Below are positions 1 to 57,558 of a stretch of DNA of 57,558 nt, one piece after another. The notes under the pieces are model-generated. The model made no database searches. It was given only the letters and a program-made list of their open reading frames with translations, and was not told the DNA's origin. The translations under genes were made by a program, and so were the position numbers. Position 1 is the stretch's first letter. The number at the start of each line of letters is the position of its first letter. The DNA is from a virus (taxonomy: Duplodnaviria > Caudoviricetes): IMG/VR virus record IMGVR_UViG_3300050343_000013, positions 1-57,558 of that record; one strand, written 5' to 3'.

Positions 1-2242
1 CTTTTACTGCAGTTGCACCACCCTCTTTAACAGCTTCATCTAAGTCTGCATAAGCTTTTCCATATTTTAAACTCATATCTACGTATCCTTAATTAATTTT
101 TACTACGAAAAGTTAGGGAGAAAACTAAAACCACCGCCTTCAGAATCAGGAAATAAAAACCTCATTGCAAGCTCTGTGTCATTTGCATCTTTTTTAGCCT
201 CTAACTGCATTCTTACAGACTCTAAAGACTTATCACCCATTACAATTTGTAATGCTCTATCTGCAGCAGACTGACTGGCTACAAAAGCATTACTCATTAT
301 ATCACGTTCTCTCTGCCATATCTCATCTAAATTCTTAGCTGATAAAGCATTTATAGTTTTAGCAAAATCCATGTTACTCTCGTTTTGAGCACTGGTATTT
401 AAAGTAGCTATGTTTTGCCTCCACTTAGCATTAGCTTGAGCTATTACTAAACCATTTTGAGCATTAAACAAATCTCTTTGATTCTGCATTTCAGAGTTAA
501 ATTTCCTCAAAGAGTTAACATTGTTTAAGTTAAACTGATCCATAGCATTTGACTGAGAAGCATTAAACTGTGACACTATAGAAGACAAGTTAGAAAAGAA
601 CTGATTTCTCTGATTTTCACTCTGTGCATTAAACTGTTCTGCAGCATTCTCAGCAGCTGAGTCAGTTAATATTGAAGCTATATTCTGCTGAGTCTTAAAT
701 ATCTCAGTCTGCTGTCTATTATTTAAGTTAGCCATATCCATCTGCAAAAAGTTTTGTGCGTTCTGAACTTGAGCTTGTTGTAAGTTACCTAGACTTGCCA
801 TATCTAAGTTAGCTAGTGCAGCAGCTTCAGATAATAGTAGTGCCTGTCTGTTACTTAGGTTAGCAAGATCCATAGTGTTTGCAGCTCTTGAGTTCTCTAA
901 TGCAATCTGTTGATCTGCATTAAAGTTTAAATTAGCTATCTCAGATACTCTTGCTGCATTTACAACCTTGCGCTGAAAAGCTTGATCAAAGTCTATTTGT
1001 AAAAACTTAGCTCTTTGTTCAGCTTTAAACAAAGCTACCTGTTGTTTGTTACCTGCATCAATTTGTGCGATAGGTAGTGCAGCTTCCATTGCAGCTTGTA
1101 CAATAGCTTGACCTGCCATAGAAGAAGCACCAAGTCCTCTTTCTGCCATTACAGCCGTAGCTCTACGCATAGATCCTGCAGCCCATGCAGGAGTTTGACC
1201 ATCATCAAACTGAGACATAAGACTTGCTAGCTCATCTTGTACAGATGCAGCTTGAACTTCACCAGTACCAAAAGCTTGACCTACTCTAGTTTGATCAACA
1301 CCAGTACCTGCTACTACTTCACCACTTTCTCCTGTGGTTGTATCTAGAGTTCTTGTGGGAACTCCTGCTTGTCCTGCAACACCTTGAACTGTTTGAGCTG
1401 TACTAGTTGCAGCACCTAAATCTGAAACAGAACTTGTATCCTGAGTTTGACCAGTAATACCTTGTGTCAAAGTTCCTAGAGTTTGAGCTGTTAAAGAATC
1501 AGTTTGTGTTTTTACATCTGGTTGAGTTGCAGTTGTAGAAGCAGTCTGTACATTAGGTAAGATAGGCTGACCTGCTACAGAAGTTGTACCTGCAGTAGCA
1601 GCTTCAGCAAAGGGTGCTTGAGGTACAGTCATACCTGCATCTACAGGTATAAAGTCATATGCGTTGGGTATTATACCAGAAACTCCAGCTTGTATTGGCT
1701 GCATAGTCTGAGTAATAAGACCTTGCTGCATAGCTTTAAATTGATCTTGATTTACACCTGCAGGAGAAGGTGGTGGTGGTGGTGGTGTCTGAGTTTGTGA
1801 TCCAGTGTCTGTAACTTCCCAAGAGGTTCCGTTGTAAGTAGATGTATAACCTGTTATAGGATCATAAAATGTATCTCCTGCTTTATGTGGACCTGGACCC
1901 GGTGAAGAATAAGCAGGAATACCACCAAAAGATGGTTCTCCCGATCCACCTGCAGCTTTCATCATAAGTTCTTCTTGTGGATTTACATATGCAAGTCTGT
2001 GAGGTTGTCCATTTATAGTAGCTGCGTTAGGAACTACGTTAGGATTTTGTTTACCCATTGCAGATCTATACATACCCATACGAGAGGATGCACCTGGATT
2101 TGAGGCTAAGAATCCTTCTAGCTCACTAGGTGATCCTTCAAAACCTAAGAATCTTTTAGCTAGTATAGTATCTCTATCTATATCACCACCTGCAGCTACA
2201 CCAGTTATACTTTTATCTACTGACGTTGCTTGAGTAGAAGCT
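1..2242. repeat. Terminal direct repeat, left copy
   Basis: cttttactgcagttgcacc at 1 recurs at 55282, and the window end (gttgcttgagtagaagct) matches 2225-2242. The repeat begins and ends inside genes. Confidence 0.97.
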
Positions 2243-3399
2243 GAAGATTTAGCAAACTTTCTAACAAATCCTGGAGGTACATACGTAACAGGTTGACCAT
2301 TAAACTCAGTTACCATTATCTCTTGAGTAGTCTGTTTATTTACGTATGGATGTTGCTCATAACCTGCCTGTATATTTTGACCAGTTCCAGGAGCAGTTGC
2401 AACAGTACCTTGCGGTACAGCACCTTGAGTACCTGCATACTGTGTTTTGTACATTATAGATCCAGGCACTGCAGACATTCCTGCAGTTGATGCAGGTTGT
2501 GTAAATGTACCAGTAACATTTGCTTGTGGTGATACATTACCTCCAACGTAACCTGTTGTAGGAGATGTAATAGAACCTGGAGTTCCAGTAGATTGAGTAA
2601 CATTGTAATTACCAGGAGTAACACCTTGATAATTAACACCACCAACAGTTTGATTTACTGTCTGAGAAACATTAGGGTCTATTGGGGCAACTTCACCTGC
2701 ACCTATATTTATTACATCAGTGGGAGGAGTTACAGGTGTAAAATCTGCACCTGAAAAAGTAGAATCTAAATCAATGGTTCCGTCTTGATTACCATCTACT
2801 GTAGAACCAAATCCTACTCCATCATCTATGAAGGTTACGTCATCATCTTTAGTGATGTCATCATCTTTTTCAATTGTAGAAATATAATTTTTATTTATAT
2901 TTATAAGTTCGTCAGCTAGTTGTTTAGCATTTGCTAACTCTTGTGTGTTACTGCCTATTCTACCCCCAACAGTTCCTATAGAATTACCTGCGCTGTCAGT
3001 TAAAGTTACTGTAGAACCTTTATCATATCTAAAAGCACCACCACCTGTATCTGCATTTATATTATCATCTGTATAACTTATGGCTTCTGTAGTATTTGCA
3101 GCAGCATCTGCAGCAGCTTTAAAAGAATCAAACTCTAGCCCAACCATAGTGGAGTTTTGTCTTCTTCTCCAAGCACCGCCTCGTTTAACTCTTTTGCCGT
3201 TTACTGTTTTTTTACTGTCTCTTACACCCTCAGTTGCATTTAATACAGTTTTAGAGGTAGTACCGTCTTCATTAGTAACTGTTTTGACAATACCAGTAGC
3301 GTAAGTTCCTGCTACAGCTTCATAAGTTGTACCATCGGGTGCAGTAAAAGAGTCAACAACTGTGCCTCCATTTATTAAATAGTCTTCATTTACAGCCAT
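103..3399 (-). CDS. Large internal virion (ejection) protein
   Basis: 1098 aa with a Gln/Asn/Ala-rich coiled-coil C-terminal half and a conserved-looking LAYVNPQEELMMKAAGGSG segment. Lies after the tail genes and before the other large virion genes. Confidence 0.7.
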   Translation of the reverse strand: MAVNEDYLINGGTVVDSFTAPDGTTYEAVAGTYATGIVKTVTNEDGTTSKTVLNATEGVRDSKKTVNGKRVKRGGAWRRRQNSTMVGLEFDSFKAAADAAANTTEAISYTDDNINADTGGGAFRYDKGSTVTLTDSAGNSIGTVGGRIGSNTQELANAKQLADELININKNYISTIEKDDDITKDDDVTFIDDGVGFGSTVDGNQDGTIDLDSTFSGADFTPVTPPTDVINIGAGEVAPIDPNVSQTVNQTVGGVNYQGVTPGNYNVTQSTGTPGSITSPTTGYVGGNVSPQANVTGTFTQPASTAGMSAVPGSIMYKTQYAGTQGAVPQGTVATAPGTGQNIQAGYEQHPYVNKQTTQEIMVTEFNGQPVTYVPPGFVRKFAKSSASTQATSVDKSITGVAAGGDIDRDTILAKRFLGFEGSPSELEGFLASNPGASSRMGMYRSAMGKQNPNVVPNAATINGQPHRLAYVNPQEELMMKAAGGSGEPSFGGIPAYSSPGPGPHKAGDTFYDPITGYTSTYNGTSWEVTDTGSQTQTPPPPPPSPAGVNQDQFKAMQQGLITQTMQPIQAGVSGIIPNAYDFIPVDAGMTVPQAPFAEAATAGTTSVAGQPILPNVQTASTTATQPDVKTQTDSLTAQTLGTLTQGITGQTQDTSSVSDLGAATSTAQTVQGVAGQAGVPTRTLDTTTGESGEVVAGTGVDQTRVGQAFGTGEVQAASVQDELASLMSQFDDGQTPAWAAGSMRRATAVMAERGLGASSMAGQAIVQAAMEAALPIAQIDAGNKQQVALFKAEQRAKFLQIDFDQAFQRKVVNAARVSEIANLNFNADQQIALENSRAANTMDLANLSNRQALLLSEAAALANLDMASLGNLQQAQVQNAQNFLQMDMANLNNRQQTEIFKTQQNIASILTDSAAENAAEQFNAQSENQRNQFFSNLSSIVSQFNASQSNAMDQFNLNNVNSLRKFNSEMQNQRDLFNAQNGLVIAQANAKWRQNIATLNTSAQNESNMDFAKTINALSAKNLDEIWQRERDIMSNAFVASQSAADRALQIVMGDKSLESVRMQLEAKKDANDTELAMRFLFPDSEGGGFSFLPNFS

Positions 3400-3410
3400 A
3401 TTTTAATTCC

Positions 3411-3665
3411 TTACTTTCCCATTGTCATCCACACTGCACCTGCAATAAACGTCAGCAGTGCGACAGTGGTTACTTTAACTACAGTTGACCAGACAGACTT
3501 ACGTGTGTCACGCCATGCCTCTAGCAAACTTCTCATCTCTATAATATCTCTGGCAGCATCATCGTCAAGTAGCCCGATAGAACGTAGTGCCTCTTTAGCA
3601 CCACGCCTAGCTGCGTTGTCTAGCATTGTCTCTATCTCTTCTGGGGTAAGCTTGATGTCACTCAT
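3411..3665 (-). CDS. DUF6127-like small membrane protein (holin-like)
   Basis: AARRGAKEALRSIGL...DIIEMRSLLEAWRD motif and a single C-terminal TM helix. Confidence 0.6.
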   Translation of the reverse strand: MSDIKLTPEEIETMLDNAARRGAKEALRSIGLLDDDAARDIIEMRSLLEAWRDTRKSVWSTVVKVTTVALLTFIAGAVWMTMGK

Positions 3666-3673
3666 TTTTATCT

Positions 3674-5227
3674 CTATAACTTATTCAATTGATAATCTGT
3701 ACTACCAATGCTTGTTGACGTACTATGTGTTACATGTAAAACGTCCCAACTATTTGAATATCCATCTGCCAGACCAGCAGCAAATCTATCTCCCGAACCT
3801 GCACTAGCAAGATTGTATTGAACATTACTTGTAACCGCATTAAAATTATTTCTTTCGGTTATTACAAAATCGCCAAAATCGCCAACCGTAGTTCCATCAT
3901 TATTTACTTTTATTAGAAAAGGTTTGACTCTTTTTACGCTACCTGACACCACTTCTCTTGCACTGGTAGCAATATAAACATTATCGTTACTGTCTACAGC
4001 TATGCCATTTCTTATTTGACCACTATTAAAATTTCCTGCTCTAGTAAAAGTCTGACCAGATTGAAGGTTGTTGTTTGTATCCCACTTTAATTCGTGACAC
4101 CATGACCCATTTCCATTAGCTAAAATTTTACCAAAAACAAGGTGTGAACTCTGGCCTGAACTTGCTCCTTCACCAACAAAAAATATGTTGCCATTACTGT
4201 CAATAGCATTTCTAGCACCAGAAAACTTACCTGCATTACCATTTAAATCTTGGAGTGCAGAAAGCTTATATTTTTTAATCCATTGAAGTGCGCCATTAGA
4301 GGCAGCTACTTTAACTATTCCAATAGATTGTGAGCTATCACCACTCGTGTTAAAGTTTCCAAGATCCGCAACTCCATATAGATAAGTACTACCATCGTAA
4401 GCAAGGTCTCTCAAAAATAGACTGTAAAAATGACCATTACCAAAGTCCATATTTGCTTTCCACTCTATATTTTGATCGTTTGTGGCAGTAGAGGTATAGT
4501 CAGTATCTATAACACCAATTTGGCTAGAACTACCATTATTGGCATCTTTAGCATAACACATAGCTAATTTATCGTTTGCAATACTTACAAGGGAAGGCAT
4601 AGAAGAACCGCCAAACAACTGTAGATGACTTCCTTCAGAGCTAGATTTGCTAACGTTAGCTACTTTATATTGAAAATTATAGCCACTACCATCTGTAAAA
4701 GCATTAGGCCAATACATTCTGTCATCGTTACCTAAAGCAGAACTACAAAAAGTGCTGTCAGAGTCAGCAGTTGCGTTTCTATCACTCCACTCGAAACTGC
4801 TATCTACTCCATAAGACATTCTGTTGCTAGTAGACATTGCAGTTGTTAAATCTTTATTTAAAACTGTACTGCCCCATCTTCTATAACCTGTATTGCTATT
4901 ATTTGTACCTCCTATTTCCATAGGAAACACTACGTTCACTCTGTCGGATGAATTGATAGCTAATCCAACACCAGACTCTTGTCTGAAACTACTACCAGAA
5001 TTACTAATTTGTCTGGTATTTTGTACAGCACCATTAGTGTTAAAGGAAATGAGAATTGTTTTAGTATTATTCTGATTACCTGCACAAATAATAGTATCAT
5101 CTGAAGCTATAACAACATCATTAAAACAAGTATCTTCATCAGTATCATATGGATGTGGATCGTATACAAAGTACCACCCTAGTGATGCACCTGCTGCACC
5201 TAGAAGTTGCATCATAATTCCTGACAT
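3674..5227 (-). CDS. Tail/receptor-binding protein, beta-propeller-like
   Basis: Likely start MSGIMMQLLG at 5227 (TAATG overlap). Repeated (A/V)DS(N/S)(G/D)N(I/V)(F/Y) blade motifs. Confidence 0.65.
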   Translation of the reverse strand: MSGIMMQLLGAAGASLGWYFVYDPHPYDTDEDTCFNDVVIASDDTIICAGNQNNTKTILISFNTNGAVQNTRQISNSGSSFRQESGVGLAINSSDRVNVVFPMEIGGTNNSNTGYRRWGSTVLNKDLTTAMSTSNRMSYGVDSSFEWSDRNATADSDSTFCSSALGNDDRMYWPNAFTDGSGYNFQYKVANVSKSSSEGSHLQLFGGSSMPSLVSIANDKLAMCYAKDANNGSSSQIGVIDTDYTSTATNDQNIEWKANMDFGNGHFYSLFLRDLAYDGSTYLYGVADLGNFNTSGDSSQSIGIVKVAASNGALQWIKKYKLSALQDLNGNAGKFSGARNAIDSNGNIFFVGEGASSGQSSHLVFGKILANGNGSWCHELKWDTNNNLQSGQTFTRAGNFNSGQIRNGIAVDSNDNVYIATSAREVVSGSVKRVKPFLIKVNNDGTTVGDFGDFVITERNNFNAVTSNVQYNLASAGSGDRFAAGLADGYSNSWDVLHVTHSTSTSIGSTDYQLNKL

Positions 5228-6278
5228 TAGCTTACATTTCCTGATACTACGCAGACAGTTCCGCTTATAAATAAAATTGTACAAACTCCTCTAGAAGCAA
5301 GCGTCAGACTGTTTACATCTCCGTCTGTTCCTGCAAGATACGCTGTTGAAATAGATAGGGTTATAGTACGATCACCTGATGTATTGTTGAATATAGAAAT
5401 TGCATCTCCTGCTGCAAAGGTACTGTTAGGAACAGTTACTGATCCACTTGATCCAATGCCGATAAAGTTTCCTACATCACCAACAACCAAAGTATAACTA
5501 GATGTTTTATCAGAACCAGATTGAGGAATAGCTCTTACTTTACCATCACCATCACTTACAGTACCACTAAAAGTTGGAGATGCAACAGGGGCTTTTGCGT
5601 TTAATTGTGTTTGTATTGCGGATGTTACACCATCTACATAATTAAGTTCAGCAGTTGTAGCAGTAACACCATCTAACAAATTTAATTCTGCTGCAGTAGA
5701 TGTAACCCATCTAGTATGTTTAGCTCCGCTGCTGTTGATGTAACCCCATCTAGTATGTTAAGTTCTGCTGCTGTAGAGCTTATAGCAACACCACCAATTT
5801 GTAAAGCTGTAGAAGCGTTAATGGTAGGTGCAGTTGCAGTACCTGTAAATGTAGGATCAGCAGTAGGAGCTTTTGCTGTTACAGAGTTTATGTCAGATGC
5901 ACTAACTGTTACACCGTCCATCTTGTTTAGCTCTGCAGCCGTAGCTGTTATTGCTGCACCACCTATCTGTAAGGCTGTTGAGGCATTGATTGTAGGGGCA
6001 GCTAGAGTTCCAGTAAACGTTGGACCTGCTACAGGAGCTTTGGTGTCCATCTGTGTCTGCACATTAGATGTAACACCATCGACATAGTTAAGCTCTGCAG
6101 TGGTAGCAGTGACGCCATCCATCAGGTTCAACTCTGCTGCAGTTGCTGTTACTCCATCTAATATGTTTATCTCTGCTGCAGTAGACGTAACACCTGTCAA
6201 TTCAGCAGGAGCTACTGCACCGTCAGCAAGTATATTTCCAGTAGCAACTACGTTTGCTAAATCTCTAGGTTTACCCAT
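5227..6278 (-). CDS. Tail fiber protein (frameshifted near 5680-5710)
   Basis: ORFs 5682-6278 and 5227-5679 share TATTAELNxxDGV repeats and join across an indel in the repeat region. Confidence 0.7.
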
Positions 6279-6297
6279 ATTGTCTATCCTCTATTTA

Positions 6298-6795
6298 TTA
6301 CGGCTTTGTAGGCCAGTCAGCATCTTCCAAATTAGGCCAGTTCTTATGCGTTGGCAAATCACGTAGAGCCTGTCTGTAGGTCTTCATGTTGTCTGCCATA
6401 GTAACATCCGACATAGCAGTCCAATCTGTCTCAGCTAGTTTGCTGTCTCGTGTACTACGATGATCTGCTGCAGTGTTAGCATCTAGTGTAGCCTGATAAG
6501 CTTTCTCGTGGTCTGCTTTCGTAGTTGTCTTACCATCTACAGTAGTATCAGCAAACATTTCTTTAGCTACGTACTTCTCAACCCAGTTGCCTTTGCTGTC
6601 TTGCTCTACACCATCACGTACACTTGTTTGATATGCACTAGTTGTAGCAGCAGGGCTTGCTAGTACTGGGTCAATGTTCATTGCGTCACAGACATTACTG
6701 TTCCACACTTTTGGAAGAGACATATTTTTAAAGGCTGCTCTCCACTCGCCTTGTGTTTTAACTTCACCTGTTTTTCTTTCACGATATTCTGACAT
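6298..6795 (-). CDS. Tail fiber assembly chaperone-like protein
   Basis: C-terminal RSTRDSKLAETDWT...YRQALRDLP...WPTKP motif typical of phage tail assembly chaperones. Confidence 0.75.
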   Translation of the reverse strand: MSEYRERKTGEVKTQGEWRAAFKNMSLPKVWNSNVCDAMNIDPVLASPAATTSAYQTSVRDGVEQDSKGNWVEKYVAKEMFADTTVDGKTTTKADHEKAYQATLDANTAADHRSTRDSKLAETDWTAMSDVTMADNMKTYRQALRDLPTHKNWPNLEDADWPTKP

Positions 6796-6822
6796 TAGTT
6801 GATTCTCCTTTCGTCAGTTGAT

Positions 6823-8775
6823 TTATGCGACTGCGTAAAAAATCCATCTACTACCACTACCATTTGCCCAACTGTTTACTATAAAACCACTATTGTTTGG
6901 TTCTACAAGGTTTTGGTTTCTAGTTTGTGCACTTGCATTAGTAAGCATAAAAAATCCATCGGCTGAACCTTCTGCAATACCTTGCATCGTATCAAAAAGA
7001 TACCATTCGTCAGCCGAATCTGCTCTTTTTAATATAATAAATCTAGCACCTGCACTAAAACCACAATCAATAGTTTGAGTAGAACTGCCGTTACCACTAT
7101 AGCTTCCTACTTTAGATACACCTGATGCAGTAGCAAAAAGATAGGCTACGTAGGTTTGACTTGATTGATTTACTGTATTATCAGTACCTACAGTAAAAAC
7201 TGATGACGTTGGTGAAGTATCATTAAAACTATGTTCAAAATTAGCTTCTGCGGCATCTTGGTTTAATTCTAAATGATAATCTTCTGGATCAGTACCATTG
7301 TTTAAACCTTTATGATACACTTGCCAATTATTTGAAGCACTTCGGTGTTTTATCCACATCATCTCAGGTACTGCACCAAGGCCGTGAGTTACTGTTCTTG
7401 CGCTTCCTGTGCCGTTATAAGCAACTATATCCAAATATGAGGGAGCACACTTCCAATTCCAAGTAATAACATCAGCTTGAGTACCCCACCAACCAGCTTT
7501 TAAATCAATAAAATTAGTTCCAAAATTCCAATAATTATTAGACCCTGATGCTGCAGCATCATTTAGGTGAGTCCTAAAATAATCTTTCTGTGTTAATCTT
7601 GTAATTACATATTTATTAGTACTACTATTTGTATCAAAACCTTCAGTATTAATATTTAAATCTGGAGAAAAACCTAGATCATGAATGTTAGTACCTGCTG
7701 AGTTAGAGGCTGCTGAAATATCTATTGCAAAAACCTTAGTAGCATCTTCTGGTACAGCTATTGGGCCTCTGCGTATTGCCATATACAAATAAGATCGACC
7801 ATTACCATTAGTTTTATCGTCACTAGTCATTGGCCTAAAACCATTTGATTCAACCTGTGCAATATTGTGATTTAACTCAGCAGCATTAGTATTAGCTTTT
7901 AAATGGTTTTCATTATATCCAGTATGCAAACCTCTTTCAGTATCTATTATATGCCAACCTTCTGAATTTAAATTTGTATTTTTAATCATTATCCATTGAG
8001 GCTGAAATCCTAAGTTTTGCAATGCTCCAGTATCGTTTCCATCGCCAGTATAAGTTCCAACTTTAATAACATCTTGGTCAGAATCAGGACCAAATGTTCC
8101 GTCACTATTATTATGTGCAAAAATATAAGCTACGTAAGTTTCACCTGTAGCATTTTCATTATTACCACCCCCAGTAAGTGTAAATTGAGTAGTTGTTGCA
8201 TTGTTGTAAAATGTAGTTCCAGTAGAACCTGCTTCACCATCTGTTAAATTTAATTGCATGTAGCCACTTACACCTCTGGTCAACACAAGCCAATTATAGC
8301 TACTTGATGTGCATTTAATCATAATCATACCAATATTAGTACCTAAATTATGACTGAGTGTTCTAGTGCTTCCTGTACCTGTGTAAGTAACAACGTCAAA
8401 AAAATGAGGGGCTTTTCTAAATGTCCAACTGATGTATTCAGCACTACTAGCATTAACCATATCATCTGTGCCAAGTGAAAATCCATTGGAGTTAAATGCA
8501 GTTATTGTTTGTGCTTCTGTACTTTGAGAACTATCGCCATTTGACCTAATATGTTTTGTTGCACCTCTTACTGTATCTTGTAAAGTATGATTGGCAGAAC
8601 CATCACTTTTTTTAGCCCAAACCAACCCACCTTCGCCACTTAGGTCAATGTTATTAGTTATTGTTTTTGCAGAACCAGTTCCTACATACTTAAACGTACT
8701 GTAGACTTCGTCTATATCAAGTCCTGCACCACCAACACCAGAGGCTGCTGCTGCTACTATTTTACTTACTGACAT
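6823..8775 (-). CDS. Tail fiber/receptor-binding protein with an internally duplicated domain
   Basis: Repeated (F/L)D(V/I)V(T/A)YxGTGSxRTxxHxLG and P(Q/E)xxxIK modules typical of marine phage tail fibres. Confidence 0.7.
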   Translation of the reverse strand: MSVSKIVAAAASGVGGAGLDIDEVYSTFKYVGTGSAKTITNNIDLSGEGGLVWAKKSDGSANHTLQDTVRGATKHIRSNGDSSQSTEAQTITAFNSNGFSLGTDDMVNASSAEYISWTFRKAPHFFDVVTYTGTGSTRTLSHNLGTNIGMIMIKCTSSSYNWLVLTRGVSGYMQLNLTDGEAGSTGTTFYNNATTTQFTLTGGGNNENATGETYVAYIFAHNNSDGTFGPDSDQDVIKVGTYTGDGNDTGALQNLGFQPQWIMIKNTNLNSEGWHIIDTERGLHTGYNENHLKANTNAAELNHNIAQVESNGFRPMTSDDKTNGNGRSYLYMAIRRGPIAVPEDATKVFAIDISAASNSAGTNIHDLGFSPDLNINTEGFDTNSSTNKYVITRLTQKDYFRTHLNDAAASGSNNYWNFGTNFIDLKAGWWGTQADVITWNWKCAPSYLDIVAYNGTGSARTVTHGLGAVPEMMWIKHRSASNNWQVYHKGLNNGTDPEDYHLELNQDAAEANFEHSFNDTSPTSSVFTVGTDNTVNQSSQTYVAYLFATASGVSKVGSYSGNGSSTQTIDCGFSAGARFIILKRADSADEWYLFDTMQGIAEGSADGFFMLTNASAQTRNQNLVEPNNSGFIVNSWANGSGSRWIFYAVA

Positions 8776-8779
8776 ACTA

Positions 8780-10021
8780 TTATCCCATTGCCTGTCCTAG
8801 AGTGAAGCCGTAGTAGTTACTGCCCCCATCCACTGTAATAAACGCAAATACGTCAATTCCTGCATTTGTAGCAGTTATCGTAGGTGCTGTTGCTGCTGCC
8901 CAGTCTACAGTTCCAGGCCAAGTGATTGTTCTTGCAGAACTGTCTTGCACTACCTTCAAGATAAATGCACTGGCTCTGCCACTGGCAGCAGGGTTGCTAA
9001 ACGTGTAGGTTACATTCTCAGATAAGGTATGTGTAAACACGTTGCCATCTCGTAGGTTAATCGTGGCTGCGTTGGAGCTAGAGGTTACCACTGTGCTTTC
9101 CTCTGTCGTGCCGTTGTCAAAACTTACAACACCGTTAGCATCTGCTGTTACAGCTTTAGATGCTGCTGTTAATCCTAGTGTTGCAATATCTAAGTAATTT
9201 AACTCAGCCGTAGTTGCTGTCACACCATCAAGTAGATTTAACTCTGTTGCTGTGGCAGTAACTCCATCAAGTATGTTTAATTCAGCAGCAGTAGATGTTA
9301 CACCATCAAGTATGTTTAATTCGGCTGCTGTAGAAGTTACACCGTCTAAGATATTTAGTTCAGCAGCGGTTGAAGTAACACCGTCAAGTATATTTAACTC
9401 TGCTGCTGTTGATGTAACACTAAGATCACTTAGACTAGAAACTGTAGCTCTTACGTCAACCTCTCCACCCATACCACTATGGCTAGAACAGTAGTAGTAT
9501 AAAGTATCTGGAGCATCTTGCTCTAGTTTAACCTGTGTGTAAGCTCCTGCAGAACCTGGAGTTCCTACTGCTGTTACACCTGTAGTAAATGCACTACCAC
9601 CACCATGTGTACCGTTTGAGGTTGTACTTAGTAGTAGTGGGTGTCCTGAGTTGCTGCTATCTGACTGATCAAACCTGTATGTTACTGAGGGTGTAAGTAA
9701 ACCTAGTTGCTGTACTGTTCCATCAAGAGCATACTTGTTACCGCCAGAGTCAACTACAGTAACTGCAATTGTTGCGTAAGGTTGTTTAGCATCTATCTGA
9801 GTTTGTACATTTGATGTTACACCATCAACATAATTTAATTCAGCAGTTGTGGCTGTTACACCGTCAAGTAAGTTTAACTCTGTGTTAGTTGATGTAACAC
9901 CGTCAAGTTTACTTATCGCAATGGCTGCACTTGCGTTAATGTCAGCATTAAGTATAGTACCGTCTGTAATATTAGTACTAGTGACATTAGTTGGTGCAGG
10001 TTGATTTCCTATATATGGCAT
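8780..10021 (-). CDS. Tail fiber protein
   Basis: MPYIGN start, a LYYYCSSHSGMG cupredoxin-like insert, 13-aa repeats, and a C-terminal TITWP...GFTLGQAM domain. Confidence 0.75.
   Translation of the reverse strand: MPYIGNQPAPTNVTSTNITDGTILNADINASAAIAISKLDGVTSTNTELNLLDGVTATTAELNYVDGVTSNVQTQIDAKQPYATIAVTVVDSGGNKYALDGTVQQLGLLTPSVTYRFDQSDSSNSGHPLLLSTTSNGTHGGGSAFTTGVTAVGTPGSAGAYTQVKLEQDAPDTLYYYCSSHSGMGGEVDVRATVSSLSDLSVTSTAAELNILDGVTSTAAELNILDGVTSTAAELNILDGVTSTAAELNILDGVTATATELNLLDGVTATTAELNYLDIATLGLTAASKAVTADANGVVSFDNGTTEESTVVTSSSNAATINLRDGNVFTHTLSENVTYTFSNPAASGRASAFILKVVQDSSARTITWPGTVDWAAATAPTITATNAGIDVFAFITVDGGSNYYGFTLGQAMG
9195..9420 (-). repeat. 39-bp coding tandem repeat (TSTAAELNILDGV, ~6 copies)
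   Basis: Units are diverged at synonymous sites. Related units occur at 5630-6200 and 9820-9910. Confidence 0.9.
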
Positions 10022-10033
10022 CTATTCTCTCCC

Positions 10034-10366
10034 TTACGTCTGCTCTAGTACAGAGACTATAGCGTCTGCACTTGAAGCTGTGTTACTTGTAACCTTCAGT
10101 ATGTCAGTAGTTTCTAGCACTACTTTCTGATCACCGCCTATTGGAACTAATGCTCCCCCTACTGGAATAGTAGCTGCCTTTACTAGAAAGACACTAGCAG
10201 AAGCAGAACTGTCAGTTACTACTACATCTACTGTAATAGCAGATGAGTGTCTGTTTGCTACAGTCATGCCTATAACTGTTGATGTTGTTGCAGAAGGTAC
10301 AGTATAAACACTTGTCTGTGATGTGCCTATTGCTGAACTAACTGCGTTCTTAAAAGTGTTAGCCAT
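10034..10366 (-). CDS. Small beta-rich virion/tail protein
   Basis: MANTFKN...YTVPS...KVVLETTDILKV...SVLEQT, a widespread tail-associated family. Confidence 0.65.
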   Translation of the reverse strand: MANTFKNAVSSAIGTSQTSVYTVPSATTSTVIGMTVANRHSSAITVDVVVTDSSASASVFLVKAATIPVGGALVPIGGDQKVVLETTDILKVTSNTASSADAIVSVLEQT

Positions 10367-10376
10367 TTTTTAATCC

Positions 10377-12380
10377 TTATCCTAACGCAATAGCAAAAGC
10401 AATGGGATCGTCTATCGGAGCAAAACGAGCATCACTTTCAGTTTTTGTATAATGGGTTGATAGCGAGAATGTACCATAAGCTACTAGGTCTAAAATATCT
10501 CCTGCTGTAGCACCCGATGCCAGTACAACTGCTGTACCTGACGTAGCAGTAAAGTCTGTACCTGCTAATAATTTTACACCGTTAAGATAAACATCTACAA
10601 ATCCAGAGTCGTAAGTTATGTTGAATGTAGTCTGCCCACTTGTGGCTGTATAAGTTTGTCTTGATGAAGTTCCGTTTACAGATGATCCTGCTGCAGTAAA
10701 ACCAGAGCCACCATATACCTGCATAGAGTTTGAGGTAGTATTAAAATAAAGAGTTCCTACTTGAAGAGCATCACCGTCATTGTCTACTGAAGGAGCAGAT
10801 GACTTAGCACCAAGGTATCTGTCGTCAAACGAATCAAAACTAGCTGCTGCAGAGGTTGCACTAGAAGCTGCTGCAGTTGCACTGTTTGCTGCACCAGTTG
10901 CACTTGAGGCAGCGGCTGTAGCACTTGAAGCGGCTGCTGTAGCTGATGTTGCTGCTGCAGTACCTGATCCCAGAATAGTATCAACATATGTCTTAGTTGT
11001 CAAGTCTGAATTTGCACTTGGTGTATATGTAGCAGTAATTTTGTTACTACCTGCTGCTACTGCACCTGTTAAAGTACCACCTGCTAATGGTAAGAATGTA
11101 TCCGTTGCATACTTTTTAGTTGCTGCATCTTGATCTGCTGTAGGATCACCTAGTCCTGTAATCTTACTAGTACCCATAGCTATAGCACCAGACATTGTAC
11201 CACCTGCAAGTGGCAGCTTGGCAGCTATACTAGTTGTAATAGTTGTGCTAAAACTTGCATCATCGTTGATGGCTGCAGCTAGTTCGTTTAGTGTGTTTAG
11301 TGTTCCAGGTGCTGAGTCTACAAGTCCTGATACCTGTGTGTCTACATAATTTTTAGTCGCAGCATCTTGTGCAGAACTTGGATCTGTAACGTTAGCAATT
11401 GTTGTACCTGTAACGTCCAGTGTTCCGTTGACTGTTACGTTAGTAAATGTAGATGTACCAGAACTTGCAGTTACGTTACCAGTTACATCACCACTAATGT
11501 CACCTGTAATATTACCAGTTATGTTACCTGTGATGTTACCTTGCAAGTTACCAACAAAGCCAGAGCTTGCTGTAACTGTTGTACCTGTTATGGCTGCAGC
11601 ACTATTAGCCCCGATAATAGTACCATCAATAGCACCACCATTAATATCAACAGTCGCCAATGTCGCTTGACCAGATGTAGAAACAGTTGTAAAGCTAGCT
11701 GCCGCAGCACTAGAAGCACCAATTGTTGTGCCATCCACATTACCGCCATTAATATCCACCGTAGCATGAGTTGAAGTTCCTGTAGTTGTTAGAGCTGTAA
11801 ATGTACCTGCTGCTGCTGTAGAAGCACCTATTATAGTACCATCTATATTACCACCATTTACATCTGCTGTAGTTACTGTTGTAGTACCTGTAGCAGTAAG
11901 GTCAGTAAACGTAGCTGCACCTGCGGATGCTGCACCTATTGTTGCACCGTCTATTGCACCACCGTTAATGTCTATGTTAGAGAATGTAGCTGCCCCAGTT
12001 ACTGTAACAGAGTCAATGTAACCTACACCGTCAACATAAAGGTCTTTAAACTTTAACGAGGATGTACCAATGTCAATGTCATCATCAGTTACAGGAACAA
12101 TAGCACCGTCTTGTATACGTACTTGCTCTACTGCAGATCCACCTACCTCACTAAAGAAACCTACTCTATTGTTAGTAGTATCTATTACAACTTTGTTTAG
12201 TGCATCACTGTCAGCTATTAGAGGTACGTAACCACCTTCAGTGGAACTACCGTCATGCTTGTGTCCAGTAGCTAAAGCAAAAGCATCTCGTAGAGCATTA
12301 TACTCTGCGTTTACTGGTGCAGCTTTAATAACCGCATTAGCGATAATATCAGCTGCTGATTGTCTTGAATAACCTGCCAT
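10377..12380 (-). CDS. Major tail fiber (proximal)
   Basis: N-terminal anchor (GHKHDGS), INGGxIDGTxIGA repeats, DAATKNYVD motifs and an AIAFAIALG-type C-terminus. Confidence 0.8.
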   Translation of the reverse strand: MAGYSRQSAADIIANAVIKAAPVNAEYNALRDAFALATGHKHDGSSTEGGYVPLIADSDALNKVVIDTTNNRVGFFSEVGGSAVEQVRIQDGAIVPVTDDDIDIGTSSLKFKDLYVDGVGYIDSVTVTGAATFSNIDINGGAIDGATIGAASAGAATFTDLTATGTTTVTTADVNGGNIDGTIIGASTAAAGTFTALTTTGTSTHATVDINGGNVDGTTIGASSAAAASFTTVSTSGQATLATVDINGGAIDGTIIGANSAAAITGTTVTASSGFVGNLQGNITGNITGNITGDISGDVTGNVTASSGTSTFTNVTVNGTLDVTGTTIANVTDPSSAQDAATKNYVDTQVSGLVDSAPGTLNTLNELAAAINDDASFSTTITTSIAAKLPLAGGTMSGAIAMGTSKITGLGDPTADQDAATKKYATDTFLPLAGGTLTGAVAAGSNKITATYTPSANSDLTTKTYVDTILGSGTAAATSATAAASSATAAASSATGAANSATAAASSATSAAASFDSFDDRYLGAKSSAPSVDNDGDALQVGTLYFNTTSNSMQVYGGSGFTAAGSSVNGTSSRQTYTATSGQTTFNITYDSGFVDVYLNGVKLLAGTDFTATSGTAVVLASGATAGDILDLVAYGTFSLSTHYTKTESDARFAPIDDPIAFAIALG

Positions 12381-12381
12381 G

Positions 12382-13922
12382 TTATAACCTGTCTCCTACC
12401 CCAAATGTAATCACTAAGCCTTGTATACTGTGTGATGCATCTGTGTCATTAGTTACGTATTTTAAAGATGCGGATTTACCTGATCCTGATATATTAGTTC
12501 TTTGTACTGGTGATGGATTACCATCAAATATTGCAGTGCTATTATATGTAGCTTCGTTAAAAAAGCTGCAGCACCTGCTGTTGATAAATTAAAGTTAGTT
12601 GGATTTAGTGTGTCTACATCTTCATAGTCATATACAGCCGACATAACTATTGTGTTATCACCTTCAGAACGTAAGTATGTAGCTACGTTATAAAATATTT
12701 TACGTTGCTCTGGATCTTGCATATGAAAGAAGGGAGTTTGAAAAATACTAAATATTGGATCTCCTCCAAAATTATTACCCACTTCTTGCTGCTGTACTTT
12801 ACCTGCTGAAGTACCATGTATAACAATTTCGTTTTGTCCTATGTAACCACTAGCTGCACATGTAGCTGTAATACCTAACATCTGACTGTATTCAAACTGT
12901 AGACCGTTAGGTGTTTGTCTAAAACCGCCTATAATACCTTGAGTATCACTACCTGCAAAGAAATATCTAAACTGTGTCTTTTGTCTTATAACTACTGCAT
13001 TTAAACCTTCTAGATCAATATCAAATATAATATCTGTAAAAATAGACTGAATGTTTTTAGATACTGTTTCTAGATTAACGTCACCAATCTTAGCTGTACC
13101 TGAAATAGGACGTAAGCCGTCTTGAGATAAGAATAATAAGTCACCACCTATTTCTATAACACTATCTGTAGCTAGACATCCAAGGTCATCTGTAACAGTT
13201 TCTGAAGTACAAAGTTAGCTAACGCAGTTCCTGACAGTTTTTTAATATTAGTCGAACCAAATATAAACAACTCGTTTCTAAATGACTTAATAGCAACTAT
13301 AGGAAAACCTACATTTATAACTCCTGCACCATTACTTGCATGCAAAGTCTGTTTCTGCTAGTGGAGCACTAAAAAAGAGTTTAGTTGGGTGTGCAGGATC
13401 TCCTGCTAAGAATAAATGATTTTGAAATATTGCAGAAAACTTAGGATCTGTAGGAGCACTGCTATGGGTAATCTGTGTATATGTTGTGCCATCATATGTT
13501 GATGCAGGGTTTATACCATCTGTTAAAACTACTTTTGGTGTACCAAAGTTAAACTTAGAAAACCTAACCTTAGTTACCCCTACCATTGTAGGTGAACCTG
13601 CAGTTGTTACAGCATCCCAAGCTGAACTAGAGGTATTCCATTTATGTAAGTAGTTGTTACCTGATGATGGTTTTCTACAAGCTAGTATGCCATCGTTTAT
13701 ACCGTCAGCTACACAAACACCTAGTACACTTCCTGTTCCTGTAACTGTGCCATAGTTATTAGCAAATCCATTTATCTTTCTGTAGCCACCAGTAACAGCA
13801 GGTTCATAGTTAATTAAAGAGATAGCAGATCCAGGTTGGTTCTCACCCTGAGATAACACATCTCTGCTAGTATTTAGTCCTCCTTGACAGAAGACTTTAA
13901 AGGAAGCTAAATTTTCTGGCAT
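12382..13922 (-). CDS. Tail tubular protein B / nozzle (frameshifted)
   Basis: CQGGLN N-terminus and beta-propeller fragments (ORFs 13332-13922 and 12462-12881). Ends FGVGDRL-stop at 12382. Confidence 0.7.
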
Positions 13923-14657
13923 TACACAATACTACTAATAGTGTTACTAAATGACTTGTTTCGATGTATTACCGTTGACCTAACATCTAGTGGATCATCT
14001 ATAAGTATCGTCTCATAGATTTATACCATCTTGAAAGTTTTGTTGATGTATTGCAGCACTTTGTTCATTAGATCTAAATCTCATCATGTACATCATAGCA
14101 CCATCAATAAGTACGTGATTAAATCTATCTGGTATATCAGATGTATCATTAAAAGCAGTTAAGTCTGCAGGAAATGAAAAGTATACATATTCTACTACAT
14201 ATGCTATCGTTTGGTACAGGTGTAACACCAAACTTTGCTTCTAATGTTTGATAGACACGTTGTGGTGCAGATATACCAGAACCATTTGTGATCACCTTCA
14301 TCATCTAAGTCCACGATACCTTTGAGTATACTCATCATATGATATTGTAGGAAGTGGTCTAGGTGTATTGTCTGCAGATCCTAATTTTTTCAATATAAAA
14401 GGTATCCCAGTCTACAGTAGCAAAATCAGCAGGAAAGTCATATTGCCTTGTAGCTGCTGTTAATGTTTGTATTTGTTGTTTTTAAGAATGGAAACTCTTG
14501 TCCTGTTTGTATTATATTTCTAATGGAGTTATTAATAGCATCTTTAGCTAAGTGCCTGAACATTACGTACTGTAGTAAAGCCATCACCTGCTGTATCTAA
14601 CGTAACTTCGTTTAAACGAACAAGAAGTTGGTTGACCAGTGTTATGTAAGTTGCCAT
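13922..14657 (-). CDS. Tail tubular protein A / head-tail adaptor (frameshifted)
   Basis: Starts MATYITLVNQLLVRLNEV at 14657, includes the IPDRFNHVLIDGAM fragment, and overlaps the next gene at TAATG. Confidence 0.7.
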
Positions 14658-14675
14658 AAAAAAATCCCTTAGATA

Positions 14676-14707
14676 AGCTTAAAGGGGCAAGTTTCCCTGC
14701 CCCCTAA
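14676..14707 (-). terminator. Rho-independent terminator after the capsid genes
   Basis: Minus-strand hairpin ggggca-gggaaact-tgcccc followed by ttt. Confidence 0.6.
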
Positions 14708-14712
14708 GTTAG

Positions 14713-15173
14713 TTATGCAAGTGCATCACGATCTACTTCATTAGCAGTACCGTCATTACCTATATCTGTGCAATCCATCATCCATGCCCAAATTCGGATC
14801 TTGCCTGTAGTAACAGCACCACCAGACAATGTTGCAATTGTCATGTCGATGTTGTCATCAGCTACAGCCATTAATGGTTGGAATGCCGCAGGGTTCTGTG
14901 CAACTACTGCTGCTGCAGATGTACCATCAAATCCATCTACAAAACAATCGGCATCAGCCCCTGTTCCTAGATCTAGAGTTAATGTAGAACCGTCAGAAGC
15001 TGTGTTCCTTTTTTGACTGCAATTACTGGAACGACATCAGAAGCTGCAAGAGCAGAACCTTTGTCAGACAAAGCAGTTGCTAGATTCAAAACAGTTTGAA
15101 CCATGTAGGGTTTTCTACCTGGGTTAGCATTGGCTCCCCGAGCAGACTGAAGTGTATTATCACCTAAAGCCAT
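14713..15173 (-). CDS. Capsid decoration/minor capsid protein (frameshifted)
   Basis: Directly downstream of the MCP. MALGDNT... continues in another frame to ...EVDRDALA-stop. Confidence 0.55.
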
Positions 15174-15187
15174 AATTCAATCTCCCC

Positions 15188-16258
15188 TTACGCTGCGTTA
15201 TATTTAGCAGTTACGATTGCTTCTGGACGAAGAATCTTTCTGCCGTATAGATGCATACCACGAACAATGTCAGCAAAGCTGTCAGGGTCACGATATGTTT
15301 CAGTCTTACTGATCTGCTCGGCAGTTGCTACTGCTGAGTCATGACCTGCAACGATAACACCATAGTTAGTGTTTTGGTTTGCAGAACCTGCAGTTCCTGA
15401 ACCTGTACCTACGTGAAGGAAGGTTGAGGAAGTATAGAGTCTGAAGCCATGCAGGTTGTTCAGTACTAGACCATTACGTAGAGCACCTGATTCACCGTAA
15501 TCAGCGTTTAAGAACCGTGAATCTTCATCGGCTAAGATTTCCATGAATACTGGGTCAACAACAAGCCATCTACCTTGTGAATCAACTTGTTGTTGATCAA
15601 CAAACGCTTCATACGTGATACAATCATCGCAGGTGAAACAGTTGCTGTTGGTAGTGCAGTTGCACCTGGTAAACGTGCTGCTACAGGAATTGAATGATCT
15701 CCTGCAGAAGACGTTGTGATGTTACCAAATGAAGACTTGATAAGTTTCATTGAAGATAACAACTCGTCTGAACCTGCAGTTGCTACAGCTTTTGAACCAT
15801 TTGTTTGGTCATTAACTGTGTCAGCATCAGTGTGTAGTGCAGACTGTTTGTAACCTGATAGATAGCCAAGAACTTCTTGGTCATGCTGATCAGCTAAACG
15901 ATATGCTGCACGATTAGTTGCAAGATCCATAAAGTTGACATGTGAATGAGCTTCCTCAATATCGTCAATCTTAAAAGCATAGTAGTTAGCTTTATCAACG
16001 ACTAGAGAAAAGTCTTCATCGTCAAGATCTTGTGCTGACCTGTGTACCACGAGCATATGAGCTCACTGAAATTTCAGGTTCTTTGATAATTTTCACCGTA
16101 TCACCTTGGGCAGCTATCTCCCCAAAATAATCAGAGTTGGTGATGTCACCACATACTGTACTCTTGCGGAAAGCAAGTTGTACTTTTTTGGAGTATATGA
16201 TACTGGAAAAGTTACCGTTAGGTAAGTTACCGTATCCTCCTGCTGTTGTAAAAGCCAT
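15188..16258 (-). CDS. Major capsid protein (P22/HMO-2011-like; frameshifted)
   Basis: Fragments NLPNGNFSSIIYSKKV, GDTVKIIKEP, FKIDDIEEAHSH and ETYRDPDSFADIVRGMHLYGRKILRPE. AGGAGG RBS. Confidence 0.9.
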
Positions 16259-16464
16259 GATAAAATCCTCCTGATATTTGGCTTGAATTAAGCTTAAACA
16301 TCTAAAAGAGGCTGTACGTTTTCTAGGGTGCAGTTAATATTTACAGTTGCGCTAACAAATACCACTGGGCCTATACTTGAACAGGTAGTTCTTCTTAGTT
16401 TAGACTTTTATGAATTTGAGTATGACAAAAGGTAGTCAAAGTGAGGCTTTTGTCAATATACCCA

Positions 16465-16496
16465 TAGTTATACTGCTGAAAATTGATTTGTCAACA
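16465..16496 (-). promoter_or_regulatory. Sigma70-type promoter for the capsid gene
   Basis: Minus strand TTGACA-N16-TATAAC(TA). Confidence 0.7.
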
Positions 16497-16499
16497 GTT

Positions 16500-17399
16500 T
16501 TATCTAGCTTTGCCAGATACATCGTAAACAAATTTACCCGAACGGATAGCTTTGTTAATTTCGTCAGATCGTTCTTCAAATTCCATATCGGACATTTTTG
16601 CAACTTCTGACTCACGAATTGCGTCATTTGCATCTTCTACATCTACTTGTGTCTTAGTACGTTTAGTTACAGTAGAAGCTGCATGCTTTTGCTTTTGCTT
16701 TCTTTGCACTCTTAGTAAGACCTTTGTCTACTTTGTATAGATCTATAACACGAACTACAGAAGCAGGGTCATCTGAGTTTTCATATAGTGCATCTTGTAC
16801 CCACTTAGGTTGTTCATCAACCCAAGTATGAAACTCATCTGATGCACGTAAGTCATCAAAGTCTTCATGAGATTTACGTATAACATTTTCAGCTTTAGTT
16901 CTTTGAGCTTCTGTTTGAATTTATCAAACTCTTGCATACGAGCTTCAGCTTTACTAAACATCTCTTGAGCTTTTTTAGCAGCAATAGTTTCTACAATACC
17001 TGCTACGTCTGGATACTCTTTAGCCCACTCTTCTATATCTTCATCAGACTTAGGTGGTACAATAGATTCTTTTTCTAATCGTTTTTCAAAGGCTTGAAAC
17101 TTTTCGTCCCATTCTTTTTCCTTATCTTGCATGTGGCGTCTTAGATCACCGTAACGTTTTTTAAAAGATTTTTCTTCAGCAGATAACGTTTCTTCTTTAA
17201 CTTCTGTATCGGCCTCTTTTTCTTTGGAAGCTTCTTTTTCTGGTTGCTGTTCTTCGTCTTCTTCTCCACGTTGTTCAGCTTCAAGTTTACGAATCTCCTC
17301 TTCTTCAGCTTCCATTCGGCTACGTTTCTTTTCGTGATTGTAACCTCTGTCAACAAATCCTGCTGTCTTTTGTGTTTCTACTTCTGCTAGTTCAGGCAT
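16500..17399 (-). CDS. Capsid scaffolding protein (frameshifted)
   Basis: Acidic coiled coil with FKKRYGDLRRH, ending KFVYDVSGKAR, immediately upstream of the MCP. Confidence 0.8.
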
Positions 17400-17444
17400 A
17401 TTTTTTCCTTTTCTGTTGGGGTCAGCCGAAGCTGAGTAGCCTTA

Positions 17445-20400
17445 TTATTTTGTACCAGAAGGATTTTGACTTGATGCTGAAAGTGATTTTTCTAAATCAG
17501 CTACATTTTTTGCTGTTTGTACTGAATCAGTTGAGCTTTTTATATAACTATCTTTATTTTTCTGCAATTTGTTAAAAGCTTGTCTAGCTTTTTGTTTTCT
17601 GCTGTCTCCTGCTTGTTTAGATTTTTTACTATCAAATCCTTTGCCTTTTTTATAATCTGAAACTGTGTTAATATCAGGTATATTTTTAAAACCATCTACT
17701 TCATACTGATATTTTGCTACGTTGTTAGCATGTTTGTTTGCTGTTGGGAATATTTGATCAAGAAAATTTATTAAACCCCCCGCTTGTTTTTTATACTCCA
17801 TAATTTCTTCGCCAATTGTTTCAGCCAGGTCATCATGACCTCTGGCATCTGCAATGATTTGAGCTGCTTGCATATCCTGTAAGTTTTTTAATCCTTTACC
17901 TACTTGAAATGCTGCTACTAATGCTGGACCTGTTGAACCTAAAAGCATATAACCTGCACCTTGTAAAAACCTACCAGTACTAGAGTCTATGTTACCACTT
18001 TTAGCATCGTCTACAAACTTTCTAATAGCAGCAGGGTCGTCCCAATTTACCTGTGCTCCCCAAGGTTTATCTTCTTTTTCCTCTCCACCTGGAGGTGTTA
18101 TTGTAGGATTACCACCACCACCACCTCTTTTAGATCTATACATATTGTATTCAGCTAGAGTCATAGTGTATTTATCGGCTATTGCTTTTTTTCTTTCTAC
18201 TTCACTATTTACAGTTCTAGTCTGACCAGATGTATTATATAAGGTAATAGGAGTAAAAGCTTTAACTTCAGTTTGTTGTACACCCTGATTATTATTAGTA
18301 TTACTAGTAGAGTCAAATATTGTAGAACCTAATGGAATACCTGTGTAATTTTGATCTATAGCAGCTTTTCCTTGATCTAGAAAATCCTGTCCGACTTGAG
18401 CTGATGTTTTACCACCTAACATATCAGCCTCTACATCACCACCCCCATACATCATTACTGGATTACCTACAGCTTTAGCAGGTGGTTGTTCAAGAAGTTC
18501 TTGTTGTGCTTTGTAAGCATTTACAGAACCCCCTTGAGACATACCCATCATCTCTTGTATAGCTTGCATTTCTTCTGGAGATAACTCTTCGGTATTCATT
18601 GGTCCACCTGCAGGTACAGGTTCTCCGCCTATTCTACCATTCATTTCCATCTCTTGCAAGCCCATTTTTGCTCTTTTTCGCAAATCTTCAAAAAACTTTA
18701 CACCATAATAACGAACAACATCAGCAGGAACTACATACTCACCATCAGACAGCTGTGCAGGTATATCATCTCGTACTTCCTCAGCCATAGAACCTGACGG
18801 TATATCATTACCTGAGACTGGATCTACATCCATACCATCATCTGTTAGACCACCTTCATCCATAAAAGCCATCTGCATTTGTTTATCCATCATGGCTCCA
18901 CCTTTATTTAATCGTTTGTTGTACCAGTAAGTTTCAAACTCTTCTCTTGTAGGATTTTTTTCTTTAAGAAAGTTTATTACTTGAAGCATTGTATTTTTAG
19001 TTACAACAGGTTCATTTGCTGTACCTTTTGCGTCAATATTTTGAAGCACCTTATCAAAAGCTATTTCTTCACCACCTTTAAACTTAATTATACCGACTTG
19101 TATTTCTCTTCCATCTACCTCGTAACCTCTAGTGATAAACTCAGATCGTCCTTCAGGTCTTGGTTCTGGTTTAACATTGGGAAATGATTTATCCATAGAT
19201 GGTCTAGGCATTGGTTTAGTTTCAAATGCTCTTTCTCTTTCAGCTTGTTTTACAAAAAACTGATCTCCTGCTTCATATCTCGGAGATATGTCAACTCCAT
19301 CTATTGGTTCTGGTCTCATCATTGCGCCTCCTTCGGCAAATCCAAATAAACTTTTTATTTTACTAAAAGCACCTTCTTGGGATCTAGTATCTGCTAAATC
19401 TAATATATCAAAATTATCACCGTTTTTAACTAGATCACTATTTTTTATAAGATCAGGTATAGATTTTTTTAAGACTGGGTCATTAACTGTAGGACTAATA
19501 ATTTCAAGATATGCATATGGTATGTTAAAATCACTCATTTCTTCGTCAGACTTATTAGGTCTAGTATCTTTAATAACAAGTGTATCGTCTGTTTTATTTA
19601 AATCACTACGTTTAACTTTTTGTGTTTTTACAAAAGCTAATTTTACTTTTACAGTTTTTCCGTTTGGAAGTGTATAAGAAAAAGTATCTCCACGTTTAAG
19701 ATTTTTTATCTTTTTTAATTGAGAATTATTTTTAGCAATGTTATCTAAAAGAAATTTAGTTTTTTCATCTTGAATTTTTGCTTGACTAATTCCTTTTTCT
19801 TTTAATTTTAAAAAAGCTAAATATTCTGGATCACTTAAATCTTTTGCAGGTTTCATCTTATCTAATAAATGATATTTAAATTCACTTAAATCAATATCAA
19901 TTTTTGCATCAACTACACCTGGATCAACTTTTCTATACGTTTGTCTTCTGCGATAGCCAGGATCTTCTTCAATTAAAGCTTGTTGTGCTGTTTCATCTAA
20001 ACTGTCTGTAAAATCTTCAAGTTCCCTATTTTTAATTACATCTTGTTTTACCTCTAAAGGATAGCGTAACTTATTTTGAGCTTGATCAAGATTTATTTCT
20101 GCTACATTAGCATCTAATTCTCCACTTACCCCTCTATAAATTCTATCTTCAATATACCCTATTGCTACCTTTGTTTTTACATCATTTTGAAAACTGTTTC
20201 TTAGGCTAAGTAAACCATCACCTAATTTTTTTAACGTAGGGTCAGACCCTGGTGGAAGATCAAATATATTAGGGGGTAAACCTGCTTTTTTTACAGCATC
20301 GTTAAACTTTTTTATTACTTCGTCTTCAGTTGTAAATAACACATTTCCTACTTTAAGTTTTTTATCTGATAAAAAATCTGATAATAAAAAATCGGTATTA

Positions 20401-21518
20401 ACCTTATGCTCTAAAGCAGAACCTTCAATCTCCTCATATATTTTTTTTCTTTGATTTCTCTGATATTGAAGATTACCAACCAACATGTCTGAATGTTTTT
20501 TTGTTACTTCAATAGGTATACTTGAAGGACTAGCACCTGGAATAAAACCTTCATACTCTTGTATTGCATGTTGTATTTCATGAAATAGGGTAGTTTTAAA
20601 AGATGCATTATTACCTAAATTAGATACATCAATTCCCCTATCTGAATTTACATTTATTTTTATTAGATTATCACCCCCATAAAAAGATCCTAAAGATGGC
20701 ATACCACCAGTAGTCGGGTTTGTTAATCTATTTTCAAATTGAACGTTAATATTTTTTAAATGAGGATACCTTTTAAATAACTCATCATGTGTTAAAATAT
20801 CAGATAGTTTTAAAGTTTTGTTTTGATTAATACCCAGATTTTTAATTTGCACTTTAAAATTTTTAAGGTCTAATTTAGAATTTTTATCTGATAATTGATA
20901 ACGCCATTGTCCATCAGAAGGGTCAATATACCAACCTGTTTGATCGTAAACTTTCTTATTTACAACTTTAAAATTTTTAGGGTCTTCACCACCTTGTTTT
21001 TTAAAAAGATTTCTAGCCTTATTAAAATTACTATCTTCTCCAGGAGTTCTTAAAGAAAAACTCCCGAGAAGAGAAGGAGTTTTAGTTGGATCTACATAAG
21101 CTCTATCTGCAACATCTACAGCTTTACTTATTGTTTGTTTTGCAGACGCTGCTGCTGCATCTGCTACATCATCTATTAAACTTAAATTTTTTAAACCACC
21201 ACCTACAAAAGCTTCTGGCATAGCACCTAAATCTCTAGCAAAACGGCCTTTGTTATTTTCTGACATAAAAGGTACAGAGTCTGCTACAGTTCCTACAGTA
21301 AATTCATATGCAGCTTGGGTTGCTAATAAACCACTAAGACCTATATCTTTAAGATAATCCATTGATCTATTGTAAGCTGTAAGTAATTTAGGATCATTAG
21401 GATCTACATCAATTATACCTGCATCCATAAATCTTTTTCTAGCTTGCTCCCAAGTATCAGAAGCAAAGTCTGATGCAGTAAAATCCTGCTCTGGAGATGG
21501 CAGATATTCATTATCCAT
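17445..21518 (-). CDS. Large virion-associated protein: N-terminal LPD23/zincin-like polyvalent domain plus a conserved core
   Basis: TGWYIDPSDGQWRY, LSDILTHDELFKRYP and FHEIQHAIQEYEGF (HExxH). C-terminal DDIPAQLSDGEYVVPADVVRYYG. Confidence 0.7.
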   Translation of the reverse strand: MDNEYLPSPEQDFTASDFASDTWEQARKRFMDAGIIDVDPNDPKLLTAYNRSMDYLKDIGLSGLLATQAAYEFTVGTVADSVPFMSENNKGRFARDLGAMPEAFVGGGLKNLSLIDDVADAAAASAKQTISKAVDVADRAYVDPTKTPSLLGSFSLRTPGEDSNFNKARNLFKKQGGEDPKNFKVVNKKVYDQTGWYIDPSDGQWRYQLSDKNSKLDLKNFKVQIKNLGINQNKTLKLSDILTHDELFKRYPHLKNINVQFENRLTNPTTGGMPSLGSFYGGDNLIKINVNSDRGIDVSNLGNNASFKTTLFHEIQHAIQEYEGFIPGASPSSIPIEVTKKHSDMLVGNLQYQRNQRKKIYEEIEGSALEHKVNTDFLLSDFLSDKKLKVGNVLFTTEDEVIKKFNDAVKKAGLPPNIFDLPPGSDPTLKKLGDGLLSLRNSFQNDVKTKVAIGYIEDRIYRGVSGELDANVAEINLDQAQNKLRYPLEVKQDVIKNRELEDFTDSLDETAQQALIEEDPGYRRRQTYRKVDPGVVDAKIDIDLSEFKYHLLDKMKPAKDLSDPEYLAFLKLKEKGISQAKIQDEKTKFLLDNIAKNNSQLKKIKNLKRGDTFSYTLPNGKTVKVKLAFVKTQKVKRSDLNKTDDTLVIKDTRPNKSDEEMSDFNIPYAYLEIISPTVNDPVLKKSIPDLIKNSDLVKNGDNFDILDLADTRSQEGAFSKIKSLFGFAEGGAMMRPEPIDGVDISPRYEAGDQFFVKQAERERAFETKPMPRPSMDKSFPNVKPEPRPEGRSEFITRGYEVDGREIQVGIIKFKGGEEIAFDKVLQNIDAKGTANEPVVTKNTMLQVINFLKEKNPTREEFETYWYNKRLNKGGAMMDKQMQMAFMDEGGLTDDGMDVDPVSGNDIPSGSMAEEVRDDIPAQLSDGEYVVPADVVRYYGVKFFEDLRKRAKMGLQEMEMNGRIGGEPVPAGGPMNTEELSPEEMQAIQEMMGMSQGGSVNAYKAQQELLEQPPAKAVGNPVMMYGGGDVEADMLGGKTSAQVGQDFLDQGKAAIDQNYTGIPLGSTIFDSTSNTNNNQGVQQTEVKAFTPITLYNTSGQTRTVNSEVERKKAIADKYTMTLAEYNMYRSKRGGGGGNPTITPPGGEEKEDKPWGAQVNWDDPAAIRKFVDDAKSGNIDSSTGRFLQGAGYMLLGSTGPALVAAFQVGKGLKNLQDMQAAQIIADARGHDDLAETIGEEIMEYKKQAGGLINFLDQIFPTANKHANNVAKYQYEVDGFKNIPDINTVSDYKKGKGFDSKKSKQAGDSRKQKARQAFNKLQKNKDSYIKSSTDSVQTAKNVADLEKSLSASSQNPSGTK

Positions 21519-23492
21519 TTATATCGCCATTAATATCATCCTGGTGGATTTCTCAGCTTGGAACTTTTTTAGTATCTCAGCTTGTACTGCAGCTTCTGCC
21601 ATATTGTTGACAACTTTATCAGGATCAAGATCCATAGACTTAGCAATCTCACGAATAATGTAATCCATCTTAGCAAATGGTGCTAGTACTGGATTCTGTA
21701 CAACTTGTAAGAATTGCATTAGTCGTTGGCTACGTACTTCATTAGCCATTAAGCTTTCTGTACCACGAGCTTTTACATCAAGATCACCTTTGATATCTTC
21801 GTCAAAGTCAAACTGCATATTAAAATTAAAGAATGCTTTACCTAAAGGGCCAAGTAAGTAGTCATCTACATTCTTAACTACATTACGAATAGAACCGTTA
21901 GCAGCAGACATAAGCATACTAATACCAGAAGCAGTACGACCTACACCTGATACACCTGTTTGACCATGTGCGAAAGAAGGAAAGCCTGTTGATTCATCTG
22001 CTAGTACACTTGCTTTATCAAACATCTGCATGTTTTCATTAGATACGTTTGGAAACTTAGTTCCAAAGATTGCTTGTCCAGGTGCCCCTCCCTGTCTCCT
22101 AAACACTTTTCCAGGGATACACGGAGAGGTCTTGACCTGGGACGAAGTTAGTTTCGTCTACCTCTATGATCATATTACCAGATAAAGCAGCATTATCTAC
22201 AGCCATTCGCATAAAGCCATTCATAAGTGTTTGAGTATCATCCATATTCTCAGCAATACCTACACCAAAGAATACTATAAGGGATTACTTCATAAGGTAC
22301 AGCATAGTATGGAATTAAGAAGGTGTAAATGGATTCATTACAAACGTAGTACTTGACCATTACAAATCCAGATGTTTACACTTAACTTGATCCGCATCTT
22401 CTAATTCTTTCTGGAATATCTACATCATGTCCTTCTAGAACTTCTGTATCTACATTACCCCAAAACTCTAGAACCTCAAAACGTTCTGCTTTATCTTCTT
22501 CAGAGTCATCTTCCATAGCTTGTTCCCACCACTCTTTAGTGTAGGATTCACCCAAGTTTAAAGCTGTATCTATAGCATTCTTACGGAAATAAGGACGTTC
22601 TTTAAACGCACGTATTTGAGTACGTGACATCTTGTGACGTTCTATTACGTACTCTGCTTCATCCATATTAGCTGCATCTGGATCTGGATAGAAGTTCCAT
22701 ATAGATACAGATGAGTTTGAGGTACTGTTTTAAACAGAGGTGTATATTCACCTTCTTCATATTTAGGATATTCTTTATCTACAGCAAACGGCCCTTTCAT
22801 AACTCCTGTACCAAATAAGGCACATTCAAAGGCAGCAACACGTAGTTGTTTGTTTGCATTAGACTCTTCTAATTGATCATGGATTTTCTTTTCCATCTTC
22901 TTTGCAGAAATCATAGCAGGATGTATAGTAATTTCAGTAGGAGTTCTACCTTACCTTCTTCAAGTATATCAGCTACAGGAGCTAACTTACTTTTAGAACC
23001 ACCTAAACGTTCTTGTAAATCTATTACAGTTTCACCTGGACTTTAACTGCATATCTTCTCCGCCAAACTCTTCTTTAGCTTTTACGCATGTCATCATTTG
23101 ATTCAAAGAATACTGAGTCTGCTACACCTTCAGGTAATGTAGTAGGATCAATGTAATTGGAAACTTATTATTACCAAACAGTACTTCTACTATCTGACCA
23201 TATGCAGCAAGAACTTTAGTCTTAGTAACCTTTACAAATACACGAGACTTTTCTGTAGAAGTAAACTGTACATCTGGTCCATATAAACCACGATAGTTTC
23301 GGTAAGCTTGTACCCAACGTTTTTCTTCAGTCTCACGAGCAGTGGAAGCTTTACTATAATGATTTTGTACAAACCAACTACAGTGACCTGAAAGTGGATC
23401 AGAATAATTATCTTCATCCATGTCTTCTATAGCATGAGCCTCTACTGAGTCCATTGCCATGATCATTCTTCAAAGAATTCATCTTCTTCCAT
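21519..23492 (-). CDS. Portal protein (multiply frameshifted; C-terminus possibly truncated)
   Basis: Fragments YRNYRGLYG, VKVTKTKVLAAYGQI, FGTGVMKGPF and GVGRTASGISMLM. Confidence 0.88.
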
Positions 23493-23501
23493 TGCTTTTC
23501 C

Positions 23502-24990
23502 TTAATATCCAAATGTTGGGTCTGCTGCTTGAAAACCTGACGTTGTGATGCAGGATCAAAATCAAATAAACTACTTCTAGGTCTTGTCATTATACCATAT
23601 CTTAATGCATCATACAAGTGGTCTTCTGCGTGTGTATCTACATCTTCTGGATTCTTTTTATCTAAAGGTATAGAAGGTAACTGAGATATAGATTAGAACA
23701 ATGTATTAAAAAATACTAGTCTTGGTTCTTCTGTAAACTCATCTACCTGCAATCTTCTGTGTAATTCGTTCTTACCTGCTACACGAGATCCTTTTGATCT
23801 ATCTGAAGGTCTCCACCTACATCCACGCAAAATCATTTGTTCTGCTAGAGCTTGGGCCAGTATCTCCACGTTTATGCCATAAGAGAACTATCAAGAACTC
23901 CATAACGTATTTTTCTCCTGCTTCAACATCTAATATCATATCAGCTAAATCAGTAGCTAGTACCTTTAGATACATACAGTTCTCTGATAAACAATTAGTT
24001 GTTCATCAGGTGCTACAGCAAACCAAACAACTCCAGTATAAGAACCATAACCATAGTCACATGCTCTAAACTTAACCCAGTTAGAAGGTATCTCAAAAGG
24101 TTCAACTACATGTATGTTCCTATTAAACTCAGGAAAAGCTGCACCTTCATTAATATCCCAATCACCTTCAAGTAGTTGTCTACGTTGATGCTCAGGTAAC
24201 GACAATAGATTGGCTTCGTATACATACCATCATCAGATAAGTAGGGATTATCAAACAAAGTGCAGGTATAAACCTACGTTTGAATAGAGGTTCACCTTCT
24301 TTACTGTGACCTTTAGGCCATTCAATCACATTCTCCTGTTTCAGGATCTGTAGCCCAGAACGAGCCTTATTAGGTACTTCAGGGTCAATAAAAGTTCTTC
24401 TTTACCCATTGATGACCTGGACCACCTGGGTTGCTAGTTGCTCTCATATGGAGAGGTAGACCTGATTGTTTAGTTGTACGTAACCGTGAACGCATATAGT
24501 TCCAAGGATAAGGTGTAGGCCATTGTGTAAGTTCATCAAAGCCAATCCAGTTAAAGGCTTGACCTTGGTATCTCATAACATCATCATCTCTGTCTAGGTA
24601 TGACATCCATAATGTAGCACCTGATGGAGCTACCCAAGTCTTATCTCTTTCCATAAACTTAATCCCAGGTATAGCTTTGGGATAAAGCTGTTTACTTACA
24701 GATATAAGTTCTCTTAACTCTTCTGTACTTCTACGTACAAGTAGCATCGTGCATGAGGATTGTTTAAGTACCGCACAGGGTCTGCAATCATAGCATAAGA
24801 CTTACCACCACCTGCTGCTCCACCATAAAGTACCTCTTGTTCTGTAGCTGCTAGGAAATCTGTCTGAGGGCCAGGGTTAGGCTCAAAGATAACTTCTTCT
24901 AGCCTTTTCTAAGTCTATTGGTTCAGGCTTTACGGTTGTGCTGGAACTAACTCCTTTGAGGACTCTTGTAACCGATACTTTGGGTTTCAA
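23502..24990 (-). CDS. terL: Terminase large subunit (frameshifted; start approximate)
   Basis: Walker A YGGAAGGGKS (~24800-24830), IGFDELTQW, ATSNPGGPGH, RACDYGY and DHLYDALRYG. Confidence 0.92.
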
Positions 24991-25357
24991 GCTTTTCCGC
25001 TTTTTGTAACGGCTTTCTTTGTACCTTTTCTGCGATAGTAAGCGTTGAGTTGAAGCTTCGTTCTTACGTTGTTGTTCAATTTTTACCCTTTGTATAAACC
25101 TACATGAGAGATATATCGTTCAGAACTGAGTACTAAGCCAAGCTAGCTACTTCTCTGTAGGCTGTATTGCTTTAAGGTACTTCTTAGCTTTTCGAACAAT
25201 TCTAACTCTTTTGGAATTGGTAGTAGTATATCACAATCGTGGGGTCTTGTCTATAGCCAAATGGTATAAGTCTACCAACTCTTACAACTGGTTGCCACTC
25301 ATATTCACCATCTACCGCTTCTGGCTTAGGTAATTGCCAAGTTCTATTCGTCTTCAT
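24946..25357 (-). CDS. Conserved DNA-binding protein upstream of terL (frameshifted; not in ORF track)
   Basis: Manual reading MKTNRTWQLPKP...GRLIPFGY...REVASWLSTQSERYISHVGL, an HTH-like segment. Confidence 0.55.
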
Positions 25358-25716
25358 CAGATTTCTGTGGTAATATAAATAAAGGACTCTAGCTGCTTTA
25401 TACCTCTACCTTTTCTGTTTTAACAAAACCAGCTACTATCTAAAACATCTTTTGCAGCTGTCATCTTTTCTTTATTACCTAAGTCTGTTGGATTGTTCAT
25501 AACCTCTAACATAGAGTATGCAGCTTTTACAGCTGATGAACTAATAAACTTCTTAGTTAGATCTGCAATTTCTTCTGCCAGAGACTCTGCAATAGCTTTT
25601 GTAGCTACCCCATCTGCATAACCTGCAAGTTTTCTAGCTGTAACTAGATTACCTCCAGCTTCTTCAAACAGTACGTCTAAGAACTTCTGTTGTTTTTCTG
25701 TTAAGTTTCTTGCCAT
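25344..25716 (-). CDS. Terminase small subunit-like protein (frameshift near the C-terminus)
   Basis: MARNLTEKQQKFLDVLF...ARKLAGY, a TerS-type HTH. Start at a TAATG overlap at 25716. Confidence 0.65.
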
Positions 25717-26171
25717 TATGCCACCATATAAATTATAAAACCTAAAGTACCTGCACCTACTAAAAGAATAACACCTGATATACCCCAAGTAATTATTGCT
25801 TCTTGTATCTCTGCTTTACGATACTCTTGTTCTTTCTTTTGTTTACGTATTCTACCTTCAGTTGCTACCAACTCATCCCAAACAGATGGGCCATAGGTAA
25901 AACTAATCCAGTCTTTTAGTTCTTGCCTCATAGCTTGAGCTTTCTTTTTAGCAGTGAATATTTCTAAAGCTTCTGCTTCAACAGAACCCCCTAATGATTT
26001 CCACCAAGGGGGGTTCTTGTTTTTCTGCTCTAAGTAGGACAGGTCGCTCATGCTGCTAGCCCACTGATTTAGTTGACCACCCATTTCTTGAAGATCTTTT
26101 CCGAACTGGAAACCTTTCTTCAACGCATTGAACGCTACGGTAGCTCCACCGATTATTGTAACTGGGTCCAC
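25716..26171 (-). CDS. Conserved marine phage protein with a C-terminal TM helix
   Basis: GTG start preceded by GGGAGGAGG. Sequence MDPVTII...YGPSVWDELVATEGRIRK then a TM helix. Confidence 0.75.
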   Translation of the reverse strand: MDPVTIIGGATVAFNALKKGFQFGKDLQEMGGQLNQWASSMSDLSYLEQKNKNPPWWKSLGGSVEAEALEIFTAKKKAQAMRQELKDWISFTYGPSVWDELVATEGRIRKQKKEQEYRKAEIQEAIITWGISGVILLVGAGTLGFIIYMVA

Positions 26172-26222
26172 GAGCCTCCTCCCAAAGTACTCCTAGTATC
26201 ATTAAAGAAGTTATTGTGCTTT

Positions 26223-26386
26223 TCAAAGAGCTTTACCTGTTAGTAAAACCCTTTCTATATCACATCTACCTATTCCTAAGTCTCGTAGTTCTCTATCAGT
26301 CATTCTATAAAGTTGCAAACGTGCAATCTTACGTCTAGCTGATTCTGTTCTTGCTTCTACTATTCTATTAAATAATTTTTAAACAT
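26223..26386 (-). CDS. DUF1127 family small protein (1-nt homopolymer deletion; missed by ORF track)
   Basis: AGGAG RBS. Adding one A in the run after ATGTTT gives MFKKLFNRIVEARTESARRKIARLQLYRMTDRELRDLGIGRCDIERVLLTGKAL, with the LxxMxDRxLxDxGxxRxDI signature. Confidence 0.8.
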
Positions 26387-26421
26387 TTTCTACTCCTATG
26401 TTAGCCCTATCTGGACAGGAG

Positions 26422-26453
26422 TAGTTATACTATATTTTACAGTAACTTACTAC
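26422..26453 (-). promoter_or_regulatory. Putative promoter of the DUF1127 gene
   Basis: Minus strand GTAGTAA-N16-GTATAACTA. Shares the -10 element with other phage promoters; the -35 is non-canonical. Confidence 0.5.
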
Positions 26454-26472
26454 AGACAAAAATGCAAACCCG

Positions 26473-26697
26473 TTATGACTTTTTAACTACCTTAGTAGTC
26501 CAAGCTTCATTTACATCTGGGGTAGAAGGATCATCTCCAAGAAGTTGACCCTTGTCATTACGAGCACGTACTTTTACTTCTTTTGTATCTTTTACAAAAT
26601 CTAATACGGCAGGATCTTTAGTGTGCCATTCTCCACGGATATACTCCGCAAGAACAGCACCGTATTGGTCTACGACCTTATCACCATCTAGTTTCAT
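26473..26697 (-). CDS. Hypothetical protein
   Basis: 74 aa with a RARNDKGQLLGDDPSTPDVNEAW motif, coupled to the upstream gene. Confidence 0.7.
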   Translation of the reverse strand: MKLDGDKVVDQYGAVLAEYIRGEWHTKDPAVLDFVKDTKEVKVRARNDKGQLLGDDPSTPDVNEAWTTKVVKKS

Positions 26698-27323
26698 TTT
26701 CTGCCACCACTTCCAAATTTAACTGTAGGTTTTTCTTTTCTTCTTTTTCTAACTCCAGGGACTCCACCACCTTTACTTAGATCTTTAATGTAAAGGCCTA
26801 GTTTAGTTAATGAATCTAAAATTTCATCTATTTTAGAACCTGGATTTTTATCTACTTTTTTATTTCTTAGTTCAGCTAATTTTTTCTTTGTGCTTTCTAA
26901 TCTTTTACTTGCAGCTTCACGTTCACCGATACTTATTTTCTTTATATCGGAATCAATCTTTTTTATCTTATTTGTAACAGCAGCAGGTATTTTTAAAGGT
27001 CTATTTCTAAAAGAGGGGGTACGTTTTTTAGAATTAACAGGAAGTAATTTTGTCACTGTAATTTCTTCTGACCTAACTATTTCACTAGGTTTAGCTATAG
27101 GAGGTTCACCTGAACCTGGACGTTTTTTAGGCTTTACAGTCTTTTTAGCAGCACCTGACTTTGGTCTAGGCTTAGGTTTAGTTACCTTTTTCTTTGCCTC
27201 ATCTTCTTTTGTATTAGTAGTATATCTTTTACCTTTCCAGGTAAAAACTTTACCTGAACCTTGTGCTTTACGTGCAGCTACAAAAGCTTTCTTAAAGCTC
27301 ATATCATCGTATTTACCTGCCAA
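26694..27323 (-). CDS. Highly basic protein (putative DNA-condensing/internal)
   Basis: SFKKAFVAARKAQG..FTWKGKRYTT motif; very Lys-rich. Confidence 0.7.
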   Translation of the reverse strand: MAGKYDDMSFKKAFVAARKAQGSGKVFTWKGKRYTTNTKEDEAKKKVTKPKPRPKSGAAKKTVKPKKRPGSGEPPIAKPSEIVRSEEITVTKLLPVNSKKRTPSFRNRPLKIPAAVTNKIKKIDSDIKKISIGEREAASKRLESTKKKLAELRNKKVDKNPGSKIDEILDSLTKLGLYIKDLSKGGGVPGVRKRRKEKPTVKFGSGGRK

Positions 27324-27332
27324 AGTCTTTCT

Positions 27333-27638
27333 TTATTTATAAGTATTCTTAGCTCTTTTAATACCTGTATTAAGGCCAGAAGACTTAACCATTCCGCCTA
27401 CGTTATACATAGCAACTCTGCCACCTTTAGCGTAAGCTTTCTTTTTCATATTAGCACCACCTTTAGCCATGCCTTTTTTCTTCATACTAGCTCCGCCCAT
27501 TGCGTAACCTTTTTTCTTCATCATAGCACCACCTTTAGACATACCTTTTTTCTTTTTCTTATCCTTAGCAGCTTTTGCCATAGGTTCTTTTCTGTCTCCA
27601 TCTCCATCTATATCTGGATAATCTGGTCTTTTACTCAT
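27333..27638 (-). CDS. Small basic protein with KKK-x-hydrophobic-x-x-GG repeats
   Basis: DIDGDGD motif followed by five repeats: GMSKGG, GYAMGG, GMAKGG, AYAKGG, MYNVGG. Confidence 0.8.
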   Translation of the reverse strand: MSKRPDYPDIDGDGDRKEPMAKAAKDKKKKKGMSKGGAMMKKKGYAMGGASMKKKGMAKGGANMKKKAYAKGGRVAMYNVGGMVKSSGLNTGIKRAKNTYK

Positions 27639-28315
27639 TGTTCTTCCTCACTATATAAATTGTTAAATACTCGTTGCGTATCCCAAACATAGTCTACGTT
27701 TTCTTTCGAGTTATAAATATGTTGGTTAGGTCTAAAATCTGGAGCACCTTGTCCAGTTTCAAACCATGCAGGGTGAGTTACTCTCACTCTATTATTGGGC
27801 AACGCAACCATGTTACCTGTGTATTCTCCTGCATCTAACAACTCAAGTACGTGAGATTGTTTATGTTGTGCAGGGTCATCTGCTACTTCGTTGTCTGTGT
27901 AGTCAACAGTGAAGTAATACTTTGCAGGGTAGAACTCACCATCTATTTTTGCTATCCAAGGAGCAGGTGAGGCTCTTTCTAATTTATATACTGAGTGTGT
28001 ATGCGACATACAATCCCAGGGTTGTGCTAAGTATGGTGGTAGCTCTGTAGGCCATTCTTCTAGGGGGGTATCTGCCACTAAAGCTACAAGAGGTAATCTA
28101 GCCCACATCGCACCACCATGTATATTGGGGCTATCATCATGATCAGACTCGCAGCCTGTAAAAATAACTTGAAAGCTGAGAGTCCTATTTGGCATAGTAG
28201 TAACACCAATGACCATGCAATGTAAGAACTCGCCATGATACTCTTCTAAATTTTTTGTATATTCTCTACGTACCCATGCTTTGAAGTACGGTATGTTACT
28301 TTGTAGATACGCCAT
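27635..28315 (-). CDS. Conserved hypothetical enzyme-like protein
   Basis: Intact 226-aa globular ORF with GAMWARLP, QPWDCMSH, QHKQSH and ALPNNR motifs. Confidence 0.8.
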   Translation of the reverse strand: MAYLQSNIPYFKAWVRREYTKNLEEYHGEFLHCMVIGVTTMPNRTLSFQVIFTGCESDHDDSPNIHGGAMWARLPLVALVADTPLEEWPTELPPYLAQPWDCMSHTHSVYKLERASPAPWIAKIDGEFYPAKYYFTVDYTDNEVADDPAQHKQSHVLELLDAGEYTGNMVALPNNRVRVTHPAWFETGQGAPDFRPNQHIYNSKENVDYVWDTQRVFNNLYSEEEQ

Positions 28316-28602
28316 CTTTCTTGTGTTTCCTTTTCAACTCTGCTTTAGCTTGTTTAAAGACATTTGCAATTGCTGTCTTTCCCATAACTTTAGCACGTTG
28401 TTCGGCAACTGTCAAGATTTGTATTTTTCTTGCGTAAGGTTTGTCTAATCTTTTTTACTTTAGCTACTGTAGCTTTTGCATCAGCCATAGTAGCAAACTT
28501 AATTGACACCGTATCTTTAGGATTCTCATCCGTATATAGTCTACGTCCAGACCCTTTAGGTTTTTTACCTGTTCCTACTTTTGGATCTGGTTTCTTTGCC
28601 AT
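28296..28602 (-). CDS. Small basic protein (frameshifted)
   Basis: GTGKKPKGSGRRLYTDENPKDTVSIKF, continuing ARKIQILTVAEQRAKVM in another frame. Confidence 0.6.
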
Positions 28603-28604
28603 GT

Positions 28605-28841
28605 TTATTTCCTAAAGGCTCTGGTTTTCTTTGCGATCTTTTTAGGTTGAGCCACATGCTGCTTACCTGCCGCCTTGCCTTTTCGTTTAGCTCTGGTTGT
28701 AGCGGCATACTCACTGCTGCTAAGAGACTTAATAGCCGCAGAAGGTAGATAACGTTCACCAGTCTTAGAACTAGGCTTGCCACTCTTGGTACGCCACTTT
28801 TGTTTTGTCCAATTTTTTAGGGACTTTTGGGGAGCCTTCAC
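28605..28841 (-). CDS. Small basic protein
   Basis: QKSLKNWTKQKWRTKSG...RYLP, a common phage family. Confidence 0.75.
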   Translation of the reverse strand: MKAPQKSLKNWTKQKWRTKSGKPSSKTGERYLPSAAIKSLSSSEYAATTRAKRKGKAAGKQHVAQPKKIAKKTRAFRK

Positions 28842-29094
28842 TACTTGTAGCCTCCGCCTTTTGCTTTGTACTGTTTAGCCAACATCTGAGCTTTTCGGGC
28901 TGACCATTGACCTGGGCCACCGCCTTTACCTCCAGCTTTGATTGAGTTGAATAAACTCTTGCGCATCCCAGGCTTGGTATAGTTACCTGCTTTGTTACCG
29001 TACTACCACCTTTAGACATCCCAGTTACTTTTTTCAAAGCCTTTGCTTGTCCTGCGTGAGCTTTAACAGTGGATTTCTTCTTCATGTTAGCCAT
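28841..29094 (-). CDS. Small basic protein (frameshifted)
   Basis: MANMKKK...GMSKGG then YTKPGMRK...GPGQWSARKAQMLAKQYKAKGGGYK-stop after an indel. Confidence 0.55.
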
Positions 29095-29098
29095 AGTT

Positions 29099-29194
29099 CT
29101 ATGCCTTACAGTTACAATCTGCACCGCATTTAATGTTTAATAGTGCACATGCAATTCTTTTTAAATATCTTCCAAACCATTTAATTACTCTCAT
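29099..29194 (-). CDS. 31-aa Cys-rich peptide (not in ORF track)
   Basis: MRVIKWFGRYLKRIACALLNIKCGADCNCKA. ATGA overlap with the upstream gene fills the gap. Confidence 0.55.
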   Translation of the reverse strand: MRVIKWFGRYLKRIACALLNIKCGADCNCKA

Positions 29195-29385
29195 AATGAA
29201 ACTCCCATATTTATTTTTTTACATTCTGGTACTGCTAGATACCCTTGTTCTTGAAAGTACCTAGCTACTATTAGTGCTTCTTGAGCACATGCTTCCTCTG
29301 TAGGAAATGTTGCTTCTGTTTTAGCCATTACCTCGCAAGTTAATGCAGAAGGTCCAGTACAGAGAAGCATAAAGGCTATCCACAT
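29191..29385 (-). CDS. Small secreted/membrane Cys-containing protein
   Basis: MWIAFMLLC...FPTEEAC...EC with a hydrophobic N-terminus. Confidence 0.65.
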   Translation of the reverse strand: MWIAFMLLCTGPSALTCEVMAKTEATFPTEEACAQEALIVARYFQEQGYLAVPECKKINMGVSL

Positions 29386-29771
29386 TAGAAACTGACCATA
29401 GCCCCTACTGTTACGTCACCAAACTCTAGGTCTGAATCTGTAGATACTTCAGTATATAAATTAATATAAGTGCTAGGTATCTCATACTTTGCAGTAAAGT
29501 CTAGACCTTGAAAGATGTCTCCTTCGTCTAGCTCTAACATATCAATATCAGTAGCTACACTTAGTCCAATACCCATAGCAGTTAATCCTGCTGATGGAGT
29601 TAGTTCCCACTCCCACTCTTCTACACCAGTGGTATAGTTGATGTCAGAGTCTGCACCGATAGATAATGTCTGTCCTGCGACAGAAAAATCCATAGATGAT
29701 GCCTTAGTTGCCATTATGGTAAGCAAGCCCATTGCTGCTGCCGTAGTGACAGCTATAGTTGTTGTATTCAT
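29385..29771 (-). CDS. Small outer-membrane beta-barrel protein
   Basis: Likely start MNTTTIAV at 29771. Signal peptide, alternating amphipathic beta-strands and a terminal Phe (VGAMVSF). Confidence 0.65.
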   Translation of the reverse strand: MNTTTIAVTTAAAMGLLTIMATKASSMDFSVAGQTLSIGADSDINYTTGVEEWEWELTPSAGLTAMGIGLSVATDIDMLELDEGDIFQGLDFTAKYEIPSTYINLYTEVSTDSDLEFGDVTVGAMVSF

Positions 29772-29772
29772 T

Positions 29773-30090
29773 TTATGATCCTTTTTTCCATTTCTTTGAG
29801 GGAGACTTTGTCTTTGACGGACTCCACTTAACTTTATCTGCCCAGTATGCGGCAGACATTTTACCTTTTTTAATATTCTTTGCATGACGTGATTTAAAAG
29901 CTTCACGTTGCCCTGCAGTCTGGTTTGTCTTTACACCTTTTTGTCCAAACTTGATGTACTTATACTTACCACCTTCAGAAGCCATAACATGATGGGACTT
30001 ACCACTGCTATCATTAAGACGTTGAGGTTTATTGACTTCTTTAAGTCCAACCTCTTTCATTTTGTTTTTTACTCGCTCAGGTATTGCCAT
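29773..30090 (-). CDS. Small basic protein
   Basis: KSHHV...IKFGQKG...FKSRHAKNIKKGKMSAAYWADKVKW, a common phage family. Confidence 0.75.
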   Translation of the reverse strand: MAIPERVKNKMKEVGLKEVNKPQRLNDSSGKSHHVMASEGGKYKYIKFGQKGVKTNQTAGQREAFKSRHAKNIKKGKMSAAYWADKVKWSPSKTKSPSKKWKKGS

Positions 30091-30332
30091 TATCTTTTTC
30101 CTGCTTTACTATTTCTAGGAAAAGATCTGTTAGCACGTTTAGTTGTAACTGACAGGTTCTTTGCACTATTATCTCTAGGATTACCATTACGATGGTTTAC
30201 GTCTTTACCATCACCTTTTTTAACTACCCCTGCTTTTTTTAAAGTATTGCGAGCTGCATTACGTGAAGCTCTATTCTTTTTCTGTGTTGCTGTGCCTTGA
30301 TACTTTTTGTACTCGTTTTTGTAATTTCTCAT
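30090..30332 (-). CDS. HNH-like small nuclease-fold protein
   Basis: RNYKNEY...RASRNAAR...DGKDVNHRNGNPRDNSAKNL. Confidence 0.7.
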   Translation of the reverse strand: MRNYKNEYKKYQGTATQKKNRASRNAARNTLKKAGVVKKGDGKDVNHRNGNPRDNSAKNLSVTTKRANRSFPRNSKAGKR

Positions 30333-30712
30333 GGCTTATATCTTTCATACTTTGGATTATCTTTTCTTCCAAACAATCTTAGTACAAAATTTATAAAGCC
30401 TCTAGCTATCTCTGTTGGAGTTGGTAATAACCAACCAAGTATTAGAAGTAACATTACCCAAGGGGGTATGTTAGTATTAATAATATCTAAATTTTCCACT
30501 TTACCTGTTTCTACTTCTTTTATAACTTCAGTCTGTATAACGTCTCTACCTGCACTGGTATTTGTTTCATCTTCATACGTTATAACAGCTTGTCTATTCT
30601 CTGCACCTATCTGTGCATTAGAATTTACTGTAGGACCGCCTGATCCGCCTAGCGACATGAGAGTACTCAAACCACAACCAGATAAAAATAGCGTTAGGAC
30701 CAACCATCTCAT
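30329..30712 (-). CDS. Lipoprotein spanin candidate (unimolecular architecture)
   Basis: Lipobox FLSGC, a C-terminal hydrophobic helix WVMLLLILGWLL, and position directly after the endolysin. Confidence 0.65.
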   Translation of the reverse strand: MRWLVLTLFLSGCGLSTLMSLGGSGGPTVNSNAQIGAENRQAVITYEDETNTSAGRDVIQTEVIKEVETGKVENLDIINTNIPPWVMLLLILGWLLPTPTEIARGFINFVLRLFGRKDNPKYERYKP

Positions 30713-31179
30713 TACATCAGCTCAAAATGAGGCGCATCAATAAATGGCCTACGACCCTGTGACCTACGTAAGTCTACGTATGCCATCATAGCATCCTCAG
30801 CTGTGCCAGGATAAGTTCTAATATCTCCCTCAGACCAGGCAGCTCCCCACTTAACGGATGCCCCAGTCTCTTCTGCAGCTTGTTTAAAAGCATCACAGAT
30901 GTTATCGTACAGGTTTAACTCCCAGGATACGTCTGGTCCTACGTAAGCTACTACGTCTACTGCATGGCTAAAGCCATCATCTTGTAGTAGGTGTTTAGAA
31001 CGCATAGTCTGAGATCTACCTGCGGCTACATTAGCCTTCTGTTCGTCTAAGGTACGTACACCTTGAGTAACTCCAAAGTCTATATCTGTAAGTTGTATAG
31101 CTCTTTCTACAACTCCGGTCATAGCTGGGTGTACACCCTCTAATCTGTCCATTGATCTCTGACTTAGTCTAAAACTCAT
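30712..31179 (-). CDS. Endolysin, M15 L-Ala-D-Glu peptidase family
   Basis: FRLSQRS..RLEGVHP, SKHL...HAVD, WGAAW and DAPHFEL. Confidence 0.9.
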   Translation of the reverse strand: MSFRLSQRSMDRLEGVHPAMTGVVERAIQLTDIDFGVTQGVRTLDEQKANVAAGRSQTMRSKHLLQDDGFSHAVDVVAYVGPDVSWELNLYDNICDAFKQAAEETGASVKWGAAWSEGDIRTYPGTAEDAMMAYVDLRRSQGRRPFIDAPHFELM

Positions 31180-31505
31180 CTCATATCCTTCTTCATTGCT
31201 ACCTTATTGCCCATTGGCTTACCTGCCATGTAAGCTGTAGCTCCCATATATGCTGCTACTATACCAGTTTGTGCAATATAAAACAACCCTAACAAATCTG
31301 CAAGGGCTGCTACTCGTGTATCTGACATTAGAGGTGTAAATAGAACAACTGTAAAGCCAATCATCATTACCATAGCTATCCAAGCCATCTTCTTTTGTGA
31401 CTCAGCCTTCTCTTCACGTAGCTCTACCTCAAGCATACGTTCTTTCATAGCTACTTCTTGTTCTGTGATCTTACCATCACCATCTACGTCAAAATCTATT
31501 ACCAT
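31176..31505 (-). CDS. Holin candidate (2 TM) with an N-terminal DxDxDG loop
   Basis: Two TM helices, an EF-hand-like DVDGDGKITEQE, and an overlap with the endolysin start. Confidence 0.6.
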   Translation of the reverse strand: MVIDFDVDGDGKITEQEVAMKERMLEVELREEKAESQKKMAWIAMVMMIGFTVVLFTPLMSDTRVAALADLLGLFYIAQTGIVAAYMGATAYMAGKPMGNKVAMKKDMR

Positions 31506-31774
31506 TATTTCTCTATAACCTCTTTATTTCCACAGACACGTTCATAAACCATGTCTCCAACGTAGGCTTCAGCCCATTTGTTCTCAGTAAAGGTGCAAAA
31601 GTTCCACAGATCGTTTACATCTAGGTTTAATACGTCTAATTGTTCCTGTTGTTCTGCTACTGTGTTCTGTAGATGTTCTATATCGTGGACTAGGTTACTA
31701 ATATACCAAACTAATGCTACTAATTGGATAGCCATTGCAAAGACTAGAGCTACTGGTATCTTTAAGCTATCCAT
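31505..31774 (-). CDS. Membrane-anchored coiled-coil protein
   Basis: N-terminal TM followed by heptad repeats; lies in the lysis cluster. Confidence 0.6.
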   Translation of the reverse strand: MDSLKIPVALVFAMAIQLVALVWYISNLVHDIEHLQNTVAEQQEQLDVLNLDVNDLWNFCTFTENKWAEAYVGDMVYERVCGNKEVIEK

Positions 31775-32029
31775 TTAGTATTCCCATTCCCGTTTTCTTC
31801 TGGGATCTAGAACATCCCTAGCCTTTAAATGGCCTTCAAGGTACATAGCTCTCTCTACCCTGTCCAGAGAGTACTTTATACCTGTATCATTTCTTATTTT
31901 TTCTCTTATGTAGAACACATCGGATCTAGGGATGTGCACTCTACGGAGTTTACCTTCGTCTTCTGAAGCTAATGCCCTGTAAAATTCCTCTACGACATTG
32001 TCAGAAGAGTACATTGCTGGTTTCTTCAT
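31775..32029 (-). CDS. Conserved hypothetical protein, first gene of the leftward arm
   Basis: VVEEFY...HIPRSDVFYIR motif. True start may be the Met at 32014, given the promoter position. Confidence 0.7.
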   Translation of the reverse strand: MKKPAMYSSDNVVEEFYRALASEDEGKLRRVHIPRSDVFYIREKIRNDTGIKYSLDRVERAMYLEGHLKARDVLDPRRKREWEY

Positions 32030-32030
32030 C

Positions 32031-32062
32031 TAGTTATACCTAATTTTTTGGGTAAAGTCAAC
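32031..32062 (-). promoter_or_regulatory. Sigma70-type promoter (leftward)
   Basis: Minus strand TTGACT-N17-TATAAC(TA). Confidence 0.75.
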
Positions 32063-32100
32063 ACTTTTTAAGTGGGACGACAAAAAAAGTTTAGATTTTG

Positions 32101-32184
32101 TCTTAAAGTATACTTAAAGTTACCTTAAGTATATAATAACTATTAATATATTAGTAATAATTAAAACTTAAAGTTACTTTAAGT
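32101..32184. repeat. ACTTWAAGT repeat block (left)
   Basis: Copies at 32101, 32112, 32122 (two degenerate), a 35-bp AT spacer, then 32166 and 32176. Confidence 0.8.
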
Positions 32185-32208
32185 ATTCTTTATGTAATAC
32201 TATAAGTA

Positions 32209-32237
32209 ATTATACAGTATATTGCAGCCGAAGTCAA
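32209..32237 (-). promoter_or_regulatory. Sigma70-type promoter (leftward)
   Basis: Minus strand TTGACT-N17-TATAAT. Confidence 0.75.
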
Positions 32238-32288
32238 CTACTATTTTTAATTTATTTTAAAATAGTTGTAATTAACATTTTATAATCA

Positions 32289-32304
32289 TTAAATTTGGGT
32301 TAAC
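32289..32304. promoter_or_regulatory. CtrA box
   Basis: TTAA-atttggg-TTAAC matches TTAA-N7-TTAAC. Short AT-rich motif, so a chance match is possible. Confidence 0.55.
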
Positions 32305-32305
32305 G

Positions 32306-32321
32306 TGCGACATTTTGTCCA
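32306..32321. promoter_or_regulatory. RegA/PrrA-like box
   Basis: TGCGAC-ATTTT-GTCCA, compared with GCGNC-N5-GNCGC. Confidence 0.35.
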
Positions 32322-32409
32322 GAACTAAAAAATCCCATCTCTGTCATTGGCTATATATACATACCACGCACCCCCACCTGGCGCATGCCCCCCTCCTGTT
32401 CAAAAACAT

Positions 32410-32481
32410 ATTCAATTTTCTGCATGGAACTATCATATTCACATATTCGAATATGTAACATATTGTTTTTATTGAATATGT
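32410..32481. promoter_or_regulatory. Three tandem ATTC-N8-GAAT-type palindromes (ArsR/SqrR-like)
   Basis: ATTC-N8-GCAT at 32410, CATATTC-N8-GAATATG at 32434 and ACATATTG-N8-GAATATGT at 32458. A fourth, perfect core lies at 32837-32852. Confidence 0.5.
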
Positions 32482-32507
32482 AATACAATACACTATTACA
32501 TTGCCGC

Positions 32508-32522
32508 TGTTATAGTATAACA
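32508..32522. promoter_or_regulatory. Zur box
   Basis: Perfect 7-1-7 palindrome TGTTATA-G-TATAACA, the core of the proteobacterial Zur operator. Confidence 0.65.
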
Positions 32523-32533
32523 TAACGTGATAC

Positions 32534-32550
32534 TTGCGAGTGATTCGCAA
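32534..32550. promoter_or_regulatory. Fur/Mur (alpha-type) box
   Basis: TTGCGA-GTGAT-TCGCAA palindrome. Confidence 0.55.
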
Positions 32551-32573
32551 TAGCAAAAGGTTTATGTACACTG

Positions 32574-32629
32574 GAACATAACGTGAACAAATAAACGAGC
32601 TGGTCACACAAAGAGAACAAAACGTGAAT
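32574..32629. promoter_or_regulatory. Two alphaproteobacterial LexA (SOS) boxes
   Basis: GAAC-ataacgt-GAAC (32574-32588) and GAAC-aaaacgt-GAAT (32615-32629). Confidence 0.7.
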
Positions 32630-32673
32630 ACTATCATGTTTCCTGTGGGTGAATAAATGTGCCTACTGAGAAA

Positions 32674-32690
32674 GTTTCCTCAGAGGAAAC
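32674..32690. promoter_or_regulatory. 8-1-8 palindromic operator, cognate protein unknown
   Basis: GTTTCCTC-A-GAGGAAAC, with a degenerate relative at 32638-32654. Confidence 0.5.
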
Positions 32691-33319
32691 GTAGCCGAAT
32701 ATAGGCTAAAATCTAAAAGTAAATTTAAATGTAGAGCCGATATAATAGCCATACAATCAGGTTAAATTTTAGCTAACAGCTGTACCCTAACCTTCGGGAA
32801 ACCTACTGGTGGCTCTTAGGTTTATTCTCAGGGTAAATTCAACTATTTGAATATGATATATTTCGACTATATTTGTGTCGTAAATAGACTATTTTGATGT
32901 CGTTTTTGTACTAAGAAAATTAATTTAATTTTTTTTTATATTTTTCCTTGTCTTTTAAAATATCGAGCTACCTTTAACTTATCGGGTGGTTGAAATCAGA
33001 GTGAGATTTCAGAGTTAGACCGCACCCACGCTATTTGACATAAATTCTTTAGGACTTCGGTAGCACCTAAAGCCCATAATATAAGACTACCCGTTTCTGG
33101 AAAGTGGAATTGACAACTCCAACTCTAGGAAATGCGCCAATAGGACTATCAAAGTATATATGCGATAATTGCTTTGATATTAGATCGTGTTTAAAAGGGG
33201 TCTTTAATCTGAAGGGGTAGGCATGTGATCAAAAAACGTAGCATGGAAGGGTAACAGTCTTAAATAACAATGCGGTATAGGCAAACTTTCTATATCAAGT
33301 GGTTATTTTGTTTGAGCCA

Positions 33320-33334
33320 TTAACTAAGGTTTAA
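33320..33334. promoter_or_regulatory. CtrA box upstream of the first early gene
   Basis: TTAA-ctaaggt-TTAA. Confidence 0.45.
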
Positions 33335-33482
33335 ACAGTATGGATATTCACCAATAAGTTAAAAAGTTTTAGGGCATTAAGTTTTATACTTGATGCCCTA
33401 TGTTATACTTTTAATGTACATTTTACAGTGTGCATTAGCGGTATAACATTAGGTTATATCGACAACGTAAACTCATATAAAA

Positions 33483-34025
33483 TTGGAGATTAAAATGAGT
33501 ATTTCAAACATAGTAAACAACTTCTCACGTAACTTAGGTAATGGTCAAAAAATGGGAGAGGCATTACTTGACGCTATCAATCATGCAATCAAGACTGGTG
33601 ATACTTCTATTATCTCAGTTCTATTTATGAAAGTTAATGACAAAAAAGATAGCAACGCATTATCTGGATTAACTGCTACTGTAAGAGCCGTTTATATCGG
33701 TGCAAACATCACTACTGATAAAAAGACAAATCGCACCATTGTTAAAACCAAAAACGCTACATTATCAAATAGTGCAGTTGAAGTATTAAATCAATTGGTA
33801 GTAGATAGCGTATCAATGCGAGGCAACAAATGGGCTAAAGCTTTCAATACTGAGACTGAGCAAAAACCAGTGGATGTCAAAAAACGTGCGGAAAAATTCG
33901 TAAAAGATAATCCAGAGCTAGTTAATGCTTACATTCACGCACTACAGCAAGCTCAAAAGGTTGCACAAAATGCGGCTAGTCTAGAAAAAGTTGCCACTGA
34001 TGCAGCTCTACTTGCTGCTCAGTAA
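33483..34025 (+). CDS. Early hypothetical protein
   Basis: First rightward ORF. GGAG RBS favours the start MSISN at 33495. Confidence 0.75.
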   Translation: MEIKMSISNIVNNFSRNLGNGQKMGEALLDAINHAIKTGDTSIISVLFMKVNDKKDSNALSGLTATVRAVYIGANITTDKKTNRTIVKTKNATLSNSAVEVLNQLVVDSVSMRGNKWAKAFNTETEQKPVDVKKRAEKFVKDNPELVNAYIHALQQAQKVAQNAASLEKVATDAALLAAQ

Positions 34026-34040
34026 TGTTATAACATAACA
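34026..34040. promoter_or_regulatory. Second Zur-type box
   Basis: TGTTATAACATAACA (reverse complement TGTTATGTTATAACA), immediately after the stop codon. Confidence 0.55.
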
Positions 34041-34057
34041 CTTTAATTAATATTGGA

Positions 34058-34090
34058 TAAACGCCTGATGGTATTCTGTCAGGCGTTTTC
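34058..34090 (+). terminator. Hairpin (terminator or processing site)
   Basis: aaacgcctga-tggtattctg-tcaggcgttt followed by tctc. Confidence 0.5.
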
Positions 34091-34178
34091 TCATGTTAAT
34101 CTGAGAGAGAGGAAAGACATGATTAAGTATAACATACTATCAGAACTATCATAGCGCAAATTTGAAAGGGAATATAAC

Positions 34179-34433
34179 ATGATTGAAGAAAACTTTAATG
34201 GGGCAACATTTCGCCTTGTAACTGAGGATGATATGCAACCAGTATCATTAAATGATCCAATAGAAAACTTCCGTGGCGAGCCTACTGTATTGAGAAATGC
34301 AGTTTGTCCTAGGCATGGTGGGTCTACTGGACGTGTCAATAACTATTACCCAAGTGTGTATGGTCTTAAATGGGTGGAGGTATCAGACTATAATGTGGAC
34401 TTTGTAGAGGAATATGATGAAGATAATTTATAA
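34179..34433 (+). CDS. Early hypothetical protein
   Basis: AAGGG RBS; FRGE...STGRV..YYPSVYGLKW. Confidence 0.7.
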   Translation: MIEENFNGATFRLVTEDDMQPVSLNDPIENFRGEPTVLRNAVCPRHGGSTGRVNNYYPSVYGLKWVEVSDYNVDFVEEYDEDNL

Positions 34434-34533
34434 TGGTAAAAAGTGGGTGCTATATGGTAATGATGGTAAAGTTATTGTCATTACACGCATCCGATCAATT
34501 TGTGAAAGGATAATGCAAAATGTTAATGGATGA
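34414..34533 (+). CDS. 39-aa hypothetical protein (not in ORF track)
   Basis: GAGG RBS. MMKIIYNGKKWVLYGNDGKVIVITRIRSICERIMQNVNG fills the gap. Confidence 0.55.
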   Translation: MMKIIYNGKKWVLYGNDGKVIVITRIRSICERIMQNVNG

Positions 34534-34867
34534 ATTACGTGCGACAGGAAAGTTTCTGTCAAGTAAACGTATACAAAAGCATGGTAACGTGCCTAGTATG
34601 GATAAGTTGAGGCGTAGAAATGCACTGAAGTTTGCTTATGCCTCAGTGCGTGAGGCGGCTCGGTCTGTCAATGAGTACGTGCTTGAAGGTACTTACTTTG
34701 ATGGTAATGATACCAAAACTGTAGAGATGTCTGGTGAAAGTCTGTCTGATATTGTGTCAGCAATACAACAGTCTGATCCAAACTTTGGTCTGTATGATAT
34801 GTCATTCGATGGTGGATGGTTTGTCGCAGACTATAACGTGACTGCACAAGTACGCAGTTTAATATAA
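34520..34867 (+). CDS. Early hypothetical protein
   Basis: 115-aa ORF in the operon. Confidence 0.65.
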   Translation: MLMDELRATGKFLSSKRIQKHGNVPSMDKLRRRNALKFAYASVREAARSVNEYVLEGTYFDGNDTKTVEMSGESLSDIVSAIQQSDPNFGLYDMSFDGGWFVADYNVTAQVRSLI

Positions 34868-34889
34868 ACCCTAACTGTAGGAGGTTATA

Positions 34890-35234
34890 ATGGGTAATTC
34901 AAAAGGTAATCGTTTTAGTGTAGATGTTCAAATCGCAGCGTGTCAGATGTACATGGGCAATCCTTCTATAACTCAGGATGAAGTTTCTGATCACTTTGGT
35001 ATGAGTAAGTATACTCTTAGTAAGTGGCTCAGAAAGCATGGTTTTTCTTTGAAAGTTGCAAAGCGTCTACCTATGCCTACTAGAGCTGATAGAGTTGCTA
35101 GGAACTTCAAGGTGTTAAAGACTGAGCATAACAAGGTCAAGGCTGAGTTGATGCAGCTTAAGCAAGCTCAACAGCTTGACAATACATGGCTTAGTGACAA
35201 GCTCAATGACTATGGCACAAGCTATAATCAATAG
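34890..35234 (+). CDS. HTH DNA-binding protein with a coiled-coil tail
   Basis: AGGAGG RBS and the HTH TQDEVSDHFGMSKYTLSKWLRK. Confidence 0.7.
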   Translation: MGNSKGNRFSVDVQIAACQMYMGNPSITQDEVSDHFGMSKYTLSKWLRKHGFSLKVAKRLPMPTRADRVARNFKVLKTEHNKVKAELMQLKQAQQLDNTWLSDKLNDYGTSYNQ

Positions 35235-35249
35235 GAGTAACTAATACAA

Positions 35250-35855
35250 ATGAATATATTTGCACTGTCTCGGTGTCCGATGCAGTCAGCATGGTGGTTA
35301 GATGACATCCGTAAGAACAAGATGATTCTTGAGTCTGCACAGATGTTGTCTACCGCAGTGCGTTTACTCAGCGGAACACTAATCGAAGTCAGGGTTAAGC
35401 ATGGGTCAGGTACACGACTCAAACAACACTGGCTTCTTCCTAATGAGGATATAGGTGAGATAGAAGAACCTGTCTCACTATTTAGTAATCTATTCTCAGA
35501 TAGCATTTACAAGGTGGCTTATGCCAATCACCCTTGTACAATCTGGGCTAGGCAATCACGAGATAACTTCAAGTGGTTGCTTAGTCATATGTCTCACCTA
35601 TGGTTACAGAAAGGTGGTGAGCATGGGTCAGCTAGACTTATCCCACAATTGGATGAGTATAGTTCTACTGGATATTTTCCTAATGAGGAGTTGACACCTT
35701 TTGCCAACTGTGCTAGGAATTTAGAACGTGGAGTTGATTATTCAGAACATGCAGATACACATGAAGCGTATCGACTATATATGAATGATCGTTGGAAAGA
35801 AACTAACATTACCTTGACATGGCGTTGGGGTAGAGAGCCAGAATGGAGGAACTAG
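35250..35855 (+). CDS. Pyrimidine-dimer DNA glycosylase (DenV/PDG)-like protein
   Basis: MNIF...KMILESAQMLST...YKVAYANHPCTIWAR motif. Confidence 0.75.
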   Translation: MNIFALSRCPMQSAWWLDDIRKNKMILESAQMLSTAVRLLSGTLIEVRVKHGSGTRLKQHWLLPNEDIGEIEEPVSLFSNLFSDSIYKVAYANHPCTIWARQSRDNFKWLLSHMSHLWLQKGGEHGSARLIPQLDEYSSTGYFPNEELTPFANCARNLERGVDYSEHADTHEAYRLYMNDRWKETNITLTWRWGREPEWRN

Positions 35856-35856
35856 T

Positions 35857-37487
35857 ATGGCTAAATATTGGTTAATGCCTCATGATATGGACAAGGTCAC
35901 TGCATACAATGCACACCTTGCTTCACAGCTTGAGCTATACAAAAACTATGATGTAGACAAACCAGAGATACATATTGCTTACAATGACAGCAAGACTCTC
36001 ATGGGTGGAGACCTGTGGATCAATGACATGAAGTTTGTAGTATCTCAACCACAAGCCAATGGCTTTGTTGTCAAACGTGACTGGTCTGTACCTGACGAGC
36101 TTGACCCTGTGCTCAAGGCGTGGGGCAACTATGAAGATGTAAATATGTTTAATACTCGTGACGATACATTAGTCACATGGTTTGATAAGGCATTCTTAGC
36201 AGTGACTAATGATTTGTGTGTCGACAAACCTGATGTCAAATGTAAGATGCGTATGCGCTGCTTTGCACCTCGTAGGTCTAAGCGGTTTGCACCTAAGATC
36301 ACCATGTATCAATCTGCTCGTGATCGCTTTGAGCGTGATCGTGAGGTTGCCATGAAGCCTGCTCGTGCATTTGCTATAATGTTTCCTGAGCTTGACCATA
36401 AACAAATCATTCAACTCACTGACCAGTACCTTGAAAGGTTTGCTAAACGTGAGTTGTTTATCAGGGAGGGTAGTGATGCCAAGGACTTTGTTAAAGCATA
36501 CTCATGGGAGCAAGCCCCTACTGACAACGTCAATACCACTTATCAACGTAAGTCTAGTGCATCATCATGTATGCGGTACAGCTTCGATAGCTTGCCTTTA
36601 CATCCAGTTACAGCGTATGCAAGCGGTGACTTCAATATGTTATGGACAGAGGACAAAGAAGGTAGAATCGCATCTCGTTGTGTGGTTCGTGTCATGGAAG
36701 ATGGGGCTTACAGAGGAGGTCCGATATATGGTGTGTCAGAGCAAGCCATAGATATACTAGAGCATCATATTCAATTGTACTGGCGGTGAGTTTGGTTGTA
36801 GATGGTGCATGGGAAGGTGCTAGGCTACTACGCCAACCAGTTGACGAGGGTGATAGTGATGAGGGATTCTATGCACCATACCTTGACCCTGAGCCACGCA
36901 GACTGACTGATGATGGTGAGTACCTTGGTTATTCAAGATTGTCATGGTGAGATTGATGCTAATTCGTACCAAGGTATACTAGGCGGTGAAGAGTTGTCGT
37001 TGTAGTTCTTGTGGTACAGGTATGCAGTGAGGATGAGTCGTATTACAGTGAGTATTGTGATACGGTTCTGTGCAATGATTGCTACCATGACGAGCATTTC
37101 TACTGTGAGTATGCTGATGGTGACTACCATATTGACCAGTCTTACACGGTCTATGTACCTTGCAGTTGGAAACCTGGTTACACTGAGGAGCGTGTCAGTG
37201 ACTGGGCTGTTGAGTATGGTGATTACTTTATGTTCTGTGACAATGACGATGAGCACTGGCACATTGACCTAGCTTACTACTGTGAGGATGAGGATTGCTA
37301 TATCAGTCAACGTGGTATTGATGCAGGTACTTACTTTATATCTGACTGGGATGGTGAGGTATATGCTGCCGATCAGAAGGCTACCACAGACACTGGTGAG
37401 ACTATATCTATTGAGGAAGCTAAAGATGCTGACCTTGAGTATGATGAAACAAATAATGTATGGAATGTAAAAGAGGAGAATGACTAA
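35857..37487 (+). CDS. Large early protein with an SCM domain and C-terminal Cys/His-rich repeats (frameshifted)
   Basis: ORF 35857-36789 (SSCMRY, HPVTAYASGD, ASRCVV) continues via indels (FYAPYLD) into 37011-37487 (CNDC, YCEY, FCD, YCE repeats). Confidence 0.6.
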
Positions 37488-38453
37488 TGCATAGTCTAGT
37501 AGAAATGTTGCGTTACAAACGCCCAGAGGGTAGTGAGACGCAAAAAGCTTTTTGTAAAAGGTTTCTCGAACCTACGTTCGGTAAGCCTGACAAGTTTGGT
37601 AACTATATCAAGATCATAGGTGACAAGCCTAATGTATGCTACACTGCACACCATGACACTGTACATACCACCGATGGTTTCCAAAAACTTATTATTATGA
37701 ATGATGTAGTGTCCATATCTAATCATGCTGACTCTAACTGTCTAGGTGCTGACTGTACCACTGGTGTATGGCTCATACTTGGTATGATTGAGTTCGGTGT
37801 ACAAGGTGTGTATGTCATCCATGCAGCTGAGGAATCTGGGTGTCAAGGCAGTCAGCATCTCATAGCATCTGACCCTGTGTGGTTGGGGCATATCGACGCA
37901 GTGATATCCTTTGATCGTAAGGGTCAAAAATCTGTGATCACACACCAGATGGGTATCCGTACTGCATCAGATGCCTTTGCAAAATCTTTTATAGATGTTG
38001 TAAATATGTCACAGTTAGAACCTGACAGCTACTGGCTCTTATACTGACAGCAATGAGTATGCTCCAATAGTATCTGAGTGTACAAATATCAGTGTTGGCT
38101 ACTACAATCAGCACACTAAGAACGAGGTACAAGACCTTGATTATGCTGATGAATTACTGCTTGCACTATGTCAAGCTGACTGGTCTGGTCTAGTGTTTGA
38201 ACGTGATGTATCAGAGGTAGAAGACCTGTGGCGTAATGTATCAGGTGGTGATAAGTATGGGTATAAGTACAACTATGATGAGGACAATGCCTTTGACCTT
38301 GAGCAGATAATTATAGATTATCCGACAAGAGTTGCAGAACTACTTGACTCCTATGGATTCAACCCACACACCCTCATGGAGGAGTGTCAGATAGATGATA
38401 TGTCCATGTACTATAACTATAGTGACAATTATGTCAAACGTAAACGTATGTGA
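37487..38453 (+). CDS. M28-like zinc peptidase (frameshift near 38030)
   Basis: AHHDTVH, LGADCTTGV, HAAEESG and SFDRKG, then YTDSNEY, ECTNISVGYYNQHT in a shifted frame, joining 38193-38453. Confidence 0.8.
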
Positions 38454-38500
38454 CAACGTGCCACACTTGATGTTTTATCAAAATAGTGTATTTTATATAT

Positions 38501-38580
38501 ACTTTAAGTAACTTAAAGTTTTTTAATATTTATAGTAGTAATATTAAATACTTTAAGTATAACTATAGGTTCCTTAATGT
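38501..38580. repeat. ACTTWAAGT repeat block (right), mirror of 32101-32184
   Basis: Copies at 38501 and 38511, a 30-bp AT spacer, then 38550 and degenerate copies at 38562 and 38572. Contains GTATAACTA at 38557. Confidence 0.75.
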
Positions 38581-38591
38581 AGGAGGTTCCT

Positions 38592-38645
38592 ATGGAAATA
38601 GATGACCCACATGATGACTGCTCACATTGGATAGGAAAGATATGA
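38592..38645 (+). CDS. 17-aa leader peptide coupled to the integrase
   Basis: AGGAGG at 38581, then MEIDDPHDDCSHWIGKI. The stop overlaps the integrase ATG (ATGA). Confidence 0.55.
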   Translation: MEIDDPHDDCSHWIGKI

Positions 38646-39526
38646 AATTTAATAAAGCTGTAGACAAGTATCTCCACACTCGTCAGTTCAACTCTCTCTC
38701 TAGTTCCTCGCAAAAGAACTACGAGTGTTGTCTGTTAGCTTTCTGTCGTATGTCTGTTATGGGAAGAAAACTTGGTAATGTAAACTTAGATAAGTTGAGT
38801 ATAGCCATGTGCTCTGAGATGTACGATACGTGGGAGCTGGAAACATCCACCTCTAATGCAAACCATAACGCTAGGGTGTTTTCAGTTCTCATTAATTATC
38901 TTATTGCAATGGAGATAATGATGCTTAACCCAATGGCTAGAGTTAAGAAACGCCACAGTGAACCTCGCTCTGTCGTCTGGACACATGATCAAGTACTATC
39001 ATTTCTAGACGTAGCATTCACAAAGTTTGAGTGGCGTAACATCGGACTGATTGTCCTGATGTGTTATGAGTGGGGTCAACGCCCAATAGATATTCGTAAT
39101 CTAACTTGGAATGATGTTGACCTTGAGAAGAGAGTTGTAGAAATCAAACAGACTAAACGTGGAGCTGAGGTAGAATTACCAATACCTGACAACTTAGTTG
39201 GTATGCTCACTGAACAGAAAGGTGACTGGGACTTCCAAGAATATGTAGTACCTCACCACAGAGCCTCAGATGGTGCGTACAGACCGCTAACAGTTCACCA
39301 GATGTCTGCACTACTGGCAGAGGTTAAAGCTCTTGCAGGGCTTCCTGATGATCTGAGGGTGGGTGATCTACGTAAGACTGCCATTGTTCAGATGATTGAG
39401 GGTGAGGTAGATCACTTGGCTATTCAATCTGTGACTGGTCATAAACATGTTAGTAGTTTAAATCCGTACAATAAATTCAGTTTAAAAACCGCAAAGTCTG
39501 CATTGGAGAGGAGACAAAGGCAATGA
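38642..39526 (+). CDS. int: Tyrosine recombinase/integrase
   Basis: Catalytic R (GQRPIDI), K (KQTKRG), GDLRKT (HxxR variant), TGH and Y (LNPY), with an N-terminal SAM-like domain. Confidence 0.9.
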   Translation: MKFNKAVDKYLHTRQFNSLSSSSQKNYECCLLAFCRMSVMGRKLGNVNLDKLSIAMCSEMYDTWELETSTSNANHNARVFSVLINYLIAMEIMMLNPMARVKKRHSEPRSVVWTHDQVLSFLDVAFTKFEWRNIGLIVLMCYEWGQRPIDIRNLTWNDVDLEKRVVEIKQTKRGAEVELPIPDNLVGMLTEQKGDWDFQEYVVPHHRASDGAYRPLTVHQMSALLAEVKALAGLPDDLRVGDLRKTAIVQMIEGEVDHLAIQSVTGHKHVSSLNPYNKFSLKTAKSALERRQRQ

Positions 39527-39714
39527 GTAAAAAAGATAGAAAAATACCTGCCGCTACTTTTAGAAAGTATGGTAAGCTATTTGCAGAGGGTAAAATTGAA
39601 GAGGAGTACGCACTAGAGTTTTCAGCTCTATTCTTTTTAATGGCAGCTGACATAGAATTTCATGAAGAGCTTGCAAAAGATTGGGATGACTGGTATGAAG
39701 GACCGATACATTAA
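39523..39714 (+). CDS. Hypothetical protein
   Basis: ATGA-coupled to int. Confidence 0.65.
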   Translation: MSKKDRKIPAATFRKYGKLFAEGKIEEEYALEFSALFFLMAADIEFHEELAKDWDDWYEGPIH

Positions 39715-39832
39715 AAATCCGATGGCAAAAGACCTTCGGCAACCTAAGTATAAACAACGAGCTATACCTGACAGAAAGAAGGGTGTAGTGCCTAGAAAGA
39801 AAAAGCACAAAGGAAAGGAGACAGAAGAATGA
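39695..39832 (+). CDS. 45-aa basic ArfA-like peptide (not in ORF track)
   Basis: MKDRYIKNPMAKDLRQPKYKQRAIPDRKKGVVPRKKKHKGKETEE. Confidence 0.6.
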   Translation: MKDRYIKNPMAKDLRQPKYKQRAIPDRKKGVVPRKKKHKGKETEE

Positions 39833-40002
39833 TGTACGTATTAGTATGGATGCAGCTGTTTAGTACACAGACAGTGGAGCACTATCAGTTGGGTAATTAT
39901 GCCACACTGGAAGAGTGCCAGATTGAATTGAGTAAAGCAGCTAAGATGGTAACACACAAGTCAGAGACAGTGGCTTGTCTGGAAGTAGAGGTACAGCAAT
40001 GA
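39829..40002 (+). CDS. 57-aa hypothetical protein (not in ORF track)
   Basis: AAGGAG RBS; MMYVLVWMQLF...YATLEEC...VACLEV; ATGA overlaps at both ends. Confidence 0.65.
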   Translation: MMYVLVWMQLFSTQTVEHYQLGNYATLEECQIELSKAAKMVTHKSETVACLEVEVQQ

Positions 40003-40196
40003 CACCAAGTGAATCAGCAGAGATAGAAGCAAAGAAAACATTCGAGGGCTTTATCAAGTGGGTAAAGGTTTCATTCTACTGGATCATGGCAATCCTAGTG
40101 ATCTTAGCATGGTGTAACTTTGGTGCAGATACTGAGACTGGTAGCCAATACAATGGTGAAGTCTATGCACCAACTAATATAGGAGTAAACAAATGA
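39999..40196 (+). CDS. aa3-type cytochrome c oxidase subunit IV (CtaH)-like membrane peptide
   Basis: Start MTPSE at 39999. KTFEGFIKW...IMAILVILAWCN resembles the CtaH TFxGFIK-TM-LAxxN pattern. Confidence 0.55.
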   Translation: MTPSESAEIEAKKTFEGFIKWVKVSFYWIMAILVILAWCNFGADTETGSQYNGEVYAPTNIGVNK

Positions 40197-40591
40197 TAGC
40201 TGAGATGCTTACATGTATAGCACTCAACGTGTATTACGAAGCACGTAGTGAGCCGTTAGAGGGACAATACGCAGTAGCTCACGTTGTGCTTAATCGTGTA
40301 GCTGATGATAAGTTCCCTAGCGATGCATGTAAAGTAGTTAAGCAAGGGTTAGAAAAAGGTATAGGTAGATGTCAGTTTAGTTGGTACTGTGATGGTAAAT
40401 CAGATACACCAAAAGAACAACGAGCATGGTTAAACTCTCAGCTTGTAGCACACAAAGTAGTACATGGGTATGTCAAGGACAATACCAATGGATCTGTCTA
40501 TTACCATGCAAACTACGTTAAACCTTTTTGGAGTAAACATTATAAACATACTGTGACTTTAGGATCACACATATTTTATAAAGGAGATTGA
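40193..40591 (+). CDS. Cell wall hydrolase, SleB/Hydrolase_2 family
   Basis: CIALNVYYEARSE, AVAHVVLNRV, CQFSWYCDG, YYHANYVKPFW and HIFY. Confidence 0.92.
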   Translation: MIAEMLTCIALNVYYEARSEPLEGQYAVAHVVLNRVADDKFPSDACKVVKQGLEKGIGRCQFSWYCDGKSDTPKEQRAWLNSQLVAHKVVHGYVKDNTNGSVYYHANYVKPFWSKHYKHTVTLGSHIFYKGD

Positions 40592-40594
40592 TCA

Positions 40595-40942
40595 ATGGGT
40601 AATAAATGGAACTACATTGGTACAAATTCTAAAGGAGAGGCTAAGTTTAAAAGGTATACTGAAGAAACATTAGAGTTTGTAAAAGATTGCTTAGACTCAA
40701 AAGGTATTGCTTATTTTGTACATGAAGCACAAAACCTAATTTTTATATATAAAGAAAAAGAACCAGAGAATAGATACAGCAGTCGGTATTCTTATTACTA
40801 TACAACAGGTAGATGGGGAAATGATAAACGTAGAAAACATTATCACTGTGATGGTATAGAACACTTTTTATCCAAGTATTACCAAACAGCAGAAGAAGAA
40901 AAGAAATACTGGGATTCCATAAAAGAAAAGGAAACAGGATGA
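40595..40942 (+). CDS. Hypothetical protein
   Basis: 115-aa ORF with a GGAG RBS and YYYTTGRW. Confidence 0.7.
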   Translation: MGNKWNYIGTNSKGEAKFKRYTEETLEFVKDCLDSKGIAYFVHEAQNLIFIYKEKEPENRYSSRYSYYYTTGRWGNDKRRKHYHCDGIEHFLSKYYQTAEEEKKYWDSIKEKETG

Positions 40943-41631
40943 TTGAAGTAACATACGTTGACCACATGGGTAGTGACTTGTCCGTGGTCAATGCAGCTAG
41001 GGTTAGCTTTGGTAAAAAGTCCGACTGGATGCCACGAGTTCACAATGGTGAGCAGTTAGTGTTGACACCCAAGGATGCCAAGCTAATATCCTACTTAGCT
41101 AAACATCAGCACAAGTCTCCGTTCAACCATGCGTTTGCTACGTTTCATATCAAAGCTCCTATCTTTGTAGCACGTCAGTTACAAAAGCATGAGTACATGC
41201 CTTGGAATGAGATCAGTAGACGTTACGTTGACAGTGAGCCAGAGTTTTACCAACCAGATGTTTGGCGTGGACGTAGTGCTGATAAGAAACAAGGTAGTGA
41301 GGGTGAAGTTACTATGGTAGACATAAGCGGCAGATTTCCTCTATCACCCAGAACAGTCCAAACTTTGTCAGATGGTAAAACTTTAGAAGCATACCGCAAT
41401 CTTATTGATGCAGGTGTAGCACCTGAACAAGCACGTATGGTACTGCCACAGTCTATGATGACCGAGTGGTATTGGTCAGGTTCACTGTATGCCTTTGCAA
41501 AGATGTGTGGACTACGTCTTAAACCTGATACCCAGTATGAGACTAGGCTTGTGGCAGAACAAATAGAAGATAAGATGACGGAGTTATTTCCTGAGTCATG
41601 GACAGCATTGAGGGCATATGATGACAGATGA
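40939..41631 (+). CDS. thyX: Flavin-dependent thymidylate synthase
   Basis: MGSDLSVVNAARVSF, HKSPF, APIFVARQL, NEISRRYV and EQARMVLP. Confidence 0.95.
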   Translation: MIEVTYVDHMGSDLSVVNAARVSFGKKSDWMPRVHNGEQLVLTPKDAKLISYLAKHQHKSPFNHAFATFHIKAPIFVARQLQKHEYMPWNEISRRYVDSEPEFYQPDVWRGRSADKKQGSEGEVTMVDISGRFPLSPRTVQTLSDGKTLEAYRNLIDAGVAPEQARMVLPQSMMTEWYWSGSLYAFAKMCGLRLKPDTQYETRLVAEQIEDKMTELFPESWTALRAYDDR

Positions 41632-41842
41632 AGTTATTCTTGATGGATGGTACGAAACAGAAGAAGGATTACTACCAGTTTACGAGACTGGGGATCACCT
41701 TGAAGAAATAGTAGATAGGCTAGTAGATTTAGACGAAGACTTTGGACATACCGATATGGAATTTAAACTTATATATCCAAGTGGTACAGAAGTTGATGTA
41801 GCTAAACTTATTAATTTTATTATGGAGAGAAAAGATGGGTGA
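41618..41842 (+). CDS. Acidic hypothetical protein
   Basis: 74-aa ORF overlapping the end of thyX. Confidence 0.65.
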   Translation: MMTDEVILDGWYETEEGLLPVYETGDHLEEIVDRLVDLDEDFGHTDMEFKLIYPSGTEVDVAKLINFIMERKDG

Positions 41843-41984
41843 ACAATACTGTACGACAAAAGGTCTCGGTTGGGCATTTTTAACTTGCATCTTCTTTCTA
41901 CTTGGTGTACCAGTGCTCATGTGGCTAGCATTAGAGGGGGCATCTTGGTATGAAAGATTTGACATGATGAATCCACTATGGTAA
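41835..41984 (+). CDS. 49-aa single-TM protein (not in ORF track)
   Basis: MGEQYCTTKGLGWAFLTCIFFLLGVPVLMWLALEGASWYERFDMMNPLW, with a GGAG RBS. Confidence 0.6.
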   Translation: MGEQYCTTKGLGWAFLTCIFFLLGVPVLMWLALEGASWYERFDMMNPLW

Positions 41985-42106
41985 AGCAAGAGCCACAAGA
42001 ATGGCACATTGATCGTAGAAAGGGAATATCAAAAGAGATACGCCCCATGACTAAAGAAGAACGTGAAAGAGCCAAGGAACGAGAGGAGGCTAATAATGGC
42101 GAATAA
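41978..42106 (+). CDS. 42-aa hypothetical protein (not in ORF track)
   Basis: MVKQEPQEW...IRPMTKEERERAKE fills the gap before the primase. Confidence 0.5.
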   Translation: MVKQEPQEWHIDRRKGISKEIRPMTKEERERAKEREEANNGE

Positions 42107-43709
42107 TGACAATCCACATCTGGCATGTCCGTATGTAGACTGTGGATCAAGTGATGCTTTTAACTGGAATGACGATGGCTTCGGTCACTGTCACTCCTGT
42201 TCGAGAGCATACCCATCGAAAGATATGCCGCAGGTATTCGATTGGGTAAGTAGTGAGTATCCATTAAAGGAGAGGAGAAACCCTATGGATATACCAATTA
42301 CGTCTCAGACGTATGAGGGCATACGTGGACTAGAAGCTGACGTTGCTGAACTGTATGGTATTGCAATACAGATCGGTGATGATGGTAGACCAGTTAGGTA
42401 TGCTTATAAATACCCACACACAGTCAAGTACCGATTGGTAGATGACAAGTCCAAGTCTTGGACAAAAGATCGTGGCATGGGTATGAACCATCTGTTTGGT
42501 CCTGAGTTTAATGCAGGGACAAGCCAACGCATCTATCTTACTGAAGGTGAGTTCGATGCTGCATCACTATACCAGATACTTGGTAAGACATTTCCGGTGA
42601 AGTCTCTACCATCTGCTAGTATTGGTGAGAAGTTTATTAAACACAATTACCTTTATCTGTCGTCTTTCAAAGAGATCATCTACGCAGGTGAATTAGATCC
42701 TGCAGGACGTAGGGCAGCAGACAAGTTGTATCAAGCCTTTCCAGATAAGTTCTGGTATGTACCGATGTCTAAGCACAAAGACGCCAATGATTTCTTACAG
42801 GCAGGTGATGGTAAAGATCTGATGTGGGCAGCTAAGAAGCCTCAGAGGTATAGCCCTGAGAACTTCTTCTGTTCTCGTGATGACTTCTCTCTTGCATTGC
42901 GTAATGAAAGTCCATACGAGTATATATCAACTGGTCATGCAGGACTTGATGAGAAGATACGTGGTATGGTCAAGGGTGGCTTGACGTTTATCAAAGCCCC
43001 TCGTGGTACTGGTAAGACTGAGGTGATCAGATACTTTGAGACTGGTCTACTGTCTAACGAGGGTGTTAAGATAGCCTTGCTGCATATGGAGGAGATGAAG
43101 TCTACAACTCTTCGAGCTATGGCTACCTACCACCTTGGATGTAATGTCCGTACTCATGAGGATGCAGGACGTAATGGTTACAGTCTCGATCAAGTAGAAG
43201 AAGCAGCAAACATTATTGCTGACTCAGAGAACAACAGAACGATTATCTTTGAGATGCAATCTCACGATGATCCTCTGAGCTTGCTAGACTATACTCGAAT
43301 GGCTGTAACTTCTTTCGGTGCAGACTACGTGTTTGTTGATCACGTCCAACGCCTAGCTTATTTATCTAACAGTGGTGTTGATGGTGCTACCAGTACATTG
43401 ACTACACTTGGAGCACGTATGGCACAACTAGCCAAAGAGCTAAACATAGGTGTGATATTTATATCACAGGTTAATGATGATGGTAGGACAAAGTATGCAG
43501 CCTCTCTTGAAGAAGAAGCAATTATATGTATAAAGATAGAAAGAGATGCAGAATCAGAAGATGAGATACTACAGAATACAACTGAGTTTATAGTGGATAA
43601 GAACAGACCCTTTGCTAAATTAGGTAAAGCAGGTTCAGTCTACTACGATCCAGAGACTACCATCTTATCTGAAGAGATTCCATATGAAAGGAGTGATATG
43701 GCAGCATGA
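42096..43709 (+). CDS. T7-like DNA primase-helicase
   Basis: Zn finger (CPYVDC...CHSC), TOPRIM TEGEFDA, KDAND, Walker A APRGTGKT and FVDHVQ. GAGGAGG RBS before the Met at 42096. Confidence 0.95.
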   Translation: MANNDNPHLACPYVDCGSSDAFNWNDDGFGHCHSCSRAYPSKDMPQVFDWVSSEYPLKERRNPMDIPITSQTYEGIRGLEADVAELYGIAIQIGDDGRPVRYAYKYPHTVKYRLVDDKSKSWTKDRGMGMNHLFGPEFNAGTSQRIYLTEGEFDAASLYQILGKTFPVKSLPSASIGEKFIKHNYLYLSSFKEIIYAGELDPAGRRAADKLYQAFPDKFWYVPMSKHKDANDFLQAGDGKDLMWAAKKPQRYSPENFFCSRDDFSLALRNESPYEYISTGHAGLDEKIRGMVKGGLTFIKAPRGTGKTEVIRYFETGLLSNEGVKIALLHMEEMKSTTLRAMATYHLGCNVRTHEDAGRNGYSLDQVEEAANIIADSENNRTIIFEMQSHDDPLSLLDYTRMAVTSFGADYVFVDHVQRLAYLSNSGVDGATSTLTTLGARMAQLAKELNIGVIFISQVNDDGRTKYAASLEEEAIICIKIERDAESEDEILQNTTEFIVDKNRPFAKLGKAGSVYYDPETTILSEEIPYERSDMAA

Positions 43710-45553
43710 TCGTATTTGATGTAGAAGCTAACGGATTGTTGGATCAAGCAACAAAGATACACTGCCTGTCTTATACCAGTGATGGCAAAGATTATAAAAC
43801 TATCTATGATTATTCTGACATGCGTGATCTGTTACTGTCTCAGCATGGGTTGGTTGGTCACAATATTGTTAGATACGATGTACCGCTTATAGAAAAGATC
43901 TTGGGTATCAAGCTAGAAGCTCGTTTGTTTGATACGTTACCAATGTCTTGGGTACTTAACTACAACCGTTCCAAGCATGGTCTGGAATCATTTGGTGAAG
44001 ACTTTGGTGTTCCCAAGCCACAGATCAATGATTGGCACAACTTAACTAATGAGGAGTATGCTCACCGATGTACAGAGGATGTAAAGATAAATTGGCTCTT
44101 GTGGCAAGATCTTCTAAGAAGGTTTATGTTTCTATACAAAAGCAAATTAAAACTAGACAAGTTTTTCCGATACCTAGAATTTAAGATGGACTGTGCAGTA
44201 GCAGCAGAAAAGTCTGGTTGGAAGTTAGATAGAGACTTAGCACAGAAATGTGTTGCTGATCTTACAAAGCAGAAATCTGACAAAGAAGCTGAACTCATTA
44301 ACGTAATGCCTAAACGAAAGGTGACTACCAAAAAGACTAGGCCAAAGAATTGTTTCAAGAAAGATGGTACAGCATCTGCTCATGGACAACGTTGGTTTGA
44401 TCTCCTACAAGAGAATGGTTTACCTTTACACTTTGATGATGAAGTTGAAGTCATTAAGAAGTGGGAAGATCCAAACCCTAACTCTACAGACCAAGTAAAA
44501 GATTGGCTATACTCTTTGGGGTGGCAACCTTGTACGTTTAAGTATGATAAAAATAAGGAGACAGGAGAGGAAAGAAAAATACCACAAGTCCGTAAGGAAG
44601 GTGAACTTACAGACTCAGTTAAACTAATTGCAGAAACTAATCCAATGGTAGAAGTGCTTGAGGGTTTGACTGTGATGCAACACCGACTTGGAATCTTTCA
44701 AGGCTTTCTTGATTGTGAAAAGAATGGTTACGTTATGGCTGAGATTGACGGTCTTACTAACACCTTACGATTTAAGCATAAGAAACCTTTGGTCAATCTT
44801 CCAGGAGTTGACAGACCGTGGGGCAAGGAGATACGTGGTTGCTTAACAGCACCAACTGGTTATGTCCTTTGCGGTGCGGATATGACTTCTCTTGAGGATA
44901 CGACTAAGAGACACTACATGCAGCCTTACGATCCAAAGTATGTACATGAAATGTCTCAATCAGGTTTTGACCCACACCTTGACTTAGCTAAACATGCAGG
45001 AGCAATCAAGCAGTCTGACATTGATGCCTATAACAGAAATGAACGAGACGACTTGAAAGCAATGCGTAAAAACTACAAGGTTGTAAACTACTCAGCTACT
45101 TATGGAGTAGGTGCAGCTAAGTTATCTCGCACTACTGGTATGAATATACCGCAAGCACAATCACTGCTTGATGCGTATTGGAATCGAAACTGGTCAGTGA
45201 AGAAGTTTTCCGAAGATCAAACTATAAGACAGATCAACGGAGAGATGTGGGTACAAAATCCTGTAAGTGGTTTCTGGCATTCACTTCGTTATGAGAAAGA
45301 TGTGTTCTCTACTCTAAATCAATCTACTGGTGCATATTGTTTTGACAAGTGGGTTGCATACTACCGAACACGTAGACCAAATATCATTGGTCAGTTTCAT
45401 GACGAGTCTATTAACCTAGTAAAAGAAGGAGAGCAAAATGCACACAGTGACATTTTAAACTGGGCTATTGAAAAACTTAACCAAGAACTTAAATTAAATG
45501 TTGACTTAGGAATAGATATACAGTATGGTCAGCGTTACAGTGATGTACATTAA
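43706..45553 (+). CDS. polA: DNA polymerase family A with 3'-5' exonuclease
   Basis: FDVEANG, GHNIVRYD, ADMTSLE, KVVNYSATYG and QFHDE. No CxxCxGxG DnaJ insert. Confidence 0.95.
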   Translation: MIVFDVEANGLLDQATKIHCLSYTSDGKDYKTIYDYSDMRDLLLSQHGLVGHNIVRYDVPLIEKILGIKLEARLFDTLPMSWVLNYNRSKHGLESFGEDFGVPKPQINDWHNLTNEEYAHRCTEDVKINWLLWQDLLRRFMFLYKSKLKLDKFFRYLEFKMDCAVAAEKSGWKLDRDLAQKCVADLTKQKSDKEAELINVMPKRKVTTKKTRPKNCFKKDGTASAHGQRWFDLLQENGLPLHFDDEVEVIKKWEDPNPNSTDQVKDWLYSLGWQPCTFKYDKNKETGEERKIPQVRKEGELTDSVKLIAETNPMVEVLEGLTVMQHRLGIFQGFLDCEKNGYVMAEIDGLTNTLRFKHKKPLVNLPGVDRPWGKEIRGCLTAPTGYVLCGADMTSLEDTTKRHYMQPYDPKYVHEMSQSGFDPHLDLAKHAGAIKQSDIDAYNRNERDDLKAMRKNYKVVNYSATYGVGAAKLSRTTGMNIPQAQSLLDAYWNRNWSVKKFSEDQTIRQINGEMWVQNPVSGFWHSLRYEKDVFSTLNQSTGAYCFDKWVAYYRTRRPNIIGQFHDESINLVKEGEQNAHSDILNWAIEKLNQELKLNVDLGIDIQYGQRYSDVH

Positions 45554-45568
45554 TAAAGGAGGCCAAAG

Positions 45569-46075
45569 ATGGCTACACGTAAAGTTAAATTAACTGGTAT
45601 TGCAGAGTGGGCAAAAGTATTCGAAACTAACCGTGACATGGAAGGTTTTGATGGAGTCTACAGAGATCATGATGGTGCTTGCACTATTGATCTCATCATG
45701 GATGAAGATAACTTATCCATCTTAAAACAATCACGTTCAATGAAGAAGGGTACACCAGACGGAGAGGGACGTGGTACTAAAGTAAAATTTATACGTAAGT
45801 TTAACACAGGAAAGGATTGGGATAGTGGTGCACCTATTGTTCAAAAGTCTGATGGTTCTACTTGGGATATCAGTTCTGACGGGACCATTGGTAATGGGTC
45901 TACTGTAGAAGTAGAGCTGTCCGTTTACGACACGAGCCGACCTAATATTGTCGGTACTAGGCTAGACAAGGTCAAGGTTGTTGACCATGTTGCCTACGTA
46001 GCAGATACTGCAGGGGATGATGCTTCGCCACCACCTGCGGCTCAAGAAGAAAAACAAAGCGAAGTGTTGTTTTAA
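45569..46075 (+). CDS. Single-stranded DNA-binding protein (gp2.5-like)
   Basis: IGNGSTVEV motif, an acidic tail ending in Phe, and position after the polymerase. Confidence 0.75.
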   Translation: MATRKVKLTGIAEWAKVFETNRDMEGFDGVYRDHDGACTIDLIMDEDNLSILKQSRSMKKGTPDGEGRGTKVKFIRKFNTGKDWDSGAPIVQKSDGSTWDISSDGTIGNGSTVEVELSVYDTSRPNIVGTRLDKVKVVDHVAYVADTAGDDASPPPAAQEEKQSEVLF

Positions 46076-46121
46076 CCTCCTCCAAAAACAACTAGTAGCC
46101 CTCTTCGGGGGGCTACCTTTT
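46066..46121 (+). ncRNA. Cuckoo-like anti-SD hairpin plus terminator in the SSB 3' end
   Basis: Stem GTTGTTTT/AAAACAAC with loop AACCTCCTCCA, then a GTAGCCCTC-TTCG-GGGGGCTAC hairpin and CTTTT. Confidence 0.5.
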
Positions 46122-46132
46122 AAGGATACAGA

Positions 46133-46909
46133 ATGAAAAAAATAATAGCAAATATGTCTAATCAAGATTACCACATGACAGATGGTATATCTTCCAGTGC
46201 AGTTAAAGCTGTGTATAAGAAATCATTAGCACATTGGAAAGGTGAAAAACGTAATGCAAACAATCCTGCTTTTGCAATGGGAAGTGCAGTACACGCCAAC
46301 CTCTTAGAGAAAGAACGTAATCTAGTCGTAAAAGGTCCAAAGACTAAATCTAGTGTTGCTTTTAAATCTTTAAAAGAAAAGCTTACTGAAGATCAAATAC
46401 TTCTAACAGAGGTAGAATACAACGTAGCTAACTGTATAACCAGAGGTGCATTAGAGAATCCAATCTGCGCATCTCACCTTAATAATCCAGAGAGATTAAA
46501 TGAAGTAAGTATCTTCGTACAAGATCCTATCTCAGGTCTCATGCTTAAGACAAGACCTGATCTAATGATTGAGTCAGAACAAACAGTTTTTGATGTTAAG
46601 ACAACACAAGATGCTAGTCCTAAAGGTTTCTTAAAAGAGTGTATAAAGTATGGATATTTTCTACAAGGTGCTCATTATGTTTACACTTGTAAATTAGCAG
46701 GGTATGACGTAAAGAAATTTTCTTTTATAGCTTGCGAAAAAACTGCACCGTATGTTTCTCACCTACATGTTATGGGTAATGAGATTATGCATTGGGGTAT
46801 GAAACACCTACATAAAACTCTAGCTACTATTGCAAAGGCAGAGAAAGACTCTGATTATGGTACAGACTGGGGTGACTATACCGTTATGGAAAAACCTCCT
46901 TGGTTATAA
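46133..46909 (+). CDS. PD-(D/E)XK exonuclease (RecE/DUF3799-like)
   Basis: YH...ISSS, GSAVHANLLE, KTRPD, DVKTT and YFLQGAHY. Confidence 0.85.
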   Translation: MKKIIANMSNQDYHMTDGISSSAVKAVYKKSLAHWKGEKRNANNPAFAMGSAVHANLLEKERNLVVKGPKTKSSVAFKSLKEKLTEDQILLTEVEYNVANCITRGALENPICASHLNNPERLNEVSIFVQDPISGLMLKTRPDLMIESEQTVFDVKTTQDASPKGFLKECIKYGYFLQGAHYVYTCKLAGYDVKKFSFIACEKTAPYVSHLHVMGNEIMHWGMKHLHKTLATIAKAEKDSDYGTDWGDYTVMEKPPWL

Positions 46910-46915
46910 TCAATC

Positions 46916-47257
46916 ATGTCAAGAGCAGCTAAAGCAAAAGGTAGAACTGGTCAGAATGAAATCAGAGATAAACTATTGGAAGTATTTCCAGAGTTTGAAG
47001 AAGATGACATCAAGTCCACAACTATGGGAGACACAGGTGAGGATATTCAACTATCTCCTGCAGCTAGAAAAAAGCTACCAATAACTATCGAAGTTAAACG
47101 TAGAAAGTCTGGTATGAAAACTGCCTATGACTATATGGAACAAGCCAGTAAACATGGAAAAGGTGAACCAGTAGTGTTCTTTCGAGCTGATAGAAAGTCC
47201 TGGATAACAATGATAAGTCTTGAGCACTACATGGACTTATTAAAAAATTGGAAATAA
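46916..47257 (+). CDS. Holliday junction resolvase-like endonuclease
   Basis: AKAKGR...GEDIQLSPAA...IEVKRR. Confidence 0.75.
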   Translation: MSRAAKAKGRTGQNEIRDKLLEVFPEFEEDDIKSTTMGDTGEDIQLSPAARKKLPITIEVKRRKSGMKTAYDYMEQASKHGKGEPVVFFRADRKSWITMISLEHYMDLLKNWK

Positions 47258-47258
47258 T

Positions 47259-47498
47259 ATGAAGGTGAAAGTGTGGGGTGTTATGGAAGGTCCAATAGCA
47301 GTAGAAGAAATTGAAGATGATGATATACCATTGGATTCTAATTACTTTTTAGTCTGTAAGTCAGAGATAGATGGTATTATGGGTGAAGATAATTTTTGGT
47401 TTGAAGACTTTGATTCTGCTTACGAATGGAAAAAGCATTTTATGAAAAGTATTGAGCCATTAGTTGTTGACATGCCAGATGATTCTGGGTATAACTAG
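47259..47498 (+). CDS. Hypothetical protein
   Basis: 79-aa acidic ORF. Confidence 0.7.
   Translation: MKVKVWGVMEGPIAVEEIEDDDIPLDSNYFLVCKSEIDGIMGEDNFWFEDFDSAYEWKKHFMKSIEPLVVDMPDDSGYN
47467..47497 (+). promoter_or_regulatory. Sigma70-type promoter for the nucleotide-metabolism genes
   Basis: TTGACA-N17-TATAAC(TA). Confidence 0.75.
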
Positions 47499-47509
47499 GG
47501 GTCTTTCCA

Positions 47510-47671
47510 ATGGAGTTTGAAATAACTTTAAAGATAATAGTTGATCCAGATGCGAACTTTTTAGAAACATTTGGCAACAATTCGGATGTAATTATGGAAT
47601 TAGTACAGGCTAGCTTGTATGACATAGATGATATTGTAATAGAAGAATGTGAGGTAAGACGTGATAAATGA
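47510..47671 (+). CDS. 53-aa acidic protein (not in ORF track)
   Basis: MEFEITLKIIVDPDANFLE...LYDIDDIVIEECEVRRDK, directly after the promoter. Confidence 0.6.
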   Translation: MEFEITLKIIVDPDANFLETFGNNSDVIMELVQASLYDIDDIVIEECEVRRDK

Positions 47672-47713
47672 AACAGATATAGAAGCCTTTAAGTATTACA
47701 ACTCTTTAGATAT

Positions 47714-49451
47714 GCTATACTGGGCCTAGAGGTCATGCCTTCTATGCGAGCCATGATGACTGCAGGTCCAGCTTTAGACAGAGATAACACTGCATGTATA
47801 ACTGTAGTTACTTACCCGTAGATGACCCTAAGTCCTTCGATGAGGCTATGTTCATCTCTTGTGTGGTACTGGTGTCGGCTTCAGTGTCGAGCGGCAGTTC
47901 ATTAGCAAGCTTCCCGAAGTCCCTGAGTTGTTCGATAGTGATACTACCATTGTGGTAAAGGACAGCAAGGAAGGGTGGGCTAAAGCGTTCGTCAAGTTCT
48001 TGCTCTCCTATGGGCAGGTGAGATTCCTAAGTGGGATACAAGTAGGGTACGTCCTGCAGGTGCAAGCTTAAAGACCTTTGGTGGTAGAGCATCTGGCCCT
48101 GCACCTCTTGTTGAGTTGTTTAACTTACAGTTACAGACATTTAAGAATGCACAAGGACGTAAGCTAGTTCTACTTGAGTGTCACGACATGATGTGTAAGA
48201 TTGGTGAGGTAGTTGTAGTAGGTGGTGTTCGTACGTAGTGCCATGATCTCGTTTATCTAACCTTGTCAGATGATCGTATGCGTCATGCTAAGTCAGGTAC
48301 ACTGGTGGGAACGAACCCACATAGTGCGTTAGCTAATAACTCTGTGTCGTATACAGAGAAGCCAGACAGTGTATCATTCATGCGTGAGTGGATGGCACTA
48401 GTAGAATCAGGAAGTGGAGAACGTGGTGATATTTAATCGTGAAGCATCTAAGAAACAAGCTGCAAAGAATGGCAGACGTGATCCTAACTTTGAGTTCGGA
48501 ACTAACCCTTGTAGTGAGATTATCTTACGACCATATCAGTTCTGCAATCTTACGGAAGTTGTGGTACGAGCCACAGATACGATTGAAGACTTGGAAAGAA
48601 AGGTCAGACTGTGCCACAATACTTGGGACGATCCAAAGCACGTACACCAAGTTCCCATATCTGCGAAAGGTGTGGCAGCGAAATACAGAAGAAGAACGTC
48701 TGCTCGGTGTGTCTCTCACAGGGATAATGGACAACCCATTAATGACAACAAAGAACAAAGGATTGGAGAAGACTCTTGAACACTTACGAAAGTTGCTGTT
48801 TCTACTAATGCTATGTGGGCTGACCGCCTTGGTATTCCACACTAGTACAGCAATTACTGTGCAACAAACCATCGGGCACTGTATCACAACTTGGTGGACT
48901 CTGCCAGTGGGATACATGCACGTCATCACGACTATTATATTAGAACTGTTAGAGGTGATAACAAAGATCCCCTAACACAGTTGATGAAAGATCAGGGTAT
49001 ACCTAGTGAAGCCTGTGTGTTATGAAGCCAGATCAAACAACAGTGTTTAGCTTTCCTGTTAAAGCTCCACACAAAGCAGTAGTTACTCGTAATGATATGA
49101 CAGCATTGAGCAGCTAGAGACATGGTTGATGTATCAACGACATTGGTGTGAGCATAAACCTAGCGTAACAATTAATGTGCGAAAGGATGAGTGGTTTGAA
49201 GTAGGTGCATTTGTTTACAAACACTTTGATGAGATGTCTGGGGTAAGCTTCTTGCCTTACAACGAGCACACTTATCAACAAGCTCCGTACCAGTGGTGCA
49301 CAAAAGACGATTTAAAAAATTATCTAAAGTAATGCCGAAAAGTATTGACTGGGCAAAGCTTTCAGAGTATGAAAAAGAAGACACTACTGCAAGCAGTCAG
49401 ACTTTTGCTTGTACTGGTGATGTTTGTGAAATCGTAGATATAGGAGCATAA
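47714..49451 (+). CDS. nrdJ: Class II (B12-dependent) ribonucleotide reductase; N-terminus missing, many frameshifts
   Basis: VMPSMRAMMTAG, CGTGVGFSVE, GTNPCSEI, QFCNLTEV, WCEHKPSVT and C-terminal ACTGDVCE. Confidence 0.88.
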
Positions 49452-49454
49452 TAT

Positions 49455-49796
49455 ATGCCACCAGTTAGAAAACAATTTAATCGTGCCTTATACGAAGCCT
49501 ATGACACTAAAGCAAAGGATGCTCTTATAGCATACCTTTTGAAGAAGGGTCATGTGCTAGTCAACACAGAAGAAAATTACCATGTAGATGTTATTTCTCA
49601 GAAGCACTACGGTCAAGGTACGATAGAGTGTATAAAGTATATAGAAGACTTCTTGACAGATGAGGAGTTAATAGGTTACTATAGAGGTAATATTGCAAAG
49701 TACCTTCACAGATGGCGATATAAAAATGGCGTTCAAGATTTGGAGAAAGCACAATGGTATTTAAGCGCACTGGTCCAACTACAAAAGCGAAAGTAG
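49455..49796 (+). CDS. DUF3310-containing protein (apparent chimera)
   Basis: C-terminal HYGQGTIECI...GNIAKYLHRWRYKNGVQDLEKAQWYL. The N-terminal half looks like a different protein. Confidence 0.7.
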   Translation: MPPVRKQFNRALYEAYDTKAKDALIAYLLKKGHVLVNTEENYHVDVISQKHYGQGTIECIKYIEDFLTDEELIGYYRGNIAKYLHRWRYKNGVQDLEKAQWYLSALVQLQKRK

Positions 49797-49960
49797 CTAA
49801 ACCTTTTAATCAAGGCTATAGAGGTTTCCTAGTAGGAAACTTAGTTAATCCCTATGTTCAAAACACTAAGGATCATAGGGACTGGGAGTTTGGCTTTAAT
49901 AAAGCCTACTTCAAAAACAAGGAGCAAGTACTTGACAAAGAGTCTCGAAGAAGAAGCTAA
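49754..49960 (+). CDS. Hypothetical protein
   Basis: PFNQGYRGF...NPY...DWEFGFNKAYF motif. Confidence 0.6.
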   Translation: MVFKRTGPTTKAKVAKPFNQGYRGFLVGNLVNPYVQNTKDHRDWEFGFNKAYFKNKEQVLDKESRRRS

Positions 49961-50138
49961 AAAGTTTGCTAAACAAAAACGTAAGCCTTCGACTGTCAAG
50001 GAGCTATCACCTAGATTATATTTAGCAGGTCAAGCTATGGGTGGTTTTATTGCAGCAGGTAGACAGACTTGGCGAATGGAAGAAATTAAAAAGGCATCGT
50101 TTGATTGGGCAGACTATATGTTAGATGATGATACATAA
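49854..50138 (+). CDS. Hypothetical protein (start probably TTG near 49932)
   Basis: RLYLAGQAMGG...ADYML motif, ending at the convergent terminator. Confidence 0.6.
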   Translation: MFKTLRIIGTGSLALIKPTSKTRSKYLTKSLEEEAKKFAKQKRKPSTVKELSPRLYLAGQAMGGFIAAGRQTWRMEEIKKASFDWADYMLDDDT

Positions 50139-50170
50139 AAAAAGAGGGGGCGTTTAGCCCCCTTTATTTT
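50137..50170. terminator. Bidirectional terminator between the convergent arms
   Basis: A-tract, then agggggc-gttta-gccccct, then a T-tract. Confidence 0.85.
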
Positions 50171-53100
50171 AACCTCCGAATCTCTGCATTTCTATTGAGA
50201 GATTTTGTAAATCTTTTTGCGTCTCTAAGAACCTCTCTAATATAAAGAGTTCTTCATATTTTAACTCGTCAAAGTCGTCTAGGTTCAATTCTTTTAAACC
50301 TTTTGTAATATCTTTTTTACCGTATTTACTCGCTATCTCAAACTGTTGGTTTGTAACATCTTCAGGACCAGAATGTTGAAGCCTTAGAAAAGACTTAGCT
50401 AAATCTTTTGCTCTGGGTAAAACTTCTCTTTTCCAATGTACTAAGTTTTTCATCTTGAGGTAAACTTTCAAACCAAGTAGACTCAAGTAATAAACTAGAC
50501 TCAGCCTCTATTACATCGTGAAAGATACCATGATAAGCATTAGCAGAAGCTGGAGCTAAATCTTTTACCTTCTTGTCTAGGTCTAATGTAAAGTCTCTTA
50601 AACCCATCCTAGCCATAACTCTTTTAGTATCAGTCAAGTTAATAGTTCTTGCACCTAATACTTTTGTAGTTTGTATGTCGGCTTTACCACCTGCAGCAGT
50701 CTGTTTAGGTTCTGCTAAACGTTCTCCTGTAAATAAAGGTATAATATTATCTATATATCTAAATGCATTATTAACAAGTTTATTGTTTTGTTTTCTATCT
50801 ATAGGAGCTGCATCTGGTCCTGCTACAATTCCAACAGCAATATTTAAAGGCTCTAAAGGTCTCATAAGCGGGTTTATAAATTGACTTGCAAGAGTCACAG
50901 CAGCAATCTCCGCTCCCTTAACCATATCACGTCTTTCAGGATCAACCATAAATTTTATAGATTCCAGTGTGTCTCTCTGAGCTGTATCTAAGTTTCTTAG
51001 TAAGCCAGAAGCACCAAAGTCCTCAGTAAATTGACCAAACATAGTCATTGCCTGTTGGCTTTCACCCATACGACTTAATGCAATAATTCTAGCACCCATC
51101 CTATAAGCTGACACTGGGAAGTCATATTTTTGATCTAACAGCTGTCCTGACATTGGATCTACTGCAGTGTATACAGGAAGTCCTTCTTTAACGTTTTCTA
51201 TCTCTTGATTAGACAGTGTATAGAGAATACCTGCGTTAACTAAACTTCTAGAAAAAGCTTCACCCTTTGCCATACTATCATAGTATCCAGCCCCTCTTAG
51301 CACCATGTTTAGACCAGGTGTGTTTTTTCCCATAAAAGCTACAGTGTTGTTAAAAAATCTACCAAAAGGTACAGCCATACCTAATCCAGGTATATTTCTA
51401 GCATCCTCTAGATAACCTGCTAGAGTTCCTATTGTATCTCTTCCTTTGTAAGATTTAGAAAAGATAGCTTCTAAGGTATCATCAACTGCACTGGCTTCTA
51501 TATTACGATACTCTTTAGTTGCCATATATTTAGCAGCATCAGGGGATTTATAAAATTCATTCCAACCTTTACCTGTAGTCATTCTAAGTTTTTTATCCAT
51601 CTGAAATAAAAATTCTTGAGACTTAGTGTAAAGATCTTGAGCTTGTACAAGAGTTAATTTTTGGATAAAATCAATTTTTGCATCAGTCTTCATACCTAAA
51701 AGTTTTTGATCGGCACTAAACTTACCGTCTGTTAGTAGCCTATTAGTTCCCTCTACACCTCCAGGAAGAATACTATTTAACTTTTCTAAAGCAGCTGAGT
51801 TTCTTTGTAAAGCAGACTCAAAAGCTGTATAAGTCATATCAGGATCAAACAAAAAAGAAACTCTTTGTGCATTTGATTTTAATAAGTTTGCAGCTAACTT
51901 TTGTGTTTTAGCACCTTTTTCTACATCACCTAGAAGTTTTTGTATAGTTCCTCTTCCAGCCAATAATAAAGATAGAGTTATATCAGACACACTTTGTAGT
52001 GTTGTATTAGCACCCCAACCAATAACGTTTAGAGCACTTGTAGATGGATGAGAAACTAAAAGTCTAATCAACCTGTTTTGATTTTTTGCAAAAGATTCAG
52101 CTACTATACTTGGCTCTTTAGATTTCTTTTTACTTTTTACAAAACCTGCATCTATAGCAGACTCATATAAATCTTTTAACTCTAGATCACTTATTGATAG
52201 TCCTAGCTGTCTTGCTGACTGTCCTGCTGCCCCAAGAGTTGCACCTGCTTCAGACATTTTATGTGCAAGTATGTCCCCAATATCTTTACCAGTAACTTTA
52301 TTACGAGGTATAACTTTACCCTCATCATTTTTTAGAGTAATTTTATTACCAGTTGCTTTTTCTATAGCTTTTATGTAAGCTCTAGCTTCTTTATTACTTA
52401 CACCACCGATTATATCAGACATCCAATTAGTAAACCGATCACCCTCAAAACGTCTTGCCCAAACAAAACCTCTTTCATAAGCAATCTGTGTCATACCCTT
52501 AAAAATAACTTTGTCATCTTTAGTGTGACCTAATAACAACGTCTTAAAAAAGTCAGTACTAAAATCTAAACTATCTTTAGATAATACTGCACCACCTTCT
52601 ATTTTTGTTTTCCAATCCCTAGAGATAGGAACAACATCTTGATCAAGGTATTTTCCTATTGCCTCTGATGCTTCAGAGAGAAAACCTTCAACCTCTGGTT
52701 CAGGTAACTCTGCTGTTTGTACTGCAGTATCTGATTTACCACGTCTAGCAATAAAACCTACCTGTAATCCACCAAGTACAATACCACCAAGTGCTGCTAT
52801 ACCAACTGACCAGTAGTTTATATCTTCTTGTGCATCAACATCGACAAGACCATCTTGGTATAGATATTCCATGCCAGTGCCTATTGCAGCATCGACAGAT
52901 GCTACGGTGACTACTTCTTTAATTGCTGCCTTAGTTAATAAACGTTCTTTTACGCTTTTACCTAAAGTTTGTTGTGCATAATCGTTTATTTTTGTTTTAG
53001 CTGCTTTACGTGCAGTATCTAAACCATCAACAAACTTTTTAGTTCCAACTTTTTTAGCTAGCTCTTTAGTAGGCTGCTTTTTCATTTCGTTTAGTGCAGC

Positions 53101-53682
53101 TCGTTTAGCTACTTCTGTACCAACACGAATAGAACCACCTGCGGCAGCTTTACCTAAAAATCCAGCTAGTAAGTTTGCTGGATCAAGTATAGCACTTCTT
53201 ATAAAATCTACAGTGCCTTCTACCCTCTCACCTAAATTAGTTTCTTTACTATATAAGTTAGCCATATTTTCATATAGTTGATAAGCAGAGGCAGCTCTTG
53301 CCACCTTATCTGAGTCACCTTGTATATTATTTATATAGTCCATCTCCGACAAACCACGCACAGTGTTTCCTACAGACACACCTCTGCGGTTGTTGAGATA
53401 CATATCTACAACATCTTCTTTTGATTTACCTTGCACAGACTGAGTTCCATACCTATCTAACATATAGTCTTCAATGATTGGATAAATAGAGTCACCTACC
53501 ATATCATCTTGAGAATATGTCCCAGCTTCAGGTAATAGACCCTGAGCTGTTGTTATTTCAGAGTCAGGAAACATAACCTGTATGCCAGTCTTTGCAGAGT
53601 ATTTCTCAACTAACTGATCATCTGTTAGATCTATATATTGAGGATAATTATCTCTCAGATCTTGTATTGTAACTTGAGCCAT
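50169..53682 (-). CDS. Large internal virion protein (frameshift near 50440)
   Basis: 1095-aa ORF plus the 50169-50486 continuation. PFGRFFNN motif; last gene of the virion operon. Confidence 0.75.
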
Positions 53683-53685
53683 GTA

Positions 53686-54579
53686 TTACTCTTCTAAGTC
53701 AGGGAATAACTCAGGCATACCTGATAAAAATGGATTTGCTTCCCAATCTATAAAATCCATTGGATATAGTCTTACAAGCTCATCAAAAGATTCTTTATTA
53801 TATTGAACAGTTTCTAGTAATAGTCTTAATGCAGCTTCTGATCCAGATCCAGCAGATTCAACTTGTTCTATAAGCCTTGTTAATCTTTGTACTTCATTAT
53901 CTGATGTACCTCTTTCTGACAATAAAGTTCTTTGCATAGTTCTAGCTAAAGGCATTACTTGAGCTTCAACTTTTTTAACCATTTCTTTATTATAAGCATC
54001 TCTGTTTTTAGTGTTTATATTCATACCTGGTTTTGGACTAACAAAAAGTGTCGATTGAATCTCAGATGGAGCAGAAACTATCTCTGTTGCTAACTCCCGA
54101 TATCTTTTTATACCAGCTTCTCCTGTAAAATCTGTCCCAGTAATCCTCTCTATAAAATCTATTTTTTCAGTCTCTGGTGCATTAGACGATACAACATTTA
54201 ACATACTAGGAATCATTGAGTATGTTATATTTAAACCTTGTCCTGCACGTTCTTCTATAAAATTTTGTACAAACTGGGCGGCAAAAGGATCTTCTAATAT
54301 CGGCTCGTAAAATTGTAAATCTTCTGCAGTTAAGTCTGAATCCATAAGACCTTGACGTAGAGCTTGATTTGCTTTTACAGCTGAAGTATATTTATCACCT
54401 TTAAGATACTTATTACTGTCTTTTAAATTTTCTAGGCTAAGAGCAAACAAGTTATTTTCTCTTTGAAGTGCTCTATCTAGCTCTTTTTCTTTCCTCAGTT
54501 CTTCTTTATCTCTTCGTTTTTCTCTTGCTGCATCTCTTTTATCAAAGAATGCATTTGCACCTGCGGAACTAAATGCCAT
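53686..54579 (-). CDS. Internal virion protein
   Basis: 297 aa, in the ejection-protein cluster. Confidence 0.6.
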   Translation of the reverse strand: MAFSSAGANAFFDKRDAAREKRRDKEELRKEKELDRALQRENNLFALSLENLKDSNKYLKGDKYTSAVKANQALRQGLMDSDLTAEDLQFYEPILEDPFAAQFVQNFIEERAGQGLNITYSMIPSMLNVVSSNAPETEKIDFIERITGTDFTGEAGIKRYRELATEIVSAPSEIQSTLFVSPKPGMNINTKNRDAYNKEMVKKVEAQVMPLARTMQRTLLSERGTSDNEVQRLTRLIEQVESAGSGSEAALRLLLETVQYNKESFDELVRLYPMDFIDWEANPFLSGMPELFPDLEE

Positions 54580-54581
54580 AA

Positions 54582-55076
54582 CTACGCCCTCGCCATTAGA
54601 CCAGTTTTAACTACTGGCTCTTCTTCTGTTTCTATTGGTTCTTCTTTTATTTCTGCAACCTCTGGTTCAGAGTCTGCATCACTTAACATTCTTTTTGCCC
54701 TAGCCACATCACGTTTATATTCTAAAGCTTTTTTACCTTCTTTATCTTCAAAACCCTCTTCATACTTTACGCCAGAAGCATCTAAGACACCCTTTATATG
54801 CTCGTGTATAACAGGAGCAATAATTAAACTTACATCAATACTGTGTATCCCTCCCATAACAGCACTTCTAAGTATGCCTTGAACTAAGGTAACTAAGTCT
54901 ACACCCAACTCCACAAAAGATATTAAATCTCCTATGGCATCTTTAGTAGAAAGATTATCTAGGTGTACGTCTAGAGCCTCTATTGGATCAGTTATTTCAG
55001 GAGGTCTTTCAAAAGCTTGACTTCTAGGCTCTGCTGTTAGAGATTGACCTGGTATTGGTCTATCAGTTATCTTCAT
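54582..55076 (-). CDS. Conserved virion protein
   Basis: PIPGQSLT..P....ERPP and GIHSIDVSLIIAPVIHE, ending GLMARA. Confidence 0.7.
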   Translation of the reverse strand: MKITDRPIPGQSLTAEPRSQAFERPPEITDPIEALDVHLDNLSTKDAIGDLISFVELGVDLVTLVQGILRSAVMGGIHSIDVSLIIAPVIHEHIKGVLDASGVKYEEGFEDKEGKKALEYKRDVARAKRMLSDADSEPEVAEIKEEPIETEEEPVVKTGLMARA

Positions 55077-55357
55077 CAGGTAGTACTCCCATCCTCATCA
55101 ATTTGAGTTTTAATTCTTTCTAACAATCTTTTATTAGATTCTTTAACAAACTTATATTTTTCAAACAACCTATCTGCCATACGATCTTCAACAGAGGACT
55201 CGTCTCCTTCTAATAAATTTTCTATAGCTTCTTTATCAGAACTCATTAGACCACTACGAATTTCTCGTATGTTTTTAGAAGCTTTTACTGCAGTTGCACC
55301 ACCCTCTTTAACAGCTTCATCTAAGTCTGCATAAGCTTTTCCATATTTTAAACTCAT
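55076..55357 (-). CDS. Hypothetical virion-cluster protein
   Basis: 93 aa. Its 5' part is duplicated at 1-76. Confidence 0.65.
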   Translation of the reverse strand: MSLKYGKAYADLDEAVKEGGATAVKASKNIREIRSGLMSSDKEAIENLLEGDESSVEDRMADRLFEKYKFVKESNKRLLERIKTQIDEDGSTT

Positions 55358-57558
55358 ATCTACGTATCCTTAATTAATTTTTACTACGAAAAGTTAGGGA
55401 GAAAACTAAAACCACCGCCTTCAGAATCAGGAAATAAAAACCTCATTGCAAGCTCTGTGTCATTTGCATCTTTTTTAGCCTCTAACTGCATTCTTACAGA
55501 CTCTAAAGACTTATCACCCATTACAATTTGTAATGCTCTATCTGCAGCAGACTGACTGGCTACAAAAGCATTACTCATTATATCACGTTCTCTCTGCCAT
55601 ATCTCATCTAAATTCTTAGCTGATAAAGCATTTATAGTTTTAGCAAAATCCATGTTACTCTCGTTTTGAGCACTGGTATTTAAAGTAGCTATGTTTTGCC
55701 TCCACTTAGCATTAGCTTGAGCTATTACTAAACCATTTTGAGCATTAAACAAATCTCTTTGATTCTGCATTTCAGAGTTAAATTTCCTCAAAGAGTTAAC
55801 ATTGTTTAAGTTAAACTGATCCATAGCATTTGACTGAGAAGCATTAAACTGTGACACTATAGAAGACAAGTTAGAAAAGAACTGATTTCTCTGATTTTCA
55901 CTCTGTGCATTAAACTGTTCTGCAGCATTCTCAGCAGCTGAGTCAGTTAATATTGAAGCTATATTCTGCTGAGTCTTAAATATCTCAGTCTGCTGTCTAT
56001 TATTTAAGTTAGCCATATCCATCTGCAAAAAGTTTTGTGCGTTCTGAACTTGAGCTTGTTGTAAGTTACCTAGACTTGCCATATCTAAGTTAGCTAGTGC
56101 AGCAGCTTCAGATAATAGTAGTGCCTGTCTGTTACTTAGGTTAGCAAGATCCATAGTGTTTGCAGCTCTTGAGTTCTCTAATGCAATCTGTTGATCTGCA
56201 TTAAAGTTTAAATTAGCTATCTCAGATACTCTTGCTGCATTTACAACCTTGCGCTGAAAAGCTTGATCAAAGTCTATTTGTAAAAACTTAGCTCTTTGTT
56301 CAGCTTTAAACAAAGCTACCTGTTGTTTGTTACCTGCATCAATTTGTGCGATAGGTAGTGCAGCTTCCATTGCAGCTTGTACAATAGCTTGACCTGCCAT
56401 AGAAGAAGCACCAAGTCCTCTTTCTGCCATTACAGCCGTAGCTCTACGCATAGATCCTGCAGCCCATGCAGGAGTTTGACCATCATCAAACTGAGACATA
56501 AGACTTGCTAGCTCATCTTGTACAGATGCAGCTTGAACTTCACCAGTACCAAAAGCTTGACCTACTCTAGTTTGATCAACACCAGTACCTGCTACTACTT
56601 CACCACTTTCTCCTGTGGTTGTATCTAGAGTTCTTGTGGGAACTCCTGCTTGTCCTGCAACACCTTGAACTGTTTGAGCTGTACTAGTTGCAGCACCTAA
56701 ATCTGAAACAGAACTTGTATCCTGAGTTTGACCAGTAATACCTTGTGTCAAAGTTCCTAGAGTTTGAGCTGTTAAAGAATCAGTTTGTGTTTTTACATCT
56801 GGTTGAGTTGCAGTTGTAGAAGCAGTCTGTACATTAGGTAAGATAGGCTGACCTGCTACAGAAGTTGTACCTGCAGTAGCAGCTTCAGCAAAGGGTGCTT
56901 GAGGTACAGTCATACCTGCATCTACAGGTATAAAGTCATATGCGTTGGGTATTATACCAGAAACTCCAGCTTGTATTGGCTGCATAGTCTGAGTAATAAG
57001 ACCTTGCTGCATAGCTTTAAATTGATCTTGATTTACACCTGCAGGAGAAGGTGTTTGAGTGGTGGTGTCTGAGTTTGTGTATCCAGTGTCTGACCTACAT
57101 CATATCCCAAGTATCTGTAGTCCAAGTTGTACCAGTAGATGTATAAACAGTGCCTGTTATAGGATCAGTAAAATGTATCTCCTGCTTTATGTGCGACTAC
57201 TGCAGACCCGGTAGAAGAATAAGCAGGAATACCACCAAAAGATGGTTCTCCCTGCATCCACCTGCAGCTTTCATCATAAGTTTTTCTTCTTGTGGATTTA
57301 CATATGCAAGTCTGTGAGGTTGTCCATGCTATAGTAGCTGCGTTAGGAACTACGTTAGGATTTTGTTTACCCATTGCAGATCTATACATACCCATACGAG
57401 AGGATGCACCTGGATTTGAGGCTAAGAATCCTTCTAGCTCACTAGGTGATCCTTCAAAACCTAAGAATCTTTTAGCTAGTATAGTATCTCTATCTATATC
57501 ACCACCTGCAGCTACACCAGTTATACTTTTATCTACTGACGTTGCTTGAGTAGAAGCT
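55282..57558. repeat. Terminal direct repeat, right copy (includes a duplicate of the 3' part of gene 103-3399)
   Basis: Appears identical to 1-~1770 by eye, noisy at 57050-57330, and matching again at the end. Confidence 0.97.

What the first reader, a model, noticed from the sequence alone, without database searches (positions are those of the whole stretch)
32289..32852. Dense non-coding array of host transcription-factor operators (sensor panel or decoy sponge)
Seen, nearly back-to-back in ~560 bp with no credible ORF: TTAA-N7-TTAAC (32289), TGCGAC-N5-GTCC (32306), ATTC-N8-GAAT-type boxes (32410, 32437, 32462, 32837), TGTAATA-N8-TATTACA (32479), TGTTATA-N-TATAACA (32508), TTGCGA-N5-TCGCAA (32534), GAAC-N7-GAAC/T twice (32574, 32615), GTTTCCTC-N-GAGGAAAC (32674) and GTTAA-N7-CTAAC (32761). 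Known (consensus recalled, not scored): these fit CtrA, RegA/PrrA, SqrR/ArsR, Zur, Fur/Mur and alpha-LexA operators. Most are not positioned over an obvious promoter. Inference: a protein-free system in which replicating phage DNA titrates host repressors (derepressing Zn/Fe/Mn uptake, SOS and sulfur genes), or a multi-input switch reading host state in place of a CI repressor. This is the best candidate for a novel system in the window.
Basis: partly seen in the sequence, partly recalled or inferred. Interest (0 to 1): 0.9.

Follow-up and report, generated by a model that had tools for sequence, protein, structure and literature searches.

The report
Operator-dense control region of a roseophage
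This non-coding stretch is the main control region of a marine Roseobacter phage, packed with real protein-binding sites, some of which look like sites for the host's DNA-damage, sulfide and zinc regulators, so the phage may read the state of its host.

Summary
The window is a CRP-9-type roseophage (primase 64% identical to CRP-9). The finding sits in a 1.45-kb ORF-free gap (32030-33482) between the leftward structural/lysis arm and the rightward early arm.

All the listed boxes are present, two only approximately. Short inverted repeats are about 8 times denser than in shuffles (18 against 2.25; 0 of 500 shuffles reach it).

Across 37 related contigs, three box classes are concentrated in this gap:
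- GAAC-N7-GAAC (alpha-LexA type): 21 of 37 contigs, 0.73/kb against 0.023/kb outside.
- ATTC-N8-GAAT (SqrR type): 13 of 37 contigs.
- TGTTATA-N-TATAACA (Zur-box core): 9 of 37 contigs.

No phage early gene co-varies with these boxes, and no phage ArsR or LexA homologue was found. The CtrA-like, RegA-like and several single palindromes are not conserved.

The left end of the finding is a ~100-nt DNA element shared with HMO-2011-type phages.

Nothing supports a decoy sponge. The best reading is a transcriptional control hub, possibly wired to host regulators.

First-reader notes on two other genomes describe similar arrays (unchecked).

The parts
32030..33482 (.). Whole ORF-free divergent gap between the first leftward gene (31775-32029, minus strand) and the first rightward early gene (33483/33495-34025). 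It lies at the GC-skew minimum. CRP-9, CRP-2 and HMO-2011 have an equivalent gap.
32209..32237 (-). Best sigma-70-like promoter of the gap, TTGACT-17-TATAAT (11 of 12), pointing into the structural/lysis arm. It lies just left of the finding.
   Evidence: The block is conserved in the window clade.
32303..32400 (+). Conserved ~100-nt core element: GGTTAAC / GGTGCGACATTTTGTCC module, A-run, TCTCTGTCATTGG, ATATATAC, ACCCCC, CCCATGC. It is the most conserved non-coding DNA of the phage group. It reads as a DNA-level signal, not a structured RNA.
   Evidence: nhmmer finds it in 22 of the 82 loci searched, CRP-9 included, in CRP-2 (E=9e-12) and HMO-2011 (E=8e-7), and in 14 of 80 primase-anchored loci. 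RNAalifold gives 0 pairs on 21 sequences.
32407..32480 (.). Cluster of CATATTC/GAATATG 7-mers forming SqrR-type dyads: a half-site at 32407; a perfect CATATTC-N8-GAATATG at 32434-32455, with a nested 14-bp palindrome at 32442-32455; and CATATTG-N8-GAATATG at 32459-32480.
   Evidence: The 32437 box is kept in 5 of 7 relatives. It shares CATATTCACA with the R. capsulatus rcc1451 SqrR operator probe.
32479..32500 (.). TGTAATA-N8-TATTACA palindrome, kept only in the three closest relatives (3 of 7).
32508..32522 (.). TGTTATA-G-TATAACA, a perfect 7-1-7 palindrome equal to the core of the proteobacterial Zur box. It also reads as two back-to-back TATAAC -10-like hexamers.
   Evidence: Kept in 4 of 7 relatives. 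The same 7-1-7 occurs in 19 of 171 sequences held, including cobaviruses ICBM1 and ICBM2, and in 9 of 37 gaps.
32534..32550 (.). TTGCGA-N5-TCGCAA palindrome. In relatives one arm is changed (0 of 6 exact), but the motif occurs twice in L007 and L022.
32574..32629 (+). Two alpha-LexA-type direct repeats, GAACATAACGTGAAC (32574-32588) and GAACAAAACGTGAAT (32615-32629). They belong to a 3-copy family, with the third copy TAACATAACGTGAT at 32518.
   Evidence: The 32615 box is kept in 5 of 6 relatives.
32640..32852 (.). Right part of the finding. It is poorly conserved: the GTTTCCTC-A-GAGGAAAC hairpin (32674) and GTTAA-N7-CTAAC (32761) are not kept in relatives. One more SqrR-type box, AAATTC-N8-GAATATG, sits at 32834-32855 and is kept in 2 of 5.
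33027..33400 (+). Outside the finding but in the same gap. RNA-library contigs of one metatranscriptome cover 33027-33335 at depth 4-17. A 13-pair hairpin follows at 33370-33400. It could be a leader or a small RNA, but the evidence is weak.
   Evidence: fold z = -2.6

Best explanation
The 564 nt are the operator-rich centre of the phage's main control region. This is the divergent gap from which the structural/lysis arm is transcribed leftward and the early/replication arm rightward, in a CRP-9-type roseophage that carries an integrase.

From left to right the gap holds:
(1) A ~100-nt sequence-conserved DNA signal shared with HMO-2011-type phages. Its function is unknown; a packaging, terminus or arm-control site are guesses.
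(2) A block of dyad operators. The recurrent ones are CATATTC-N8-GAATATG (SqrR/BigR-type) and TGTTATA-N-TATAACA (Zur-box core).
(3) Two to three GAAC-N7-GAAC direct repeats with an 11-bp period (alpha-LexA type).
(4) A poorly conserved spacer.

Proposed mechanism: dimeric repressors occupy these sites and gate early transcription. For the three recurrent classes the most economical binders are the host's own LexA, SqrR-like and Zur-like repressors. If so, DNA damage, persulfide stress or zinc shortage would relieve repression. The remaining palindromes are clade-specific sites for phage-encoded regulators.

Shown: the sites exist, are denser than chance, sit at conserved positions in relatives, keep their arms while their spacers drift, and match published consensus sequences.
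Inferred: that proteins bind them, which proteins, and the direction of control.
For: Position and context:
- The gap lies between divergent arms at the GC-skew minimum.
- The endolysin/holin arm is on the left. An HTH gene and an integrase are on the right.
- CRP-9, CRP-2 and HMO-2011 have the same architecture.

Dyad density: 18 against 2.25, with 0 of 500 shuffles reaching it.

Enrichment across 37 contigs that carry the core element:
- GAAC-N7-GAAC: 29 sites in 21 of 37 contigs within 1.3 kb of the core (0.73/kb), against 11 sites outside (0.023/kb).
- ATTC-N8-GAAT: 27 sites in 13 of 37 contigs (0.68/kb against 0.014/kb).
- TGTTATA-N-TATAACA: 9 sites in 9 of 37 contigs (0.23/kb against 0.006/kb).
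- Reversed-motif controls: 0 sites in the gaps.

Unbiased ranking of 5096 spaced 4-mer dyads over 13 lineages: GAAC-N7-GAAC is 12th (7 of 13 lineages) and ATTC-N8-GAAT is 43rd (5 of 13).

In 16 complete early arms, both motifs lie almost only in the first 1.3 kb: 11 and 14 sites there, against 0 and 2 in the remaining ~9 kb of each.

The arms are fixed and the spacers vary: 20 distinct GAAC sites and 23 distinct ATTC sites. The ATTC consensus is ATATTCA-N6-TGAATAT.

Published consensus sequences:
- Alpha-LexA: GTTCN7GTTC / GAACN7GAAC (passages).
- SqrR: ATTC-N8-GAAT, with a 22-bp two-fold operator and the probe GACAT-ATTC-ACAACTCG-GAAT-GTAA (passages).
- Zur box: GAAATGTTATA-N-TATAACATTTC (passage).

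No phage-encoded binder is apparent. No protein cluster between the core and the primase tracks either box class in 16 genomes. The window and CRP-9 share almost no early proteins yet share both classes. No ArsR-type or LexA/S24 domain appears in the 48 window ORFs scanned against Pfam, out of 93 ORFs of >=80 aa, nor in the earlier scans.
Against: - No binding or expression data exist.
- Promoter-like sites are not more frequent than in shuffles, and I could not place the boxes over a conserved promoter. The first rightward gene starts ~870 nt beyond the GAAC boxes.
- Within the single window the consensus counts are not above chance.
- Many relatives lack one or all classes: 16 of 37 have no GAAC box and 24 of 37 have no ATTC box. 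CRP-2, which infects the same strain as CRP-9, has no GAAC box, and neither do HMO-2011 or the cobavirus ends sampled.
- The 37 contigs are not independent; several are close relatives.
- GAAC sites often come as three 11-bp repeats with an A-rich extension, which also fits iterons of a replication or packaging protein.
- The Zur-type palindrome matches only the 15-bp core. The flanks of the 23-bp box fit at 2 of the 4 right-flank positions and at none on the left. It can also be read as two -10 hexamers.
- I could not obtain any Rhodobacteraceae genome to build host matrices.
- The Pfam scan covered 48 of 93 ORFs, and a novel fold would be missed.
Confidence: 0.6

Rival explanations
1. All the operators are sites for phage-encoded regulators, a lambda-like switch region. 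The likeness to host LexA, SqrR and Zur sites would be coincidence or mimicry of no consequence.
For: - Operator arrays differ between clades and track phage lineage: TAGTTTAAC-N-TTAAACTA, 3-5 copies in CRP-9, L029, L037, L077-L079 and L084; TGCAAA-N-CTGCAAAG repeats in CRP-2; CATATTC in the window clade.
- CRP-9 and CRP-2 share a host strain but not their arrays.
- The early arm encodes an HTH protein (34890-35234) and a PHROG 'DNA binding protein' (35250-35855).
- The first leftward gene is a strongly conserved small helical protein of unknown function.
Against: - No early protein cluster co-varies with the ATTC or GAAC boxes in 16 genomes.
- The window and CRP-9 share these boxes but almost no early genes.
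- Three separate classes each match a published host consensus, the SqrR class including its flanks.
- No ArsR or LexA domain was found in the phage.
Confidence: 0.27
2. The stretch is mainly a DNA-transaction site. The conserved core would be the physical genome end (the left edge of a direct terminal repeat or a pac site). The 11-bp GAAC repeats and AT-rich palindromes would be origin or packaging iterons, as at the left end of T7-like phages and cobaviruses.
For: - Cobaviruses, the source of this phage's replication module according to the abstract of PMC8528129, have annotated terminal repeats of 159-172 bp at exactly this kind of position, followed by ~580 nt of non-coding DNA.
- Their repeat starts ...AAAATCTTTAGTCGC|ATTGTACATACAGCAGGCTACCCCC. 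By eye this resembles the window's ...AAAAATCCCATCTCTGTC|ATTGGCTATATATACATACCACGCACCCCC.
- ICBM2 also has TGTTATA-C-TATAACA shortly after its repeat, and ICBM1 has it inside its repeat.
- The core travels with the HMO-2011-type packaging arm.
- 11 of the 22 loci with the core have their contig end within 1.2 kb to its right; one of them is the CRP-9 record, whose end was set by its depositors.
- Other first-reader notes call such arrays 'terminal' (unchecked).
Against: - The likeness to the cobavirus end is not significant (best E = 0.12 in 11.7 kb).
- 0 of 65 contigs whose left end lies within 10 kb upstream of the primase start at the core.
- Contig ends to the right of the core are scattered, even among close relatives: 380, 537 and 708 nt.
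- The window and five long relatives are classed 'linear, no end repeats'.
- The large terminase is HMO-2011-type, and no cobavirus appears in the 30 best records listed.
- Direct repeats are not enriched in the stretch.
Confidence: 0.1
3. Decoy sponge: replicating phage DNA soaks up host repressors and so derepresses host regulons, with no role in phage transcription.
For: Only indirect points favour it. Host-type boxes are present and not visibly tied to promoters, and copy number would rise with replication (inference).
Against: - There are only 2-4 sites per class per genome.
- Many close relatives lack the sites.
- The sites keep a fixed position and order next to the early arm, as expected for cis control.
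- No computation here can address titration.
Confidence: 0.03

Closest known systems
Temperate phages whose lytic switch is held or tuned by host LexA (CTXphi, GIL01, coliphage 186 tum; recalled from my own knowledge, no call)
   Same: SOS-box-type sites sit in the control region of an integrase-carrying phage that lacks an obvious CI repressor with an S24 protease domain.
   Different: The box here is the alphaproteobacterial direct repeat GAAC-N7-GAAC, often in 2-3 tandem 11-bp units. It lies far (~870 nt) from the first early gene. Binding is not shown, and CRP-9, which has no integrase in its early arm, carries the boxes too.
Host control of the gene transfer agents of Rhodobacterales by LexA, CtrA and SqrR (SqrR: abstract of PMC9143464 seen in the listing; LexA and CtrA recalled)
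   Same: A phage-derived element of the same host order is wired to the same host regulators. The SqrR box ATTC-N8-GAAT is the motif found here.
   Different: That element is domesticated and chromosomal, under host control. This is a free, widespread marine phage, and the CtrA-type box does not hold up here.
Left-end non-coding region of cobaviruses (Lentibacter phages ICBM1 and ICBM2) and of T7-like podoviruses
   Same: Several hundred non-coding bases lie between the last late gene and the first early gene, and they hold C-runs, short repeats and the TGTTATA-N-TATAACA palindrome.
   Different: A terminal repeat is annotated there in cobaviruses. No end could be shown here. The packaging genes here are HMO-2011-type.
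Lambda-type OR/OL operator arrays
   Same: Several dyad operators are packed between divergent transcription units.
   Different: There are several unrelated operator classes rather than repeats of one. No cognate repressor gene has been identified.

Membership tests
Alphaproteobacterial LexA (SOS) box | Direct repeat GAAC-N7-GAAC / GTTC-N7-GTTC | tested here: met
   32574 is exact. 32615 reads GAAC-N7-GAAT. The consensus comes from passages in PMC9578287, PMC3091678 and a bioRxiv paper.
Alphaproteobacterial LexA (SOS) box | More frequent than chance and conserved in relatives | tested here: met
   It is not above chance within the window alone. It is present in 21 of 37 related contigs at 0.73/kb against 0.023/kb outside, and the reversed control gives 0. 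It ranks 12th of 5096 dyads.
Alphaproteobacterial LexA (SOS) box | Overlaps the promoter of the regulated unit | tested here: inconclusive
   No conserved promoter was found at the boxes.
Alphaproteobacterial LexA (SOS) box | Bound by host LexA | not testable with these tools
   No host genome handle could be obtained. EMSA or ChIP is needed.
SqrR/BigR-type (ArsR family) operator | ATTC-N8-GAAT inside a ~22-bp two-fold symmetric site | tested here: met
   32434-32455 is CATATTC-N8-GAATATG. The consensus of 23 distinct sites is ATATTCA-N6-TGAATAT. The definition comes from passages.
SqrR/BigR-type (ArsR family) operator | Flanks like a characterised operator | tested here: met
   The window shares CATATTCACA with the R. 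capsulatus rcc1451 probe GACATATTCACAACTCGGAATGTAA. This is a direct reading and rests on a single reference operator.
SqrR/BigR-type (ArsR family) operator | A cognate ArsR-type repressor is available (host or phage) | tested here: inconclusive
   No HTH_5 or HTH_20 domain was found in 48 of the 93 window ORFs. The host could not be examined.
Proteobacterial Zur box | 23-bp GAAATGTTATA-N-TATAACATTTC | tested here: inconclusive
   The core matches 15 of 15 at 32508-32522, but the flanks (ccgc ... taac) fit poorly: 2 of the 4 right-flank positions and none on the left. The reference motif comes from gamma- and beta-proteobacteria; no alpha-specific matrix was in hand.
CtrA box | TTAA-N7-TTAAC, conserved and above chance | tested here: not met
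   It occurs once in the window against 1.59 expected. It is kept in 0 of 7 relatives and has 0 sites in the 37 gaps. The consensus is recalled, not taken from a call.
Direct terminal repeat / physical genome end | Molecules begin or end at the site; the repeat is present at both ends | tested here: not met
   0 of 65 contigs start at the core. The records are classed linear without end repeats. The likeness to the cobavirus repeat start gives E = 0.12. Raw virion reads were not available.
Structured non-coding RNA | Rfam match or a conserved secondary structure | tested here: not met
   Rfam gives no match at the gathering score, and only chance-level matches at E<=10. RNAalifold gives 0 pairs on the core. 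No tRNA was found.

The most novel reading that the evidence does not exclude
CRP-9-type and some HMO-2011-type roseophages, an abundant group of marine phages, may carry a conserved 'sensor panel' in their control region. Host LexA (DNA damage), a host SqrR/BigR-type persulfide sensor and possibly host Zur (zinc) would bind it directly. The phage would then decide on early transcription or induction by reading several host stress states at once, without a dedicated CI-type repressor for these inputs.
Probability: 0.25. Interest if true: 0.8.

Novelty: new variant of a known kind. Interest (0 to 1): 0.55.

Why it matters
Phages that use host LexA are known. A phage control region carrying conserved sites of the sulfide-sensor (SqrR) type, alongside SOS-type and Zur-type sites, is not described in the papers my searches listed. 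One search (roseophage + LexA) listed 8 papers, none on CRP-9-type or HMO-2011-type phages by title or abstract. One search (SqrR + bacteriophage) listed only gene-transfer-agent and general papers. The CRP-9 paper contains none of the words promoter, intergenic, noncoding or terminal repeat.

Roseobacters are central to marine sulfur cycling, so a phage that reads host persulfide state would link viral decisions to that chemistry.

The idea can be tested now, because CRP-9, CRP-13, CRP-2 and their host strain are in culture.

Whatever its function, the ~100-nt core element is a new landmark for the control region of HMO-2011-type and CRP-9-type genomes.

Tried and rejected
- **Known RNA families and tRNAs:** none found.
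- **DNA similarity of the gap to 50,697 phage records:** no match for 31900-33600. For 32280-32420 there were only chance-level hits.
- **Structured-RNA reading of the core:** 0 consensus pairs.
- **Coding reading:** the 97-aa ORF is not conserved.
- **Physical-end reading:**
  - The profile of the core against cobavirus ends gave a best E of 0.12.
  - 0 of 65 contigs start at the core.
  - My spaced pattern was badly designed and found only chance matches. That call's useful output was that 5 long relatives are classed linear.
- **Candidate regulator:**
  - The first leftward gene (P0001) has no family in PHROGs, Pfam or NCBIfam. Its fold model had pLDDT 59.9, too poor to search with, so no fold search was run.
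  - The 115-aa protein (34520-34867) looked linked to CATATTC sites in 4 genomes, but this did not hold in 16 genomes.
- **Host matrices:**
  - I tried to reach a Rhodobacteraceae genome through the integrase. It returned 4 unrelated genomes.
  - The one proteobacterial MAG among them has a different motif upstream of its lexA, so no host matrices were built.
  - The control genomes give no handles.
- **RNA evidence (contigs only, and DNA may be present in the libraries):**
  - One metatranscriptome has contigs on 33027-33335 at depth 4-17.
  - Inside the finding, one low-depth contig lies on 32350-32502 and a short piece on 32811-32856.
  - The parts without cover say nothing.
- **Promoters by eye:** several were considered (ATTACA-16-TATAAC at 32495-32521; hexamers overlapping the CATATTC dyads) and dropped, because they are not conserved in relatives.
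- **Literature on the ends of HMO-2011-type phages:** the passages read did not bear on it.
- **Supplements:** supplementary files of papers were closed. The supplementary tables of the CRP-9 paper and of the SqrR and LexA papers (operator lists) might bear on the motif comparisons.
Full report
**What the window is.** The 57.6-kb window is a complete or nearly complete virus record with about 38% G+C.
- Its large-terminase fragment is 93% identical to CRP-9 and 72% identical to HMO-2011 and CRP-2.
- This matches the published description of CRP-9-type phages: a cobavirus-like replication module joined to an HMO-2011-type structural module (abstract of PMC8528129).
- Genes run leftward from 32029 (holin-like protein and endolysin) and rightward from about 33483 (HTH protein, DNA-binding protein, integrase, ThyX, primase).
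- The finding (32289-32852) lies inside the 1.45-kb ORF-free gap between these arms, at the GC-skew minimum.
- CRP-9, CRP-2 and HMO-2011 have an equivalent gap.

**Check of the observation.**
- The stretch holds 18 perfect short inverted repeats (arm >=6), against 2.25 +- 1.78 in 500 dinucleotide shuffles. None of the 500 reaches 18, and only 2 of 203 equal-sized genome windows do.
- Short direct repeats are not clearly enriched.
- Counted one by one over the whole window, the named consensus sequences are not above chance. The signal is their clustering.
- CATATTC/GAATATG has 6 of its 13 copies in these 564 nt. This shows that the several 'ATTC-N8-GAAT-type' boxes are one family, CATATTC-N8-GAATATG.
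- There is no credible gene. The 97-aa ORF has no family and is truncated or absent in 7 relatives.
- There is no Rfam family and no tRNA.
- Promoter-like sites are no more frequent than in shuffles. The one strong site (TTGACT-17-TATAAT, 32237 to 32209) points leftward and lies outside the finding.

**Relatives.** I fetched 80 IMG/VR loci through the endolysin and 80 through the primase, plus named phage records.
- Only close relatives align over the gap: 70-88% identity for L007, L008, L009, L012, L014, L022 and L028.
- One piece, window 32303-32400, is recognisable far more widely. It is found in 22 of the 82 loci first searched, in 14 of the 80 primase loci, in CRP-9, and in the HMO-2011-type phages CRP-2 (E=9e-12) and HMO-2011 (E=8e-7).
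- Its invariant parts are TCTCTGTCATTG, an ATATATAC stretch, a C-run and CCCATGC. A GGTTAAC-containing module precedes them.
- It has no consensus RNA structure (0 pairs on 21 sequences), so I read it as a DNA-level signal.

**Is the core a genome end?** Cobaviruses have annotated terminal repeats at the same kind of place. By eye, the start of their repeat resembles the core.
- The likeness is not significant (E=0.12).
- None of the 65 contigs that end within 10 kb upstream of the primase starts at the core.
- No end repeats are recorded for the window or for five long relatives.
- I keep 'genome end or packaging site' as a minority reading. The function of the core is unknown.

**Which boxes survive comparison (7 relatives of the window clade).**

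| Box | Kept in relatives |
|---|---|
| TGCGAC-N5-GTCC | 6 of 7 |
| ATTC-N8-GAAT at 32437 | 5 of 7 |
| GAAC box at 32615 | 5 of 6 |
| TGTTATA-N-TATAACA | 4 of 7 |
| TGTAATA-N8-TATTACA | 3 of 7 (closest relatives only) |
| ATTC box at 32837 | 2 of 5 |
| Box at 32462 | 1 of 7 |
| TTAA-N7-TTAAC | 0 of 7 |
| GAAC box at 32574, at its aligned place | 0 of 7 |
| TTGCGA-N5-TCGCAA (exact) | 0 of 6 |
| GTTTCCTC-N-GAGGAAAC | 0 of 6 |
| GTTAA-N7-CTAAC | 0 of 6 |

For the 32574 box, L007, L008 and L012 have a GAAC-N7-GAAC box directly upstream of the second box instead.

**Wider comparison.**
- Over 37 contigs that carry the core:
  - GAAC-N7-GAAC occurs 29 times in 21 contigs within 1.3 kb of the core (0.73/kb), against 0.023/kb elsewhere.
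  - ATTC-N8-GAAT occurs 27 times in 13 contigs (0.68/kb against 0.014/kb).
  - TGTTATA-N-TATAACA occurs 9 times in 9 contigs (0.23/kb against 0.006/kb).
  - The same motifs read backwards give 0 sites in the gaps.
- In an unbiased ranking of 5096 spaced 4-mer dyads by the number of lineages with a hit, GAAC-N7-GAAC is 12th (7 of 13 lineages), ATTC-N8-GAAT is 43rd (5 of 13) and the CtrA-like TTAA-N7-TTAA is 423rd.
- The arms are constant while the spacers differ between phages. There are 20 and 23 distinct sites; the ATTC class has the consensus ATATTCA-N6-TGAATAT.
- The 37 contigs include close relatives, so these counts overstate the number of independent events.

**Who binds?**
- The three recurrent classes coincide with published operators:
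  - the alphaproteobacterial LexA box;
  - the R. capsulatus SqrR box, whose characterised probe GACATATTCACAACTCGGAATGTAA shares CATATTCACA with window 32434;
  - the core of the proteobacterial Zur box (core only, the flanks do not fit).
- In 16 complete early arms, no protein cluster between the core and the primase tracks the presence of ATTC or GAAC boxes.
- The window and CRP-9 share both classes but almost no early genes.
- Pfam finds no ArsR-type or LexA/S24 domain in the 48 window ORFs scanned.
- This favours host proteins, or a phage protein of unrecognised fold, for these classes.
- Other arrays are clearly lineage-specific: TAGTTTAAC-N-TTAAACTA in CRP-9 and six other lineages, TGCAAA-type repeats in CRP-2, and TGTGATCACA in several.
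- CRP-9 and CRP-2 infect the same strain with different arrays, and CRP-2 has no GAAC box.
- The region is therefore best seen as a mixed control hub, not a panel made only of host operators.

**Mechanism and its limits.** I propose that repressor dimers on these sites gate early transcription. I also propose that LexA-type, SqrR-type and perhaps Zur-type sites let the phage respond to host DNA damage, persulfide and zinc state.
- 15 of the 16 early arms examined carry the integrase, so the phage is probably temperate.
- What is shown is sequence-level only.
- I could not tie the boxes to a conserved promoter.
- The first early gene is about 870 nt downstream of the GAAC boxes.
- The tandem 11-bp GAAC units also fit iterons.
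- I could not build host matrices, because no Rhodobacteraceae genome could be reached.
- The decoy-sponge idea has no support and could not be tested.

**Verdict.**
- It is a real, conserved, operator-dense control region.
- It is a new variant of a known kind (phage switches that use host regulators). The SqrR-type sites are the least expected element.
- First-reader notes on two other genomes (e1-6317694, e1-6300017) describe the same kind of array. They are unchecked and add no independent support.

Noticed in passing
window 23500-25400 (minus strand); ORF 24385-24747: The large terminase gene appears fragmented. The 120-aa ORF matches only residues ~200-304 of terminase profiles and is 93% identical to part of the 461-aa CRP-9 TerL. 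This suggests frameshifts, either assembly errors or a broken gene.
   Followed up: partly
window 38627-39526 (+): A tyrosine integrase (PHROG 1, Pfam Phage_integrase). Homologues are present in 15 of the 16 complete early arms of relatives, but not in the isolate CRP-9. Most members of this group may therefore be temperate.
   Followed up: partly
window 32101-32184 and 38501-38558; L092 (HMO-2011) about 6220-6350: ACTTWAAGT palindromes cluster upstream of the leftward arm and again just upstream of the integrase: 6 of the 7 genome copies. HMO-2011 has similar ACTTAAGT blocks at the matching place. An earlier first-reader note (e1-6306708) also flags them.
   Followed up: partly
window 33027-33400 (+): Contigs of one metatranscriptome cover 33027-33335 at depth 4-17, against 1-14 on neighbouring bins. 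A 13-pair hairpin follows at 33370-33400. The stretch folds better than shuffles (z = -2.6). It may be a leader or a small RNA; DNA carry-over is not excluded.
   Followed up: partly
L004 11440-11560 (CRP-9) and L029, L037, L077-L079, L084: Arrays of 3-5 copies of the palindrome TAGTTTAAC-N-TTAAACTA occupy the same position that the CATATTC sites occupy in the window clade. This looks like a lineage-specific operator set with an unknown binder.
   Followed up: partly
window 34025-34036; also the gaps of L009, L014, L022, L028, L106, L151: The 12-bp palindrome ATGTTATAACAT recurs: 14 copies in the loci held. One copy lies directly after the stop of the first early gene of the window. It is related to the 7-1-7 palindrome at 32508 but has no central base.
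   Followed up: no
window 31775-32029 (minus strand): The first gene of the leftward arm encodes an 84-aa helical protein. It is very strongly conserved across lineages (44 invariant positions in 11 sequences) and has no family. The fold model was poor (pLDDT 59.9).
   Followed up: partly
window 32030-32065 (minus strand): TTGACT-17-TATAAC ends 3 nt before the annotated ATG at 32029. This suggests either a leaderless message or a wrong start codon.
   Followed up: no
L007, L009, L028, L077-L079, L084; CRP-2 (L091 about 2320): TGTGATCACA palindromes recur in the gaps of several lineages. In L077-L079 and L084 they flank the GAAC repeats. In the window the matching site is degenerate.
   Followed up: no
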